DNA of 61,296 nucleotides, counting the filler. It is 10 parts of 10 records of this genome, joined end to end, with 100 filler letters (N's around TTAATTAATTAA, not from the genome) between each part and the next. Parts side by side here need not be neighbours in the genome. Positions count along the whole stretch, not along the records: positions 14,349 to 25,992 come from SRR15195285_557; 9 more parts are not named here. One strand, 5' to 3'. A model generated the notes under the pieces. It saw nothing but the letters and a program-made list of their open reading frames with translations. It was not told where the DNA came from and did no database searches. Numbering within the stretch: the stretch's first letter is position 1; the number at the start of each line of letters is the position of its first letter. This document shows, piece by piece, positions 1-61,296 of this stretch. The translations under genes and the position numbers were made by a program.

Positions 1-510
1 TTTCCACTGAGGCGCAAGCGCAAATTCGACTCTACAGTACACACTCAGACGGATCCCGGTACCGATTTCACATGTGTGACGAGAGAATCTCCTCGACGAC
101 GCTTGTCCTCGATCTTCGAGGAGCATCTGCCATCTCCTAAACTCCTCATGCGCATGGTCATGCGCGGCATGCTTCGAAACGAAATACGCGAGGAGTTCTG
201 GCGGATTTCATGTGCAATCAGTTCACATCTGGGTGATTTGAGTCTGATCTCAGCCAAATAAGTGCATCATTCATATCATTGGCAGGGCGTCTTCTGGAAA
301 ACCCAGATGCGATGAGAAATCTACAATCTCGCATTCAATCGCAGATCAGTCTTGGAAGTTTACACCTTTACGCAGAATGCACTAGAAATCAGTACGAGTC
401 TTCAAGCCACCGGTCTGTTCACTGTTGGTGCCATTTTGCGCTGAGGATCTGAACTGCATCGAACCGTGGTCATCAGGACACAGCTCATCAGGGCACAGCA
501 GAACAGGCTC

Positions 511-598
511 GTGCACGAGGAAGCGCTGCTCAGCTGTCTGCACGTGCACAGCTTGCGCACGAGGAAGCGCTGCTCGGCTGTCTGCACGTGCACAGCTT
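511..598. repeat. 44-bp direct tandem duplication upstream of a small gene
   Basis: gtgcacgaggaagcgctgctcagctgtctgcacgtgcacagctt is followed by a near-identical copy with 2 mismatches. Confidence 0.85.
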
Positions 599-645
599 GT
601 GCACAGCTCGTGTGCACAGCTTCTGTGGCGGTGGGCGGGACGGAG

Positions 646-1357
646 ATGGCTGCTGCCGAAATCGACCTTGAGGGCATGGAGGAGGAGGAGTATCAGCCGA
701 AGCTGTGCTGCGGCTCCGAGACCTGCCCTCCGGGCTACGAGGAGGGCTCGCCATGCCGCAAGCGCTGGAATTGGGGCGTCGCAATGGGGTTCGGGCCAGT
801 ATGGATCATGTATGTGGTGTGGATCATCAACGACACCTTTCTAGCCTCAATGGTCGCGGTAAGGGATAAGATGGCTTCGTATCCGCCTCTGTGGCATTCA
901 CCCCTGTGGCATTCACCTCTGTGGCATTCGCCTCTGTAGTATTCGCCTCTGTGGCGTTTGCCTCTGTGGCATTCGCCTCTGTGGCATTCGCCTCTGTGAC
1001 GTCGCTCCGCCACGCATGGTCTGCTGGTGCCCATGCAGATTGTCGTCGCAGTGGTGCTCACAACAGTAGTCTGCATTCTAAAGAAGCGCAAAGAGGACAT
1101 CGAGATTCGCAAGAAGGAACAGAAGGAAAAGAGGGACAAGTTAAAGGCCGAACAGGCGAAAATTAAACGCGATGCGGACGAAAAGGTCCGAGCACCAAGC
1201 CACCCCAGTGCGGCCACGGTTCGATGCAGTTTCTGCATGCATCGGCGTGACTCACGCTGATCGGTTGACGTGTGCACAGGCTCGTATGGACTTCCTCGCG
1301 AACAAAGAGAAGGAGAGGCTGGCAAAGCTCGCAGCGGCAGAAGCCGCGAATCCGTGA
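646..1357 (+). CDS. Small hypothetical membrane protein (~145 aa) with a hydrophobic hairpin and a charged coiled-coil tail; 3 exons (646-858, 1039-1185, 1280-1357)
   Basis: Three ORF fragments join in phase 0 through GT..AG introns (gtaagg..gcag, gtccga..acag). The product reads MAAAEIDLEG...WIMYVVWII...IVVAVVLTTVVCIL-KKRKE...AAAEAANP*. Confidence 0.6.
886..998. repeat. Intronic 15-bp minisatellite (CCTCTGTGGCATTCG), ~7.5 copies
   Basis: Contiguous tandem units with no spacers, lying inside the predicted intron 859-1038. Confidence 0.9.
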
Positions 1358-1830
1358 TCAGTAAACGCTTCTTCGCGCAGTGACGGCTCGTCACGCATCT
1401 CTCTCTCACTGACGAAGAGACCCGTCAGTATCAGTGTGCCCGCCCAGCTGACATGTCCGCAGGTCAGGTCGACCGACGCACTGAGCAACAACGCAAGTCA
1501 TGCTAGTCATCCATTTAATTTAACGACCCGCCGACCTTTGCTGCGACTCCTGCCGCTGGCCCTCCAAAGAATTTGGCGTGCAGTAGAGCGAACGCATACG
1601 CCATTGGTTGCTTCGGAACCCGCCGGAGCAGCGTCGCAGCAGCGTTGTGCACTCTCAGCCGCGCAAGTACGTAGAACACCAGGATCGTCGCCACCACCTG
1701 TCCACGGTACCTGACCATCACAGCGCAGAACAGCAGTGTCAGGCTGTTGGCATATCTGGCGTCTGGCGTTTGGTGGGTGGGTGGAAGAGAGGATGGTCGA
1801 ATGGTAGCAAGCGATGTCGCTGCTGCTGGC

Positions 1831-4800
1831 TCACTTCCAGAGCCAGGATGTAGAGAAGAGTGTGGCCACCAGTCCTTTCTTTTTGTTTCTGCCCTGCTCT
1901 TCGAACATCACGTCCTCGATCGTGGGTATTTCCTTTAGATCAGCATGCTTCATCTCCTTGTCAACCTGGGGTCACGCGCCAAGAAACAGCAGGAGAGACG
2001 TGAGAGTTGTTCGTATACGAGGATTCAAGGGGACCAGACAAGGTTCAGACCAGCGCCTGTAGCCTGTCAGATTGATGTGTAAAGCGTGCGTACCTGGACG
2101 GAGAGATTGATAGAGCCCCGCAAGTCCTCGAGTGCTTGCGCCCACTTTTTCAACTCCTCCTCTTTTCCTTCGGCGACAGTGATCTTGCCACCCGCATCAG
2201 TAACCAAGAACCCCTCACCGCGCTTCCCTAGGCACTTGAGCGCGTTGTTGACCATGTCTGCGGAGTAACATGGAGCATGCAGCAGGCCACGGCTACTGCC
2301 ACTAAGCTTAAAGAACGCCGCTATCAGATCCCGCGCCTTTATGCCACCATTGGCCGTCAACTTCTCTAGCTGCGTCGCAAGGAACCAGTAACACTCGATA
2401 AATGGCGCGAGCATCACCGTGAGCAGCAGCATGCTGCGAGCGGATGCCACCTTGATCGCATCGCCACCGTCCTCGGCTGCTGACTCTATCACCCCGTTCT
2501 TCTGCAGTGCGGCCACCACTGCGTCGTCGGTGGTGTCCAGGCCAACAAACTCGTGGCGAAAAGCTTGTCGAAGAACCTCCATTCGCTCGGCGAACAGACT
2601 GTCCGATGGGCTGACACCCTTCTCCACGGCAGCAGTCTCACCAAATGAGCTCACAACAGTGGCGCCGAAAGCTTCCGCTATGAACAGGTGCGACAGTGTG
2701 TTCCGGTAGTATGCCAGCATCAGTGCGGAAGTGCGATCGACCGGAGGCTCAGGGCCATTCACTTGCGTGCTGCCCTCCTTGCGCACACACAGAATCTGCT
2801 TCTCCTGGCTCCAGCTGACGTGATCACCCAGAAGATTTACACCTTTCCTCGCAGCCTCTGCGCTGCATAGCCTTGAGTGTATAAGCCGTCCGCCGCGCTG
2901 GCTCACCTGCTCAGTCAGCCATTCCACTTGGTGTGTGATCCTACCCCAGCCGAGGCCGCTTGGGGATTCCAACAGAAGCGTCGACACCATTGCCGTTGGT
3001 GAAATTTCCATCTCTTCGTGCAGGCGCCGGACCACGTCAAGTGCTATGTGGCGGTCGAGCGCCTTGCGGTCATCTTCAACGCTGCTCGGATCAAAACTAT
3101 CGTCGGCTTGTTTTGCTTTCATGTCAGCAATCGACTGCTGCAACGAGACGGCCTCGCCGAAACACACCTTCACAGACCCAAAGTTCTGCTGCAGACTTTT
3201 CAGCCCGCCAGACACTGCCCCACCGAACGACTCCAGCTTCTTAGGGTTGCCCTTGAGTTCGTGGACGATCTTGTCAATCTCAAGCACCTTCTCGTAGTTG
3301 ATGGTGACAGGCACAATATATGCGTCCGGAATCTGACGCTGCAGCACGGTCTGCGTCACCATTCCCAACATCCCATATTTCGGCGTCAGAGTCTTGCCAG
3401 AGCGCGAGCGCGTGCCTTCGAGGAAGAATTCGAGCATCGGGGCTGAGCGGACAATACTGGCGACGTATGTTTCCAGCAGTGCTCGGTAGGTTGTGTCCTT
3501 AGCGTTCTTGTCCGCAATCGCTTCACGAGAAGTGCCGGGGGCGCCGGTCCTCTTAATGAAGAATGCGCCAGCACCACGGAACAGCGTGGTGATGGGGCCC
3601 ATCTTCAGGAATACTTCGGCCGCACAGATGTGCGGAGCCGGGAGTTTGTTGGCGAACGTGATGTACGAGATGATGAGAAAGTCAATATACGAACGGTGGG
3701 TTGGCAGAAAGATCACCGGCCCCTTCACGACCGCCTCGCGCACCTTCTCCACACCACGTGTGTCGACCAGAATTTCGTCGTAGATCTTGCGGTAAATCTT
3801 CGGAAACACGTAGGCAAAGAGTCGAATGGTCGACATCGTCTGCTTTGCGCGCATCGCCTTGAACTCGGACTTCACCTGGCCTTCGAACTTTGCAACAGAC
3901 TGCCCCGTGCTACTGCTCGCATCCTGGATGGCAGCCTGAATAGGGGGCGACGAAATGATGCTGTCGGCCGTGGGGTCAAGGTCGAACCTAGGCGTGACAA
4001 GGCGTCCAGGACCACCGGCCAACGCAAACTGCATATCGGCGCCGAAGTGCACCGGGACGCTGAGCGTGTGCTTCATTTCCCATGGCGGCACCTGCTCCTT
4101 AAGGATGAAGCGTTGCAAACCGTAGCAGAAGTCGTACATATACTTCTCCCAGTCCACTTGTTCTACTTCGATAACGAAGTTGTCCCTATCCTCGGGGGTC
4201 ATCAGCGGGATCAGGCAGTCAAGCTGCGCACACTCGAATCGGAATTCGTTCGAGACGAACGGAGAAAATGCCTGTGTGAGCAGACGAAGGCGCTTCACTA
4301 AATACTGCGTTTTGGCAGCATTCTGCGTAATGGCCGGGAAGGATTCGTCTGGCTTCTTCCCAGCCAGTTTGCCCGTCGCGACCAAACCGACCAGCTGGCC
4401 AAAGCGTTGATACAGCAAGGCCGGCAGGCGGTAGTTGACGAAGAAAGCCATACGAAACGTCGACTCTGGCACAATGTAGGTAAACCGGTGGCCGACAGCC
4501 TTCTGAGCCATCCGGCCAGGAGTACCAAAGTACTTGTACGTAATTGTCCTAGCGTATCCCCATGTAATTGGGTTTCTAGTGCTGCTGCTCGAGTGATATA
4601 TGTGCAGCGTGTTGGGCTCACTTTTTAGGCGGAGTACAGCGGTGAGGATGACGTTGGTGACCATATCTACAGGGATCTGATCACCGACTGTTTCTGGGTA
4701 GCCCTGAAGGATCGAGAGGTGGCCCAAGCCCGACGCTAGGAACAGAGTAGCACCAGCACCGACTTTGTCGATCCAACCGGGCATCGGCTCTTTGAAGCTC

Positions 4801-5305
4801 GCTCCGACACACGTTGGGCGCACGATCGCGAGCGACATGTCGCCGCGATGCTTGTCCAGCAAAATTTCAGCCATTTGCTTCGAGAAAGTGTATGTGTTGG
4901 GCATGCCACAGAGAATCTGCGGCAAGATACTCTGGATGTGGTCTGAATCCGTTGCAAGAATCCACTCGTACAGTTTCTGTGGGTTGTCGTTGTACCACTG
5001 CTGGTAGATCTTTTCCTGGACCTGCCCAGATTCGCCGGGGTCGATCTCCTTGCGCTTGTTCGAATTGACGTACGCAGTAGAGACATGCACCATGCCCTGG
5101 AGCTTGGCGCAACTTTTAGCGAAGTCCAGGACATTCATGGCGCTGACGACATTGTCTGTGACGATCTTCTTCAGCGGCTCCATGAACTCTACGTTCGCTG
5201 CACAGTTGATCAGCCAGTCAGTTTCCTCGCGCAGCCTCTTGAGCTCGTCACCGCCAGCACCCAGATTTGGCTTCGACACGTCGCCAGCTATCACCTCCAT
5301 GACAG
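1831..5305 (-). CDS. Bifunctional fatty acyl-CoA reductase / GPAT-DHAPAT-family acyltransferase (FARAT type), 5'-truncated; exons 5305-2094 and 1965-1831
   Basis: FAR motifs VHVSTAYVN, PNTYTFSK (YxxxK), IVRP..EPMPGWID and PVDMV. Acyltransferase blocks THRSYIDF (HxxxxD), GAFFIKR, FFLEGTRSRSGK and VPVTINYEK. A phase-0 intron at 1966-2093 (gtacgc..cccag) adds a 44-aa last exon. The N-terminus is lost at the contig end. Confidence 0.92.
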
Positions 5306-5348
5306 CTGCGGGTAACGCGAGCGGATCGCTCGTCAAAACTCATTCGCA

Positions 5349-5375
5349 GCGGCGGCGGCGGCGGCGGCGGCGGCG
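5349..5375. repeat. (GCG)n microsatellite at the contig end
   Basis: A pure trinucleotide run directly abuts the N linker. Confidence 0.85.
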
Positions 5376-5475
5376 NNNNNNNNNNNNNNNNNNNNNNNNN
5401 NNNNNNNNNNNNNNNNNNNTTAATTAATTAANNNNNNNNNNNNNNNNNNNNNNNNNNNNNNNNNNNNNNNNNNNN
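5376..5475. other. Artificial contig linker (44N-TTAATTAATTAA-44N)
   Basis: The same 100-bp spacer, with stops in all six frames, occurs nine times in the window. Confidence 0.99.
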
Positions 5476-5668
5476 GCAAATGTTTTTTGCAGTTGGGATT
5501 TCCAAATAGAGTATATCCGCGGCTATATTAGAATATTCTTCACGTGAAGCTTCTTTGAACGCGTCGTGGCCCCAGCGAGCGAGCGCGAGCCTGCAGCTCC
5601 TCCGCCGTCGGTCCTACGCTGAGTCCATGGCCCTCGTTGCGCCAAGGAGGAGCAGGACGAGGACGAGG

Positions 5669-7917
5669 ATGCTGCTGCCGTGGCTAGCGTACTCTGCTGC
5701 CGTGGCGCTGATTGTGCCGGCGCAAGGGCACGATGAAGGCTCTGGCAGCACACCTCTGCCTGCGGACGGGCCCAGTGCGGCGCTGGACCAAATGCTGCAG
5801 GCGCTGATGCGGGACCCGAGCTTCGCTGCAGAACGCCACGCTGGGGTACTTGTGCTCGGCTGTCTGCAGGAGCCACGCGGCGTTGACTCGGAGATTTTTT
5901 TCCTGGCCGCGCGACGGCTGACCAAGGAGTTCGTTCTTAGACATACGTTCGACGCGGAGCTCTGCGCTGCTCGTGGCATCCCGCTCGGCAGCCTGGCGGC
6001 GCTGGTCGCGTCGGATCTGCACCGGCCCGAGGAGGACATATGCGAGAGCGGTGGCATCAAGAGGAAGTGTGAAGAGCCTCATGTCGCGCTTGACCTGCTG
6101 CAGACGGCCGTGATTCCGTTGCAGAAAAAGACGCCTGGGAAGATGGCGGACGAGGCCTACGCGTGGGCGCATCAGCACCGTGCGCCGCTCGTTGGAGTAG
6201 CCACGCCTGAAAACCTTGCCACCACCTACGCCTCGCGTCCCCTGGCGCTCCTCTTTGCCACAGTTGGTTTTGGTGGCGAGCGTGAGATTGAGGCCACACA
6301 TTTCTGGCACAAGAAGTTCGCGGTGATATCGCACTACTACGAGAACACGAACTGCACCTTCGCTATTGCCGACAAGGTCGCAATGGCAGACGAGGCGGCC
6401 AAGTTTGGACTGTCGCATCTAGACGTTGATGATATGAGAGAGGTTGGTCTCGGGATTATCGACGATCTGAAAGCGACTGCAACGCACCCGCCATCCTTCG
6501 CTGCGGAGGACTACGCCTGGTTAGTAGAAGACGGATCAGCAGGCTGGGAGCGGGCGCCCGGCACCCCGGAGCCCTCTGTGCCTATCACCTCACCTGCGAG
6601 ATTCAAGGCAGAGCTCGGTGAGGCGTGGGACGAGCGCAAGGTGCTGGAGTTTGTGCGAGGTTTCATTTCGGCCAAGCAGTTCCGCGAATCTTACGGTGGG
6701 TCATGCTGAAATGTCCCTGTCGCGCGCCACACGGTTGCATGACGTTGTAGCACGGCCACACGATCACCCATCAAAGAATGACTGATTTGACTGGATTTGG
6801 GTACAGGTACAAACCCGGACTCGGACATGCTGAGCGAGGAAAGCCTCTACCCTTCAATGTCTGAGAATTCCAAAAAGGGCGGCACGCAACTCATCTTGTC
6901 GCAGAAACGCTCTGCCGCGTACAAAAAACGCCTCAGGTGCGCTGCGCATAGTCGGACTTAATGATAGTGTTTCATTAATGTACTGGAGCTGTCGGTTGAT
7001 TGACCGGTGACTCTGATCAGAGTTGCTGCCTGCTTGCATTGGATCTTTCTGTTGACGTTGTTGCTGCTTCCATTGCTGATGCTTGGATTTAAGGCAGGCT
7101 GGCAAAAGAGCAAGGTCTGATGGACCTCGTTGGGTCGCTCGTGCCTGCCGCGTTGGCAGCTAAACGTGACTACAGCAACTTTGCTGCTGGTGAGACAATT
7201 CTAGCTGTCTCTGCGCCGGACGATTCTGCCGCGGGACACAGCTGTGGCGAGCGTTGTGCAAGGCTCAACCATGTGATGCGGGAATTAGCTGCGGGACTGA
7301 AGCAGCATGCGCCACAGCTGGTGGAAGAAAATAAGTTGCTACTGGCGGTGATGGACGGTGAGCATAGCATTTAATCTACGGTTGCTGATGATGAGGGTTG
7401 CGCACCTTGGGCTTGCATAGTGCTCATCTGTTCCCTTCTACCCATTGCTGACCGTAGACTTCGTCCGTTTGCGAAACTCGAGGCGTTGCAGGCAGCAGGA
7501 ACGCATTGCCTCCTGGAATACCAGACCCAGCAGCGAAGCTGGGGGCACCAGTTGACTTACGATATCCTGCTGTGTATATCACGCGTCGTGGCCATGAAGA
7601 TATCGACGAGGTAGTCGACCCCGAGTTCTTGTGAGTGCCAAGGCCTTTCCTTGAGTCAACTGCACCTTTCACTATGCAACGTGATTGTGTAGAGCTTGGG
7701 ACCTATCCGCAGAGTGCAGACTGACACAGTTGCTTCTTTATCGGGCGTGGTGTGCAATAGTCATCCGAATGTGACACTTGTGTCGCGGCTGCTGCCTGAA
7801 ACGACTGCGGGGCATTCATCGACTGGTGCCTGGTCACCGTGGCATCTACTGAAGTTTGTTGCGCAGCACGCCCCAGAGGTGGGCGTGACTGAGGAGCTGC
7901 TAGCGAAAGTGAAATGA
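5669..7917 (+). CDS. Protein disulfide isomerase-like protein (PDIA4/ERp72-like b-b'-a' layout) with an atypical active site; 5 exons (5669-6695, 6807-6936, 7098-7357, 7492-7630, 7761-7917)
   Basis: Signal peptide MLLPWLAYSAAVALIVPAQG. The segment PLVG...YASRPLALLF...ATHFWHKK...TFAIAD...KFGL resembles the ERp72 b' domain. The spliced C-terminal thioredoxin fold reads ILAVSAP..CGERC..LAVMDGSRN..YPAVYI..HLLKFVAQHA. All four introns are GT-AG with compatible phases. Confidence 0.72.
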
Positions 7918-8095
7918 TGCTCAGACGAAGGTTCGAGAGTAGAGGACTTTTCACAAAAGGGTGCGCATTGGGGGCGCTGCAGGCACTCGCGCCCATACAG
8001 AGACCGTGATTGTGTGAGTGATGGACCTTCTTCGACCAGTTGTTCATTCGTACCAACGGCGTTCGCTCTGACAGATTGATGTCAGAATGATGTCT

Positions 8096-9939
8096 TCATT
8101 GCTGCTTGCCATCGTCGACGCTTACTCCATGTCCTAGCAAGTCTCGCCCAAAACAAGCGCGTCCTCCACAGATGAGAACTAAAGTCGATACCGCTTGATA
8201 CATGCCGATGAGATACATCCTTTCGCCTCCTGCGCTCCCGAGAATGCGCCCACCGATAGTCGCTCCCACCCCGCGCGCAATTCCCCAGTGCACAGTGTTC
8301 ACCAGCTGCTGCATTGCCGAGGCGAAGCCGGGAGGAGCGACGCGTGTGGCGTGCGCCGTGAGCGCTGACCAATTTATCGCAAAGGTGATTCCGTGTAGCA
8401 GCTCTATCGGCAAAACGGCCCAGATTCCCCACGGCCCGAGTGCTGCAATCTTCTGCAGGTTCACGTACCTGCTCCACGTTTGGGTGAGGCCAAAATGCAT
8501 CATTGAAATGGAAATCGTTGGAACAAGTTCTGGCAGTGGGCAGAGAAGACCTACCACAGAAAGCGGACAACATATGCTACTTGTGCAAGCGCGAAGCTAC
8601 CGCTAACCCCAAGCGCCTTCAGAATTCGGCTGGACATTCGAAATGCCGGGAGCTCAGCCTAGACCACACAAGCCATACAAACAAAAAAGGTTTGTTAGTT
8701 GCGCAATACGAGCTAGGTGCAGCAACAACGTCTGATAACGCACCAAGCAAGTCAGCAGCCGCGCAGTACCCATCAACACGCCCTGTATGTGTGCACGACC
8801 GAATCAGGTCGAGCAGCATCATAATCATACTTTGATCAAAATGATGCCATGAGAACGCGACGAGTGCAGGGAGGAGCGGAAGAGATGCAACAGCGTATCA
8901 GGGGGCGATTCTCTTTGGATTCGGTCTGCTCACCGGTGCGCCGATATTACTCAGGTGGACATTGAAGAAGACATCGATCAGGGCGCTCTCCCAGCCACAT
9001 AGGAAAGTCACCACCACGACAAAGAGCATCTTTGGGCTCGTACACGTCTTCAGGAGCTCGCTTAGCTTTGGTCCAGCATCAGCGTTATCCTCCTTGCCAC
9101 TGCCACTAGATTCGTTTTTCTTCTTGGCATGGAGCATGCTGAAATCCAGACGACTAATGAGCGGCACAGACAGCACCTGGATCGCGGACGCGGCACCAAA
9201 AGAAGCCAGGTACGTCAGGCTCGGATTGACGATGGACATTAGCGCGCCACCGCCAAATGCTGCGAAGCCGAACGCAGCCGAACCGAGCAATCGAATCTCG
9301 CCGTAGCGATCCGGGCAGACCATCATCGTAGAGGCGTCGAACGTCGGCGAGTGGTGTGCCCCTGCCAGACTGTGGAGCGTATTCCAGATCAGCATGCCGA
9401 CGTATCCTTGGCCTGGAAGTACCATTGCGATTTGGGTCACAGCCTCTCCGAGTGTGGCTAGCAGCACCAGTGCCTTCTGTGCCTGCAACTTGTCGAAGAG
9501 CGCAGAGATGACCGGGTTGACGAGCGAGCAAATCACAGATCCCTGAAGGTGCGGCATATCAAACCACAAGGACCTTTCAGCGGAGCTGCTTGCGTTCTCA
9601 CTGCAGAGCACGCGCACGTGTTTCGTTTGGCAGCCAGCCTGAGCTGGAGCACGCGCGCACCAAAAAGAGAATCGAGCCGATCTGGTCCGGCGAGATCACT
9701 GTCGAGAGGTACCTGTCCCAGTGAACAAGAAGCTTTACCACCCAGCAGTCAAAACAGCAGAGGATGCCAATGCAAGACCGATCAGTCGCCGCGGCACGAG
9801 AAAAACTCAGCGCCGTCCAGTCTCCTTGAGTAGCACAGCTGAATGATTCTCACAGCGGGCGGAAGGTATTATAGAGGCCGATCCCGATGAAGTGCGCGAT
9901 CGTCACTGCCTTGCGCGTGCCGACTTGTGGATCAGCCAT
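8096..9939 (-). CDS. Major facilitator superfamily transporter (MFSD6 / MFS_1_like), multi-exon
   Basis: The spliced product reads MADPQ...RPLYLSTVISPDQIGSIL-GSVICSLVNP...YGEIRLLGS...AELPAF...VRFLWY...ELLHGITFA...GIARGVGATIGG. It has about 12 hydrophobic segments and MFSD6-type motifs. Confidence 0.85.
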
Positions 9940-10274
9940 ATCTACCAATGTTTCCTGGGGGAATGCGCTTGCCACCTACGGCCCACCGAACAGACGGAGG
10001 CCAGCTACTAGTAAGGCGTACCGCCAACGAGCTCGCGTGCAGCCGCGTACGTGCGCGCGCGCGCGCCGGCCCAATGGCCCGGCGCCGCCGCCGCGGGGGC
10101 ACCGCGCGCGCGTATCATATCCTAGAGAACGAAACCGCCACGCGGCGGCATCGCGGGATTGAATCCATGAATAGTGAATTATTGGGCGGTACATTATCAA
10201 TTTACAAATTAGCTACCTTCGGTATTCGAATACGTACGGTACGCGGGGGTGCAGCCGGGAAAAGAGGCCAGATT

Positions 10275-10374
10275 NNNNNNNNNNNNNNNNNNNNNNNNNN
10301 NNNNNNNNNNNNNNNNNNTTAATTAATTAANNNNNNNNNNNNNNNNNNNNNNNNNNNNNNNNNNNNNNNNNNNN
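10275..10374. other. Artificial contig linker
   Basis: 44N-TTAATTAATTAA-44N. Confidence 0.99.
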
Positions 10375-13300
10375 CGGAGCCAGAGCCGGAGCCGGAGCCG
10401 GAGCTCGAAGATTCCTTTGAGGACGAGCTCGCGCGGTGCCAATTCGACACGTGCACTATCCACGTTGGCGGTCTCGGCGGTGAATTTGAGGACGAAGGCG
10501 CAATTGGCGAAGTGTTCACTAAGTACGGCAGGTTTATACAAGCTACAGTGCGACAGCGGCCCGGCATCAACAAAAGCTGGGCTCTTGTCACATTAGGTGA
10601 CAGACATGCGTGCGAGCGAGCGATAAACGAGACCACAACAGCTGGTGATGTCACCTTGGTTGTGAAACCTGTGAGCATGGAGCAGGCGATGGCGAGTACG
10701 GGGTCGTTTGGGCAGATCTGGCGCGTCGCCAAACAACGATCGGGTGAAAAGGTCGCAGAGATGCTCAAAGAGCACGCAGAAAGTGAGGAGGCAAATCGTT
10801 CAAAGATGAGGAAATTGTCGTCCCCATCCTCCCAGGCGGGGTCTGCCAAATCCGACGACAGTACCTCTCCTCCTGGTTCCACGACATCCAAGCCTAGTCA
10901 AATGACGCGATCGGGGCGTTTATCGAACACCTCCAGCCGCGGTCGTCGCGCTTCCAGTGATTCTCAAGGAGAGGCATCCGTCCGGTCACAGGCGACTACG
11001 AGCGCGCAACTGCTCAGTGTTGAGGAGGCGTTCGACATATATGACGAGAACAAGAACGGGGTGGCAGACATGGACGAGCTTCGTGCGATATTCAAGGCAC
11101 TCGGTCATCACCCGACCGACGAAGAGCTTCTGGAAATTCTGAATGGAGACGCAGAAGCGGAAGTGGGATTGGAGGTGGTGCAGGAAGCAATGCGTAAACG
11201 CGGTCATGGCAGGGAGTCTCCCAGAATCGGATCGCCAGGATGGCAGCGCTCGCGGACAGATAGCCACAAAGAGGCAAACAAGTTCTCTGGCGTTGGAGGA
11301 GGCGCCAAGCTGGACGTGCTACGCCAGCGCACGAAGGCTATAATGCTTGTGAACCGGCTGGGGATGAAAGGTGACGACGACTCCCCGGGCAGTGACGCTG
11401 GGAGCGCGAGAGGAAGTAGGCGCAGCAGCACAGCAAGTTCCCGCGGACTCTCGCGGCTTGAGGAGCAGTACGCTGGCATGGGCGGTAGCGAAGAAACTCG
11501 CGAAGCACTCGCGTTGGCGGAGGATGAGCTTTCTTCGCTGCAAACGATTCTCGATTCGCTTGACACCAACAAAAACACGGATGCAGACGAGTCGACCGCT
11601 GCAGCAGCCCAAGCTAGCTCTCAAAAGGCTCTGGGGCGGTTGCTGTCAGGCAAGATGAATCGAGATCTCCAGAACGCCAGTCCTTCCTCTAAGCGTGGAC
11701 CATCCCCGGATCCGCTGTCTGGAGAGCTTCTAGGTCGTGCAGTTCAGGATCTCTGCGAAGTGAAAGTCTTGCTGTCAGAAGCAGATGGGGACAAGGACAA
11801 TCTAGAAGCGCAGAAAGATGTGCTGGAAGCGCGCAACTACGAGCTTTAGCTGGACAAATCAAATCTCTACGCGACTGTCATCGAGACAAAACTCAACTTG
11901 GCGCAGGCGGAGCTAGAGCGACAGAAGTTGACCGTGAGCCTTAAGCGCGAGCGGCAACACCGTGACTTGCTTGGTCAACGTATTGCTGCCCTGGAGCTTC
12001 GTCTGGCTGCTGAAACAGCCAATCGGAAGGCAGCACCTGGTGCAGCGGATGGAGCTGATGGCGCAGGCGGTGAGCGAACGGGGGGTCCGAAGCAGCGCAG
12101 GAAAGCTGAGGTTGGGCTTCAGATGGATTTCGATGAAGAGGAAGAATTTCAAGCACCAGTCGTCCCCAAGAACGCCAAATCTCGCGAGTTTATCCGGCAG
12201 GCAGTTCGGCACGAGGACCTGTTCGCCCACCTCCAACCGGAACAGTGTAAGATGATTGTCGCAGCCATGGGTCGGGCTGAGTACTCTGAGGGGGATACTG
12301 TCATCAAGAAAGATGACGTGTCGAGTTACTTTTATGTCCTGGAAGCCGGACAGTGCACGGTGGAAACTAGTGACGGCGATGTCTTCGTACTCGCGCATGG
12401 CTCATCATTTGGAGAGTCCAGCATGTTGCACCAGACAATATCAACGAGAACCATTCGGGCGAGGACAAAGTGTCTGCTGTGGCGCCTGGAGCGGACAGTC
12501 TACCTTGGGATTGTTGTGCGCACGACTGCGCAAAGGAAGGCCAAGTACGAAAAACTCTTGGGCCGCGTCAGCCTGTTGCGGTCGATCACACCGATCGAAC
12601 GTGCCTTGGTGGCTGATTCACTCAAGTCTCACCACGTCAGGGCAGACGAAGTTGTCATGCGTATCGGCGATAAGGGGGAATACTTCTTCATCGTCGTCAA
12701 GGGTACGTTGGTTGTGATGGACAGTGTCGGCCGCCAACTGGCGCAGCGGGTGGAAGGCGAGTATTTTGGAGAAAAGGCGCTGCTCACAGATGAACCTCGG
12801 TCGGCCACCATCGCTGCTGTCACAGACTGCGAGCTTGCCCGCATCGACAAAAAGACATTCGTGCGGTTGATCGGTGCTGTCAAGGACCTAAACTTCCGCG
12901 AATATGCTGAAGGAGAGGAGGGTAAGGCTGACCGTCTGATACTCGAACAGGCTCAGCATACCCGGCAGAAGGTTGCAACACTGCCCGCATCTACTGAGAT
13001 TCGTAAACAGGACCAGAAGCTCGTCGCGTTCGAGACAGTGGGCCAGCTAGGACGGGGTGCATTCGGAGTGGTCTGCTTGGTGCGTTATCGCTTGAACAAC
13101 AAGTGCTATGCCGTCAAGGCAATCAACAAGCGCATGATCGTGCAGAAGAAGCACGTCACGAAGGTTATCAGCGAACGCGAGAACCTTGTCCTGTGCTCCT
13201 GTGACCCAGCAGCATCCAAGTGGACAGTGCCACTGCACGCTGCTTTCCAAGACGAGCGGAATCTTTACCTGATGATGGACTTCATGCCCGGCGGCGAACT

Positions 13301-14248
13301 CTTCTCGCTAATGCCGCTCAAGCTGCGTGAAGTTCGATTGGTCGCAGCACAAGTTGCCTTGGCGTTAATCGCGATTCACAACCTCGGGGTGATCCACCGT
13401 GATCTCAAACCTGAAAATCTTTTGATCAATCGCGAGGGGCACGTCAAGATCGGTGACTTCGGGTTGTCCAAGCGTGTGGTTGACCGCACCTTCACCTTCT
13501 GTGGCACGCCGGACTACATGGCACCGGAGGTGATCCAGAACCTTGGCCACAACAAAGCTGTTGACTACTGGGCGCTTGGCTGCCTTATCTACGAGATGTT
13601 TGTTGGCGACGCTCCGTTCTACCGACCCGGTGCCGAGAGCAAGGTTTTCGAGAGGATTCTCCGTCCCAAGGTGCGTTTGGTCAAACGAACCCTTAAGAAG
13701 CTCACCTCACCTTGGCGCTGTTCATCCTCCTCGTCCTCTGCTGTTCTGGGCGGCCTGTTTTGGCCCGATCCGGCTTTTGTTGCTGCACATGTGGGGTGTG
13801 CCTGGCCGACCGCTTTGACTTGTCGTGCGGCGCTCCATCTGATTTAATGTCGTTCTGGTGCTCACTGCTGTTGCAACTGTCCTGCTGCTGTTGTCCTTGG
13901 GTGATATCGTGCCTGCTACCGCCTCTTGCATGCTACCTCTTGCCGCGCCTGTTGCTCGTTTCCGTGTCTGTTGCTCGTTTCTGCGTCCATTGCGTATTTC
14001 CGCGTCCACCGTGCCTACATATGTGGGTTGCAAACTGGTATTGTGCACGGATACAGAACGTGAGAACACTCGACAGACCTCTGTCTTGGTCATCTGCTAG
14101 CCTCGGCCCTTGCTTTCCTGCGCCTGGTCGCATCGTGGGTCGGTCGACACGACTGAGATGGCTTCGCATGTTTCGGGTGTTTCGCAGATCTCGTGCCCGC
14201 CGGCGGTGCCGAAGCTGGCAGCGAATCTGATCGGCAGGTTGTTGGAAA
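10375..14248 (+). CDS. cGMP-dependent-kinase-like multidomain protein: RRM-like, EF-hand, coiled coil, two cNMP-binding domains and an AGC Ser/Thr kinase; truncated at both ends; one in-frame TAG at 11847-11849
   Basis: One reading frame runs from 10377 to 13670. Motifs: TIHVGGL..SWALVTL (RRM-like), DENKNGVADMDE (EF-hand), FGEKALL..PRSATI (cNMP), GRGAFG, YAVK, HRDLKPEN, DFG and TFCGTPDYMAPE. An intron at 13671-14187 is followed by ISCPPAVPKLAANLIGRLLE. Confidence 0.88.
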
Positions 14249-14348
14249 NNNNNNNNNNNNNNNNNNNNNNNNNNNNNNNNNNNNNNNNNNNNTTAATTAA
14301 TTAANNNNNNNNNNNNNNNNNNNNNNNNNNNNNNNNNNNNNNNNNNNN
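14249..14348. other. Artificial contig linker
   Basis: 44N-TTAATTAATTAA-44N. Confidence 0.99.
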
Positions 14349-14658
14349 TTTTAATCTGGGCACTGTGCTTGGTACTACGCTCAGTCATCGCCGGTGTTTT
14401 AACAGGGACGTGCGGCGGGACGACCAACGCGCCGATCCTACATTGCCTTCGTGGCGTCCTGGACACTTCGTGGATCTCCCGAGCTGCGCCCTGGCTGTCC
14501 AGCACATGGCTGCGTGAAGGAGGTGAAGGAGGTGGGCCACAGTCAGTCAGCAGCAGCAGCAGCAGCAGTAGATCAGCAGCTGTGCATGTACAAGTGAGGC
14601 TCATACAGCTCCATAATAACATCCCATCCGCAGCAGCACCTTCAGTGAGGCTGGGTGT

Positions 14659-15426
14659 ATGGTGGCGCGGCAAATGCTCAAGCTGGTCACCTTCGACCCA
14701 ACTGGCACTCTGTTCCGTCCAGCAATGGAAGTTGGTGTGGCGTACCTCGCGGTGGTCGCCAAACATCAGCAGCGCCTTGGTGGGCCGCCACTCCCCAGCC
14801 CTTGCGAAGTCTCCAAGGCTTTCCACGACTCCTACCGGCTACAGATGCTCAAGAACCCGTGCTTCGGCCACGACGACGGGCTGTCCAATCGAGACTGGTG
14901 GGAGGCAACTGTCCGGTCTACCTTTCTGCACACAGGCATGCTGCCGTATTTTTACGACTCATTCGATGAGATCTATGGTGAGGCTTTCGACGGAAGCAAG
15001 GAGGGCGGTTTCTGGGCACGGAACAGTGGAGCTGTGGAGTGCCTGGCCTCACTGGCAGGCCGCGGGGCGACCATCGGTGTCATTTCCAATAGCGATGTGC
15101 GCTACCATGACATCCTGCACAATCTTGGCCTACGCCCGCACCTCGACTTTGTGCACGTTTCCGGTGAAACTGGGTGGGCCAAGCCGGATCCGATGGCCTT
15201 CGGAGAAGCGCTGCTGGCTGCAGGACGGGTGCGTGGGGAGACAGTGGCTGCCGAGCATGCTGTTCACGTAGGCGTGTCGGCATCGAATGATGTACTTGGA
15301 GCGCTGGACGCGGGCTGGTCAGCGGTCTACTGCGGGGACGCGAACATGGAAATCGATGAGGTGTTGTCCCTACCGCGCGACCAGATTGCGAGGCTTGCGG
15401 ACAAGCTATCTCCGAGGCTGAGCTAA
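14659..15426 (+). CDS. HDHD3: HAD-superfamily hydrolase, HDHD3/REG-2-like
   Basis: LVTFDPTGTLF (motif I), GVISNSD (II), KPDP (III) and HVGVSASNDVLGA (IV), plus the cap motif P.FG...GL....WW. Confidence 0.8.
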   Translation: MVARQMLKLVTFDPTGTLFRPAMEVGVAYLAVVAKHQQRLGGPPLPSPCEVSKAFHDSYRLQMLKNPCFGHDDGLSNRDWWEATVRSTFLHTGMLPYFYDSFDEIYGEAFDGSKEGGFWARNSGAVECLASLAGRGATIGVISNSDVRYHDILHNLGLRPHLDFVHVSGETGWAKPDPMAFGEALLAAGRVRGETVAAEHAVHVGVSASNDVLGALDAGWSAVYCGDANMEIDEVLSLPRDQIARLADKLSPRLS

Positions 15427-15570
15427 AGGAGTTTTCCCAACAGCTCTGGGTTGGTAGCCCAATGAAGAGAATTGCTTATTCTGTGACCTCACCCGGTGAA
15501 AGTACCGCCTACCCGACGCGTCTTGCATGGTTACCACAAGTCATGACACAGCCAAGCGCGTTCTAGCAAA

Positions 15571-18500
15571 TCAGGAGATTGTTGTCTTCCGCGTCATGAA
15601 CGCTTTGCGCTCCTTCCAATGGAGTGTGTCCTGCACTTCTTGCTCTGACGCCAATCTGTCGTGATTTTGCTCAAACTTTTGCTTCATGGCCGTGGCTGTG
15701 AGCAAGCTTTGCAGTCCAGAGAGCGTCTCTCCACGCTTTGGCTTACGATACGGCTTGCCAAAACGATCCTCCCACATCTCTGAGAGAAGCAGCCAACATT
15801 GTCCCCCGAGCTGGCTCGCCGAAGCCTCCGACGCTGGAGAGCCGACGCACTCCCACACCATGCGTGCGCGCTCAATCAGTGGTTCACCAGGCTGTGGATG
15901 CAGTGGGTACGGCTCAAGGTCATCTGCGTCTTGAGGGCGTCGGCCGAGACGCTGTAGATATGGACCGTCATCTCCGACTGCCGGAAACGCAGCTGGCGGA
16001 CAGATGCAGTCAATCCTGCCAGCCTCGCTCAGCATCTCCTGCAGCTGTTCTCGATTGTCGTCGACAACTGCCTGAAACATTATTCGTGTTGCTAAGTACT
16101 CAGCACAGTGCATCTTTCGATCTTTGTAAGCAGCCTCATAAAGGCTCAAGCCATGATGGTTTCGGGCGTTTGCCAGCCGTTCATGGCCTGGGGGAATTGG
16201 CGACCTGTCTAGCAGAACAGCGTCCGCGGGTGCGACTGGCTGCGAAATGAGCAATGCCAGAATTGCTGTATCGTCTGCTTGGATTGCACCAAACAGTGTA
16301 GTGGCGGTGGCTTCATCTACGAGCTTAGTCAGGTCATCGACTGCTATCGTTCGCGAGACTCTCTCACCGTCCAGTAGAACCTCAGCAATTTCTCGCCCAA
16401 GATGATCCACTGTCCCGGTCAGCTGAACGATTCTGCCAAGTTTGCCAACCAGTGCGTGTTCTCCCGTGAGGTCCGCCGCCCTCCTAATCTTGATCCGATC
16501 TCTTGGGTTGAACCATTCAACCAAGCCTTCAGCACAACGCAACAACGTTGTGACATGGTCACTGCCACGGAGTGACTGTTCGTGGTTCTGCAGGATGAGT
16601 TCGATCACGCTACCCGATGGGTCCATACTCAAGGTATCTTGACTAATCGAATCAATCGCTAACTTGTCAATCTGATACGTCAACAAAGCCTCATTGCATA
16701 GTTCAGAGAATGACAAGCCATCAAGGTGCATTCTGAGCGTATCCAACGGGTCTACCGATCGCAGATTCTCACTGGAGCTGGAAGCATCCATGAGTGTCAC
16801 CCAGCCCTTTCCGTCATGCAACTTCAAGCGGACAGCCCCTTCGTCAGTACACTGGTACTTCTGCACCTCTACTAGTGCGCCAGGTTTCAGCTTGCCGCAT
16901 CGCTGAGATTTGGCATACACCTTAGATTGCGCTGCTTCCGCTTCATAATACCTCAGGCTCTTCGTGATCCAAAGTGGTGAAGCCGCACAGACTTTAAATG
17001 GATAAGACGTGGCATCGTTAGACAAGTATTCCAGTTGGACCGTTCCGTCAGGCCTGGTAAGATCTAGATAGACATGCTCCCTGGAAAAGAGCGCGCCATT
17101 CGTTTCGATTCCGACAACACCCGACAAAAGCTGTGCACGAGCTGTAGCTACCACCGACTCTCCTACAGGCAAATGCCCGGCCGGCAGGGGGGCTGATTCT
17201 GGACTCATCTCGGTACGAAGTTCTGCAACTTGAAGCACCTTGTAGCGGTACACGTCCTGACGCTTTTTCTTGCGCATCATCGTCCGTTGCTCCTGCCTCT
17301 CCAGCCCTGTGATCCCTCCATTTGCAGACGAGCCATCTTCCTGCAAGATGTCCACCAATTCTTGTTCTCCATCAGAGTCTTGCATTTCCGACAACGGGTT
17401 AGAGAACTTCACCGGCGACTGTCCTTCCTCGTCAAATATCCCCGCTGGCTGTTTCATGGTCTTCCGCTTTTCCTTCTTTTTCTTCTTTTTCTTCTTTTTC
17501 TTAGTACGCGTTTTTTTGCCATTATGCTCGTGCTCCATGGCAGTCGGATTGGCAGTCGGATCGATGGCAGTTGGATCCATTGCCACTTCGTGCTCCGACA
17601 ACGGCGATTGCCGTTCATCGTCAAATGAGCCCGATCCTGATGCTCCAGGCAGCACTGGGCTACCAGTCCGTCTGCTTGTCTCGACATCAAAGGAGACGCT
17701 TTCTTCCGACTCAAACGAACTGGTTTCAGCAGCGTCTTCAAATATGTTCTCTATGGGGTTAACAAACTTGGTGGTAGTCAGATCGACAGCATTTTCGTCA
17801 TGCCTCTGTGCCTTCTTCTTCCGTTTCCACCACTGCCTTCTAGACGGCTTCTTGGTTTCTACAACAGTCTCCGATGCTTGTGCATTAGTGAGCTCTTCCA
17901 ATTTGATGCCGACGGCTTCCGCAGACATCTCTACAAATTCGACGTAGTTGACGATTTGAGCAACTTCGTCTTGGGCACCATCTATTTGAACTGCCGAAAG
18001 AAGTGCAGCGAACTGCACTGGCGAAAAAGACAATCCGAAACTCCGTATAACTGAACGAAAGTCTTCTGCAGAAATGGTGCCAACGACCTCGGGGTCGAAT
18101 GCACGGAACTCAGCTATCAGCTCGTCCTCGGTCATGGAATTCAACTTGTTCAGTTCATAGATAATGATGTCCACCGCAACTTCGCTTTGTATCTGTGGGA
18201 CTGCTTTGATCTGTGGGGCTGGTTTAAAATCGTCATCTTCCGACTCGATAGTGTTGTCATCGGTGAAACGAATGATGCCGAGTCGGCGTTTGTTTTGCCG
18301 TTTATCAACGACAGTTTGTAGCCTGTCAAACGCATCTGCCACAACGTGCTCTGGAGTGATGCGATTGACATTGATGACGGAGTCAAGCGTCAAGAAAGCT
18401 GCCACCCCAACAGCGCAGTCCCAAGCATGCTTGGAGGCTGAGAGGCCGACCGGGTTGCCTTCTTTCAAGTCAAACTTCTCGTCTGCTTCGGGGTCCGCTT

Positions 18501-21500
18501 GTCCTTGTGTGATGTCTTTGCTTTGCAGTTTGTCTACAGTTTCGGTTAACGTGAAGTCGGAGCCTCCTCGTTTCTGTACCATCCGTGCTTTTTTCGTAGC
18601 AGCCGCTCGTCGCTTACACTCACACCATGGGTTCGGCAGTGTACAGCTATTGCATCTTCCTTGACGACCTTCTTCATAGTCTATTCCCTCTACCAGGCGT
18701 GCTTTCCGGTTTCCAGTGGTTCTGTCCCAAAACGTACCTGGCAAGGCGCGTGCACCGGATTCGTCTACCGCTCCTCTGGAGATGAACGATCGTGCATATA
18801 CTTGCAATACTCTGGCTGCATGATTCTCGTGCGCTTGTATTAGCAATGCACTCTTGCCCACTTCATCCGCAAGGGTCAGACATGAGCTGCTGAACCTGAC
18901 ATGGCAGAGAGCCAGCAAAAGGTCGAAAAACGGCACTCGAATATCCGCTCTGCCAACTTCACAGTCCAACACATCGTCCCGCGTGTATGTCCCAGGTGCC
19001 TTGCCTTCAGGATGGAGCTCGAACAGGATTCGGTTGAAGAAGTGAGGATCAGCCTGTGACATCATCGAAAATGTACCCATACCAGGCTGTCGGATGAACC
19101 AGCGTACTCGTGCTAGACTGATATCGTCATGAATGCTGTGCAGAGATCCCTTTGGTCCAGCCGACCTAACCCAGCGGCGCTTGAAAAGCTCAATATCCAT
19201 ATCAGACACAGCCATGTCTTCTGAGCCCATGAGGTCAAAGTTGTCAAGGAGCAGTGCAATGAACAGATTGGTCAACAGGAGGTTCGCAGTGAACCAAAAG
19301 CAGGCAAAAAAGACCAGTACATGAGAGCCTTTCATGCGCGCGCATTCTTCATTGATACGCATCATGGACTGCCCAGTACACAGCTGGAACAGTACTATCA
19401 TTGCTGAGGGCACTGTTTCGAAGTTGGCATCAGCAGTGATGTCTCGACCACGGGGAACATCTCCACACAGCTCATGTGCGTAGCAGCCGAAGATGAAGAA
19501 CATCACCAGCATGATGCTGCACAGGTTTACCACTTGCGGTAACGCTAACGTGACCATAAAATGAATTTTTTGAATCGCATGGACGCGCTTCACAACGGAG
19601 ACCAATCGTAGAGCCCGGACGAATTCCAGAGCTTTCAGCTGTGGCCAACCCAGACCCGTAATTTGGTGTAGTGTTGTTATCCAGAGTGAGACTAATACGA
19701 CAGCATCTACTTTGAAGTCGCGCGCGTAAATGTCAGCTCCATAACCACAGATCGTGCAGCCAGCCTCTACGGTGAACACAACCAGCACGTACTGATCAAG
19801 CATACGCAGAACCTCTGCCATCATGCCTGATGGGTCCATCGACAGAGTAGCTTGCTGCCCAATCATCGACACGATGCCTGATAATATCGTCAAATCTACT
19901 ACCAGTATAAATTTGCGCGACTGTACGACGGAATAACAAAAGTATGCTGCCCCGCCAAACTTTTCCTTTTCGGGCGGAGGTATCAGTTCCATCCGTAGAG
20001 ACTCCATGACAAACATACTCATGAACTGCCAATTGCGTTGCTCAGTGGTCATCAGAGAGCTCCCAGATGCTTGTGCAAAGAATTCACACAGCATACCTGT
20101 AAACAAGTTAGTGAGCATGAGGCTGTTCCACACGATGAAACTAGCGAAGAAACAAAACGACCCAATCGCGCTGAAGTCTTTGCTTGGTGGTTGATCCACG
20201 TACGTTGTGTCAATAGTCCAGAACCACATCTCAGTCCAACCCTGAAGTGTCCATACGGAGAATAGAGAATTTGATGCTTCCACAATGTTGTCCCAATGAA
20301 AAGGTCGATTTTCCCAAGACAGACCGGCTGCCTCGCACTCATTTCGATTCAGCAGCTCTGCAGCACTGCACCTCCATAAAAGCCCCTTGAAAAGGTTCAT
20401 CCCAATTATTCCGAACGTCAAGAATGAGCCGGCCATCAGAACGAGTGCAGTCCATACTGCGGTCAGCGAAGCCAAGAATGACTTCACCATGAGTCGAAAT
20501 CTGCGAACCATATAGAGAATGCGAACGGTTTGCAGTGGCAGAACAAAGCGTGCATACGGGACACCCATGGCTGTTGAGATCTGCGTTGCGAGCACTGCCA
20601 GCTCAAATGCTGTGCTCGGGCTGGGCCATTCGTCTTCATCCGGCCCACCTAAGAAGCGGTAGGCTACGATTTTGACTAACGCCTCCGCACTTAATATGCA
20701 CAGCACGAAACCACGAATCAACAGCGCAAATTGTGACTGGCTTTCGCTTGAGTTTCTCTGGTCTCCTCTGAGCGCAGTGTCCACTGCGCTTAGCAACACC
20801 ACCACCAGCATACAACCACGGAATGCTCGAGTGCCTGCAATGTACTTCCAAAACGTACGTTTTTTCCATCCACCGCCGCTGCATGCTGGTCTGACACCAA
20901 CCGCACTCGCATTCTGAAATCGTTGTCGCCTCACTCCCTCATTCGGAGAACATCGGCACAGTAGGTCTGCGCCCGGGCATTTTCTAAGCGTTCTTTTAAC
21001 CGATCGCATGGGCGTAGTATCCATGGTGCGCCGGGTAACCCTCTGAGTGAGTCTAGCGCCTCGCATGAATTCGTCCAACGTTCTGTTCTTCAGAACATTC
21101 ACGGTCCCAGTCTCTGAGAGCATCGATTCAACTCCACGTATGCCGCTTTGCAGTGTATTGACCCATTCCTTCGGGCCCGGTGAATCTTGAGCCATCGCCT
21201 GGATGTATAGCCCAACCTGAATATCGCGTTTTTGCTCGTCATCTAGTTCGAAATTCTCCATGAAGATGGCCACGAACAGGTTTCCTAGGACGAAGGTACA
21301 GCAGAATGCAATAAATGCGAAGTAGTAAACCGCAACATCTCCAGCGCAGTCCATCTGCTGGAACATTAGGTCTGTCCAGCCGTCCCCTGTCATGACTTGG
21401 AACGAGACTAAGAATGCTTGCCAGAAAGTATCGAAATTCGGCTGGTGACGTGGTCTCTCCAGCGCCACTACGCCGCTAGAGCAACCGTGAAAGAGGTGCA

Positions 21501-24500
21501 TACCAGCAATTGACGCCAGCGTCAAAAGGAAGAAAATGAAAATGACCAGTGAGATAATTGCATCAATACCTGAGAATGCCTTGCTCGCCATCTCCTTTAC
21601 GGATTTTGAGCGGAAAATGAACTTAGCAACCCGTGCTGCCCGCACAAGTTTGAAGATTCTGAGCATCCGAAGGACTGTACTTCCTCTTGTGTCGGACTGC
21701 TGCTTGCGCATCAGCAGGATCCAATAGCTGGCAAGGCTTGCTGACACAATCATGAAATCTAGGCGGTTCAGCATATATCGGAAGTACTGACGAAACCCCA
21801 GAGACTGGAGCTTGACCAATAGCTCGAATGTGTACCATCCAGTGAATGCCGCCTCACCGATATCGAGGATCAATTTAACGTCCGGTTCTGGTCGATGGTG
21901 GTCGCATGCCAAGAACACGATGTTAACCAGCACTATGGCCGTTGTCGTGACGTCGAAGGCATCGCTTCCCATTATCCGCCGGCAACGTCTTGTCAACGGT
22001 GGATTCAAAATCTGTAAGATATGGCGACCAGAATCGTCTGCTCTGCCGCGTGCGCCGGCGCGACGCCCATCGTCGAGAAACCTTTCAACAAGTGTCTTCT
22101 TCACGCCACCTGTGGCATCAAGATTGCGTGATGCTTTGCGCACCTTGATGTAGGAGTACGCGAGCCCTGCTACAAAGAGGTTGACTGTGAACAGACCAAT
22201 CCCCACCACAGCCAGGGCAAATGTTGGCCATGCAAAGGCCGATGTCACAACAAAATTCCGTCGAAATCGATTGCATACTATGTTCCAGTTGTCAAATGTG
22301 ATGATGGCACTTGTCGTCACTAGAGAGTCTGCAAAACTGTCGAAGCCAAAATACCCGTCCGAAGGCGATGTCCGGTTGGGCTCCCAAACGAAGCATGCAG
22401 ATGAATCAGGGAACTGGATTGTGCAGTCAAATGCAGCAGGGCATTCACCCAGTATTTCGCCGCAGTCTTTGCATCCATCGAGCGCACCACATGTGACGTC
22501 AGCAACACCTTGAAACAGTTGAAAGCCCACGACGTACAGGAGGAGGAACAAAAACAGCAGCAACAGCAGTACGGCCCCGATCATAATCCGATTGCCGATG
22601 ATTGAATTCAAGATGTTTCGCACATGTACAAAGAATCGCAGTGCACGGAAAGATCGAAGCATTGCCAAAGCAAACCCTATCTTGTCTGATACGTTGAAGA
22701 AGAGAGACCCCAGGTACAGAGCCCAGACCGCCGTGATAATGACGAAATCGAACACATCCCAGCCGCTACTCAAGAAGGCCGTCTCTCCTCGTACTAGGCC
22801 GCTGACAACAATTCGCATCAGCATCTCGGCCGTGAAAATCACCATGATGAAAAAATTGACTACTGCCAGGGCAGACGTGGACTCCTGGCCAGGTGTTTGC
22901 GCCGCCATCAACCCAACATTGAAAAATATTATCAATACTAAGACTCGATCGGTGACTGGGTTTTGGATCAAATGCTGGCACCATTTACGAAAGGGCGAAT
23001 CGCTCGGGAAGAGGCCAAGGGAGAGCCCTGTCAACTCGGATTTCTGTGCGAATGCAGCTGCTAGCAGGTCATTGAGGTACTCCTCCGCGGCACCGGCGCC
23101 TTCATCTGCTGCCTCAACGACCGAGAGGATTGGCCCACTGGCCTTTGAGGTGAACGCCGATAGCTTCAGTTTGCTTCGCAAGATTCCACTTTGAGTAGGG
23201 CTTGGTGTACCACACCACCACTGTGCCCACTCAGCGAAGTCGACTTTGCCATCGCCTGAAGGATCCATCTCTCTCAGGGCCAGGAGAACATCGTACGCGT
23301 CCGCGTCAACGTGTAAGTCGTTGACCAGCTGCATCAGCTCCTTGTGACCCACAAAGCCGGTCCCAAGTGGGTCTACGCAGTCAAAAAGGGAGCGTAGTGA
23401 CCGCTTGCCATTGGAGCTACCCTTGTCGACGGCGTAAACCATCGCGCCTTTTGCCGCGTGAATCAGCCTAGTCATGCGAATTGCGCGGTGGATGTTCATG
23501 GTAACCGGATCGCGAGTCTCAGCTTTATACCACGCAAAGAACTCCTCGAGCGATACTTCACCCGATCGGTCCCGATCTAGGCCAATCCATGTGGAGTAAA
23601 ACTCCTGGGCATTTAATGACAGGCCGATGTACCCCAGCAACCTTTTGAAGTCAGCACGATCGAGAAAACCATCACCGTCTAAATCCAACTCATCAAACAG
23701 CACCGCGCCTGCATCCAACAAAACTAGGGGTGAGACAGTAACTATTTGCGGCGACGCTGGTAGCAAACTTACTCGCTTGAACCTCCTTTTTCTGGTGCTC
23801 AATACGTTTCTTGAGCAATTCGCTTGCATTTGCGCCCTCTGTACTACCCACTGCCCATTGCACAAAACCATCAAAATTGACCTCGTTCCCGAATGCATCC
23901 ATGTCGATCATCATCCCCTCCAGCTCAACGGCGCCGAGTGCTCTGCCGCTTTCGCTAGCAATACCTAAGCTCTGCAAGAGCTCGCCTAATTCGCGTACGT
24001 CCAAACTACCGCTCCCGTCTGTGTCAGCCAGCGCAAATATGGCCTTCAGCTGCTCGCGAGCCATCAAGCTTTCCGTGAGGCTATCTCCCCCGGCTCCTGC
24101 AAATGGTACCATTCGACGGACCGCGGCCAGCTTGCCGTTGTCTTGCCACTTTGCATGATAAGTTACCTTCGCAGGCTTGAACTCGATTAGATTTTTCCGA
24201 TACTCCAACTGGGCGGCTGGTATCTCTATCTGCTTCTGCATGCTGGCTGTGGCCGACGCGACTGCACTCGTTCGCTGTATGAAGTCCGTAGCCCGGCTAA
24301 GCCTTACTGCATGAGCTTTCCTCGTCATTGCATCCACGATACTCATACTCTGGTCACACAAAAGCTCGAGCTGCTTGTTCGATGCAGAGAACACGATCAC
24401 CACTGCTGCATGGTCGCCTCGCCACATTACGATCTCATACCAAGAGCAAGTCCAAAGCTCAGCGCCAGTAATTCGGTCCAGCAGACCGATGCCCTCTTTG

Positions 24501-25030
24501 TCAATTCGAAACATGACAACCGTGGGATGTTCTGGCAGGTGCGTCTGCTCGACTGTGAAGAGTCTCAACGTCTCCAGGTCTTCTGCTTCACCGTCTTGAC
24601 TCTGGAACATATCTTGGCTTTCTATTTCATCGTCGCTGTCAGACCTCGAGTGTAAATCACTGGATGTCATGCCCCAAAGGTCGAGTTTTGATTTGAGCGC
24701 TTTATCGAGCTTGGCTGTGATGCTATGCAGCATGAGCACAATCTTCTTCGCGTTGCGGCGCCCGCGAGCTGTTAGGAGCACCCGCTTCATGTTGTTCTGC
24801 AGCAAGATTGTGACAGATGAGTTGGACTGTGTCCACATGACGAGGTTTGAGTATGCATATTCAGCCACAGGGGTGGCTTCGTTGAGCAGCACCATTGCCT
24901 TCGGCCTCAAGTGTAGGATGACATCGCCCGGGCAGAAGCCGAGGTGAGTCTGGCGCACAAAGAAGATGCCACCGTTCACTGGCTTATCGTCCTCAGGTTG
25001 TTCGGTACCACCTAGCAACGGCGTGTCCAT
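15571..25030 (-). CDS. Four-domain voltage-gated cation channel alpha subunit (Cav/Nav-like fold, ~3131 aa) with N-terminal PH-like repeats and EF-hands; exons 25030-23773 and 23708-15571
   Basis: Four 6-TM repeats carry S4 motifs, pore loops (TFDNW, TGDGW, TLQGW, TGQSM) and S6 motifs (NLFVA, NLFVAIFMENF, NLFTG, NLFIALLLDNF). An IQ-like AARVLQVYARSF follows. The two ORFs join through a 64-nt phase-1 intron (gtaagt..tgcag). Confidence 0.93.
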
Positions 25031-25479
25031 CGCGGAGATGGTGCGGAGCTCGCTAGCACCGAGTGCGGCTTACGTGTCTGGCGAGTTCCGGAATCCGCAG
25101 CCCTCACACCGCACCTGCATGACCTTCACTGCTGCGTCCAACCGTGTTTTATAAAGGCTGCTGCAGAGCGCGACTCAGCGACGCGCTGTCGGCCCACGTG
25201 CCGGTCTCCAGTACACCGTTCCGTCTCTTCCGCAGAACGCCATACTACGTCCTTGACGCCCCAGAGCTAACCCATGTGCTCAGGACAATTAACCAAATGC
25301 TCGAGACTGCACACTGCAGTGACATCGACTGACGGTGCGCGTCCGCGGCGCGTGCGGGCACCCGCGGGGCAGAATCGTGTGCTCAGCAGTGCGTGTCACT
25401 GTCAGCTTGACCGTCAAGGCCTCCAGCCTTGAGCAAAGCCAACACGCATCAACCAACATGGAACCCAAGTGCGCTTTCT

Positions 25480-25992
25480 ACTCTAGCTAGTACTATACAG
25501 TACACGTACTAGTACGGTACGTGTACGGTACAGTACTGCCTGAAGGTAGTACCGTACTACTGTACTGTACTACATGTACTACTAGATCTAGAATGGCTCA
25601 CAGGTACCGTACTATGTAGCTACTAGTATAGTAGAGTACAGCTTGAAGCTGTACTACTATAATAGTATGGTACAGTACAACTGTATTGACTACTACAGTA
25701 TACCATCAACAGTAGGAACCCTACTAGCTACAATAGTACACGCAGAGCAGTGGTACGTGCATTCAATTCATCGTATTCACGGTAGCAAACAGTACTTTAT
25801 TCATAATGCTACTAGTAGCTATTATAGTACATATTACCCTCCTGCCGCGTGTCTTGTCTTGTCCACAGTACTATTCATAGTACGTGTACTAGTACATGTA
25901 TTTAGAGGAGCAGTGACCCTTCTTGAGCAGTGACCCTTTGTGAGCAACTTGAGTACTAGTACAGTATAACCAGAGAACTCACTGAGAAATAC
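25480..25992. repeat. AT-rich low-complexity tract dense in GTAC/CTAG/AGTACT words, upstream of the channel gene
   Basis: Composition shifts abruptly, with many short palindromic words (tagtacta, cagtactg, gtacgtac) and no credible ORF. Confidence 0.7.
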
Positions 25993-26092
25993 NNNNNNNN
26001 NNNNNNNNNNNNNNNNNNNNNNNNNNNNNNNNNNNNTTAATTAATTAANNNNNNNNNNNNNNNNNNNNNNNNNNNNNNNNNNNNNNNNNNNN
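25993..26092. other. Artificial contig linker
   Basis: 44N-TTAATTAATTAA-44N. Confidence 0.99.
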
Positions 26093-27416
26093 GACCTCCA
26101 CAAGATGCTAATGAGTGCGCGGCGCTCATCCCTCCCCTCGATTCCGCAGAAGACGAAGGATGCGCGAGGGAGCGGCTCCACACGAGCTGCTTCTATTGTG
26201 GTGCGCGGCCGTGTGCTGACTCAAGCTGTTGTTCGATTGTGGTGCAGTGCTCGAGGAAGAGGTTCTTCAGAAATGGGTCGAGTCGTTCCTTCGTGGCGAC
26301 GAGGAAGGGGTGGAGTTCATCGCGAAGTGGTGCACTGACCGCGCCCTCCAGGTGCGTGCCCGTCATGCTGGATGCTGGTGCATGGCATCCCTCGCCCCTC
26401 GAAGAGCGCAACGCGTAGCCTGAGCGTCTGGCGCCGTACTAACTGTTCTGTCCCACCCCGCGACCTCACGCCGCCGCAGATGTGCATCGTGCACTTCAAG
26501 GAGCGGGAACGAATAGCGCCTGGCGCGCGCATGGACGACCGGGTCTTGTTCATCGAGGAGGTGACCTACGAATCGGTGCGTCGTTTCTTTCTCCGGCACA
26601 TCGCACTGCATGACAGCTCAGGACAGCACCCAATAGCGTGCGGGTGCTTCATCACCGATGCAGTGCCGTGACTACTCAAACTTTGGAAGTGTACTCATCT
26701 GTCGTTGTGCGTTGTCGCTGCCATCGTCACCATCTTGCTCCGGCGTTATCACTGTTGCAAATGCAGGCGGTAATTGTCGACAACCAGCCCTGCCTGCTGT
26801 TCAACTTTGAGGTCCAGTCCGTCGGTGCGTGCAATGCTCTACTTCTTGGAGTGCCGCTGGCCTAACGCTCCAAGCAAGACCGTCGTCTATCTGCAATAAG
26901 AGCATAGCCTTCACTTGTTGTGTGTGCTCACTTGCGTGCACTGTACGCTCGTTGTGATCGTGTCTTCGCTGCCCTTGCAATCGTGGAATCGATCGGTGAT
27001 AGGCGCTTTCTACAATGCCGAGGGCGAGTGTGTTGCGGTGCGTATCGCAGTGCTGTCATCGCGCGTGTTAAGCACGTGTGCGCCACGCAAATTGGTTGTG
27101 CTGTGTCTTTACGTGTCGGGTGGTGTGTCACAGGGGGACCCGGACAACATTGAGAAGACGTACTACACGTGGGGCATGCAGTTGGATACCGTGGAGTGGG
27201 AAGACGAGGAAGGTGTGTCATTTTGCTTGCCGGTCCCCGCCCACGCCGCGTGTTCGAATCGCAGTCTACAAATGCGAAGAGCCACTTTGCATGGCATTGG
27301 GTTTTTCTGAGAATGCTGTCTGCATTGCCGTCGATTTGGTAGGTGACACTCATGAGAAGCTGGAGTGGAAGCTGGCCGAGTTCGTAACCCGAGGAAAGGT
27401 GCCACTGCCCATCTGA
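26093..27416 (+). CDS. TIM44: Mitochondrial import inner membrane translocase subunit TIM44, C-terminal domain; 5'-truncated, about 7 short exons
   Basis: The spliced product reads ESFLRGD...KWC...DDRVLFIEEV...NQPCLLFNFEVQSV..FYNAEGECVAGDPDNIEKTYYTWGM...EWKLAEF. This follows the Tim44 pattern (G..V.GDPD......Y.W ... W.L). Donors are gtgcgt/gtgcgc/gtgtgt. Confidence 0.82.
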
Positions 27417-27796
27417 TGGGCGCACCAGATGCGCACCATCAGATGCGGCTCTCGATGATGCGAGTAGGAGATTCGGACGCGTTCTGTGGTGGGTCGGTCG
27501 GATCGTGCTTGAGCAGCTATGTCCACTAGCAATAGTAGTTGCGCTAACAAGTGCTTTGCCGGCACGATTGAAAAAGAATGTATTGCAGCCTGCCTGAAGA
27601 CAAAGACGTCTTGATCTACTCACACCACAGCAAGTTTTCGCGCGCAGTACTGTGCACCTTGCTGCCCTGATTAACTCGAATCACCCGCACCGCAACGGCG
27701 GCGATAACCTGTTAGGTCTGAGACGTCACCCGATTAGTGCCCCTGCTTGCTACCGATTTCGGCGATGTCAGATATAAACAAACGGCGCCTAGGGGC

Positions 27797-30210
27797 CTAC
27801 TCCTCCTCAAGCTCAGGTTCGGGTTCGGGTTCGGGCTCCAAATCTGAGGCAGACCCCTCGTCGCCGAGCAGCACAGCATCGTCATCCTCTGACTCGCCTT
27901 CGTCGTCAATCTCTCCAGCTGACTTCATCTGCTCGTAGTCCTGATGAGACAAGCATTCAGACAGCACGCGCGTGTTGTGTCAGCTACAGAGGAACAGGGC
28001 GGCTGAACGTGAACAAGCTGGGCCGTAGGCTCGCGCACCACTGAATCCACATCGAGTGCTGTGCCCTCTTCTTGGCCGCCCGCCACGCGTACCAGCACCT
28101 CTCCAGTTATCGCCCCTCTGAAGTAGGTGCGGTGCGTTAAGCGCTCCTCGAACGGTTGCGCTTTCTCATTGCCCACGCACGCTCCAAGCGCGATGGCAGT
28201 GGTGCCGTGCCGTTCCGAGCCTTCCTTGTCTTTGACGCGCATGAGGACATGGCGCCGGCGGAAGAACTCGGACGTAGTGATAAAAGGGCCAAGCTTAAAC
28301 CGACCCTTGTTCTCGTAGACGCCGAGTTCCCCGGGCTTCTGCACCATCGCTATCTGATGCTTGAACTTCACTCCTTTCTTGATTTCGTCAAGGAAGGGGA
28401 AGTTGATCGTCAGCCAAAGCGAGCTGCCCGGGTTTTGCAGATCTGTCACTTGCAGTTTACTGATCTCCAGCAAAAACCGGCGATAGTTGCCCGTCTTCGG
28501 CATGTCCGGCGCGTTGAACTCGTAGGTTGCATACACAGGATCGTGATCAGACGATGTGACCTTCCAGGCGCTGTCGTACCCCGTGAGTTTGATGTCGTGG
28601 CCAGGCATTGGCTTCATCAGCACCCGGTCAGTCCAGGATGGCGTCCTATCTTTGTGGTCGGAGAAAGGTCGCGGTGCGCTGACGGTGGCGGCACTCGGAG
28701 AAAGTGGGTCCATCTTGTAGGTCGGCCGGAACGTAAGCTCGCCCTCCACGAAACCGTCCATCAAGCCCTTGCCCATTTCGCGCTTCAGTTGTTCATTTTC
28801 CAGCAGCGCGTCCAAGTTTCCTTCGTCTGCCAACTTCGTCGCCTCGACACGGTCCATTTCCACTCGGTAGTTCATGTCGCCCAGCCAGAAAGTCGTGTAC
28901 TGACAGTTGAACTCCACCTCTGTGTAGTTCCCGAAGTGAACCTCTTTCACGATGTTCTGGATGTCGTCATTCCGGGCTTCCCATTTCTCCGCGTGAGCGG
29001 CCAAGTGAGTGTTGACGAAACACATTTTGTGCCCGTTGAACTTGAGCGCGACAGCTGTGCCACCCTTGTTGCCCCAGACCTTACCGATGCCTTGCTCGGC
29101 CTGGATAGTCTCAACATCGCTGAACTTGTCTGCGTGCTCCCTTTTGGTCGCAACCCAGAGGAAGTTCTGAAACATGGCGCGCGTCGCCACGGTGACGTAC
29201 CCATCCCCGACGGCGTCCGCTAATTTCTTGTACCAGTCATTCTGTGCCCCAGAGCCAGCACCGACCGCGTTGTTCAGCGGCGACTCCTGGGTACCGACCA
29301 CGAAGATGTCCACCGAATCATCATTCGGAAGCCAGTCCCCTGCCAGGTTGGTCGACGTTTCCGTGTCGCCCTGGTTCCACGTTGACACGAAGAGCTTGAG
29401 CGGCGGCGTGCCACTTTTCGGTGTCGTGTCAGCGAGCTTTTCCTCTGACCCCTGCGGCAGCACGCCGTCGTCGATGGCGTGAATGAGCGAGCAGAAGCGT
29501 GAGCGCTCCAGTTCGTCCACGAAGACGTAGTCCCGCTCGACGCCGGATGTGCCGCAGCAGCCCCACTTGGTGACGCGCTCGATGAGGCTCATGCCGAAGT
29601 TGCCGTCAAATTCCCAGAGGTCGATGTCCAGGCTCTTTAGCGAGTAGTACTTACGGCTCATCTTCTGCGAGGGGGCGGCCGGGTTGGACGTGCGCAGAGT
29701 CTTGGCGGCCAGGTCGAGCTTGAAAATGATGGTGATCGGAGCGCTGACATCCTCTGGCGAGTCCACCCGGTACACCTTGAACTTGACGCCCGAGTGGTTC
29801 CGCAGCGCCGCGCTCTTGGCGCCCGGGAAGTACAGCGGCGCGGCCGTGTCGCTCCTGCGGCCGCCCGTGGCCTTGCTAATCGCATTCATCGGGTTGGCGA
29901 TGCTGACGACGCGAGACTTCCCGCTCTTGGACGCATCGAACTGCGCGCCCGTGCCGGCGGCGCTCAGATTGGCCTTGGCCTGCGTGGCCAGCTCCTCCTC
30001 TTCCTTGCCCTCTGCGCGGGTAAGACGGACGGAGGGTGTGCGTGAGCACACGACGAGACTGGGAGAGTCGTGGCTGGCCGGGTCCCGCCAGTGGGTGGGC
30101 GGGCGGGCGAGCGGGGCGGGGCGGGCGAACACGCTGCAGGAACTCACTGCGGAGGACCTGGGCCGCCGGAATCTTCTTATGAAGCACCATCTCCACCGAC
30201 CCCAAGTGCT
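27797..30210 (-). CDS. Inositol polyphosphate 5-phosphatase (SHIP/OCRL/INPP5B-type catalytic domain) with a probable C2-like domain; start exon uncertain
   Basis: Motifs FVSTWNQG, DIFVVGTQE, GNKGGTAV, FVNTHLAAH, FWLGDMNYR, FRPTYK, PSWTDRVL and SSDHDPV. The last exon, after a gtgcgc..gcag intron, ends EPEPEPELEEE*. Confidence 0.9.
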
Positions 30211-32201
30211 ATCCCGGACCAGGCGAGGGAGCGCCCCCCTTACTCCACCATCTCGCCCTGCACAGTCCGCCACCACCCCTGCAAAACAATCACACCGCCA
30301 ACACGCCACTCTCAGCATCCACGCCGACACACAAACACCCGCACCCGCCCACGCAAACCCCACCACTGCCCAAACCCTCAGACAACCCTCTATACGTGTC
30401 GCCCCTCAGGTATCCCCTCGCTCTACCAGGCTACCACCCGCGCCCATCTCCTCGCGAGGCCCATCCTCGACGCCCTCCTCTCCCCTATGCCAACACGCCA
30501 TCGCGCCGCAGAGGGAGCTGCCGTACGCCTCCCTCTCTCTCTCTGTCTTGCCTCCCCCTGTCTCTAAGCCCCCACTCCCCCCTCTCTGTCTCTCTCTGCC
30601 TGCCCTTCCCTCCCCGCAATCCTCTGTCTCTCTGTGGATGCCCCTCTCGCTCTGCGCGTTGCTCCCCCCCATCGTCCACCCCTACGCCACCACATCCACC
30701 ACGCCCCATATCCGCACACCCTGCTCCACGCACCTCGGAGGGGTCCCCACCCCCCGGCCGCTCCCCCGTCAGCCGCAGCCGCGCTGTCTAAACGTAACGG
30801 TTAACGGTCGCGGTTTGAAAACACGGCGAGCACTCCCCCACTCAATTGTATGGAGGAACCAGGCGGGGACGATTCGCCAACTATATTCCACGTCATCAAG
30901 GCGAACTTTCAGGCGAATCGACGGTATTACGCAATTATGACTACATACACGCTATAATATTCTCATAGTGATCACATATAATTGTGCTTAGCGTGTTTAG
31001 CATCAAATCCGTCGAGTGTTCTGTCTGGGGTTCTGACTAAAAACTATGCACAAGGCTCCGCACGTGTTCGCAGTTTAGGAGCATTGCACGGTAAATGTAA
31101 ACTATTTGGAACAAGGGTGGACTACTATATTCAGATTGACACGCAAATCAACGGGAATTCCCAGACATTCGCCGAGCGGCTCTCTTGAACTGTTTGCGGG
31201 ATTGCAGATTGCACCCAAAATCCGCAGTAAATATTCGCAATGTTTTCATAGTACACCGTGTGATTGGGTAACCGGGGCCTTGTCTGCCTGGAGCTGTCCC
31301 CCAGCACCCGACGGTTTTTCAATGAAAGACGTGTCATCATCAGTGCGGAAAGAATTGGGACAGGCACCACGCAGTCAAATGACTGGGGAATGGCTGGGCT
31401 CGCTGCGAAGTGCGATGACACTGCATGGGCCACGTCGACCGCGGGGATGGTGCGCGTGCGACCGCGGCCCTGACTTGGAAATAGCCGAACCTTGCTGAGT
31501 GAGGCTCCTGGATTCTTCGATGACCAGGGATTTTCGACTGCAGGTGACCGATTTCCACAATGTAGAAATGGTACTAAATTCCTATGAAAAGTGCAAAGGT
31601 CGCTGCGAGTTGAGGCGGTCAAGGCTGACCAATTCAATTACCGGTGAGTATTGACGATGGGATCCGCCAAAAACCTCCGCGGAGCCTCGCATTCCCAAGT
31701 GCCGGTATGTATTGAAAAGCAGTCCGGAGCAGCCAGTCCAGGCTGAGAATTCAGAATTGTCCATCAGGAGCAACAGGCTGCCTGTTTGTGCATTAGTATG
31801 GCAAAATGACTGGGGAACTGCGAGAGCTCTTTTGATGAACAAGAGTCATTTTCTGCTCCGTCAAGGTGGCCGTCTACCAACGACTTTAATCAATTCATAT
31901 ATACATTTTCATATTGAATCATTAAAGTCATTGGTAGCGGGACCGTCCCCCGTCACAGCGGTTCGTGAAAATTTGGTACTGCTGCGCACGGCGGATTTCG
32001 AGGAAATGGTCCCGTGATTGACGCCGTGTCACCCCCCATTTTCATCAACAAAACGTTGGATTTACCCCATTATCATTAACTCACTGTGCATCTAGTGTGA
32101 AAAGAGGATATATGGGATTGATTCTCAGCACTTGGACGGTATAAAAACACCTTTTTGCCACACTGTTCCGCCCCAAAAGCACGGTAAAGGTCAAGAGAGC
32201 G

Positions 32202-33407
32202 ATGCCAGCCAAGCGCAAGTCGTCCGCCAAGGGGGCCAAGGGGGCCAAGAAGACCAAGGCCGCCGCGCCCTGCTCCTTCGGCTTTTCGTACGAGGCAGGG
32301 ACGGAGGTGCCCGCCGGGCCGGGCGCCAAGTACCGGGACGAGCTCGCGGCGACGGCCAAGGCGATCGCGTGCGGTGGCAAGGGCATCCTGGCGGCGGACG
32401 AGTCGAACGGCACCGTGGGGAAGCGCTTCGCGCCGATCGGCGTCGAGAACACCGAGGAGAACCGCCGCGCCTACCGCGAGCTGCTCTTCACCACCAAGAA
32501 CCTGAGCGACTACATCTCCGGCTGCATCGTCTTCGATGAGACCATTCGCCAGAGCACCAAGAAGGGCAAGATTCCCTTCCCCAAGGTCCTGACCGACCAG
32601 GACATCGTCGTCGGCATCAAGGTCGACAAGGGCATCCAGCCGCTCTCCGGCTCCCAGGGCGAGTCCTACTGCACCGGCCTCGACGGCCTCGGCGCGCGCT
32701 GCGCCGAGTACTACGAGCTCGGCGCCCGCTTCGCCAAGTGGCGCGCCGTGCTGCAGATCCCGGACGGCGCCGAGGCGCCCTCGGAGCAGTCAATCCGCGA
32801 GAACGCCTACGGCCTGGCCCGCTACGCCGCCACCTGCCAGGAGAACGGCCTCGTCCCGATCGTCGAGCCGGAGATCCTCATGGACGGTGAGCACGACATC
32901 GGCACCGCCCAGGCGGCGGCCGAGAAGGTCTGGAACGCGTGCTACAAGGCCCTGTGCGACCAGCACGTCTTCCTCGAGGGCACCCTCCTCAAGCCGGCCA
33001 TGGTCGTCCCGGGCGCCCAGTGCAAGTCCCGCGCCAACGACAACGCCGAGGCCATCGCCCTCGCCACCGTGACGGCCCTCCGCCGTGCGGTCCCGGCGGC
33101 CATGCCCGGCGTCGTCTTCCTCTCCGGCGGCCAATCGGAGGAGGACGCCTCGCTCAACCTCTCCGCCATCAACGTGGTGGGCAAGCAGCTCGGCGCCCCG
33201 TGGACCCTAACCTTCTCGTACGGCCGCGCCCTCCAGGCGTCTGTCCTCAAGGCCTGGAACGGCTCCCCCAAGAACGTCAAGAAGGCCCAGGACGCCCTGT
33301 ACGAGCGCTGCGAGGCCAACGGCAAGGCTTCCCTCGGCGAATACCTTGGCTCCGGCAAGGCCGGCGCTGCAGGCGAGTCGCTGTACGTGAAATCGTACGC
33401 CTACTAA
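32202..33407 (+). CDS. fba: Fructose-bisphosphate aldolase, class I (intronless, strong GC3 bias)
   Basis: Motifs [29 protein letters not shown] (Schiff-base Lys), [17 protein letters not shown] and a C-terminal Tyr. Confidence 0.98.
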
Positions 33408-34700
33408 ACGTTGGAATAGAGAGGAAGTAGAGGAACGCACGGAACACGGTGCGAACAGCCCACAGAGGAGCTGATGTCATTCTAAAGCGCAAGTCGTGGA
33501 CTCGGCTCTCTGAGCCACCGTTGCACCGTCACTCCCACCACACCGTCTGGCTTGTGCGCTAAGCTCGCGTTGTCGCTAGACCCTGCGCTGCATGTCCGTC
33601 CAGAGGAACACGGACATCTCAACCCGCCAGCCGTTTAACTAGGCGTGCCTGAGTTAATCAATCTCAGGTTCTTCATTCCAAATCGGCATAGACTACACTT
33701 CTGGCTGGCTGCGTGGTGGGGGCAGCGATGTCCATTTGATCTGCCGCCAGCGCGTCCGCGCGTCACTTGCGATTTTTACCGCAACCGCAGGAGGTCACGG
33801 ACGCCTTGAGGGCCTACAACTACCTAACCATAATTGCCTCACCTTGCCTTGTCGTACCAACGTCTCAACGGCACTCCTGTGTAATGGGCGCGCAGCGTGA
33901 GTGTTGGTCCTGCGGTTTGATACCCGCGCATAGGACCATCGTGCTTCGCCAGGCGCTGCTTCATAAGGAATTTGGATGCTAGAATCTTAAAGACAATTCG
34001 ACCTGTCGCGCTGCTTTTAACGACTCGAAATGAGCGGCGGCTCGCGTCATCTACCCTTCGGGGGCGATGGAAATTGATCCTTCCTGCGGCCGCAGTGCTG
34101 CGATTTGAGAGTAACCGAGGCAGCTGAAATTCTTCGAACCCCACCTAAGCCCCGACCCCCGAGCGCCTGTCCCTTGCTACTATTCATAGTTGTAGCCCTC
34201 CACACCGCGCAGTACTCTTTGCTGCAACCTTGCGTTCCGAAACAAAGCCTTGGCGGAGCTTTCAGCTTCGAACAAGACACCAGGCCAAGTGCTGCAATGG
34301 CGGAATCGGAGAGAGAGATAGCACGCAAGCTTAGCCGATGCTATCTCTTTCTGCGCAAGAGCTCTTGCGATGCTCTGCGCACGTCCACGTGTCATCTACA
34401 GATAAACAACGTGCGAGAGTACGCAACCCGAATGGGGTTTTGCCGTCCGGACTAATCGGAGGTAAGCTTTTAGGCTCGGGGGACACTTCCATCTCTATTT
34501 TGCTCCGCTACTACTTGGCGACTTGGCCCGTGGCGTCTCTGGAAAAGGATTGTTTTTCACTGCAAAGAGCGGCGCAAAATGCAGCGAAATGATCTTGCAA
34601 TGCAATTGGGGTTGTGGTAGTGTCTAGTGAATGAAAGCGCCAATGCATTAGAACCACAAAGTCGTCTCACCGATGTTGGACAGGCGGCTAGCTCGTCAGG

Positions 34701-35927
34701 CTACCAGCCTGCATTGTACTGCGTCTCCGCATAAGACGGCCCAACCTGCGGCGCAGCTGGTGCCGATCCCGGTCCTGGCGCCGCAAGGTAGTAACTCGAA
34801 AAACTCCCCCCTGCGCCCGCACCGCCAAGACCTAGCATCTGCTCGATCGACCCAATCTTATCGCTGCAGCTCGAGAAGGTTTTGCGAACATCTCTGATCA
34901 CTTTGTCTTTCTCTGCGAGCAGCGCACCGTCGAAGTCTCCTGATGCTGCACCATTGCCGACGGCGCTACCACCGCCAGATACCGAGTCTCCCTGAGCTCT
35001 AGCGCCTCGCATACCGGCCTGCTTGCCAGTGCGAGTAGCGGCAGCCTGCGCGGCAGGTGCTGCTCGGCTTTTGTGCCGCGCGGCAGCGTGACTCGTCTTG
35101 TGCTGCTGCGCCTCTCCTCCTTGTGCAGCAGCGTGCTGCCTGTGCCATAGATTTAGCTCCCCCGGCGACGCACCCACAGGAGGCTCGACACCGAGTTGCG
35201 GCTCGGAACGCCGGCCGCGCCGCCGCGGCTGTCCCGGCGGGCGCGGAGCTGGTGCAGGCGCGGGCACAGCCGGCTGGTGTCCATGCCCATCCGCTCGACC
35301 ACCCGCACGGGTCGGTGCAGCCGTGGCAATGTCCTGCGAGACGCCACCGTGAAGCTTGCTCCAGGGATCCACGGGCGGTCGATTTTTGCGCTCTGCGATC
35401 TTCGCCGCGCGGGCCGCGTCACGTGCCGCTCTCGCCTCCTCCCGCTCCGCCCGTTTGCGGTCTCGCTCGGCCCGCGAGCGCTCGCCCGCGCCGCCGTCCC
35501 CGGCTGCGGCAGCACCACCACCGCCGGCATTGGCCAAGAACGCCTCGATCTTGAAGCGTAGCTGGTGGAGCACTGGCTCAATGTGCATCGGCTTTGCACT
35601 GGCAATTGCCTGGATCTGCGCTGGTGTGATCCGCATCTTCAGCTTCTTCAGCAGCTTCGCCTGCACTGTCTCCCAATTGGATTGCTTCTGCGCCACGCTC
35701 TGTGCCGGGATATAGTTGTGCATCTCCACCAACCGTGGCACGAAGTGGCGCACCACCTCCGCGACCAGCACGCCGTCGCTGAAGTCCCTTGCGAAGTTCC
35801 TCTTCGGCCGCGACAACGGCACACCGTCGATCCACGCATAGAGCGCCTCCAGCTCCGCCGGCTCCAGCGCCTCCGCCTCGCCAGCCTGCTTGGAAACTGC
35901 GGCCCCATGTAGGTCGAGGTCGCGCAT
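34701..35927 (-). CDS. SPEF1: Sperm flagellar protein 1 (SPEF1/CLAMP), CH-domain microtubule-binding protein
   Basis: LYAWIDGVPLSRPKRNFARDFSDGVLVAEVV...VEMHNY...K.SNW is the Spef1 CH signature. A C-terminal coiled coil reads LLAEKDKVI. Confidence 0.92.
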   Translation of the reverse strand: MRDLDLHGAAVSKQAGEAEALEPAELEALYAWIDGVPLSRPKRNFARDFSDGVLVAEVVRHFVPRLVEMHNYIPAQSVAQKQSNWETVQAKLLKKLKMRITPAQIQAIASAKPMHIEPVLHQLRFKIEAFLANAGGGGAAAAGDGGAGERSRAERDRKRAEREEARAARDAARAAKIAERKNRPPVDPWSKLHGGVSQDIATAAPTRAGGRADGHGHQPAVPAPAPAPRPPGQPRRRGRRSEPQLGVEPPVGASPGELNLWHRQHAAAQGGEAQQHKTSHAAARHKSRAAPAAQAAATRTGKQAGMRGARAQGDSVSGGGSAVGNGAASGDFDGALLAEKDKVIRDVRKTFSSCSDKIGSIEQMLGLGGAGAGGSFSSYYLAAPGPGSAPAAPQVGPSYAETQYNAGW

Positions 35928-36561
35928 CGCACCCCGAGTCTAGACCCACCACCCGGGCCGCCTGTAGCCTGAGACGCGTGGAGAAAGCTTAACCGTTCTG
36001 GCTGCGCACCCGCGACTCCGTCGCTGCATGTCCCAGTATGCGCATCCTGAACCGCACCTCTGTGGCCAGCAGTGCCGGCGCGACCGCAGCACAGCGTCCG
36101 CCGCCAGCAGCAGAAGTGCTACCACCACACACCACAACAACCGCACCACCGCACCCAACCTGCAGCAAACGGAGCCTCCCCCCCCCCGACAGTAGGCAGC
36201 ACTAGCAGCAGGCTGCCGCCGCCGCAGCAGGCGGCGCTAGCAGCAGCAGCATCGTCCCATCGTCATCGTCATCGCTGCGTCGTTCGTTCATCACAATCGT
36301 TCGAATCGTCACCCTCACCGTCCCCACCGGTCAATTTCGGGTCATTCGAGTCATGCAGTCATTCGAGTCATGCAGTCACAGGGTCAGGAGTGATTGACCC
36401 AATTTGCCGATGGACCGAATTTGCCGATGCCTGATCTGGATTGAAATTCCGTATGTTGTATTTTCATGCCACCACAGAACTCCTGGATGGCTCAGAATCA
36501 TAAGAAAATTCCCAGTGATAATTGGCATGTACCCAGTGATTTTCAGCCGTGCATGAGCGAG

Positions 36562-36661
36562 NNNNNNNNNNNNNNNNNNNNNNNNNNNNNNNNNNNNNNN
36601 NNNNNTTAATTAATTAANNNNNNNNNNNNNNNNNNNNNNNNNNNNNNNNNNNNNNNNNNNN
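36562..36661. other. Artificial contig linker
   Basis: 44N-TTAATTAATTAA-44N. Confidence 0.99.
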
Positions 36662-36981
36662 TGGCGGGGTTGCGGGTACCGGGCGGCCCCCGAGAGCGTG
36701 CCCACACTAATGTTTTGCAGTGACTTGAGCTTAAGCAAGGCTAATATGCGCGTGGTCTCTACTGAGTGCAATTGGTTGGCGGCAGAGAGCGGAGACGTGT
36801 ACGGTAGCATGCGATGGCAATGCGATCATGTCGATCTTGACAACCTGTGAACGATGGTGCTGGCGTGCAGTTCTACAGCTCCACCCTTGCTTGGCCAACC
36901 ACTGCAATGCAGTGTACCACAACACTGATGAATATGTGAACATCAATGAAGGAACCAATGAGACAACAATCGAAAGGGGGA

Positions 36982-39900
36982 TCATTCGTCCGTCTTGTCT
37001 TGGCCCTCTTGCAGCGGGTTTTCATACTTTGTGGTATCGCTCTTCGTTTCTTGCTCCTCGTGGTGGTACATTGCTTTGGAAGCATCCTTCTCCTGCTGAA
37101 GAATGTCGTGGGACTCATGCAGTTTCGCAATGATTGCCTTCTGCTCCTCAATTGCCTTCTGCATCGAATTCAGGCGCCTTGTCTCCGTTCGTATTTTGAA
37201 GTCATCGTGCTCATCGTCCGTACCATTGCTTTGCACGGCGCGCCAAACTTGAATCTGGACCAGGACAGAGACCAATAAGGCCGACGACATAGTTACCCCA
37301 CCTGCAATTTCCAGCAATCGGCGAAACCTGTCCGCTTCGTGTATGCTGAGTCCACTCTCCGAGTTGCTCTGACACGCACATCGACAGGTTAGTATACGTC
37401 AGAGGGACTGAGGTCTGGCAAGGGCATGCCACACAGGTGTAGACAGGAGGCCATATTGGGAACGCACTAGTACTATGAATGCCGGACCTGACACTAGGGT
37501 CATCAGCTGCGCGGTGAGAGCAAGCATCTCGGTCCAGTCAGTGCCAGTGTCCTCAAACGGGCGAGATGCGATATGTATGCTGAGCGCAAAAATGATCAGA
37601 CATGTAGCGAGGAGCACGGCAAGCGTCTGCTTGAACAACAAGAAAATCGCCATCAACAGCACTTTTCTGCCGATGATCACCAACTCCCAAAAGTAAAAAT
37701 GATCTTCAAATTTGTCTCCCTGCAGCACAATGTGTCAACATGAGCAACCTCCTCGAGAAGAGTGCACAGATGAATGCGTTGGAGGCAGACAAGTGCATGC
37801 ACTGCGACGCAATCGGCGCTTACCATAAACGCCAGGCTACCAAGCCCAGGGTTGCTCGAATGATGCGCTCGCACAAGACTCAACGCCAGCATGCACAAGA
37901 TACCGGCAAATACACCAAGCCCTATCATTGACAGGTGTTTGATCTGCGGATAGTCTGAACTTGCGCCATCATCATCGCACTGAACCTCGGGTGCGCTGGC
38001 CATGAAGGACTTGCTTGTATCGGTCTCGCTTGCAACACAGTTGAACGAGCGAAGGAAGCTTTTCACAAAGAAAATTGCACCGACTGTAAACATTGTCGTG
38101 CCCGCATTTGCCATCTTCCGTTGTAGCAAGTGTCGCGCTGCATGTTTTTGATAGGATGTAGCCACTGATATGTTGTGGATGCGTACTAGAGATATGAGCC
38201 CGTAGAGAACGATGACAGCCACCACGAATACAGGCGTAGCTAATGCAACCTGTACCTTTTGCAGAGGTCCAAATTGCATGGTGCATTCCGGACGCGTAAG
38301 CTCGAGATTGAAGTTCAAGACGCTGAAGAGTGTCATCATCTTTCGCAGGGAAGCCGGCCAGGGGATACCCGTGTCCAGGAAGACCGCAATGGTCTGACAA
38401 AAAGAGACAAGTATGAGGATCGGAGCAGCAAGAGTGCTGGCGTGCTCTGCAAAATCCGAACCAATGGAATCGAGCAGAAACATTGACCCCAGCGCGCAGA
38501 GGAAAACTGCAGCAATCATGACCTCAAATGTAATGCTCGTGCACGGGCATGGCTCGCAACGAGTCTCAAGCCGGTAGTAACCATTCGTGACAGTATCACT
38601 ACACTCGAGTCTCGGATCGAAAGCCTTGCATAAGCTGCAGCGTGGACCTTCGTAACCCTCTGAGCAACTCTCTCCTCCGAGGCCCGGATCGCAACTTTCA
38701 AGGGCCAACACCTGATCGTCGATTGACAATTCCGCGCCGAGTGCGATCTCGAATGAACAGGTGCCAAGGCACGCATAGGGAAACGGAATGCACGCTGCGA
38801 TGTTCGTCGTGTTGGCTCCCTCCGAATTTGTTTCAAGTTCTGCGAAGTAGCCAGCGCTTGCCATAGGATAGGATGATCCCCGAGGGCATTTTTGACCAAG
38901 GAGGTCGTTGCATTTCTCACAGCCGTCTAAGTCGTCCACGCCACGATATGTCCCCTCTGGACAGGGTGGACACGCTGGCATGCCTTCAAGCTGTGCCCAG
39001 AGTCCAGGCAGGCATTGTGAACACGAGCTTGCGTTGGTCGAACGAACGTTCGGATTTGCTGTACCCTGGGCACACGGAGAGCACGCCGAGCTTGAATTCT
39101 TATCAAGATCAACCGTGCCTGCACTGCACGGCAAGCACTGCGTCGCGTTCGACTGAACCAACTCATTTGCATCATCTGCGGCGAAAGTTCCCGGAGCACA
39201 CGCAAGACAGGGTGTCCAATTGTTGTTGTCGGTGTCTGCTCGGCCGGATGGGCACGCCTGGCAGTCCTGTGGTGTCGAGCCCTGAGGAGCGAATCTACCT
39301 GGTTCGCACGCAACACATTTCGTGGTATCGGAGAAGTACCCGCCCAATGAGAACTTGCCTTCCGAGCATGGCGCGCATGCCGTTGAGGAGTCGCAGTCGG
39401 CATCTTCAGTGCCTTGGTTGCAATGCTGCGTGCACTGGCCATCAATCGCTCTGCATGGCGTTGAAGCGTTGTTATCGTGATCCACGTTCCCTGTTAGCAT
39501 GCAGGGCTCGCAAGCTGATGCGCCAGCCGCTGCAAACGAACCTGGGCCACAAGCGTCGCATGGTGTTAAGCTATCTGCATCTGTGTCAGCTCGACCGATC
39601 GCGCAGTCCACGCACAACGCCACGTTCGTATCAGACGAAGAATGAATGTCAATATTACCGCGCCAGTATTGGCCGAGCACGCAGTCGACACATGGGGTCG
39701 TTGCATCGAGGTCAGAGTCCGTCGTGCCTGGAGCACACAGTTCACACTCTACGCCGCCGCAACTTGCGAACGTGCCACTTGGGCACGAAGTGCAGGGAGT
39801 CGCAGGATCACTATCTTCGTCAGCCATGCCTGGAACACACGATACACATGTGCTCGAGCCATTTGCAGCATATTGGCCAGTCGAGCAATCCTCGCAATCA

Positions 39901-42900
39901 TTGATGTTAGTGTTTCCGTAAGCAGGTCCGTATCGACCTGCATGGCACGCATCACAAGCGCCGATACGACCAGTCGTAGCACTGTAGTGGCCACGAAGAC
40001 ATGACGTGCACGCCGTAGTCGGAGTTGAATCGATATCAGTGCGTCCTGGCACACATGACTCGCATGCAGTTGAGGCAGGTATCGCAAAGGTTCCGTTCGT
40101 GCATGCTGTGCATGGTGTGCTTGCGTTCGAGTCTAAGTCAGCCCTGCCCACGGTGCAACTTGTACATGGAGTGAGGATGCCATCAGAATAAGTTCCTTCA
40201 CCGCACTGAAAGCATGCTGTCCCTGGGTTATTGTCAGAATCGTACGTACCAGCTACGCACGGCATACAGCTCGTGGTCGCCTCTTGGCTATATGTGCCAG
40301 CTTGGCACTGGGTGCATTGCGTCGAAGGATCAAAGTCTTGGTCGACAGTGCCAGCAATGCATACAGTGCACATAGTCACTCCGCCCGCGGAGAAAAACCC
40401 TGTCTCACAACTAGTGCATGGTGTTGCGCTATCCAAGTCAATATCAGCCTTGCCTGGATTGCACTCCGTGCATGCGGAGGAGGCGATGGACGAGTACCGC
40501 CCGACGTCACATTCAGTGCAGGGTGTGGATGGTGCCGAATCAAGGTCAGCTTTGCCCGCACCGCATGCGGTGCAATTTGAGGCGGCAGCGATCGACGTGT
40601 GCCCAATTTCGCATGGTTCACACGCTGTTGACGCATTTTGGTCTAAATCGGCTTCACCAGCGACGCACTCACTGCAAGTAGTACTTTCCTCGGCCGCGTA
40701 ATACCCGGTCGCGCATGTGTCACAAGGAGACGCTGAATCAGAGTCAAGGTCCGCGAAGCCAGGAGGGCAAGGGGTACACGAAGTGGCGCCGTCGGATGCG
40801 TAGTGACCGAGCGTGCATGCTGAACATTCTGTTGCTGGATTGGAGTCGAGGTCCGCGAAACCAGGAGCACAGACCATACACTCAGTCGAGCCAGCTTCAG
40901 CAAATGTCCCCGCAGAACACGCTGCGTCTGAATGGCCATCACTGTCGCATGGCGTGGCTGGATCAGAGTCATGGTCGATGTAGCCAGCGGGGCAGAGTGA
41001 ACATTCTGTTGCTTCGATTGCAGAGAAATAACCAGCGTCGCACTGCACGCACAGTGTTGACGGGTCCAAGTCATCATCGACAGTGCCTCCCGTACAAGCG
41101 TGGCATGACGTCTCTGCGTCGGCTGAGTATCTACCCTGACCACATGATTCACAAGATGTCGCTGGATTAGAGTCGCTATCGGCTTTGCCACTCGTGCACT
41201 GTACGCACTGATGTGTGGTAGACTCAGCGAAAGTACCAGCGGCACATACATCACACGGTGTTGCTGGATCAGTGTCCAAATCAGCCTCACCCGGCACACA
41301 TGTGTTGCAATCTGTACCTCCCCCCGGTGCGTACTGTCCGGGGTCACAATTCAAACACGGCGTTGCAGCGTCTGAGTCGTGGTCGGCAGTTCCTGCTTCA
41401 CACTGGGTGCATGGTGTCGTTGCATCGTTGTCCGCGTCAACACGCCCAGCGTCGCACGGCGTGCATGTGGTAGCACCAGTGAGTTCGAGAGTGTCAGTCG
41501 TGCTTCCGACTGCGCACACGAGGCAACCGGTACTTGGATTGTCGTCGTGGTCGTACTCACCCGGAGAGCAGCCTGTGTCGACTTCGCAGCCATTCAGAGT
41601 GAATGTAGGCGGCTCAGGTATATCTATCACAAGCACTGAAGTCGAAGTGTGAGGGATACCGTAGATATTCCCATTCGGCGCCAAAACACCGCCGTACCAC
41701 TTGAGGTTTCCTGTGCCTACGCCGGAGATTACTTCCGTAGTTTCTGTAGCAGGGTCAATAACGAGGACGGACTCGGTAGTGGCCGGGATAGCGTAAATCA
41801 GACCATTTGGCGCCAATACTCCTCCTGTCCAACCGTGACCATTAATCCCGCTTATGTGAATTTCGTAGCATGAGCTCGTAGTTGGATCGATGACGAGCAC
41901 CGATTCACCTATGGGTACGCCATAGATCTTTCCATTCGGCCCCAGTACTCCACCATACCAAGCGCCGATCAGAGACGTGAACGTTATGGTGCCCGTCGTT
42001 CCTGCCGCCGGATCAATGACTAGAGCATGCCCTAGATTATTGTTGAATGGAATCCCGTAGACCTTCCCGTTCGTAGCCAACACCGCACCACCCCACTTAT
42101 CCGAATTATAACCTGGCGGTGTGAGCCCAGTCATGGTTGTTGTATCAGCAGTTTCCGACACAGGATCAATTATGAGTACCGAGTCGGTAATGTCGCTACC
42201 TGGCATGGCGTAGATTTTGCCATTTGGAGCTAGTGCACCGTCATACCATGCTCCTGAGAGCTGTGCAATGCTCGCAGTGTCAGTGGTTCCTGCGGAAGGA
42301 TCGATGATGATTACAGACGTAGAATCGTAAGCGGGGATGCCGTAGATCTTCCCGTTCGGGGCTAGCGCGCCAAACGCCCACTTATCACCTGCTGAAGGCA
42401 GTCCAGCCATGCTCGTAGTATCAAGAGTTCCCGCAGTGGGATTGATGATGAGCACCGACTGAGCGCTACGAGGAATCGCGTAGATATTTCCATTCGGGGC
42501 CAAGACACCACCTCGCCACTTGTCTCCGCCTGAAGGCAGTCCTGCCATGCTAGTGCTATCACAAATGCCGATATGTAGGTCGGAAGGAGCACAGTTTGCC
42601 ATCGCTGTGCCAGTGTAACCAAACGAACATGTCACCGAACCCAGGTCATTTGCTGAGATAGTACCACCGAGGTTAGGCAGGTTGAGCTCGGGGAGATTGA
42701 GGCCCGGCAGACCAAGCGAGGGCGCATTGTCGAAGGTATATCCAGTCGTGTCGGACGGGAGTGTGCACAGTGGTGGCGGCGGCTCGCAACACGTGCTGGT
42801 GTCGAACGTAGTATCCTGGCCGCCTGATGTCATCGTTGTGCTTGCGGAGGATATCAGCGCAGTGGAGCAAACAACGTCTTGCGCCCAATTACTGTTGCCA

Positions 42901-43634
42901 GAACACCTAGGGCATGTAGGCCAGTTCCAATTCGAGACGGCATAGTTTGATGCGCCACTATCGCCACAACCACTAGCCCCCGATGGGAACGCATTGCTGG
43001 CCACTGTAGTGACTGAATCGGGGAAGATGACAAATTGCAGTGAAGTGCTTGCGAACGCGTTGTCGGCAATGCTCGTCACAGAGTTTCCGATTTTCAAAAA
43101 GGTGAGCCCAGTTGAGCGGAATGTGATTGATAAGATCTCTGATAAGCCGTCGCCGATATACACGTGAGTAAGTGAGCTGCAGCCTTGAAAGGTACCATGA
43201 CCTAGCTTTTCTACTGAGTCCGGAATTTCCACCGAAGTCAAAGAAGAGCAGCCATCGAAGGAGTGTCCCCCACTCTCGCCATTGGCCCTAATCCCAATTT
43301 TCTCAACCGAGGCGGGAATGGTCACGGAAGCGAGATTGGGACACGATATAAATGCGTATTCTTCTATGCTGGTTACCGTGTCGGGAATAGTTAGGGAAAC
43401 GAGCGCCGAGCACCAACCATATTGATACATCGGAATGACTGTGGTGCCGTCCGGGATAACGATAGATGCAGAGCATCCTGGCAAGCTTTGCATCTGTCGC
43501 CTTGACGATGCCATCGTGGTGTTGCTCGCACTGTCGCGGTATTGGGTGGCATTTCCGGTAGACGTCACGGTCGTCGCTATGACACAAAGATGCAAGAGCA
43601 TCTTCACTCTACACAGTGAGAACATCGTGACCAT
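36982..43634 (-). CDS. Large cell-surface multi-pass protein: signal peptide, BspA-type LRRs, 7-repeat beta-propeller, ~23 Asp/Cys-rich (GCC2/ephrin-receptor-like) repeats, multi-TM domain and coiled-coil tail; 3 exons
   Basis: LRR_5 motifs IPDTVTSIEEYAF..C..L.SV.IP; seven GVLAPNG.IY.IP...VL.IDP repeats; CxxCxxGxxDxDxxPxTxC repeats. The TM region reads ILVSFCQ..WP...FYFWELVIIGRK...RPF. Intron 37720-37823 and a second intron with its donor at 37467 keep the frame. Confidence 0.85.
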
Positions 43635-43662
43635 AATAGCACCGGGTATTCGGAAAGCACTA

Positions 43663-44085
43663 GCACAGCGTCACGATTCGCTCCGATCTATGTGCGGCCG
43701 CACTGGCAGCACCTGTGAACACTTGGCTATTCTGCCCCGTACGGAAGCCGTACGGAAGCGCACCTGCCCGCTCTGATCGAAACAGAAGCCCACTCGCACC
43801 GCCCCCACCCCTCGTCACGCAATCAATAGACCTGGTGCTGATACCTGCGAAAGCATCGCGCCGGCGCAAGGTGTCAGTGCCATGCTGACCCGCGCCCACC
43901 ACTGAATCATGAGGCACTCCCTCTGTGTTCTTTCCTCGCGCAGCACCCAGCACAGCGTCACGGACACTCCGATCTATGTGAGGCAGCAGTGCGCGCAGCA
44001 TTCATGCGCACCTGGCTGTTCTGCCCCGTGCGGAAGCGCACCTGCTCGCTCTAATCGAAACGGAAGTACTCTCACACCATCCCCT
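43663..44085. repeat. Diverged ~140-bp direct repeat (two copies, ~43663-43810 and ~43950-44085)
   Basis: The blocks gcacagcgtcacg, ctccgatctatgtg, tggct.ttctgccccgt and cggaagcgcacctgc.cgctct.atcgaaac occur in the same order in both copies. Confidence 0.75.
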
Positions 44086-44566
44086 CCCGACCCAGCAGCT
44101 GGTCTTAGCTTGCACGCTGCAGTCGATCAATCGACTGCAGATCAACAGTCTGTCCTCGCACAGCTTGCCAGGACTGCTGCGAAGTTGCCCGCGATACAGT
44201 ACCCTTCGCCGACGGCTGTCTACAGCAGCGGTCGCCGCTACCCTGGAACTATCTCCGTGGCAGCCGTCGATCGCGCGATCCTTCGCGTATGCGTCCGAAG
44301 GACGATCTTCCGACTCTCGAACGTCGCCGGAATGATCGGCAATGCTGACATCAGTTCACTTGTCATCAGCCCCGGTCGCGCTCGGCGCCGCACGCGTGCG
44401 CCGGCGCCTGCATTTATATATCATATAGATATGGCATGTGCTAGCCAACTGTCCGTCCGGCAGCAGATCACGCGTCGTGATAGACGTGGGATGAGGAGCA
44501 CCACATATTCCAATACTACAATTCAGTACAGTAGTAAAACTTCTTGGGTTCTAGCCGCACCTTGGG

Positions 44567-44666
44567 NNNNNNNNNNNNNNNNNNNNNNNNNNNNNNNNNN
44601 NNNNNNNNNNTTAATTAATTAANNNNNNNNNNNNNNNNNNNNNNNNNNNNNNNNNNNNNNNNNNNN
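44567..44666. other. Artificial contig linker
   Basis: 44N-TTAATTAATTAA-44N. Confidence 0.99.
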
Positions 44667-44867
44667 ATTCCTCGAGACCGAGAGCGTGCCTTCTCCCGGT
44701 AATTATCGCCATATACGTACCCTCGTACCGGTAGGATCCTACTAGTATATCGCCGGCGATACATCGCCCCCGCGCGGCACATATATATACGCCGCGCGCG
44801 TACATACACGCGTACGCGTACGCGTACATCAGCACTGTAGTGCGATTACGTATCCGCGGATACTGGT

Positions 44868-47847
44868 ATGGTGACGATGGTGCGGCTCGCGGCGAGCCTG
44901 ATGCTGGCGGCGGGCGCGGCGTCCGCACTCGACTGGGACGGTGAGATCGATCTCACAAAAACTACCAAGGAGTTCATGGGTCTGGGCGGCCTCTCCGGCG
45001 GCGGCGGCACGACGTGCGCTCACACATTAATGTAGAGATCTGCATGACGCTCGTCACGCTGCCGCGCGGGGTTGCGCCTTTGCTGTCCACCGCTTAAACT
45101 GCCGCTGCGCGTGTGGCGCAGACGGCTGCTGTACGACTACCCCGAGCCTCAGCGTGGCCAGGTGCTGGATGCGCTTTTCTCTCCGAAGAAGGGCGGCAAC
45201 GTGCAGATTCTGAAAGTCGAGTGAGGACCCTGGCCCGGCCCCCTGCGTGCCCGCCGTCATCAGCGTCGTCAACATCATCATCGCCATCATCGCATCCCTG
45301 CGTGCATGGAGGCTGACTCACGTTGGTGCGTACCACGGTGCTGCCTGGCTTGCTGCAGGATCGGGGGCGACGGTCAGTCCACCGAGGCGACGGAGGCGAG
45401 CCACATGCACACTCGCGACGACCTCAACTACGAACGCGGCTGTGAGCCCATCTCCGCCTCCCAGCCCAATGCACCTCTCGACACCTAGCTGCTGACCGTC
45501 GCCGGCGCCTCCACCCCACGCCTCCTTCGCAGACGAGTGGTGGCTCATGGAGGAGGCGAAGGCTCGGAACCCAGACATCAAGCTGTACGGCCTGTCCTGG
45601 GCAGTCCCTGGCTGGATTGGTGACGGATGCAAGGCTGAGAACTGCTCCATGAGCGAGCAGTGCGATCTATGCTCTATCCTTCCTGTAGACGCAATAACCG
45701 TATCGACCCTATTCTAGAGCAAGGCTGATCAAAGTTGCTGGCTGGATGCTGAGCTGTCCCCGTGTGGGTGGTCAATGGTGAATTGCAGGTACTATTGGGG
45801 CGATGATAACATTGAGTATCACCTCAAGTGGCTGGACGGCGCCAAGTCTGCACACAACCTGACGATTGACTACCTCGGTGAGCTACACCCATGCACACAT
45901 CCGCCAGCGTGGCTTTACCTAACCTACACACCTGCTGCGCCTTCCGCGCTATGTGACACAGGTATCTGGAATGAGCGTGCATCTGATCCCGATTGGATCG
46001 TCCGTCTGCGCAGCGCCATGGACAAGGCCGGTCACGCACACACAGCGATTGTTGCCTCTGACACAAATTATCAAGTCTGCGATGATTTTGTGAAGAACAA
46101 GACCGTATCAGACGCTATCGGTACGTGCAGGTGCAATACCAAGGACCTAAGTCAATTCTCACTATTTGTACGGAAATGCATAGTGCTGTACTCTACTGCG
46201 CTGTACTGAACTACATACGTGCGCACGCGCACACGACCACAAATGGCGTGCAGGTATCATCGGTGCGCACTACCCGATTACAAAACCCGGCGTGCAGATG
46301 CCGCCTCCACCACCAAGCTGCTACGAGATGGACAAGCCGCTCTGGACCTCCGAGGGTTGGGACCTGGGACAGGTCAATGACTGGAAAGGGGCAATCAATC
46401 TCGGTGCGCAACGCCCACGTCGCAGCGCAGTCCTGCCTACCTACCATATCATAGCACACTCGTACTTTTGCAGCAATGCTGTTGAACTACGCATACACTG
46501 TTGAGTACTGTCATTGCTTGCTTTGTGGGATTGTTGGCAGGCGCGACGATTAATTTCAACTGGATCCACGAGCAGCAGCAGGCGATGGTCGTCTGGACTG
46601 TGATCTATGCATGGTACTCTATCCTACCGTTTGCCCATCCTGACCCGAGGGATCCGGTGGGAGGGATGGGACACGGGCTTATGAGTGCAGACCAGCCATG
46701 GAGCGGTGCGCTGCGCTGCCCCTCCCTGTCCCACCCTGCTTTGGGTGGTTGGCTTGATGCCCCGGGTGGTCGCCTTCTGCAGGTCATTACCGAATCATGC
46801 CGCCTCTCTACATGCTGGCCCACACTACTCAGTTCGTCCATCCTGGGTGCAAGTACGTTGACAGCTCGGCCGTTCTTAAGGGCGGTCTGCTTGATAGCCC
46901 AGGGACTGCCGGCTACAATATGTCGGCAAGCATGGTGGCGCTCGTCTGCGAGGACGACAAAACCTTTACGTTGGTGCGGAACCACAATGCGGCAGCAGCA
47001 AATTGTGCAGCTGCCGGCCTGTCTGCCTGCCTACGTCTCTACTTGCCTCTGTGCTGACTCGGTTGCATCGGGGGTTGGAGCACAGGTTGTCGAAACCTCG
47101 GAGACAGAGCAGACAATTGACGGTAGCTTCACCATCACACCGCCAAGTTTCCATGACAGCACGGCGCCGCTGCACCTGTGGGAGACGTGCAACAATTCCT
47201 ACTTCAAGCCGAAGGACGAGCTGCTGCTGCGGGGCGCACCCACTGCTGCGGCGAATGATAGTATGCAGTACAAGGCTACGCTGAAACCGATGTGCATCTA
47301 CACCATAACCTCCTCCTCTGGGCAGTCTGCCGTGCCAGGTCCGCAGTCCTGCTCTGCACACAACGAACTGTCCGTACTACGCGCTACACCCGGTTATGCA
47401 ACATGGCTGAGTGCCCGAGTTCTGCTTGCTTGCTGCTGGCAACTGGCTGCTATGCTACTGCTTCTGCTGCTGTGGTTGCGTTTGGATAATGTGCCATCCG
47501 CAGAGCCTTCCCCCGCCATAGCGTCAAAGTCTTTCCCCTTTCCTTACTCCGATTCATTCGAAAGCTACAAGCCCGAGGCCACCGTAAAGTACTTCACAGA
47601 CCAGGGTGGGAGCTTCAACGCAGACACTGCCCCGACCGCGCCAGCAACTGCCAACGACAAGACCGAGGCGATAGCGGGGGGTATGGCGTTGCATCAGGTG
47701 GTTGATGTGCGTCCGATCGAATGGGGCCACAACCCTGATCCAATGACGATTGGCGGTGACATTACTTGGTCAGACTACACCGTCTCCGTCAAGGCGATGA
47801 TCGGATCGAAGTCCCCGCTGCCCCCCGACAGCTCCACGACCGCCAAC
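44868..47847 (+). CDS. GALC: Galactocerebrosidase (glycoside hydrolase family 59), secreted or lysosomal, many short exons, 3'-truncated
   Basis: A signal peptide precedes the spliced sequence [30 protein letters not shown]...[21 protein letters not shown]...[34 protein letters not shown] (acid/base) and PLWTSE (nucleophile) are present, along with QPWSGHY and HTTQFVHPG. Confidence 0.93.
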
Positions 47848-47947
47848 NNNNNNNNNNNNNNNNNNNNNNNNNNNNNNNNNNNNNNNNNNNNTTAATTAAT
47901 TAANNNNNNNNNNNNNNNNNNNNNNNNNNNNNNNNNNNNNNNNNNNN
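47848..47947. other. Artificial contig linker
   Basis: 44N-TTAATTAATTAA-44N. Confidence 0.99.
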
Positions 47948-48241
47948 CGCCGCTCAGGGATCCGACCCAGGCATGTTGGGGCCCGATCCCGCCCTTGGGA
48001 GTGGCCCCCAGGCGCACAGAACCGGAGCTCCCCCCGCTTGACCGCTTTTCCCCCGTCAAGACGACCCCCGTGGGGTGTCAAGACGGGGGGATTTGACTCG
48101 GGCGCCTGGTTTGCTGGGTTCTGGTGGGCCGACGGAGTTGGGGATGGAGTGAAAGGAGAGGTGGTGGGTTCACTACCTGCAGTGACCGAAACAGGGCACT
48201 GAACGTGCGGCGGCTGCTGCAAGCGACGGTTCCATCACAGG

Positions 48242-50888
48242 ATGCCGGCTGAGAGGGCAGTCAGCGACCACGAGGTCGCCGAGCAGCTAGTGCCTGAAAG
48301 TGCTGATGAGGATGAGGATGACTATGGTCAGGACGGTTTTGATGGGGTAGGTGAGGTGCAGGATGCACCGACGATGGCCTTGATGCCGGCTCCAGTTCTC
48401 ACCGGCCTCCCGCTCATGCTGTCATCAGTTCCGCTGCTGAAGAGTCTTGACCGCACAGATTTGGAGCACGTGGCATCTGTGCTGCGACCAGAGCACTTCG
48501 AGGAAGGCGTCGAAGTGATCATACAAGCCGATATCGGCGAAACGATGTACTTTGTGGAGGACGGCGCTGCAGTTGCCGAGATCGATGGCACTGTGGTGAT
48601 GCGGTACGGCCGAGGCGACTTCTTCGGCGAACTGGCGCTGGTGACGCAAACGACACGGAAGGCAACCGTGCGTGCCGTTGGATCGACAGGTCTGCGCTGC
48701 CTGTCGCTCGCGCGGGACGATTTCGACCTGCCCTATTTTTCTGACGCAATGATCTGGGAGAAAATATTCACAAGTAGTCCAGCATCACGATACGAGACAC
48801 CAGCAGCGGCACCTGCAGCGGCAGCTCCAGCAGCAGTGGACGACGATTCGCCGCGTGACCATGTGTTGTCGCCGTCGACTAGACATGTGACTCGCACGAT
48901 AAGTGCCACCTCCGACAGCTTCGCGCGGCAGATGGAGGCCGCAGGCTTGGCCACGCCTGCAGACGCCACTTCAAGCGATTCTTCGTCCGACGCCGACGGA
49001 GAAGCACGGCTCTACCAGGCGGTGAGGAGGGCAATACTTCGTGAACACGCCGACGTACGTGCACATGTGACCCACCGATTCGCAGACTGTTGGCATCTAG
49101 ACTGATTGGATGCCCGTCTGCTCGCAGCTGCATTCCGCTAGAGTAGGCACGCTGCTTGCCGGAGAGGTGACAACTGCCCAGCCAGCATCTGACGGCGGGC
49201 TGAGAATACACTGCCATGGACGTGGATGGGCGTCGGTAGCGGCAGATGATGGAACGCCGTTGCTATTGCCACTCTCGCATCAGTTGGCAAAGAGCATGCC
49301 GATCTTTGGGCGATATTATTCTGCAATTGTCCGCGTTCCAATTCGTGACAGTCCAGCAGTGTCGTCAGCGTCCCTTGGGGCGGATGCAGCCATCTTGCCT
49401 GGTGAATGCGTGCGCATTGACCGCGTGGTGTTGAACGAACTGGCATTGCCGAAGATTGCTTTACTTCATGAAGCCGAATACGAGGCCGACGCAAGCGCTG
49501 GGGCCGAGGTTGTGTCATCGACTGCTACGTGGGGCTGGGCAAGCTTTTGGTCGATCTCTGACGCCAGCCCGCTCTTTGTGATAGAGGATGAGACGCCAGA
49601 GCCAACGCGCGTGTGGGGCATTGGAGGAACCAGCAGCTGGGCGGGCACAAGTTGTCGGCCGCCTGCATGTAGACCGTCATCGCCACCGCAGTTGGACGGT
49701 AGCGGTGGTCCCACGAGCGTAGATGCCGACGGTCAGATTATCTTTGGCTACCACGAGCCGCGGACGGTGACACGTGCAGCACTGGCGATGCAAGCCGTCG
49801 GCAAGTCGGCTACAAAAGAGCAGATGAAATTGAAAATGGCGATCGATGCCTCGGCCGAAATTCTGCAGCTGTTACCATCAGTGAGCCACAACCAGAGCGG
49901 TACTACAACGCTGGATGGTACTGCACCCGAAACGGTAGCGACTCACGGCAGCCCGTGGCGAGAACAAAGTTTCATAGCGAACCCAGATCGACATTCTGAT
50001 TTGGTAGATGAGCTGGAACGACCTTGCACAGTGTCATTCGTGCGAGGGCATGTCAGCATGGACGATCTAAGCTACGTCCGTCAGACTTTTGCCAAGCCGT
50101 CAAACCTCCTAGCAACATTTGGCAGTCACGACGACAGCAACAGCAGCGATGGCAGCGAGAATATTGACAGTGCTCTCGACAGAGGAGAGTCTAGCTCTCC
50201 TAGCGACGCCATTGCTGGCTTTAGGCCAGACATAGAAGGAGGAGCAGAGAGTGAGTACAGCAGAGTTGGCGGGAGTGGATATAGCATGTCCAACTGCGCG
50301 CTCCACTCGCCATCTTCCTGGGTGCATATTGACGTTAGCGGCGCGATTAGACACGATGAGAACTGGGCGAATCTAGGTGACAGCCGCCAAAATAGACTAG
50401 ACACACAAGGTGATCCAGCTTCCACAGAGCGAACCGAGCGTGAGGGTGAACAGGCTGCGGCGCGAGGCCGGAGGGCATTGTCGGTGGCTCTCCCTCCTCC
50501 TCCGAACGCGTCTGCCCGCGCACTACCAGGCAGGCCAGGATTGTCATCGTTTTCGTCGACGGGCGGCTGGAGCATGTACGGGTTCGACCCAGAAGTGGAG
50601 GCGTTCCTCGAACCGCTTGAGCAGGCGCTACCAAAATTGCGCAAAGCTTGCCAGATTGCACGAATGGACGATACGAAGCTTGCGGAGCTGGAGGGGTTGC
50701 GGCGACATTGGTGCTTGGACGAGGGTGATGCCGACGTGCAGGACGCAGCATCACACCCGTTTCTACGCTGGCTGCAGAGACTTGGCGTGGGCGGGATCGA
50801 TCAGACCTTGGCGGTATGCGCTGCGCTGCGGCAGGTGTATCAGGAGCGCTGGGAACGGCAAGCAGCAGAAAACGAGGTAGCTGGTTAG
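48242..50888 (+). CDS. Cyclic-nucleotide-binding domain protein with SH3b-like repeats; exons 48242-49054 and 49128-50888
   Basis: The cNMP domain reads LSSVPLLKSL...IIQADIGETMYFVEDG...GDFFGELALV..TRKATVRA. A phase-0 73-nt intron (gtacgt..cgcag) joins YQAVRRAILREHAD to LHSARVGTLLAGE...RGWASV..DG. Confidence 0.75.
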
Positions 50889-51753
50889 CGGTAGAGAATG
50901 CTTCGAGGCAGGCTGCTGTACTGAGGTGAGCATAGCCGATGCTTTGTAGAGTCTAACGTAAAATTACAATCTTGTCAGCACGGGCATGGAATGTCGAAGC
51001 TTCGCGGCAAAGCGCTAATGCGCCTGCGGCGTTCTGGGCGGGCCAGCATCGGTACCACCTGGTGCGCACTTGCAGTGCGTGTCAAAGCACACCATGCAGT
51101 GCACCGCCGGGCCGCCATCAGGGCTCCACTGCTGCTCAGCGACATGTATCCCTCCTAGATCTGTTGCCACCGTGGCCCCTTCAGCTGTGCGCGTACTTCT
51201 TGTTCTCTTTTTCGACCTGTCGCTATATGATTCTTCGTGGCACGGCGCTTTTTCCTGTGGTACTTTGTCGCGCGAAGATTAGCATACCACTGCCAGCACC
51301 CGTGGGCATACTAGGTCTAGACACACAATTTTGATGCTCATGCATTGCTCGGATGACGCACAAGAGGTAAACTAACGGCGCTTAAAGTTCAGACTGCTTT
51401 GGATCTGCAGCTGGGTTGGCGCCTTCACAGGAGAAAGCCTTGCTAATTCTGGTGCCGCAATCATCGTGCTGGCAAGCGCTGGCAGCATTCAAGCAAGCCT
51501 GAGAGACAAGTCTGCTTGAAAGTATTGCAAGTGAGAGACACAGACTAGATTGCTGCGTCAACGAAAGCCACGCTACAATTCAAGATGGCACCAATGCGCA
51601 AGATTCCTCGCCAATCTACTTATCCGCACGCGTCGATAGAACTCAGCGTAGCAGGTGTCGAGGTGCATCGCAAATGCCCTGTAGCCACACTTCCCAGCAA
51701 CCTACTATTGCGCTACGAGCTACGCAAAATGATGCGCATATCTTACTAGGAAG

Positions 51754-53178
51754 CTACTCTCCCGTAGACTCCACAGAAGCGGCAGCAATCAGCCCTTGCC
51801 GCTCCTCGTCCACCTCACCCATTCCAAGTTCATGAGCATCCTTACTCGAAGGTGCTGTGTAGACCGGTTGCAATACTAGCGCTAGATAGCATCCGAGTAA
51901 GCAGGTCACCAGCACGAGGCAGACGGCAGGGAAACACTGCGCTCCATAGATTCGAAATAGCTCGCCAATCAAATACGGCAATGTCACCTGTCCTACAGAC
52001 GCACCAGCGATGCAAAAGGAAGCCCGTCGCCCTGTGAATGGCATTCGCGAAGTTGCCAACGCCACAGTTGAGGCGAAGACAGACGCGAGAGAGAGTCCGA
52101 TGCCTACGGCACAGATGAGCATCTGGGTCGGGCCGCTGGCTACTACCAGGAAGAATGCACACGACAGCAGCGCTCCGACCATATCCGCACCAATCATCTG
52201 GCCCGGCGATAGGACCAGCGCCAGAGGGACTGCGAGCAGCCTTCCTAATGTGAGCGCGCCCCAGTAGGTGGAGGTCGCGATCGCTGCACCCCTATCGTCT
52301 GTAATGTCCATATCAACCAAGAAGGTTGCCAGCCACGAGCCATAGCCCGCCTCAATACCAACATAGAAAAGCCAGATGCCGAATGCAGCTGCAGTTGGCA
52401 CAAGGTACGCCCCGTCGTCCTTGTGAGCACCTACAGCATTCCGGTCTGCTGTATCCGTCTGTTGACCCCGCGACACAGATTCCGCCGTCTGCTGCTTCGC
52501 TTGCAGGGCGAGCTCGCGCTCAGCAATGCATGCGGGATGGCGTTGGACTGGTGATGGCAGCAGCACAGGCAGAGTGGCGCAGACCAGTCCAGCTGCTGCA
52601 ATCACGCAGAAACTTGCCGGAGCCGAGAAGAAGGTCAGGAGCACAGGTGAGCTCATGGAGCCCACGCCCCAGCAGAAATGCAGGAAGTTCATCCACGACA
52701 TCACGTTGCCACCCTTCCACGTCAACATGATCAGCAGACTCGAGCCCGTATCCACGAACCCCATGCAGACGCCGATGGGTACCCATAGCGCAAACATGGC
52801 CTCTCGGGCGTGCAGCATGGGCAACACTGCCAGCTGAGCGGCCAGCAAGGCTGTGGCCAGAGAGTACATTCTGTGCTGGTGCGTCACCACGTCCCAGGCC
52901 AGACCCACCAGCAGCGTGCCAGTCAGGAAGCCGGCCGACCGGAAAAAGAACTGCGGGGCCAGTGCTGTCGCGGCACCTGCGCCGACGCGGGTTGCGAGCG
53001 CGCCGAGTGACGGCCCAATGATGCCAGACTGCAGGCCGAGGAACCAGATGGTGGCGTAGTATGTGAGGCTGCTGCGGATTTGCCACTGCCGGAGTGATGA
53101 GGGATCATCATCCAGCCCAACTTCATGATCAGAGCAGGAGGCAACAGCAGCGTCACTCACCCGTCTGCTATCTACCAT
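51754..53178 (-). CDS. MFS transporter, MFSD4/FucP-like (sugar transporter type), intronless
   Basis: About 12 TM segments, with GIIGPSLGAL, GFVDTG, MNFLHFCWGVGSMSSP, FYVGIEAGYGSWLATF and STYWGALTLGRLLA. Confidence 0.88.
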   Translation of the reverse strand: MVDSRRVSDAAVASCSDHEVGLDDDPSSLRQWQIRSSLTYYATIWFLGLQSGIIGPSLGALATRVGAGAATALAPQFFFRSAGFLTGTLLVGLAWDVVTHQHRMYSLATALLAAQLAVLPMLHAREAMFALWVPIGVCMGFVDTGSSLLIMLTWKGGNVMSWMNFLHFCWGVGSMSSPVLLTFFSAPASFCVIAAAGLVCATLPVLLPSPVQRHPACIAERELALQAKQQTAESVSRGQQTDTADRNAVGAHKDDGAYLVPTAAAFGIWLFYVGIEAGYGSWLATFLVDMDITDDRGAAIATSTYWGALTLGRLLAVPLALVLSPGQMIGADMVGALLSCAFFLVVASGPTQMLICAVGIGLSLASVFASTVALATSRMPFTGRRASFCIAGASVGQVTLPYLIGELFRIYGAQCFPAVCLVLVTCLLGCYLALVLQPVYTAPSSKDAHELGMGEVDEERQGLIAAASVESTGE

Positions 53179-53502
53179 GGCTGCCACGACTAATCCGGCA
53201 TCGGTGGGTGCGCTCTTCGGCACGCCCTCCAAGCACGGCCGGCAGCCCGCGCCAGGTCCACCATATCGTATAGGTATACCGCACACCTCGACGATTGTAC
53301 GATACCCGGCGCGCGGACGATGGCGAAAATGGGACCCCATGCACCTACCGGTTGGTCACTCGAGTCAGCAGTCACTGAAATCGGCCGCGCGGGCCGGCGC
53401 CGGGCGGTGCATGTGTTACGACCGAAGAGCTCTCATGACCGAGGGCCAAACTGCAGCTGGAACGTTTGCTCCCGGAGGCCGAAATCGGCCTCACGAGTCC
53501 GA

Positions 53503-53602
53503 NNNNNNNNNNNNNNNNNNNNNNNNNNNNNNNNNNNNNNNNNNNNTTAATTAATTAANNNNNNNNNNNNNNNNNNNNNNNNNNNNNNNNNNNNNNNNNN
53601 NN
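53503..53602. other. Artificial contig linker
   Basis: 44N-TTAATTAATTAA-44N. Confidence 0.99.
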
Positions 53603-53842
53603 CTGCCAATTCGAAATATCTACCTTTCGGCACGAGAGCAGCACGAGAGCAGCACTACTGTAGAGGATTCACAACCCTCAACCGCCGATTCACTGATTTC
53701 AATCCCAGTCAATTCAAATGGACAGGCTGGCCGCCGCCGGTGGTCACTCTGGTCCGGGCAGGGATCGGGTGCTGCTTGGGGTTGAAGAAGGCGCTGCCAC
53801 TCGGCGTGCTGGGCGTTGTTCTCGCGCTGAGAGCGGCTCGTG

Positions 53843-55126
53843 ATGGCGAAGGTACTCGTGGTGGGCGGCGGTGGGCGAGAGATGGCGCAGGCCTGCACCA
53901 TCGCGAAGTCGCCGAGTGTGGAGGCGGTGTACTGCGCTCCTGGGAATGCGGGGACGGCGACGGCGCCGAAGTGTTCCAACGTCGCGATCAAGGACTCCGC
54001 GATTGAGGAGCTGGTGGCGTTCGCGAAGGAGACCGGGATCACGCTCGTAGCCGTCGGCCCGGAGGCGCCACTGGTCGCTGGGATCGCCGATGCGATGGCC
54101 GAGGCCGGCATCCCGTGCTTTGGTCCGACGAAGCTCGCGAGCCGACTCGAGGCATCGAAGGCTTACAGCAAGGAGTTCTTCATGCGGAACAACCTGCCGA
54201 CGGCGCGCTACCAGACATTCACCGACGTCGCGGCCGCCAAGGCGCACGTGGAGGCGATCGACTACCCTGTTGTGGTGAAGGCCTCAGGCCTCGCGGCAGG
54301 CAAGGGTGTGCTCATCCCCACCACCAAGGAGGAGACTCTCGCCGCGCTCGACACGGTCATGGTCGAGAAGGCCTTCGGCAGCGCTGGCGACGAGTGTGTT
54401 GTCGAGGAGTGCCTGGTCGGCCCGGAGTGCTCTGTGCTGGCGTTCTGCGACGGTAAGACCGCAGTCTGCATGCCCGGCGCGCAGGACCATAAGCGCGCCT
54501 TCGACGGCGACGACGGGCCGAACACCGGCGGCATGGGCGCGTATGCTCCGTGCCCGTGCTTGACTCCCGAGCTTGTGCCGGTTGTCGACGACATCATCAA
54601 GCGTACCGTCACCGCGCTGGCGGCAGAAGGATCTCCATACATCGGCGTGCTGTTCGCTGGCTTCATGCTCACGGAAACTGGGCCCCAGCTATTAGAGTAC
54701 AACTGCCGCATGGGGGATCCAGAGACGCAGGCCGTCCTTCCGCTGCTCAAGTCTGACCTATACGAAATCATGCTCGCGTGCACAAAGGGGACGCTTGGGG
54801 AGCAGACAGTGGAGTGGGCCACTGACAGCGCCGCGACAGTCGTCATGGCTGCAAAGGGCTACCCTGGTTCCTACCCGAAAGGTCTGGCCATCTCCGGTTT
54901 GGACGCGGCGGCGGCGAAGGATGAGGCCATCACGGTGTTTCATGCCGGCACAAAGCTGGAGGGCGATGGCGTCGTAACGTCAGGCGGTCGTGTGCTCGCC
55001 GTGACAGGGGTGGGACCGACCCTAAAGGACGCGGTGGCTAAGGCGTACTTGGGTGTAGAGGAGATCAGCTTTGCTGATGATGGTGCGCAGTACAGAAAGG
55101 ACATCGCGTATCAAGCACTGCTGTGA
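53843..55126 (+). CDS. purD: Phosphoribosylamine--glycine ligase (GAR synthetase), monofunctional
   Basis: Motifs VLVVGGGGRE, APGNAG, VGPEAPL..GIAD, LEASK, VVKASGLAAGKGV, QDHKR..DGD.GPNTGGMGAY, EYNCR.GDPETQ, FHAGT, GGRVL and YRKDIA. Confidence 0.98.
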   Translation: MAKVLVVGGGGREMAQACTIAKSPSVEAVYCAPGNAGTATAPKCSNVAIKDSAIEELVAFAKETGITLVAVGPEAPLVAGIADAMAEAGIPCFGPTKLASRLEASKAYSKEFFMRNNLPTARYQTFTDVAAAKAHVEAIDYPVVVKASGLAAGKGVLIPTTKEETLAALDTVMVEKAFGSAGDECVVEECLVGPECSVLAFCDGKTAVCMPGAQDHKRAFDGDDGPNTGGMGAYAPCPCLTPELVPVVDDIIKRTVTALAAEGSPYIGVLFAGFMLTETGPQLLEYNCRMGDPETQAVLPLLKSDLYEIMLACTKGTLGEQTVEWATDSAATVVMAAKGYPGSYPKGLAISGLDAAAAKDEAITVFHAGTKLEGDGVVTSGGRVLAVTGVGPTLKDAVAKAYLGVEEISFADDGAQYRKDIAYQALL

Positions 55127-55153
55127 ACGCGGATATCGACTGCCTTGGATACG

Positions 55154-55209
55154 GTAGGGCAGCGCAGTTCAGACAGAGGCCGTAGGGCAGCGCAGTTCAG
55201 ACAGAGGCC
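55154..55209. repeat. Perfect 28-bp tandem duplication between the convergent 3' ends of purD and larC
   Basis: gtagggcagcgcagttcagacagaggcc occurs twice in tandem. Confidence 0.9.
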
Positions 55210-55303
55210 GTGTACTGCAATCAAACGTGTCGTTCTTCAAAACCAATTCATAATCGGTTCGATTGGCGCACAGCATGCGCACGTGAAGTGGGTGTCTGGT
55301 CGT

Positions 55304-56926
55304 TTACCTGCTCGAGTGCAGATGAGCAGCGGCGGCCTCCGCTTGTGCGAACACCTCCTTGATCGGCACGTTGCACTCGGCCGCCCGCGCCTTGCAATCC
55401 TCGTACTCTGGATGCACGTTTACGACGCGATCACCCCACACACCAAGCTTCACGGACACTGGCCCGTAAGGTGTGGTGAGCGTCTCGAAGCGCCTGCCAA
55501 TGCTGAGGCGCTCAATTCGTTGTACTCGAACTCCGAGTGTTGAAGACTGCGTCAAGTAGATCTCAAGCACCTTCGAGCGGACCGTCGGGCTGTCATCACA
55601 AAGTGTGCAAAGCATGAAAGCTGGCCGCCCCTTTTTCATTAAAATGTTTGTCACCCACGCGTCACGTGCACCCGCGCCAAGCAGATTGGCTATGATCGAT
55701 TCGAATAATTGTGGATTGATGTCATCCAGGTTGGCCTCAATCTGGAGCAGCTCATCGCTCTGCAGGGAGGCCGCGTCACCAATTTCCAATGCTGCTGCGG
55801 AGCTTGTTTGCTCGAGTGCTGCCGCGCGGTCAGTCCTTGCGGTGCCAGCAGCAGCAACAGCAGCACCAGCAGCAACAGCAGCGACAGCATCGGTTGGGGG
55901 TTGTGCAGCTGCTGCCTCGTTCCCAGCATCGGTAGACACTGCGTCATGAGCATGCGAGTGTCCGTGTCCGTGTCCGTGAGCATCATCGTGGGCATGCGCG
56001 TGTCCATGTCCGTGTGTCGGGGCAACTTGTTCCATTGTGAGCGCCGGTGCTGGAATTGGTGCCGGGGCAGGAGCCTCGCCAATTTTAGGCCGACGCACAG
56101 TCGCTGCTTTGATGTTTTGCCCGCTCCCGCCCATCGTTCCGATCACTACGCGCACACAATTGGGGCGGTCGCCGAACTCCTTTGTCCCTGCGCCCTGTGT
56201 GAATGCGCACGCCCAAACAGTGGCAGTGCGTCAGCAGGCTGCGCTGCACGAGGCGCAGACGCTGTCACCTTGCCATTCCGGGCTGGGCACGGCATAGCAG
56301 ACAGCAAACGAGCACTCACATATCCAGTTGCCTGAGGAACGAAAGGTGGAGGAATGCCGAACTTGTCGTCCGACACCAGCCCACGCAGAAGGCATGCACC
56401 GGTCGGTGTGATCAATTCGCCTCGAATGGCTGGGCACGGAAATGTCGGCACGCCACAAAGTAGCTCCAGTGTTGCCGGGGCAGGGACCGGCATGAGACCA
56501 TGCTGACAACGCACAAAGCCAGAGGTATACGGCAGAGAGGAGCAGTATACGTTGCCGTCTCCGAGTACGCCCATCAGCTCCAAGCCGAGGACGACACCGA
56601 CTGTGTCGATGATCGAATCCACAGCACCAACCTCGTGGAAATGAACGTCCTCGACCGACATTCCATGCACACGCGCCTCGGCCTTGGCGAGCTCCATAAA
56701 CGCCGCTAGAGACTGGCGCTTCACCTGCTCAGAAAGAGTAGAGGCATCGAGCAGTGCCTTGATCTCAGGGTACCCGCGCATAGGGCCGTCGCCGTGCGAA
56801 TGCCCGTGCGCGTGGCCGTGCGCGTGGCCGTGCGAATGACCGTGGCCATGCCTTTCGTCCTTTTCAGTGCTGTGGCCGTGCGAATGGCCGTGGCCATGCT
56901 TCTCGTCCTCCTCAGTGCTGCTGTGG
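55304..56926 (-). CDS. larC: Nickel-pincer cofactor nickel chelatase LarC, 5'-truncated; exons >56926-56320 and 56194-55304
   Basis: Motifs LAKAEARVHG...VHFHEVGAVDSIID, HGLMPVPAPATLELL, GELITPTGA, IEANLDD, MKKGRP, TLGVR and PEYEDC, plus His-rich tracts. GY|GAGTKEF..RPN is restored by a 125-nt gtgagt..acag intron. Confidence 0.95.
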
Positions 56927-57026
56927 NNNNNNNNNNNNNNNNNNNNNNNNNNNNNNNNNNNNNNNNNNNNTTAATTAATTAANNNNNNNNNNNNNNNNNN
57001 NNNNNNNNNNNNNNNNNNNNNNNNNN
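56927..57026. other. Artificial contig linker
   Basis: 44N-TTAATTAATTAA-44N. Confidence 0.99.
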
Positions 57027-60000
57027 TCTCCGGGCACTGCGAGGACGTCTCTGGTAACCCGATCAGCACAGGAGCCACCACTCCACGTGCCTGCACCCAG
57101 GCCTCGGGGATTTGGGTCTCTGTACATCACATTCACTGCTGGGAGCGAGACAGACGAGCTGATCCCAAGTTCGATTCGTTGAACTCCCCGTCGCTGCTTG
57201 AACTGGCGGACCATTCATTCGAACGACGGTGCATCACCTGCCCTGAGTGCCTCACTTGTGACTCCGGGCTGGTTTCGATCAAGACTGGGTTCAGCATTGC
57301 AGCAGATCTGCACAATACTCGTTGCAGTGCAGAGGGCTGCGAGGCCGCGAACGCTTTGGATGTGTACAAGTGTGAAAACGATGGCTGTCTTGGGTTTGCA
57401 GCCAATGACACAAGTGCTTCGCTGTGTGGCGAGCATCACAGCGGCCTGCTGTGTGCTTCATGCGAGAAAGACTACTATCTCTCGAGCAACCTATGCAAAC
57501 ACTGCGGAGAAGTATCAAGAAGTGCAATCCTAGCGATCGCTGTCCCTATCAGTTTGATCGGCGTATCTCTTCCGTTCAAACAGAGGCTTGGAATATTCAA
57601 ATGCCCCTGCTGCTTGTGATCTTTGTCTCTCTGATCAGCCATATGTAACTTCGGACAGGTATGGCAGGCTGTGAAGGCCAGAATACAGCCGCATGGGCCG
57701 CTGGACAGGAAGATCAGGTTCTATAGACGCGTCCTAGAAAAATCATGGCCGCGTTTTAATCAGGGATGGAAGATCCTGGCAGGCAACTTGCAGATTTCAG
57801 CATCCATTGCAGCCAACACCCACATCGAGTGGCCAGACGGAATTGGACGCTTTTTCGAATCGGTTGGAAACTTCGCAAACTTGAATGTGATGCATATGCC
57901 GGGGGTGGCCTGCGTCGTGACGTCATCCTTCTTCCTTAAATGGTCTCTGCAGATGGTCCTGCTGCCTGCGATCCTCCTGGGATGCTACGCGCTATTCAAA
58001 TACCGAAGCAGAGCGCTGATTGCTCAGGCCCCAACCAAACCAGACCTCCTGGAGCAAGTGGCTGTCGACCTCTCTCTTGCCGTGAAGATTGGTCAGGCTA
58101 AGACCAGCATATCAGCCTGGGCGTTCATGAGCGTCTACTTACTCTACCCAGGAACATGCCGCCAAATCTTTGCAATGTTCAAGTGCAGAGAGCTGGACCA
58201 CGAGTCGAGCTATCTAATGTCTGACATGCGTCAACCTTGCCGAACCATAGATGGATCCTACGACGAAACCTACTTTGTTTTCTATTTTCTTGCGTGGGCC
58301 TGTGTCGTGCTGTTCGCCTTCGGAATCCCGTTTGTGCTCGGTGCGTGTGATACAGACTCGAGGAACATCTTTGACTTTGAGCATTAACATCTGAAGCAAG
58401 GTCTTGTGGTGCGCTGCTTGCTACTTGGTGCTTGCAGGCTTGAACTTGTACCACAAGCGCCAGGTCATCGCACAGAACCCCAACTACGTCACCCTGGCAG
58501 CCTTCAAGCCGCTTTTCCAATTTTACAAACCACAGTGCTACATGTGAGTCTTGCACAGCACCATTCAAATGTTTCTTACCGGATTGATCGATTCTTACAA
58601 CGAGCAGGTGGGAAATTTACTTCATGATCCAGAAGGTTGTCCTTGTCGCACTGATGGGTGGTAAGATCCACTGCCCCACTGCATTTTGCCAGATCGTCTT
58701 TAAACAGCAAGTCGCAATTGCATTTTGCATCTTTGCAGTCATCCCGCCGTCAAGACTTCAAAAGGTTGCACAGGTTGCGATGTCAATTGTGGTGGCCTGC
58801 GCTGTCTGCCACACCATGCCATCCAAAACACAGGAGTTCAACTATGCGAATATCGTTTCACAAGGAACCATCATCTTGAACTTTTTGGCCGCAGTCCTTC
58901 TTGCCGAGAGCAGCAGCACAGTGGATGTGGGCGTTTCCCCTGAGCAGATCGAGACCATTGTAGCGGTTGGAATGCAGGTAATGATGCTCTACCTCGTCTA
59001 CGTGATCTTTGCGAAAGTAAAGGAGATGGTTGAAGCGTCCTCCAGAGGTGCTAGGTTTATAGATCTTGCTTTGTCTCAGAAAATAGTCATTATACCCTGA
59101 TCCAATCGATTGAGAGAGACATACATACAGACAGAGATGTTTTCGACATGACAGAGGTCGAAGAAGAGCTGCTTGCCATGAAGCAGTTAAGCTCGGGCGA
59201 GACAGATGCAAAAGAGGATGTGGTCGACCAGGAAGCGGCTGATGCCGCAATCAGGCTCATGTTCGATTTCTACGATTACGATGGTGGTATGACCCGAATT
59301 CTGTTTAAATGTAGTTTCGTGGGACACCTGTCTAGAATGATCCAAGAGCTGGCGTTGTGTGACAGGTGGCTCCGTGAATTTGTATGAGATTCAACATGTA
59401 TTGAATCTGTTTGGCATCACCTTTGATCAAACTGGGCGCAACGCGGTCATTCAACTGGCTGGAGAGATGGCCGGCTACAATTCAGTGTGCGAGGAGCTGA
59501 GGAAGCAATTTGAAAAGATGGACGTAGATGTGAACGTTAGAATTGACAAGCAAGAGCTAAAACGTGTTGTCTTGAACCCAGAGATAGACCTCAGACAGTT
59601 TGGTTGGAACTTGCACCAGAACTATGGTCAGTTGAGTGCGATCGATATGGTATTTGAGGAGATTAATGTGTCAGGCGACGAATTCATCAGCTGGGACGAG
59701 TTCGTCTCGGTCTGCAAACAGCGCCTGTGATTGCTCCGTCCAATATTGACTCTTGTTATTTGTTGGAAACATCTTTGGTCACCATTGCTGGACTGGCACA
59801 GGAATGTGAAAGATGAAACCCTGTCGAAGCTGCAGGGTCAGGTCCAAATCACCGGCAGCAACTTCCTCACGGACGTGATACGGGAAGACGAGCTTTTCTC
59901 ACAGCATCTGTTTCCTTCGGGTGCTGACATGGAGACGTTGGACACAGCTGGCATCGTCAACGCCTGTCTCGACACACGGCGCCCGGCGGAAGCCATGCGC

Positions 60001-60309
60001 TCGCTGCTAGTCCGCAGTCGGATGAAAGAGGAGAAGCATCTGATGGCGATGGACCTAGAAGGGCTCAAAAAGGTTGCTAGACAGGTGCTGGTGGACGACG
60101 AAATCATTGACAAATCGGTGAAAAGCAACAAAGCGACGCTGTTGGCTGAGATCGCAAAGCAGAAGGAGGAGATGTCCTTCGAAACGTTCAAGGCCATATG
60201 GACGGCGCACGGAACTGAAAGCGACTCGACGGAAAAAGTGGCAGCAGAAGAGGTCAAGATTAAGAATCCGCTGGCGGCCTCGGTCGACTCAGAGGATGCA
60301 ATGGAGTAG
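57027..60309 (+). CDS. Cys-rich multi-pass membrane protein (TM domain similar to 36982-43634) with C-terminal EF-hands; 5'-truncated, multi-exon
   Basis: Motifs CGEHHSGLLCASC..DYY....C..C, KIL...QI....WP, YLLYP...F.C, YL..D...C and FY...Y.WE...KVVL. EF-hand loops DYDGGGSVNLYE (spliced), DVDVNVRIDKQE and NVSGDEFISWDE follow. Confidence 0.78.
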
Positions 60310-60616
60310 GTATCGCACCACACGGTATTTTGCGAAGTAATCAACGCCACCACTTCATCCATACCACAGTCTTACCCCGACTGGTACTCGGACGCCCAGA
60401 ATCTCAATATCGGGATTTCCACAATCGTTTACTGACATTACTAAGCAGGCAGTACACCTGGCAGCGAGCCACTAGGCTCCACCTGAGTCGCACGCGCGTC
60501 GCATTGCAGCGACGGCCAGGCCAGGCAAGCCGCTCCACATGGCCCACAGCCATACCACATGAGTAATGTCTGCGGCACAATTTGACAGCCACCGGCCGCC
60601 TCACCTCACCATCTCC

Positions 60617-61159
60617 TCATACCATCGCAGCCACCACAACTAGCGTGGCTACCACGGGGGCAGCGAGTGCCACGCCACTTGTCTTATCTTCTGTGGTGTG
60701 ACACGACTCGAATATCTCCAAGACAAATTCTGATGAAGTACGCAATGCGTTGCCGTAACCACAACTTAAGCAGGGCTGGCTCAACACCTCGGTGAGGTTT
60801 TCAGGGCAGGTATCAGTTGGCAGGCAGTCTGCAAGTAGTTTCGAATCGGTGGGGCTGCACGAGCCGGCCACGTTCCACGGCAAGCATGAGCCCTGAACGA
60901 AATCGATGTTGCACTCATCGCCAGTTCCGGCGCAGCCATCTGTCATGCACGTTTGACCTACAGCCACAACAGGCGCACGCAACATGAGATCCAGCGCGCG
61001 CGCGAGTGGCGCGCATGAAGGGTACGCTCGGACATAGACCTTACAGAGGGCAGAAACCTCCGCGGTGCCCATCATTTCAGCGGCAGAGCAATCTCCAGGC
61101 GCAGCAGTGGCCGTCGAGACGGTGGTGACGAGCACGACAAGGGCGCACAGTGTCTGCAT
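60617..61159 (-). CDS. Small Cys-rich secreted protein, probably GPI-anchored or tail-anchored (180 aa)
   Basis: N-terminal signal peptide MQTLCALVVLVTTVSTATA, many Cys residues and a hydrophobic C-terminus SGVALAAPVVATLVVVAAMV*. Confidence 0.65.
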   Translation of the reverse strand: MQTLCALVVLVTTVSTATAAPGDCSAAEMMGTAEVSALCKVYVRAYPSCAPLARALDLMLRAPVVAVGQTCMTDGCAGTGDECNIDFVQGSCLPWNVAGSCSPTDSKLLADCLPTDTCPENLTEVLSQPCLSCGYGNALRTSSEFVLEIFESCHTTEDKTSGVALAAPVVATLVVVAAMV

Positions 61160-61296
61160 GGTGGCTTGGGGTGTTTAGGTGCTGCACCCAAGTACTCCCG
61201 ACTGCAGTGCACGCCTGGCGTGGAGCGCGTCGCGTCGGAGGGATCAGTCGTGGTGGGCGAGGCGTGCGCTACTCGCAGCACCCTTCCTCCTAGATC

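Follow-up and report, generated by a model that had tools for sequence, protein, structure and literature searches.

The gene studied here lies wholly within a single contig (14349-25992) of the window, the 61,296-nt stretch of DNA that was analysed. Since the window consists of contigs chained end to end through artificial linkers, the genuine context of the gene is that contig alone (Table 1). Its main open reading frame (15571..23898, minus strand) encodes 2775 aa (P0001) and is open throughout. The first-pass annotation had described an intact ORF of about 8 kb; the 8.3-kb frame is indeed uninterrupted and its core is constrained (see below), but the gene is longer, with a first exon upstream. 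There, a second ORF (23693..25030, P0070, 445 aa) aligns with residues 21-431 of the homologue P0003 at 34% identity (E 8e-72). The two ORFs stand in different frames, and a canonical 64-nt intron, as read from the sequence, would bridge the shift exactly, giving a two-exon gene with a predicted product of ~3131 aa. Exon 1 encodes an N-terminal domain with two ~90-aa repeats, which matched no Pfam family, followed by the first EF-hand pair, while the C-terminal tail of exon 2 comprises ~1050 aa. No splice joint across 23709-23772 was found among the RNA-library contigs, and one of them (X8 record 32) covers 23685-24094 unspliced. The RNA library that holds this unspliced contig may contain DNA.

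Table 1. Features of the channel gene and edges of its contig (positions along the window)
Feature	Position	Strand	Remarks
Artificial contig linker	14249..14348	.	N44-TTAATTAATTAA-N44; lower edge of gene-bearing contig
Artificial contig linker	25993..26092	.	Upper edge of gene-bearing contig
Exon 1 (predicted)	23773..25030	-	419 codons + 1 base
Spliceosomal intron (inferred), 64 nt	23709..23772	-	GTAAGT...CAG; read from sequence; excision restores frame
Exon 2 (predicted)	15571..23708	-	Stop at 15571-15573; EF-hands, four channel repeats, C-terminal EF-like/IQ region, tail
EF-hand pair 1	23855..24058	-	P0070 aa 325-392; Pfam EF-hand_7, E 1.8e-07, 31.8 bits
EF-hand pair 2	23524..23700	-	P0001 aa 67-125; Pfam EF-hand_7, E 4.2e-21
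EF-hand pair 3	23215..23391	-	P0001 ~aa 170-228; loops D176-E187 and D212-E223 read from translation
Repeat I	22129..22947	-	~aa 318-590; approximate boundaries, read from sequence
DI filter residue D536 (TFDNW)	22291..22293	-	Codon GAC
Repeat II	21229..21960	-	aa 647-890; best Pfam stretch
DII filter residue D839 (TGDGW)	21382..21384	-	Codon GAC
Repeat III	20074..20781	-	~aa 1040-1275; approximate boundaries
DIII filter residue Q1219 (TLQGW)	20242..20244	-	Codon CAG
S-L-M-T, DIII-DIV linker	20047..20058	-	aa 1281-1284; from alignment columns
Repeat IV	19234..19896	-	~aa 1335-1555; approximate boundaries
DIV filter residue Q1510 (TGQSM)	19369..19371	-	Codon CAG; Met where Trp is usual
IQ-like motif (putative) AARVLQVYARSF	18784..18819	-	aa 1694-1705; family consensus HAARxIQVxxRAF

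The artificial concatenation of the window and the different frames of the two ORFs could point to decay into a pseudogene or to chimeric assembly. We consider such an artefact extremely unlikely, since the gene sits inside one contig and gap-free DNA contigs of another run, which may be the source sample, cover 14618-21457 and 21731-25107. Moreover, 2775 codons are open, an orthologue of equal length exists at 72% identity, and the intron accounts for the frame change. Within the channel core (codons 300-1600), we counted 11 synonymous versus 4 non-synonymous population differences, and since synonymous changes dominate, this core is under purifying constraint. The four filter codons showed no differences among the DNA and RNA-library contig matches listed from other runs. 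We conclude that the gene is real and intact and belongs to an uncultured marine protist.

The polypeptide contains four Ion_trans repeats (Pfam PF00520, four stretches, E 1.9e-121). In their S4 segments we found Arg or Lys at every third position. Repeat II carries six such residues, Repeats III and IV three to four charges each, and Repeat I three charges in register plus one (R415, R418, R421, R427); the S4 segments of DI and DIII have fewer in-register charges than those of canonical channels. An AlphaFold (AF2) model, built without S1-S4 of DI, reached a pLDDT of 74.6 and a pTM of 0.77, with values of 81-89 pLDDT in the filter-turn blocks. When compared by Foldseek with Nav1.7, Cav2.2, Cav1.2 and NALCN it gave TMq values of 0.63-0.71 at probability 1.00, so that the predicted fold is Cav/Nav-like.

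The filter motifs TFDNW, TGDGW, TLQGW and TGQSM each occur once in the 2775-aa ORF, and D536, D839, Q1219 and Q1510 are located exactly where the first-pass annotation had put a D/D/Q/Q filter. In HMMER alignments to solved channels, D536 falls opposite the DI Glu of Cav1.2. Cav3.2 provides the partners of the next two residues, its DII Glu for D839 and its DIII Asp for Q1219, and Q1510 is matched by the DIV residues of both Cav2.2 (Glu) and Cav3.1 (Asp). The AF2 model has a P1 helix-turn-P2 helix arrangement in all four P-loops, and the four residues fall on the turns: D536 (model residue 107) between helices 93-104 and 109-116, D839 (410) between 396-407 and 412-423, Q1219 (790) between 776-787 and 792-800, and Q1510 (1081) between 1067-1078 and 1083-1094. 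Alignment and model secondary structure thus agree in placing them at the predicted equivalent of the EEEE/EEDD locus of Cav. The reported lack of the usual Trp in DIV was also borne out: the position holds Met here, while Trp is present in 150 of the 161 alignment rows outside a 37-row superclade described below. Four residues beyond the filter position, DII and DIII carry acidic residues (D843 and E1223), and the Cav1 rows of the alignment are likewise acidic at both places.

The D/D/Q/Q-type pore is conserved as a trait of an entire, as yet unnamed clade of channels. Orthologues keep the pattern: in a 12-row family alignment DDQQ occurs five times, next to DEQQ (1), DDQT (2), DDAQ (3) and DDQH (1). 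In a wider, well-supported clade of 19 rows, DI is Asp in 18/18 filled rows, DII is Asp in 17 and Glu in one, DIII is Gln in 12, Ala in three and Arg in two, and DIV is Gln in 12; no row of this clade has Trp at DIV+2, where Leu (9), Met (6) and Phe (3) are found. P0071 and P0074, which are sister rows, have Arg in DIII (DDRQ). The clade is nested in the 37-row superclade with a support of 100 (FastTree, 198 rows), and a quick IQ-TREE analysis of 52 rows with the four filter columns masked gave a 25 versus 27 split at SH-aLRT 98. In both trees, which contain no NALCN, the superclade is separate from Cav1, Cav3, Nav and Cch1; EEDD rows form a separate clade (support 100), as do the Cch1 rows (NEEE, EEEE), and the Nav rows P0044, P0194 and P0197 form a clade of their own, distant from the protist channel. 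The named relatives are Picozoa single-cell genomes, and the host is probably a picozoan, judging by the labels of relatives at ≤72% identity and not by the window itself.

In relatives we find domains of the U-box, adenylate kinase or ATP:guanido phosphotransferase type, and ~1750 of the ~3131 residues of our protein fall outside the channel core. These features, together with the charge-poor S4 segments of DI and DIII and the loss of the DIV Trp, which normally braces the filter, would suit a voltage or Ca2+ sensor, or a scaffold, that conducts poorly or not at all and signals through its long termini, or else a leak channel that, like NALCN, depends on partner proteins. We regard this as very unlikely, because the P-loops, S6 segments and filter acids are conserved and constrained, and the match to NALCN is far weaker than that to Cav/Nav (5e-37 vs 7e-86).

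The N-terminal part of the protein contains three EF-hand pairs, predicted to bind Ca2+. Pfam EF-hand_7 recognised two stretches in P0001 with a score of 75.5 bits (gathering cut-off, 30 bits). Read by eye, four of the loops follow the pattern Asp (position 1), Gly (6), Glu (12); of the others, one ends in Asp at position 12 and D176-E187 carries Leu at position 3. EF-hands were found in 12 of the 22 superclade rows scanned. Behind the fourth repeat, AARVLQVYARSF reads by its pattern as a putative IQ motif.

In the DIII-DIV linker, SLMT shares its alignment columns with L-F-M-T, the inactivation motif in a Nav1-type row from an arthropod. The family does not vary at T1284 and Q1287; the triplet begins with a polar Ser here, and homologues read ILMT, MLMT or VLMT. 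Such a linker may indicate that the channel is Na+-selective and evolved with no Lys in its filter, in which case the clade would represent an independent origin of Na+-based excitability. The asymmetric ring with its net charge of -2 is more like Nav than Cav, Nav1.7 is strongly matched by the DIII-DIV halves, and the Arg of P0071 and P0074 recalls the DIII Lys of Nav1. However, no substitute for this Lys is visible in the sequence, and Nav channels deprived of it lose Na+/K+ discrimination and admit Ca2+; we therefore find Na+ selectivity quite unlikely.

We lean towards reading the locus as a two-exon gene, probably picozoan, for a pseudo-tetrameric cation channel of the Cav/Nav superfamily with four domains, voltage-gated and inactivating, that combines EF-hands and an IQ-like motif but lacks high-affinity Ca2+ selection. 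Depolarisation would move the Arg/Lys-bearing S4 segments and open the pore. A micromolar Ca2+ site is what makes EEEE channels Ca2+-selective; because the filter here would be lined by no more than two neighbouring carboxylates (DI, DII) plus a pair of amides (DIII, DIV), no such site is expected, and the current in seawater would therefore be mixed, mainly Na+ with some Ca2+. The SLMT may act as a fast inactivation gate in the manner of the IFM-type gate of Nav channels, and the built-in EF-hands and IQ-like motif could give Ca2+ feedback on gating. By analogy, the pore probably passes Na+ and Ca2+ with little discrimination. In Cav1.2, according to the available excerpt of PMC2233694, none of the EEEE-locus double substitutions kept high-affinity Ca2+ binding, Ba2+ was still permeant in double-Ala mutants, and QQQQ, AAAA and DDDD abolished high-affinity binding with Li+ still permeant. 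Although this scaffold is a different one, the excerpted results make the weak Ca2+ selectivity suggested by the first-pass annotation a reasonable expectation (PMC2233694).

As a counterpoint to non-selectivity, two carboxylates and two Gln carbonyls could still coordinate Ca2+, and D843 and E1223 might add to such a site. A Ca2+-preferring channel is accordingly possible, though not probable: the two Asp, the two Gln carbonyls and these vestibule acids would form a lower-affinity site, the ~10 mM Ca2+ of seawater would be enough for entry, and the EF-hands would sense the channel's own influx. The acids of DI and DII are near-invariant in the clade (18/18 each, Asp or Glu), as expected if cation binding matters, the acidic +4 positions recur in Cav1 rows, the three EF-hand pairs and IQ-like motif suggest a Ca2+-centred function, and Cav3 and Cav1 are the best solved sequence matches. 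On the other hand, Ala in three rows and even Arg in two at DIII are hard to square with a conserved coordination shell, and in the excerpt cited above Cav1.2 double substitutions, and even DDDD, lose high-affinity binding (PMC2233694).

The first-pass annotation had also proposed that the ring matches no characterised class, and D/D/Q/Q is indeed neither EEEE, EEDD, DEKA, DEEA, EEKE nor NEEE. Membership in Cav1/Cav2 (HVA) was rejected, as these have EEEE and both trees put them across the main split from the protist channel; PF16905 and PF08763, Pfam families typical of Cav1/2 and present in the animal rows, had no match in P0001. Cav3 (T-type) was rejected because its EEDD rows form a separate clade, Nav1/Nav2 because DEKA/DEEA is lacking and the Nav rows cluster elsewhere, and NALCN/Cch1 because there is no EEKE/EEEE/NEEE, the Cch1 rows are separate and the NALCN match is weak.

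The filter ring is the main sequence handle for predicting Cav/Nav-type conduction, and the account of Na+ versus Ca2+ excitability in evolution rests on few motifs (EEEE, EEDD, DEKA, DEEA, EEKE). A naturally conserved DDQQ ring that lacks the bracing Trp in one repeat offers a natural experiment on the minimum number of carboxylates in a four-domain pore. It comes from a little-known lineage, studied so far via single-cell genomes only, with an expanded channel family and built-in Ca2+ sensors, and it makes the protist channel a concrete candidate for electrical control of flagellar behaviour in uncultured cells. Because there is one short intron only, direct gene synthesis and testing are feasible. 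More tentatively, Picozoa and allied uncultured marine flagellates may possess a lineage-specific, diversified superclade in which EEEE turned into D-(D/E)-x-Q without the DIV Trp and a multi-EF-hand sensor was fused, in some members along with an adenylate or phosphagen kinase. Such channels would make up a functionally new class: voltage-gated, either non-selective or carrying Na+, and gated by Ca2+ directly through their own EF-hands. We hold this extension to be unlikely. If true, eukaryotes would have reached fast Na+-based excitability by yet another independent path in this superclade, and its channels might drive the abrupt jump-type swimming of these cells.

The claim of an undescribed class stands in part. 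The DDQQ clade is set apart from the characterised classes, but its kind is known: protist four-domain channels fall into numerous lineage-specific clades, and their filters show 'a great variety' of motifs (PMC5824947, Pozdnyakov et al. 2018). Those spelt out in the text are D/D/K/D(G), A/G/K/E, S/S/K/E and D/K/T/D, besides filters that contain Arg or His. Our channel resembles the ones described in that text: uncharacterised, with a non-canonical filter, it keeps charged S4 segments, and it has an IQ-like motif and a linker motif of the Nav inactivation type. D/D/Q/Q, EF-hand fusions and Picozoa have 0 occurrences each in the text of PMC5824947, whose motif lists stand in Figure 3 and the supplements, outside this comparison, where overlap is possible. 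No paper came up when the literature was searched for DDQQ together with 'selectivity filter'.

Among solved structures the best sequence matches were Cav3.2 (7.3e-86) and Cav1.2 (4e-74), followed by Nav1.7 (6e-56) and NALCN (5e-37). With Cav3 and Cav1 the protist channel shares the four repeats, the fold, TxExW-type P-loops, acidic filter residues in DI and DII and the acidic +4 positions. It differs from them in its DDQQ ring instead of EEDD/EEEE, the missing DIV Trp and the three EF-hand pairs fused N-terminally, and identity is only ~20-22% across a split supported at 98-100% in both trees. Nav1 and Nav2 are similar in their asymmetric filter starting with Asp in DI, the short III-IV linker in which SLMT aligns to LFMT, and a C-terminus whose proximal part starts EF-like and holds an IQ-like motif, whereas the protist channel lacks the Lys (or Glu) of DIII and the Ala of DIV. 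A functional analogue is found in the Cav1.2 EEEE-locus mutants, where at least two carboxylates of an EEEE-type pore are neutralised; these mutants are, however, engineered in an animal channel, while the neutral residues of the protist channel are natural and conserved, and are accompanied by loss of the DIV Trp.

The gene encodes a four-domain channel with the Cav/Nav fold and a conserved DDQQ ring. The first-pass annotation had placed two Asp and two Gln at the filter positions of repeats DI to DIV, and we located all four residues at exactly the codons claimed (see the table); each of the four pentapeptides occurs only once in the ORF. Pfam recognized four Ion_trans domains (E 1.9e-121), with EF-hand pairs N-terminal to them. 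When the P-loops were aligned to solved channels using HMMER, all four residues fell on Glu/Asp filter positions: in DI, D536 stands opposite Glu of Cav1.2 ('iitfDnw' aligned with 'citmEgw'), D839 and Q1219 correspond to the DII Glu and the DIII Asp of Cav3.2, and in DIV Q1510 pairs with Glu of Cav2.2 and Asp of Cav3.1. A MAFFT alignment of 28 rows put all four in the columns that hold the EEEE residues in insect Cav1 and fungal Cch1. An AlphaFold2 model of residues 430-1600 was also built (pTM 0.77, mean pLDDT 74.6), in which the filter residues (model residues 107, 410, 790 and 1081) each lie three positions past the end of the P1 helix and two ahead of the start of the P2 helix, within blocks of pLDDT 81-89. 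Foldseek matched this model about equally well to Nav1.7, Cav2.2, Cav1.2, Cav3.2 and NALCN (probability 1.00, TMq 0.63-0.71); these are global scores, and the filter placement comes from sequence alignment and the secondary structure of the model. Sequence, multiple alignment and predicted structure agree in assigning D/D/Q/Q to the selectivity filter.

Coordinates of the channel gene, its filter codons, the spacers and ORFs on other contigs
Feature	Position	Strand	Detail
Contig carrying the channel gene	14349-25992
Channel ORF	15571..23898	-	2775 residues
Upstream ORF (P0070)	23693..25030		445 aa
Exon 1	23773-25030	-
Inferred intron	23709-23772		64 nt, GTAAGT start, CAG end
DI filter residue D536	22291-22293	-	GAC
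DII filter residue D839	21382-21384	-	GAC
DIII filter residue Q1219	20242-20244	-	CAG
DIV filter residue Q1510	19369-19371	-	CAG
Nine identical spacers	5376-5475, 10275-10374, 14249-14348, 25993-26092, 36562-36661, 44567-44666, 47848-47947, 53503-53602, 56927-57026		N44-TTAATTAATTAA-N44
EF-hand ORF	10512-11849	+
cGMP-dependent-kinase-like ORF	11898-13847	+	two cNMP-binding domains, protein kinase domain
cNMP-binding ORF	48242-49105	+
ORF with no Pfam match	49110-50888	+	592 aa

A word-indexed search returned 68 proteins, among them 11 clear family members: P0002 (72% identity, 2776 aa), P0003-P0006 (43-44%), P0007 and P0008 (40%), P0009-P0011 (34-36%, about 3500 aa, with a U-box) and P0012 (28%). 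Filters in the 12-row family set read DDQQ in five cases, DDAQ in three, DDQT in two, and DEQQ and DDQH in one each. We also searched 50%-identity representatives exhaustively, using the best 150 of 7082 hits at E <= 0.001, and surveyed the filter in an alignment of 198 proteins, each of at least 1300 aa. EEEE was the most frequent motif there (91 rows), followed by EDEE (14), EEDD (9), NEEE (8), DDQQ (7) and DEEQ (6), with many singletons. The filter is kept in the 19-row clade that contains the window's protein: DI is D in all 18 filled rows and DII is D in 17 and E in one, whereas both positions, like DIII, are mostly E in the 161 rows outside the enclosing 37-row superclade. At DIII the 19-row clade has Q in 12 rows, A in three and R in two, and at DIV Q in 12, T in two, and H, N, E and M in one each, while Q occurs at DIV in only two of the 161. 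Thus, the acidic residues of DI and DII are fixed, and the neutral ones of DIII and DIV drift among small or polar residues. The absence of the Trp two positions after the DIV filter residue is likewise a clade trait, since the clade has L (9 rows), M (6) or F (3) at this site and never W, which is found in 150 of the 161. Two members of the clade, P0071 and P0074, read DDRQ, so that their DIII filter residue is positively charged where Nav1 has its lysine. A second DDQQ channel, P0036 (TLDKW/TLDEW/TLQNW/TGQDW), retains the DIV Trp; both trees place it elsewhere, among EEDD and EEEE rows, an apparent case of convergence.

[quoted passage not shown] In a FastTree phylogeny of the 198 rows it fell into the 19-row clade (support 99), itself enclosed in the 37-row superclade (support 100), apart from the Cav1, Cav3, Nav and Cch1 rows. 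A quick IQ-TREE run on 52 selected rows, in which the filter columns of all four repeats were masked, gave the same picture, with a split of 25 versus 27 rows (SH-aLRT 98) and a 12-row 'DD' clade (support 99); both trees were midpoint-rooted and come from quick rather than careful searches. One protein, P0102 (DDVQ), was outside the superclade in FastTree but inside it in IQ-TREE, with a long-branch warning both times.

The ORF of about 8 kb described as intact is indeed open, but the gene extends beyond it into an upstream exon. Directly upstream, in a different frame, lies the ORF P0070, whose residues 23-417 align to residues 21-431 of the relative P0003 (34% identity, E 8e-72), that is, to the N-terminus of a channel protein. 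A 64-nt segment bridges both frames exactly, and we infer that it is an intron joining the two ORFs: its excision gives '...QKKEVQA', a split Ser codon and 'AVLFDELDLDGDG...', a junction mirrored in the homologue, and a predicted spliced protein of 419 + 1 + 2711 = 3131 residues. Exon 1 contains two repeats of about 90 residues ('...QTHLGFCP...' and '...QTHLPEHP...', P0070 aa 20-260), which matched no Pfam family and are also kept in P0003; they form an N-terminal module of this channel family. Contigs from one DNA run and three RNA-library runs were aligned to the channel contig, and none was reported to contain a splice joint. Record 32 of run X8, an RNA-library contig, spans 23685-24094 unspliced, and in run X15 one contig ends at 23635 and the next begins at 23785, with no joint between. 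Since all of these are contigs and the libraries may contain DNA, the RNA-library contigs neither confirm splicing nor prove transcription.

That the gene is merely an artefact is barely credible. In run X1, gap-free DNA contigs span 14618-21457 and 21731-25107, so the frame change is not an isolated assembly error, with the reservation that X1 is possibly the source sample. Purifying selection acts on the channel core and less so on the tails: of the 40 listed single-base differences that separate contigs of other runs from the window (11 further ones lie outside this count), 31 fall in the two exons, 15 of them synonymous and 16 non-synonymous, and codons 300-1600 hold 11 synonymous against 4 non-synonymous changes.

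The true neighbourhood of the gene is its own contig only. The spacers carry stops in all six frames and are of the type used for contig chaining; the window therefore consists of ten separate contigs, and genes on opposite sides of a spacer are not to be read as true neighbours. A giant-virus origin, which the tight packing of ORFs with few introns and the regularity of the N blocks had brought to mind, was rejected, as the blocks are these six-frame-stop linkers and the ORFs are ordinary eukaryotic ones. Aldolase, a cGMP-kinase-like protein and an inositol phosphatase are examples of what the other contigs encode. The kinase-like ORF begins 48 nt after an EF-hand ORF, and the two may be exons of one gene; similarly, the cNMP-binding ORF is directly followed by one with no Pfam match, and here, too, a single gene may be interrupted by a short intron or a frame change.

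The organism is probably a member or close ally of the Picozoa, judging from its relatives. The only named relatives carry the EukProt labels COSAG06 (P0002), SAG22 (P0007), SAG31 (P0008, P0012, P0225) and SAG11 (P0082), and the remaining close ones are environmental sequences; the nearest hits of the sister DEEQ group likewise include no named organism. A preprint (10.1101/2025.05.06.652364) gives these four labels as picozoan single-cell assemblies (Schön et al. 2021), and the same naming appears in the original paper (PMC8599508). Near-identical DNA is listed for 23 public runs, every one a marine or seawater metagenome; four of them were aligned to the contig. SAG31 has at least three superclade paralogues, P0008 (DDQT), P0012 (DDQH) and P0225, the last retrieved with the DEEQ protein P0083 as query, which points to a lineage-specific expansion.

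Outside the filter, the DII S4 has six Arg/Lys, one at every third position, the DI S4 has R415, R418, R421 and R427 and is one helical turn shorter than in Cav/Nav rows, and the S4 segments of DIII and DIV have three to four charges. The III-IV linker is short ('GSSLMTTEQRNW', aligned with 'GSLFMTEDQKKY' of an arthropod Nav1-type row), and the inactivation-motif position reads SLMT, with ILMT, MLMT and VLMT in homologues. According to the text of Pozdnyakov et al. (PMC5824947), a gate of a hydrophobic triplet plus Thr is ancestral. A Cav/Nav-like continuation ('LDNFDLMGSEDMAVSDMDIELFKRRW') and an IQ-like motif ('AARVLQVYARSF') follow DIV S6. The N-terminus holds three EF-hand pairs; as we read them, the pattern Asp-1, Gly-6, Glu-12 is present in four loops, a further one has Asp at position 12, and the loop D176-E187, with Leu at position 3, looks degenerate. 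EF-hands were present in 12 of the 22 superclade rows scanned; among the other rows, the gene call may often be truncated at the N-terminus. In precomputed domain lists, 10 of the 11 family members have EF-hand families versus 2 of the 57 other proteins, one of which, P0032, belongs to the superclade.

Additional domains occur in some superclade members besides the U-box proteins: adenylate kinase in P0098 (and, in the precomputed list, P0229) and an ATP:guanido phosphotransferase domain in P0157. Adenylate kinase and phosphagen-type kinases are typical flagellar energy-buffering enzymes, and these domains hint at a ciliary location.

How such a pore would conduct can be approached by analogy with Cav1.2 mutants, for which passages of PMC2233694 report that single EEEE-locus substitutions weaken Ca2+ block 10-50-fold, that every double substitution loses high-affinity binding while double-Ala mutants remain Ba2+-permeable, and that QQQQ, AAAA and DDDD abolish this binding with Li+ still permeant. 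From these mutants, a ring of two carboxylates should pass monovalent cations even in millimolar Ca2+. We therefore lean, with modest confidence, towards a voltage-gated, inactivating channel carrying mainly Na+ in seawater. The S4 charges would confer voltage gating and the SLMT motif inactivation; the DDQQ ring would lack the micromolar Ca2+ site on which Ca2+ selectivity rests, so that inward current would be mainly Na+ with some divalent flux; and gating may be subject to Ca2+ feedback, as the EF-hands and the IQ-like motif suggest. A Ca2+ channel of lower affinity is possible but unlikely. A Na+-selective channel dispensing with the Lys we regard as improbable. A role as sensor, scaffold or leak channel seems highly doubtful.

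Full-text searches found no paper that pairs DDQQ, in its solid or spaced spelling, with 'selectivity filter'. PMC12412391 uses the term 'selectivity filter' in its references alone and contains none of 'glutamine', 'Picozoa' or 'EF-hand'; its preprint offers general filter background only. Pozdnyakov et al. describe, in the text of PMC5824947, 277 sequences in 36 well-supported clades, many lineage-specific, with filter motifs of 'a great variety'; that text has no D/D/Q/Q, glutamine, EF-hands or Picozoa, its motif-listing Figure 3 and supplementary tables lying outside this comparison. The proposal of an undescribed channel class holds in part: the clade and its filter are distinct and apparently undescribed, but diversity of this kind is a general phenomenon already known from that work. 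The narrower claim, that DDQQ matches no characterised filter class, stands. The window's protein differs from Cav1/2, Cav3, Nav1/2 and Cch1 both in the filter that defines each of them and in its place in the trees, and to NALCN it is a weak match.

Follow-up and report, generated by a model that had tools for sequence, protein, structure and literature searches.

A larC gene of bacterial type, interrupted by an intron, in a protist genome

The genome of a protist carries an intron-containing larC gene of bacterial type, and the analysis presented here confirms that this gene is real. LarC, a cyclometallase that depends on CTP, completes the nickel-pincer nucleotide cofactor by placing Ni2+ in pyridinium-3,5-bisthiocarboxylate mononucleotide. 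The best explanation of the data as a whole, and a probable one, is that a protist nuclear gene with a single intron encodes a full LarC orthologue with lineage-specific His-rich parts, that it descends from an old acquisition from bacteria, and that its product serves to make the cofactor for a LarA-family enzyme. The portion captured here would be the 3' two-thirds of that gene. The larC family, its function and its occurrence in unicellular eukaryotes are already known, databases having entries for the same gene from oomycetes, brown algae and diatoms; what is added to the few nickel-pincer cofactor genes of eukaryotes is one that bears an intron and is clearly nuclear.

Genomic setting

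The window—the whole stretch of DNA analysed, 61,296 nucleotides in length—consists of ten unrelated contigs and nine artificial 100-nt linkers, all identical (N44-TTAATTAATTAA-N44). The larC contig occupies positions 53603-56926 only and provides 3.3 kb of genuine context, in which the gene content is purD and larC. One of the linkers (56927..57026) lies outside the larC gene, directly beyond the contig end, and is followed by an unrelated contig. A reading of the Ns after 56926 as a sequencing gap in a scaffold is thus ruled out, as is any genomic context before 53603 or beyond 56926, both sides being artificial linkers; the proposal of an earlier note on this DNA to extend the contig beyond 56926 would lead only into filler and foreign sequence.

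The convergent neighbour of larC is a stand-alone purD (phosphoribosylamine-glycine ligase) of 427 aa without an intron (53843..55126, plus strand), which scores 521.7 bits against TIGR00877 in an NCBIfam profile search (cut-off 288) and has protists as its nearest named relatives in a database comparison. In composition and codon use the contig falls inside the range spanned by the remaining contigs, which are plainly eukaryotic. An Rfam scan of the whole window gave 0 matches and hence no rRNA.

Gene structure and the intron

The structure of the gene is established directly from the DNA. On the minus strand, larC consists of two coding pieces, 56925..56320 and 56194..55307. The upstream exon (exon A, 56320..56926) has 202 codons, read from 56925, and is 5'-truncated by the contig end. 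Its first 44 residues (56925..56794) form the tail of a His/Glu-rich repeat region, within which a 48-nt tandem repeat (56824..56920; 2 copies, 89% matches) codes for HGHGHSHGHS(S)TE(E/K)DE(K/R), and the LarC1 core follows at exon-A residues 45-202, with the motifs RVHG, VHFHEVGAVDSIID, CQHGLMPVPAPATL and GELITPTGA. The database ORF P0121, which is 100% identical over exon A and the intron read-through, has one more copy of the 48-nt unit upstream, and this tandem repeat probably explains the assembly break at the contig end. Exon B (56194..55307, minus strand) has 296 codons. It opens with the end of the LarC1 domain (56138..56194, GAGTKEFGDRPNCVRVVIG), which includes the equivalent of the conserved R231, continues through an expanded interdomain linker rich in Pro, Ala and His (55751..56137; exon-B residues 20-148, 129 aa), and ends with the LarC2 domain, the CTP-binding, hexamer-core domain (55307..55750; LLQIEANLDDINPQ...MKKGRPAF...TLGVR...PEYEDC), ahead of a TAA stop codon (55304..55306, minus strand).

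Between the two exons lies a phase-0 spliceosomal intron, 125 nt long (56319..56195, minus strand), with GTGAGT at its 5' end, CACAG at its 3' end and a branch-like CTGAC about 35 nt ahead of the latter. Left unspliced, the intron shifts the frame, since 125 is not a multiple of 3, and a stop is reached at 56146. The intron splits the GYGAG motif with which the LarC1 domain closes, and its excision gives ..TGY|GAGTKEF.. as in uninterrupted homologues; at this junction the spliced TGY|GAGTKEFGDRPN aligns gap-free to GF|GAGTKEFADRPN of P0123, to GS|GAGTKEM of P0124 and to the bacterial GY|GAGK. The position is common to relatives: the ORF of a 94%-identical relative (P0122) stops following the protein at the identical TGY|VS position, and P0002, the downstream ORF of a relative, re-enters at ..Q|GAGTKEF, at the same break. 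At the DNA level the intron is therefore a canonical GT-AG intron whose removal restores both frame and homology, in agreement with what the earlier note had read from the letters at 56195-56319.

The earlier note had also suspected that the missing 5' end might hide a fusion, a possibility ruled out by P0121, which begins MGRLGAVAMAGVKIAYFDCFSGIAGDM and shows an ordinary LarC start 12 residues past its Met. The composite protein is about 704 aa long, its first 206 residues being supplied by P0121 from outside the window.

Family membership and residue conservation

Membership of the LarC family is established by curated models, which bear out the strong LarC motifs that the earlier note had pointed to, and by structures. 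Exon A matches PF01969 over profile positions 45-216 (179.2 bits, E 1.8e-52) and exon B over positions 213-374 (152.4 bits, E 2.5e-44; Pfam cut-off 22.1 for both), so that the two pieces abut in the profile. Both domains exceed their NCBIfam cut-offs, exon A reaching 173.9 bits against the nickel_LarC1 equivalog TIGR00299.2 (cut-off 90) and exon B 123.5 bits against nickel_LarC2, NF052512.1 (cut-off 50). Exon A aligns with the LarC of PDB 12bi at E 2e-35, and the LarC2 part aligns with 12bi at E 2.6e-30 and with 6bwo, the L. plantarum LarC2, at E 6.8e-21. In the Protein Atlas, matches were to 'Nickel insertion protein' clusters only.

Conservation of residues was assessed over 68 columns that are at least 90% conserved in 42 bacterial LarC rows. 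The composite protein is identical at 66 of the 68, the window-encoded part at 61 of 62 and the LarC2 domain at 21 of 21, and for LarC2 this count, together with the 12bi and 6bwo alignments, speaks at the level of columns rather than of individual CTP contacts. In Moorella numbering, the His cluster and acidic pocket are identical at all eleven positions (D15, R71, E104, H108, H116, H118, E119, D124, D128, H160 and E187), the D15 equivalent coming from the P0121 part rather than from the window, and P166 and R231 are likewise retained. Measured against the list of activity-essential residues given for Moorella LarC in the available text of PMC13510736, every strictly conserved one is present, the P0121-supplied D15 included. 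Changes are found at H53, H72, Y180, H226, N238 and Q241, positions that also vary among bacteria.

Histidine-rich loop and interdomain linker

The protein departs from its bacterial counterparts in two expanded regions. Its His-rich loop has about 180 residues with 43 His, compared with 10-104 residues in the bacterial rows; some bacterial LarCs, too, have a long loop rich in His, with at most 104 residues and 44 His. The linker span, taken between Moorella positions 235 and 252, comprises 133 residues with 11 His, against 12-49 residues in the 42 bacterial rows. It contains a second His block, HGHGHAHAHDDAHGHGHGHSHAHD, of a kind that is rare in the eukaryotic LarC clade, as well as GTGTCC repeats at 55958-56015, and relatives preserve its reading frame through in-frame indels. 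Most likely, the loop and the 129-residue His-bearing linker would provide extra nickel-gathering surfaces.

The linker is thus far from the short one of Moorella LarC, which has 13 residues and in which altered length or composition lowers activity to below 10% (PMC13510736, in the part available). According to the same text the interdomain linker is not conserved across LarCs, and a long linker therefore marks a variant and leaves family membership intact. By analogy with the sensitivity of the Moorella protein, the 129-residue linker could nonetheless alter or abolish activity. The extreme loop and linker together amount to a natural experiment by which the LarC mechanism put forward recently can be probed.

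Phylogenetic placement and origin

A LarC phylogeny, which the earlier note had called for, was built in several forms and shows the clade placement of the gene. In a FastTree analysis of 289 rows, the window LarC falls in a 28-row clade (support 93) that holds all five named eukaryotic LarCs and none of the 68 prokaryotic locus rows; a further tree recovers a 27-row clade (SH-aLRT 94). IQ-TREE on 50 rows gives a 22-row clade with Globisporangium, Aphanomyces, Scytosiphon and Attheya at 100/96 support, from a set that omitted 19 of 69 rows and at an ultrafast bootstrap correlation of 0.979, which is not fully settled. A eukaryotic origin is assumed for the members without a taxon label, which number 17 of the 22 in the IQ-TREE clade and 22 of the 27 besides the window LarC in the FastTree clade. 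The gene thus shares a clade with named LarCs of eukaryotes, from which the named prokaryotic LarCs are absent, and within this clade it forms a subclade with P0122-P0125 and P0132, separate from the named eukaryotes. The bacteria nearest to the eukaryotic clade are of Fervidibacter type. Among the best 80 of 596 relatives (600 pattern hits), the closest bacterial or archaeal species representative reaches 54% identity to exon A; relatives at 74-86% identity keep the reading frame.

As far as sequence comparison goes, these trees show the eukaryotic larC genes to be one clade rather than scattered contaminants. Because that clade is well supported and its nearest bacteria are Fervidibacter-type, the placement speaks for an ancient acquisition and against contamination. 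A eukaryote-specific LarC clade would then reflect a long-ago acquisition from bacteria, with the intron gained since.

A bolder scenario may be offered tentatively, and is rather more doubtful than likely. A single acquisition from a Fervidibacter/Armatimonadota-like bacterium would have made LarC and nickel-pincer chemistry old and widespread in a monophyletic group of oomycetes, brown algae, diatoms and at least one apparently marine protist lineage; giant His-rich nickel-gathering loops would have followed and, in the window lineage, a linker that bears His and is ten times as long as in bacteria. Urease is usually held to account for the nickel that marine protists need. If the scenario were true, part of that need would be due to an organometallic cofactor, and the long linker would test the current model of how LarC intermediates are transferred between domains.

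Predicted function and alternative explanations

By homology, the LarC1 domain would insert nickel by means of the His cluster and the acidic pocket (E104 equivalent), and the LarC2 domain would build up the hexameric core by which the substrate becomes CMP-activated. The user of the cofactor is most likely a LarA-family 2-hydroxy-acid epimerase, as in Phytophthora. It is from conservation that an active nickel-pincer pathway may be suggested for the host, in which the protein would act as an enzyme and LarB, LarE and a user enzyme would be expected. The window has 138 ORFs of 120 aa or more, and none of them matched LarB, LarE, LarA, a nickel transporter or urease, a result that for the three Lar proteins agrees with the earlier note and, in ten small unlinked contigs, has little weight either way.

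Three other readings compete with that of a cofactor-making LarC. It is unlikely, though worth weighing, that the intact gene encodes mainly a nickel storage or delivery protein, the cofactor not being made or not being its sole role, or that it is a decaying relic without partners. Such a protein might well carry some 54 His across two expanded low-complexity regions of 180 and 133 residues (43 and 11 His, against bacterial lengths of 10-104 and 12-49), and the linker sensitivity of Moorella LarC, as described in the accessible part of PMC13510736, together with the lack of LarB, LarE and LarA matches among the 138 ORFs of the window, is in keeping with it. Neither a relic nor a pure storage protein, however, would be expected to retain all the strictly conserved catalytic and CTP-domain columns (66/68; 21/21 in LarC2); bacterial LarCs with long His-rich loops exist (up to 104 residues, 44 His), and relatives at 74-86% identity preserve the frame. 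The chance is smaller that the cofactor serves something other than a LarA homologue, for example a nickel-pincer enzyme of aldo-keto-reductase type, such as has lately been reported from bacteria. Enzymes that depend on the nickel-pincer cofactor, have no relationship to LarA and adjoin larB, larC and larE were described in 2026 (PMC13524815, text available in part), and LarA is not visible in the window, but the main text of that paper, so far as available, does not mention eukaryotes, and the one user so far characterised from a eukaryote belongs to the GntE branch of LarA homologues (PMC11770544, likewise in part).

Bacterial contamination or very recent transfer, with the 125 nt representing an assembly error, a frameshift or a programmed frameshift as in L. 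plantarum, is very improbable and was rejected. LarC is overwhelmingly prokaryotic, the contig has only 3.3 kb, and L. plantarum LarC is indeed produced by programmed frameshifting, as the available portion of PMC13510736 reports. This reading is contradicted, however, by the GTGAGT...CTGAC...CAG signals with exact excision at a conserved motif, by an interruption that lies within LarC1 instead of at the LarC1/LarC2 boundary, and by independent relatives (P0122, P0002) that break at the identical point. Prokaryotic representatives stay at or below 54% identity (best 80 of 596 relatives), purD on the same contig is protist-like, and the clade with named eukaryotes has 100/96 support. The intron, the shared break point, the protist-like purD, the composition and the stramenopile clade thus uphold the view of the earlier note that the gene is resident in a spliceosomal genome. 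The cofactor-making LarC remains the preferred reading, and the role of the cofactor in nickel use by protists and algae becomes a testable question.

Comparison with known systems

Literature searches brought up no characterised eukaryotic LarC and no paper on nickel-pincer in phytoplankton; those for LarB, LarC or LarE in diatoms, oomycetes and stramenopiles and for lactate racemase or LarA in Phytophthora gave only PMC11770544 as relevant, and a search for DUF111 in eukaryotes gave nothing specific. The available text of that paper states that nickel-pincer genes are present in some unicellular eukaryotes, and its supplement text, which leaves out figure S1 and the tables, does not mention eukaryotes. 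Public databases hold named examples as well, as the earlier note had surmised of sporadic homologues: the Globisporangium ultimum 'Nickel insertion protein' (P0126), Aphanomyces invadans H310_01068 (P0197), and the proteins of Scytosiphon promiscuus (P0168), Pseudo-nitzschia multiseries (P0133) and Attheya sp. (P0141). These share with the window LarC the clade, the junction signature GAGTK(D/E)F..(H/R)PN and expanded His-rich loops, but have only 46-54% identity to exon A and lie outside its subclade.

The user side of the pathway is represented by Phytophthora nicotianae LarAH15, an active D-gluconate 2-epimerase and, among eukaryotic enzymes that depend on the nickel-pincer cofactor, the first whose activity was confirmed, which was loaded in vitro with cofactor from purified LarB, LarE and LarC (PMC11770544, available part). 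It shows that a LarC-fed pathway is used in a stramenopile, but it is a user enzyme rather than an insertase, and no homologue of it is visible in the window. L. plantarum larC1/larC2 resembles the present gene in that its coding sequence, too, is not a single open reading frame at the DNA level, and its LarC2 (PDB 6bwo/6bwq/6bwr) is a domain common to both proteins, with the LarC2 columns retained here; its break, however, separates the two domains, and a frameshift bridges it (PMC13510736, available part), whereas the window gene is interrupted inside LarC1 by 125 nt with splice signals. The LarC of Moorella thermoacetica (PDB 12bi/12bj/12bk/12bl) has the same LarC1 plus LarC2 architecture. 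In contrast to it, the gene described here is eukaryotic, contains a spliceosomal intron and encodes a protein of about 704 aa instead of about 400, with a His-rich loop of about 180 rather than about 10 residues and a linker of 129 residues with a His block in place of 13.

Structure of the larC gene

The larC gene lies on the minus strand of the window in two exons: exon A (56925..56320), encoding 202 residues that end in ...PQATGY, and exon B (56194..55307), encoding 296 residues that begin with GAGTKEFGDRPNCVRVVIG and are followed by a TAA stop codon (55306..55304). The 125 nt between them (56319..56195, minus strand) start with GTGAGT, carry CTGAC about 35 nt before the end, and finish in CACAG. 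Since 125 is not divisible by three, reading through the interruption shifts the frame, a stop being reached at 56146. The Pfam nickel-insertion model matches exon A at profile positions 45-216 (E 1.8e-52) and exon B at 213-374 (E 2.5e-44), so that the two pieces abut. When 69 rows are aligned, TGY/GAGTKEF at the splice junction shows no gap against GF/GAGTKEF in P0123, GS/GAGTKEM in P0124 or the bacterial GY/GAGK. The ORF of P0122, a 94%-identical relative, diverges from the protein at the identical point (TGY/VS), and P0002, a downstream ORF of a relative (92% identity over the LarC2 region, 86% over the whole ORF), re-enters at ...Q/GAGTKEF; the interruption therefore exists in independent assemblies. 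A frameshift like that separating larC1 and larC2 in L. plantarum was considered as an alternative and rejected, as that break is located between the domains (PMC13510736). The splice signals, the gapless junction and the shared break in relatives bear out the GT-AG intron proposed in the earlier note at 56195-56319, whose removal restores the GYGAG motif, and judged by these signals the interruption is a predicted phase-0 spliceosomal intron.

On a different contig, an MFS_1_like transporter gene (8099-9695, minus strand) is split into two ORFs (profile positions 51-245 and 262-371), with a donor-like CCG/GTGAGC at 8933 and an acceptor-like CTAAC...TCTAG stretch; this interruption is probably another GTGAG-type intron.

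The missing 5' end is supplied by P0121, a 465-aa database ORF identical (100%) to all 202 residues of exon A and to 57 residues of intron read-through, and thus the same locus on a longer contig. P0121 begins MGRLGAVAMAGVKIAYFDCFSGIAGDM, an ordinary LarC N-terminus plus 12 extra residues, so that the fusion once suspected here is absent and no targeting peptide is evident at this N-terminus. A 48-nt tandem repeat at 56824-56920 has one further copy in P0121; the contig breaks inside a repeat. Residues 1-206 of P0121 were joined to the window exons to give a full-length composite LarC of about 704 aa.

The larC contig and its host

The window consists of ten contigs separated by nine identical 100-nt spacers (44 N, TTAATTAATTAA, 44 N) at 5376-5475, 10275-10374, 14249-14348, 25993-26092, 36562-36661, 44567-44666, 47848-47947, 53503-53602 and 56927-57026, and neighbourhood across these spacers carries no meaning. 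The supposed gap after 56926, across which the sequence was to be extended, is consequently the end of a contig, and what lies beyond the spacer is unrelated. The larC contig is the ninth (53603-56926; 3,324 bp), and larC is convergent on it with an uninterrupted plus-strand purD (53843-55126), which scores 521.7 bits on TIGR00877 (cut-off 288). In the 177-nt space between their stop codons, the 28-nt sequence GTAGGGCAGCGCAGTTCAGACAGAGGCC stands twice in perfect tandem (55154-55209), presumably within the 3' UTRs of purD and larC. A 3,225-nt contig of one source is listed both for P0241, related to purD at 95%, and for P0005, related to LarC2 at 85%; an 8,545-nt contig is likewise listed for P0122, an N-terminal ORF, and for P0006, a C-terminal one. 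These listings hint that relatives may share the purD-larC neighbourhood and the division of larC.

Bacterial contamination was weighed against residence in a spliceosomal genome, the core claim of the earlier note. The remaining nine contigs encode plainly eukaryotic proteins, among them a four-domain ion channel of 2,778 aa with EF-hands, a cyclic-nucleotide-dependent kinase, a SHIP-like phosphatase, a class I aldolase and a CH-like domain of flagellar type. The purD relatives without a species name, apparently marine, share 70-95% identity, and the nearest named ones are protists: an MMETSP transcript (68%) leads, ahead of dinoflagellates (about 58-60%) and of Ectocarpus, Chrysoparadoxa and Nannochloropsis (57-58%). 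Bacteria first appear among the named matches with Anaerolineae, at 54%. In a prokaryote scan with one genome per species, which gave 596 relatives among 600 pattern matches, none of the best 80 exceeded 54% identity to exon A, many phyla being represented. Composition offers weak evidence that the larC contig fits the same genome: its tetranucleotide profile correlates with the mean of the others at r = 0.87 (contig range 0.76-0.93), and the codon-use correlation is 0.78 for larC and 0.57-0.90 for other genes, each compared gene being itself contained in the pool. The intron, the eukaryotic proteins of the other contigs, the protist-like purD and the distance of the prokaryotic sequences uphold the core claim, and larC is confirmed as a nuclear, intron-bearing LarC orthologue of a protist.

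Elsewhere in the window, the 2,778-aa ion channel is a single ORF (15574-23907, minus strand); it is of the voltage-gated type, has four repeats (Ion_trans, four stretches, E 2e-121) and bears its EF-hands at the N-terminus. A 1,090-aa ORF (2070-5339, minus strand) combines a fatty-acyl reductase (NAD_binding_4 and Sterile) with an acyltransferase that has a C-terminal region of the GPAT kind, and looks like an ether-lipid-type FAR-acyltransferase fusion. An Rfam scan of the window returned no RNA gene.

LarC identity and likely activity

Identification as LarC, also proposed previously, holds for both domains. The NCBIfam equivalog models score 173.9 bits for LarC1 on exon A (cut-off 90) and 123.5 bits for LarC2 on exon B (cut-off 50), the full-length Moorella thermoacetica structure (PDB 12bi) aligns to exon A (E 2e-35) and exon B (E 2.6e-30), and for exon B there is a further alignment, to LarC2 of L. 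plantarum as solved by crystallography (6bwo; E 6.8e-21).

Residues were numbered on the Moorella sp. LarC P0109, usable as a ruler because it carries the published Moorella residue at all 21 positions checked. In a structural and mechanistic study of LarC (PMC13510736), replacement of H108, H118 or H160 lowered activity to <10% of wild type and replacement of H116 to ~60%. All 13 residues that either markedly lower activity when replaced or are described there as strongly conserved (D15, R71, E104, H108, H116, H118, E119, D124, D128, H160, P166, E187 and R231) are identical in the composite LarC, and ten of them (E104, H108, H116, H118, E119, D124, D128, H160, E187 and P166) in 27/27 members of the eukaryote-type clade. 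The Moorella positions that differ (H53, H72, Y180, H226, N238 and Q241) are variable among 42 bacterial rows too. Where those rows are at least 90% conserved, 66 of 68 columns are identical (61/62 in the window-encoded part, 21/21 in LarC2), the two exceptions being L to I and L to M. Judged by its residues, the predicted larC product shows all the marks of a nickel insertase that is active.

The LarC1 His-rich loop, the larger share of which falls outside the window, has 180 residues with 43 His (10-104 residues in bacterial rows), and the LarC1-LarC2 linker, between Moorella positions 235 and 252, has 133 residues with 11 His (12-49 in bacteria, mostly 13-20). The expanded linker (56137..55751, minus strand; exon-B residues 20-148) is coding, since relatives at 74-86% identity keep its frame through in-frame indels and retain the HGHGHAHAHDD block. 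Shortening, stiffening or replacing the 13-residue linker of Moorella LarC cost >90% of activity (PMC13510736), and the long linker is therefore the sole feature that urges caution about activity. For P0133, a Pseudo-nitzschia LarC homologue, the precomputed domains name PF02535 (ZIP transporters); as its sequence reads as LarC1 with a long His-rich run, low complexity rather than a fusion probably explains this match.

Phylogeny

Among the best 120 exon-A matches in a search against longer proteins were five named eukaryotic LarC homologues, from Globisporangium ultimum ("Nickel insertion protein"), Aphanomyces invadans (H310_01068), Scytosiphon promiscuus, Pseudo-nitzschia multiseries and Attheya sp. 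A FastTree phylogeny of 289 rows (the window, 119 + 101 database proteins and, of the 73 ORFs that 80 prokaryotic loci yielded, the 68 with 340 aa or more) placed the window LarC within a clade of 28 rows (support 93) that holds 5/5 named eukaryotes and 0/68 prokaryotic loci, the next clade outward (support 94) taking in Fervidibacter/Armatimonadota sequences. A quick mixture-model tree of 69 rows gave the same 27-row clade (SH-aLRT 94) beside eight Fervidibacter-type rows (93). For a careful tree of 50 rows, 19 were dropped (P0122, P0178, P0133 and P0212 as fragments, P0191 as a near-duplicate, three rows of the Fervidibacter type, and eleven bacterial rows that were long or odd in composition); its 22-row clade received 100/96, and 99/93 with five Fervidibacter-type rows added, at a bootstrap correlation of 0.979, which is not fully settled. 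Eukaryotic origin is inferred for the 17 of 22 clade members that lack a species name. Within the clade the window LarC groups with P0123 and P0124, then with P0125 and P0132, in a subclade separate from that of oomycetes, brown alga and diatoms. A LarC phylogeny, proposed earlier to separate horizontal transfer from vertical inheritance, thus places the window LarC with eukaryotes; being unrooted, the tree does not show in which direction or how often the gene was transferred.

Relation to known systems

LarA, LarB, LarE, a nickel transporter and urease were absent by Pfam from the 138 ORFs that reach 120 aa in the window, the two larC ORFs entering the scan as exon-trimmed pieces; with so few, small and unlinked contigs (ten), this absence carries no information. 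In bacteria, LarC is also able to supply enzymes that bear no relation to LarA (PMC13524815). The literature search found no paper on eukaryotic LarC itself and none linking nickel-pincer with phytoplankton; one text supplement of PMC11770544 does not mention eukaryotes, which its figures may do. Many protist purD relatives (dinoflagellates, Ectocarpus, Nannochloropsis) are 630-730 aa long and also carry a formyltransferase domain (PF00551), whereas the window purD is stand-alone, with 427 aa and no introns. The suggestion that eukaryotic LarC homologues may be known was apt, five named ones being already catalogued: the window LarC is not new in kind and belongs to a eukaryotic clade with catalogued members, and the nickel-pincer pathway in oomycetes is already noted and partly demonstrated. 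Mildly new against this background are the larC intron, the separate protist subclade, the coherence of the clade with its Fervidibacter-type nearest neighbours, and the extreme His-rich loop and linker.
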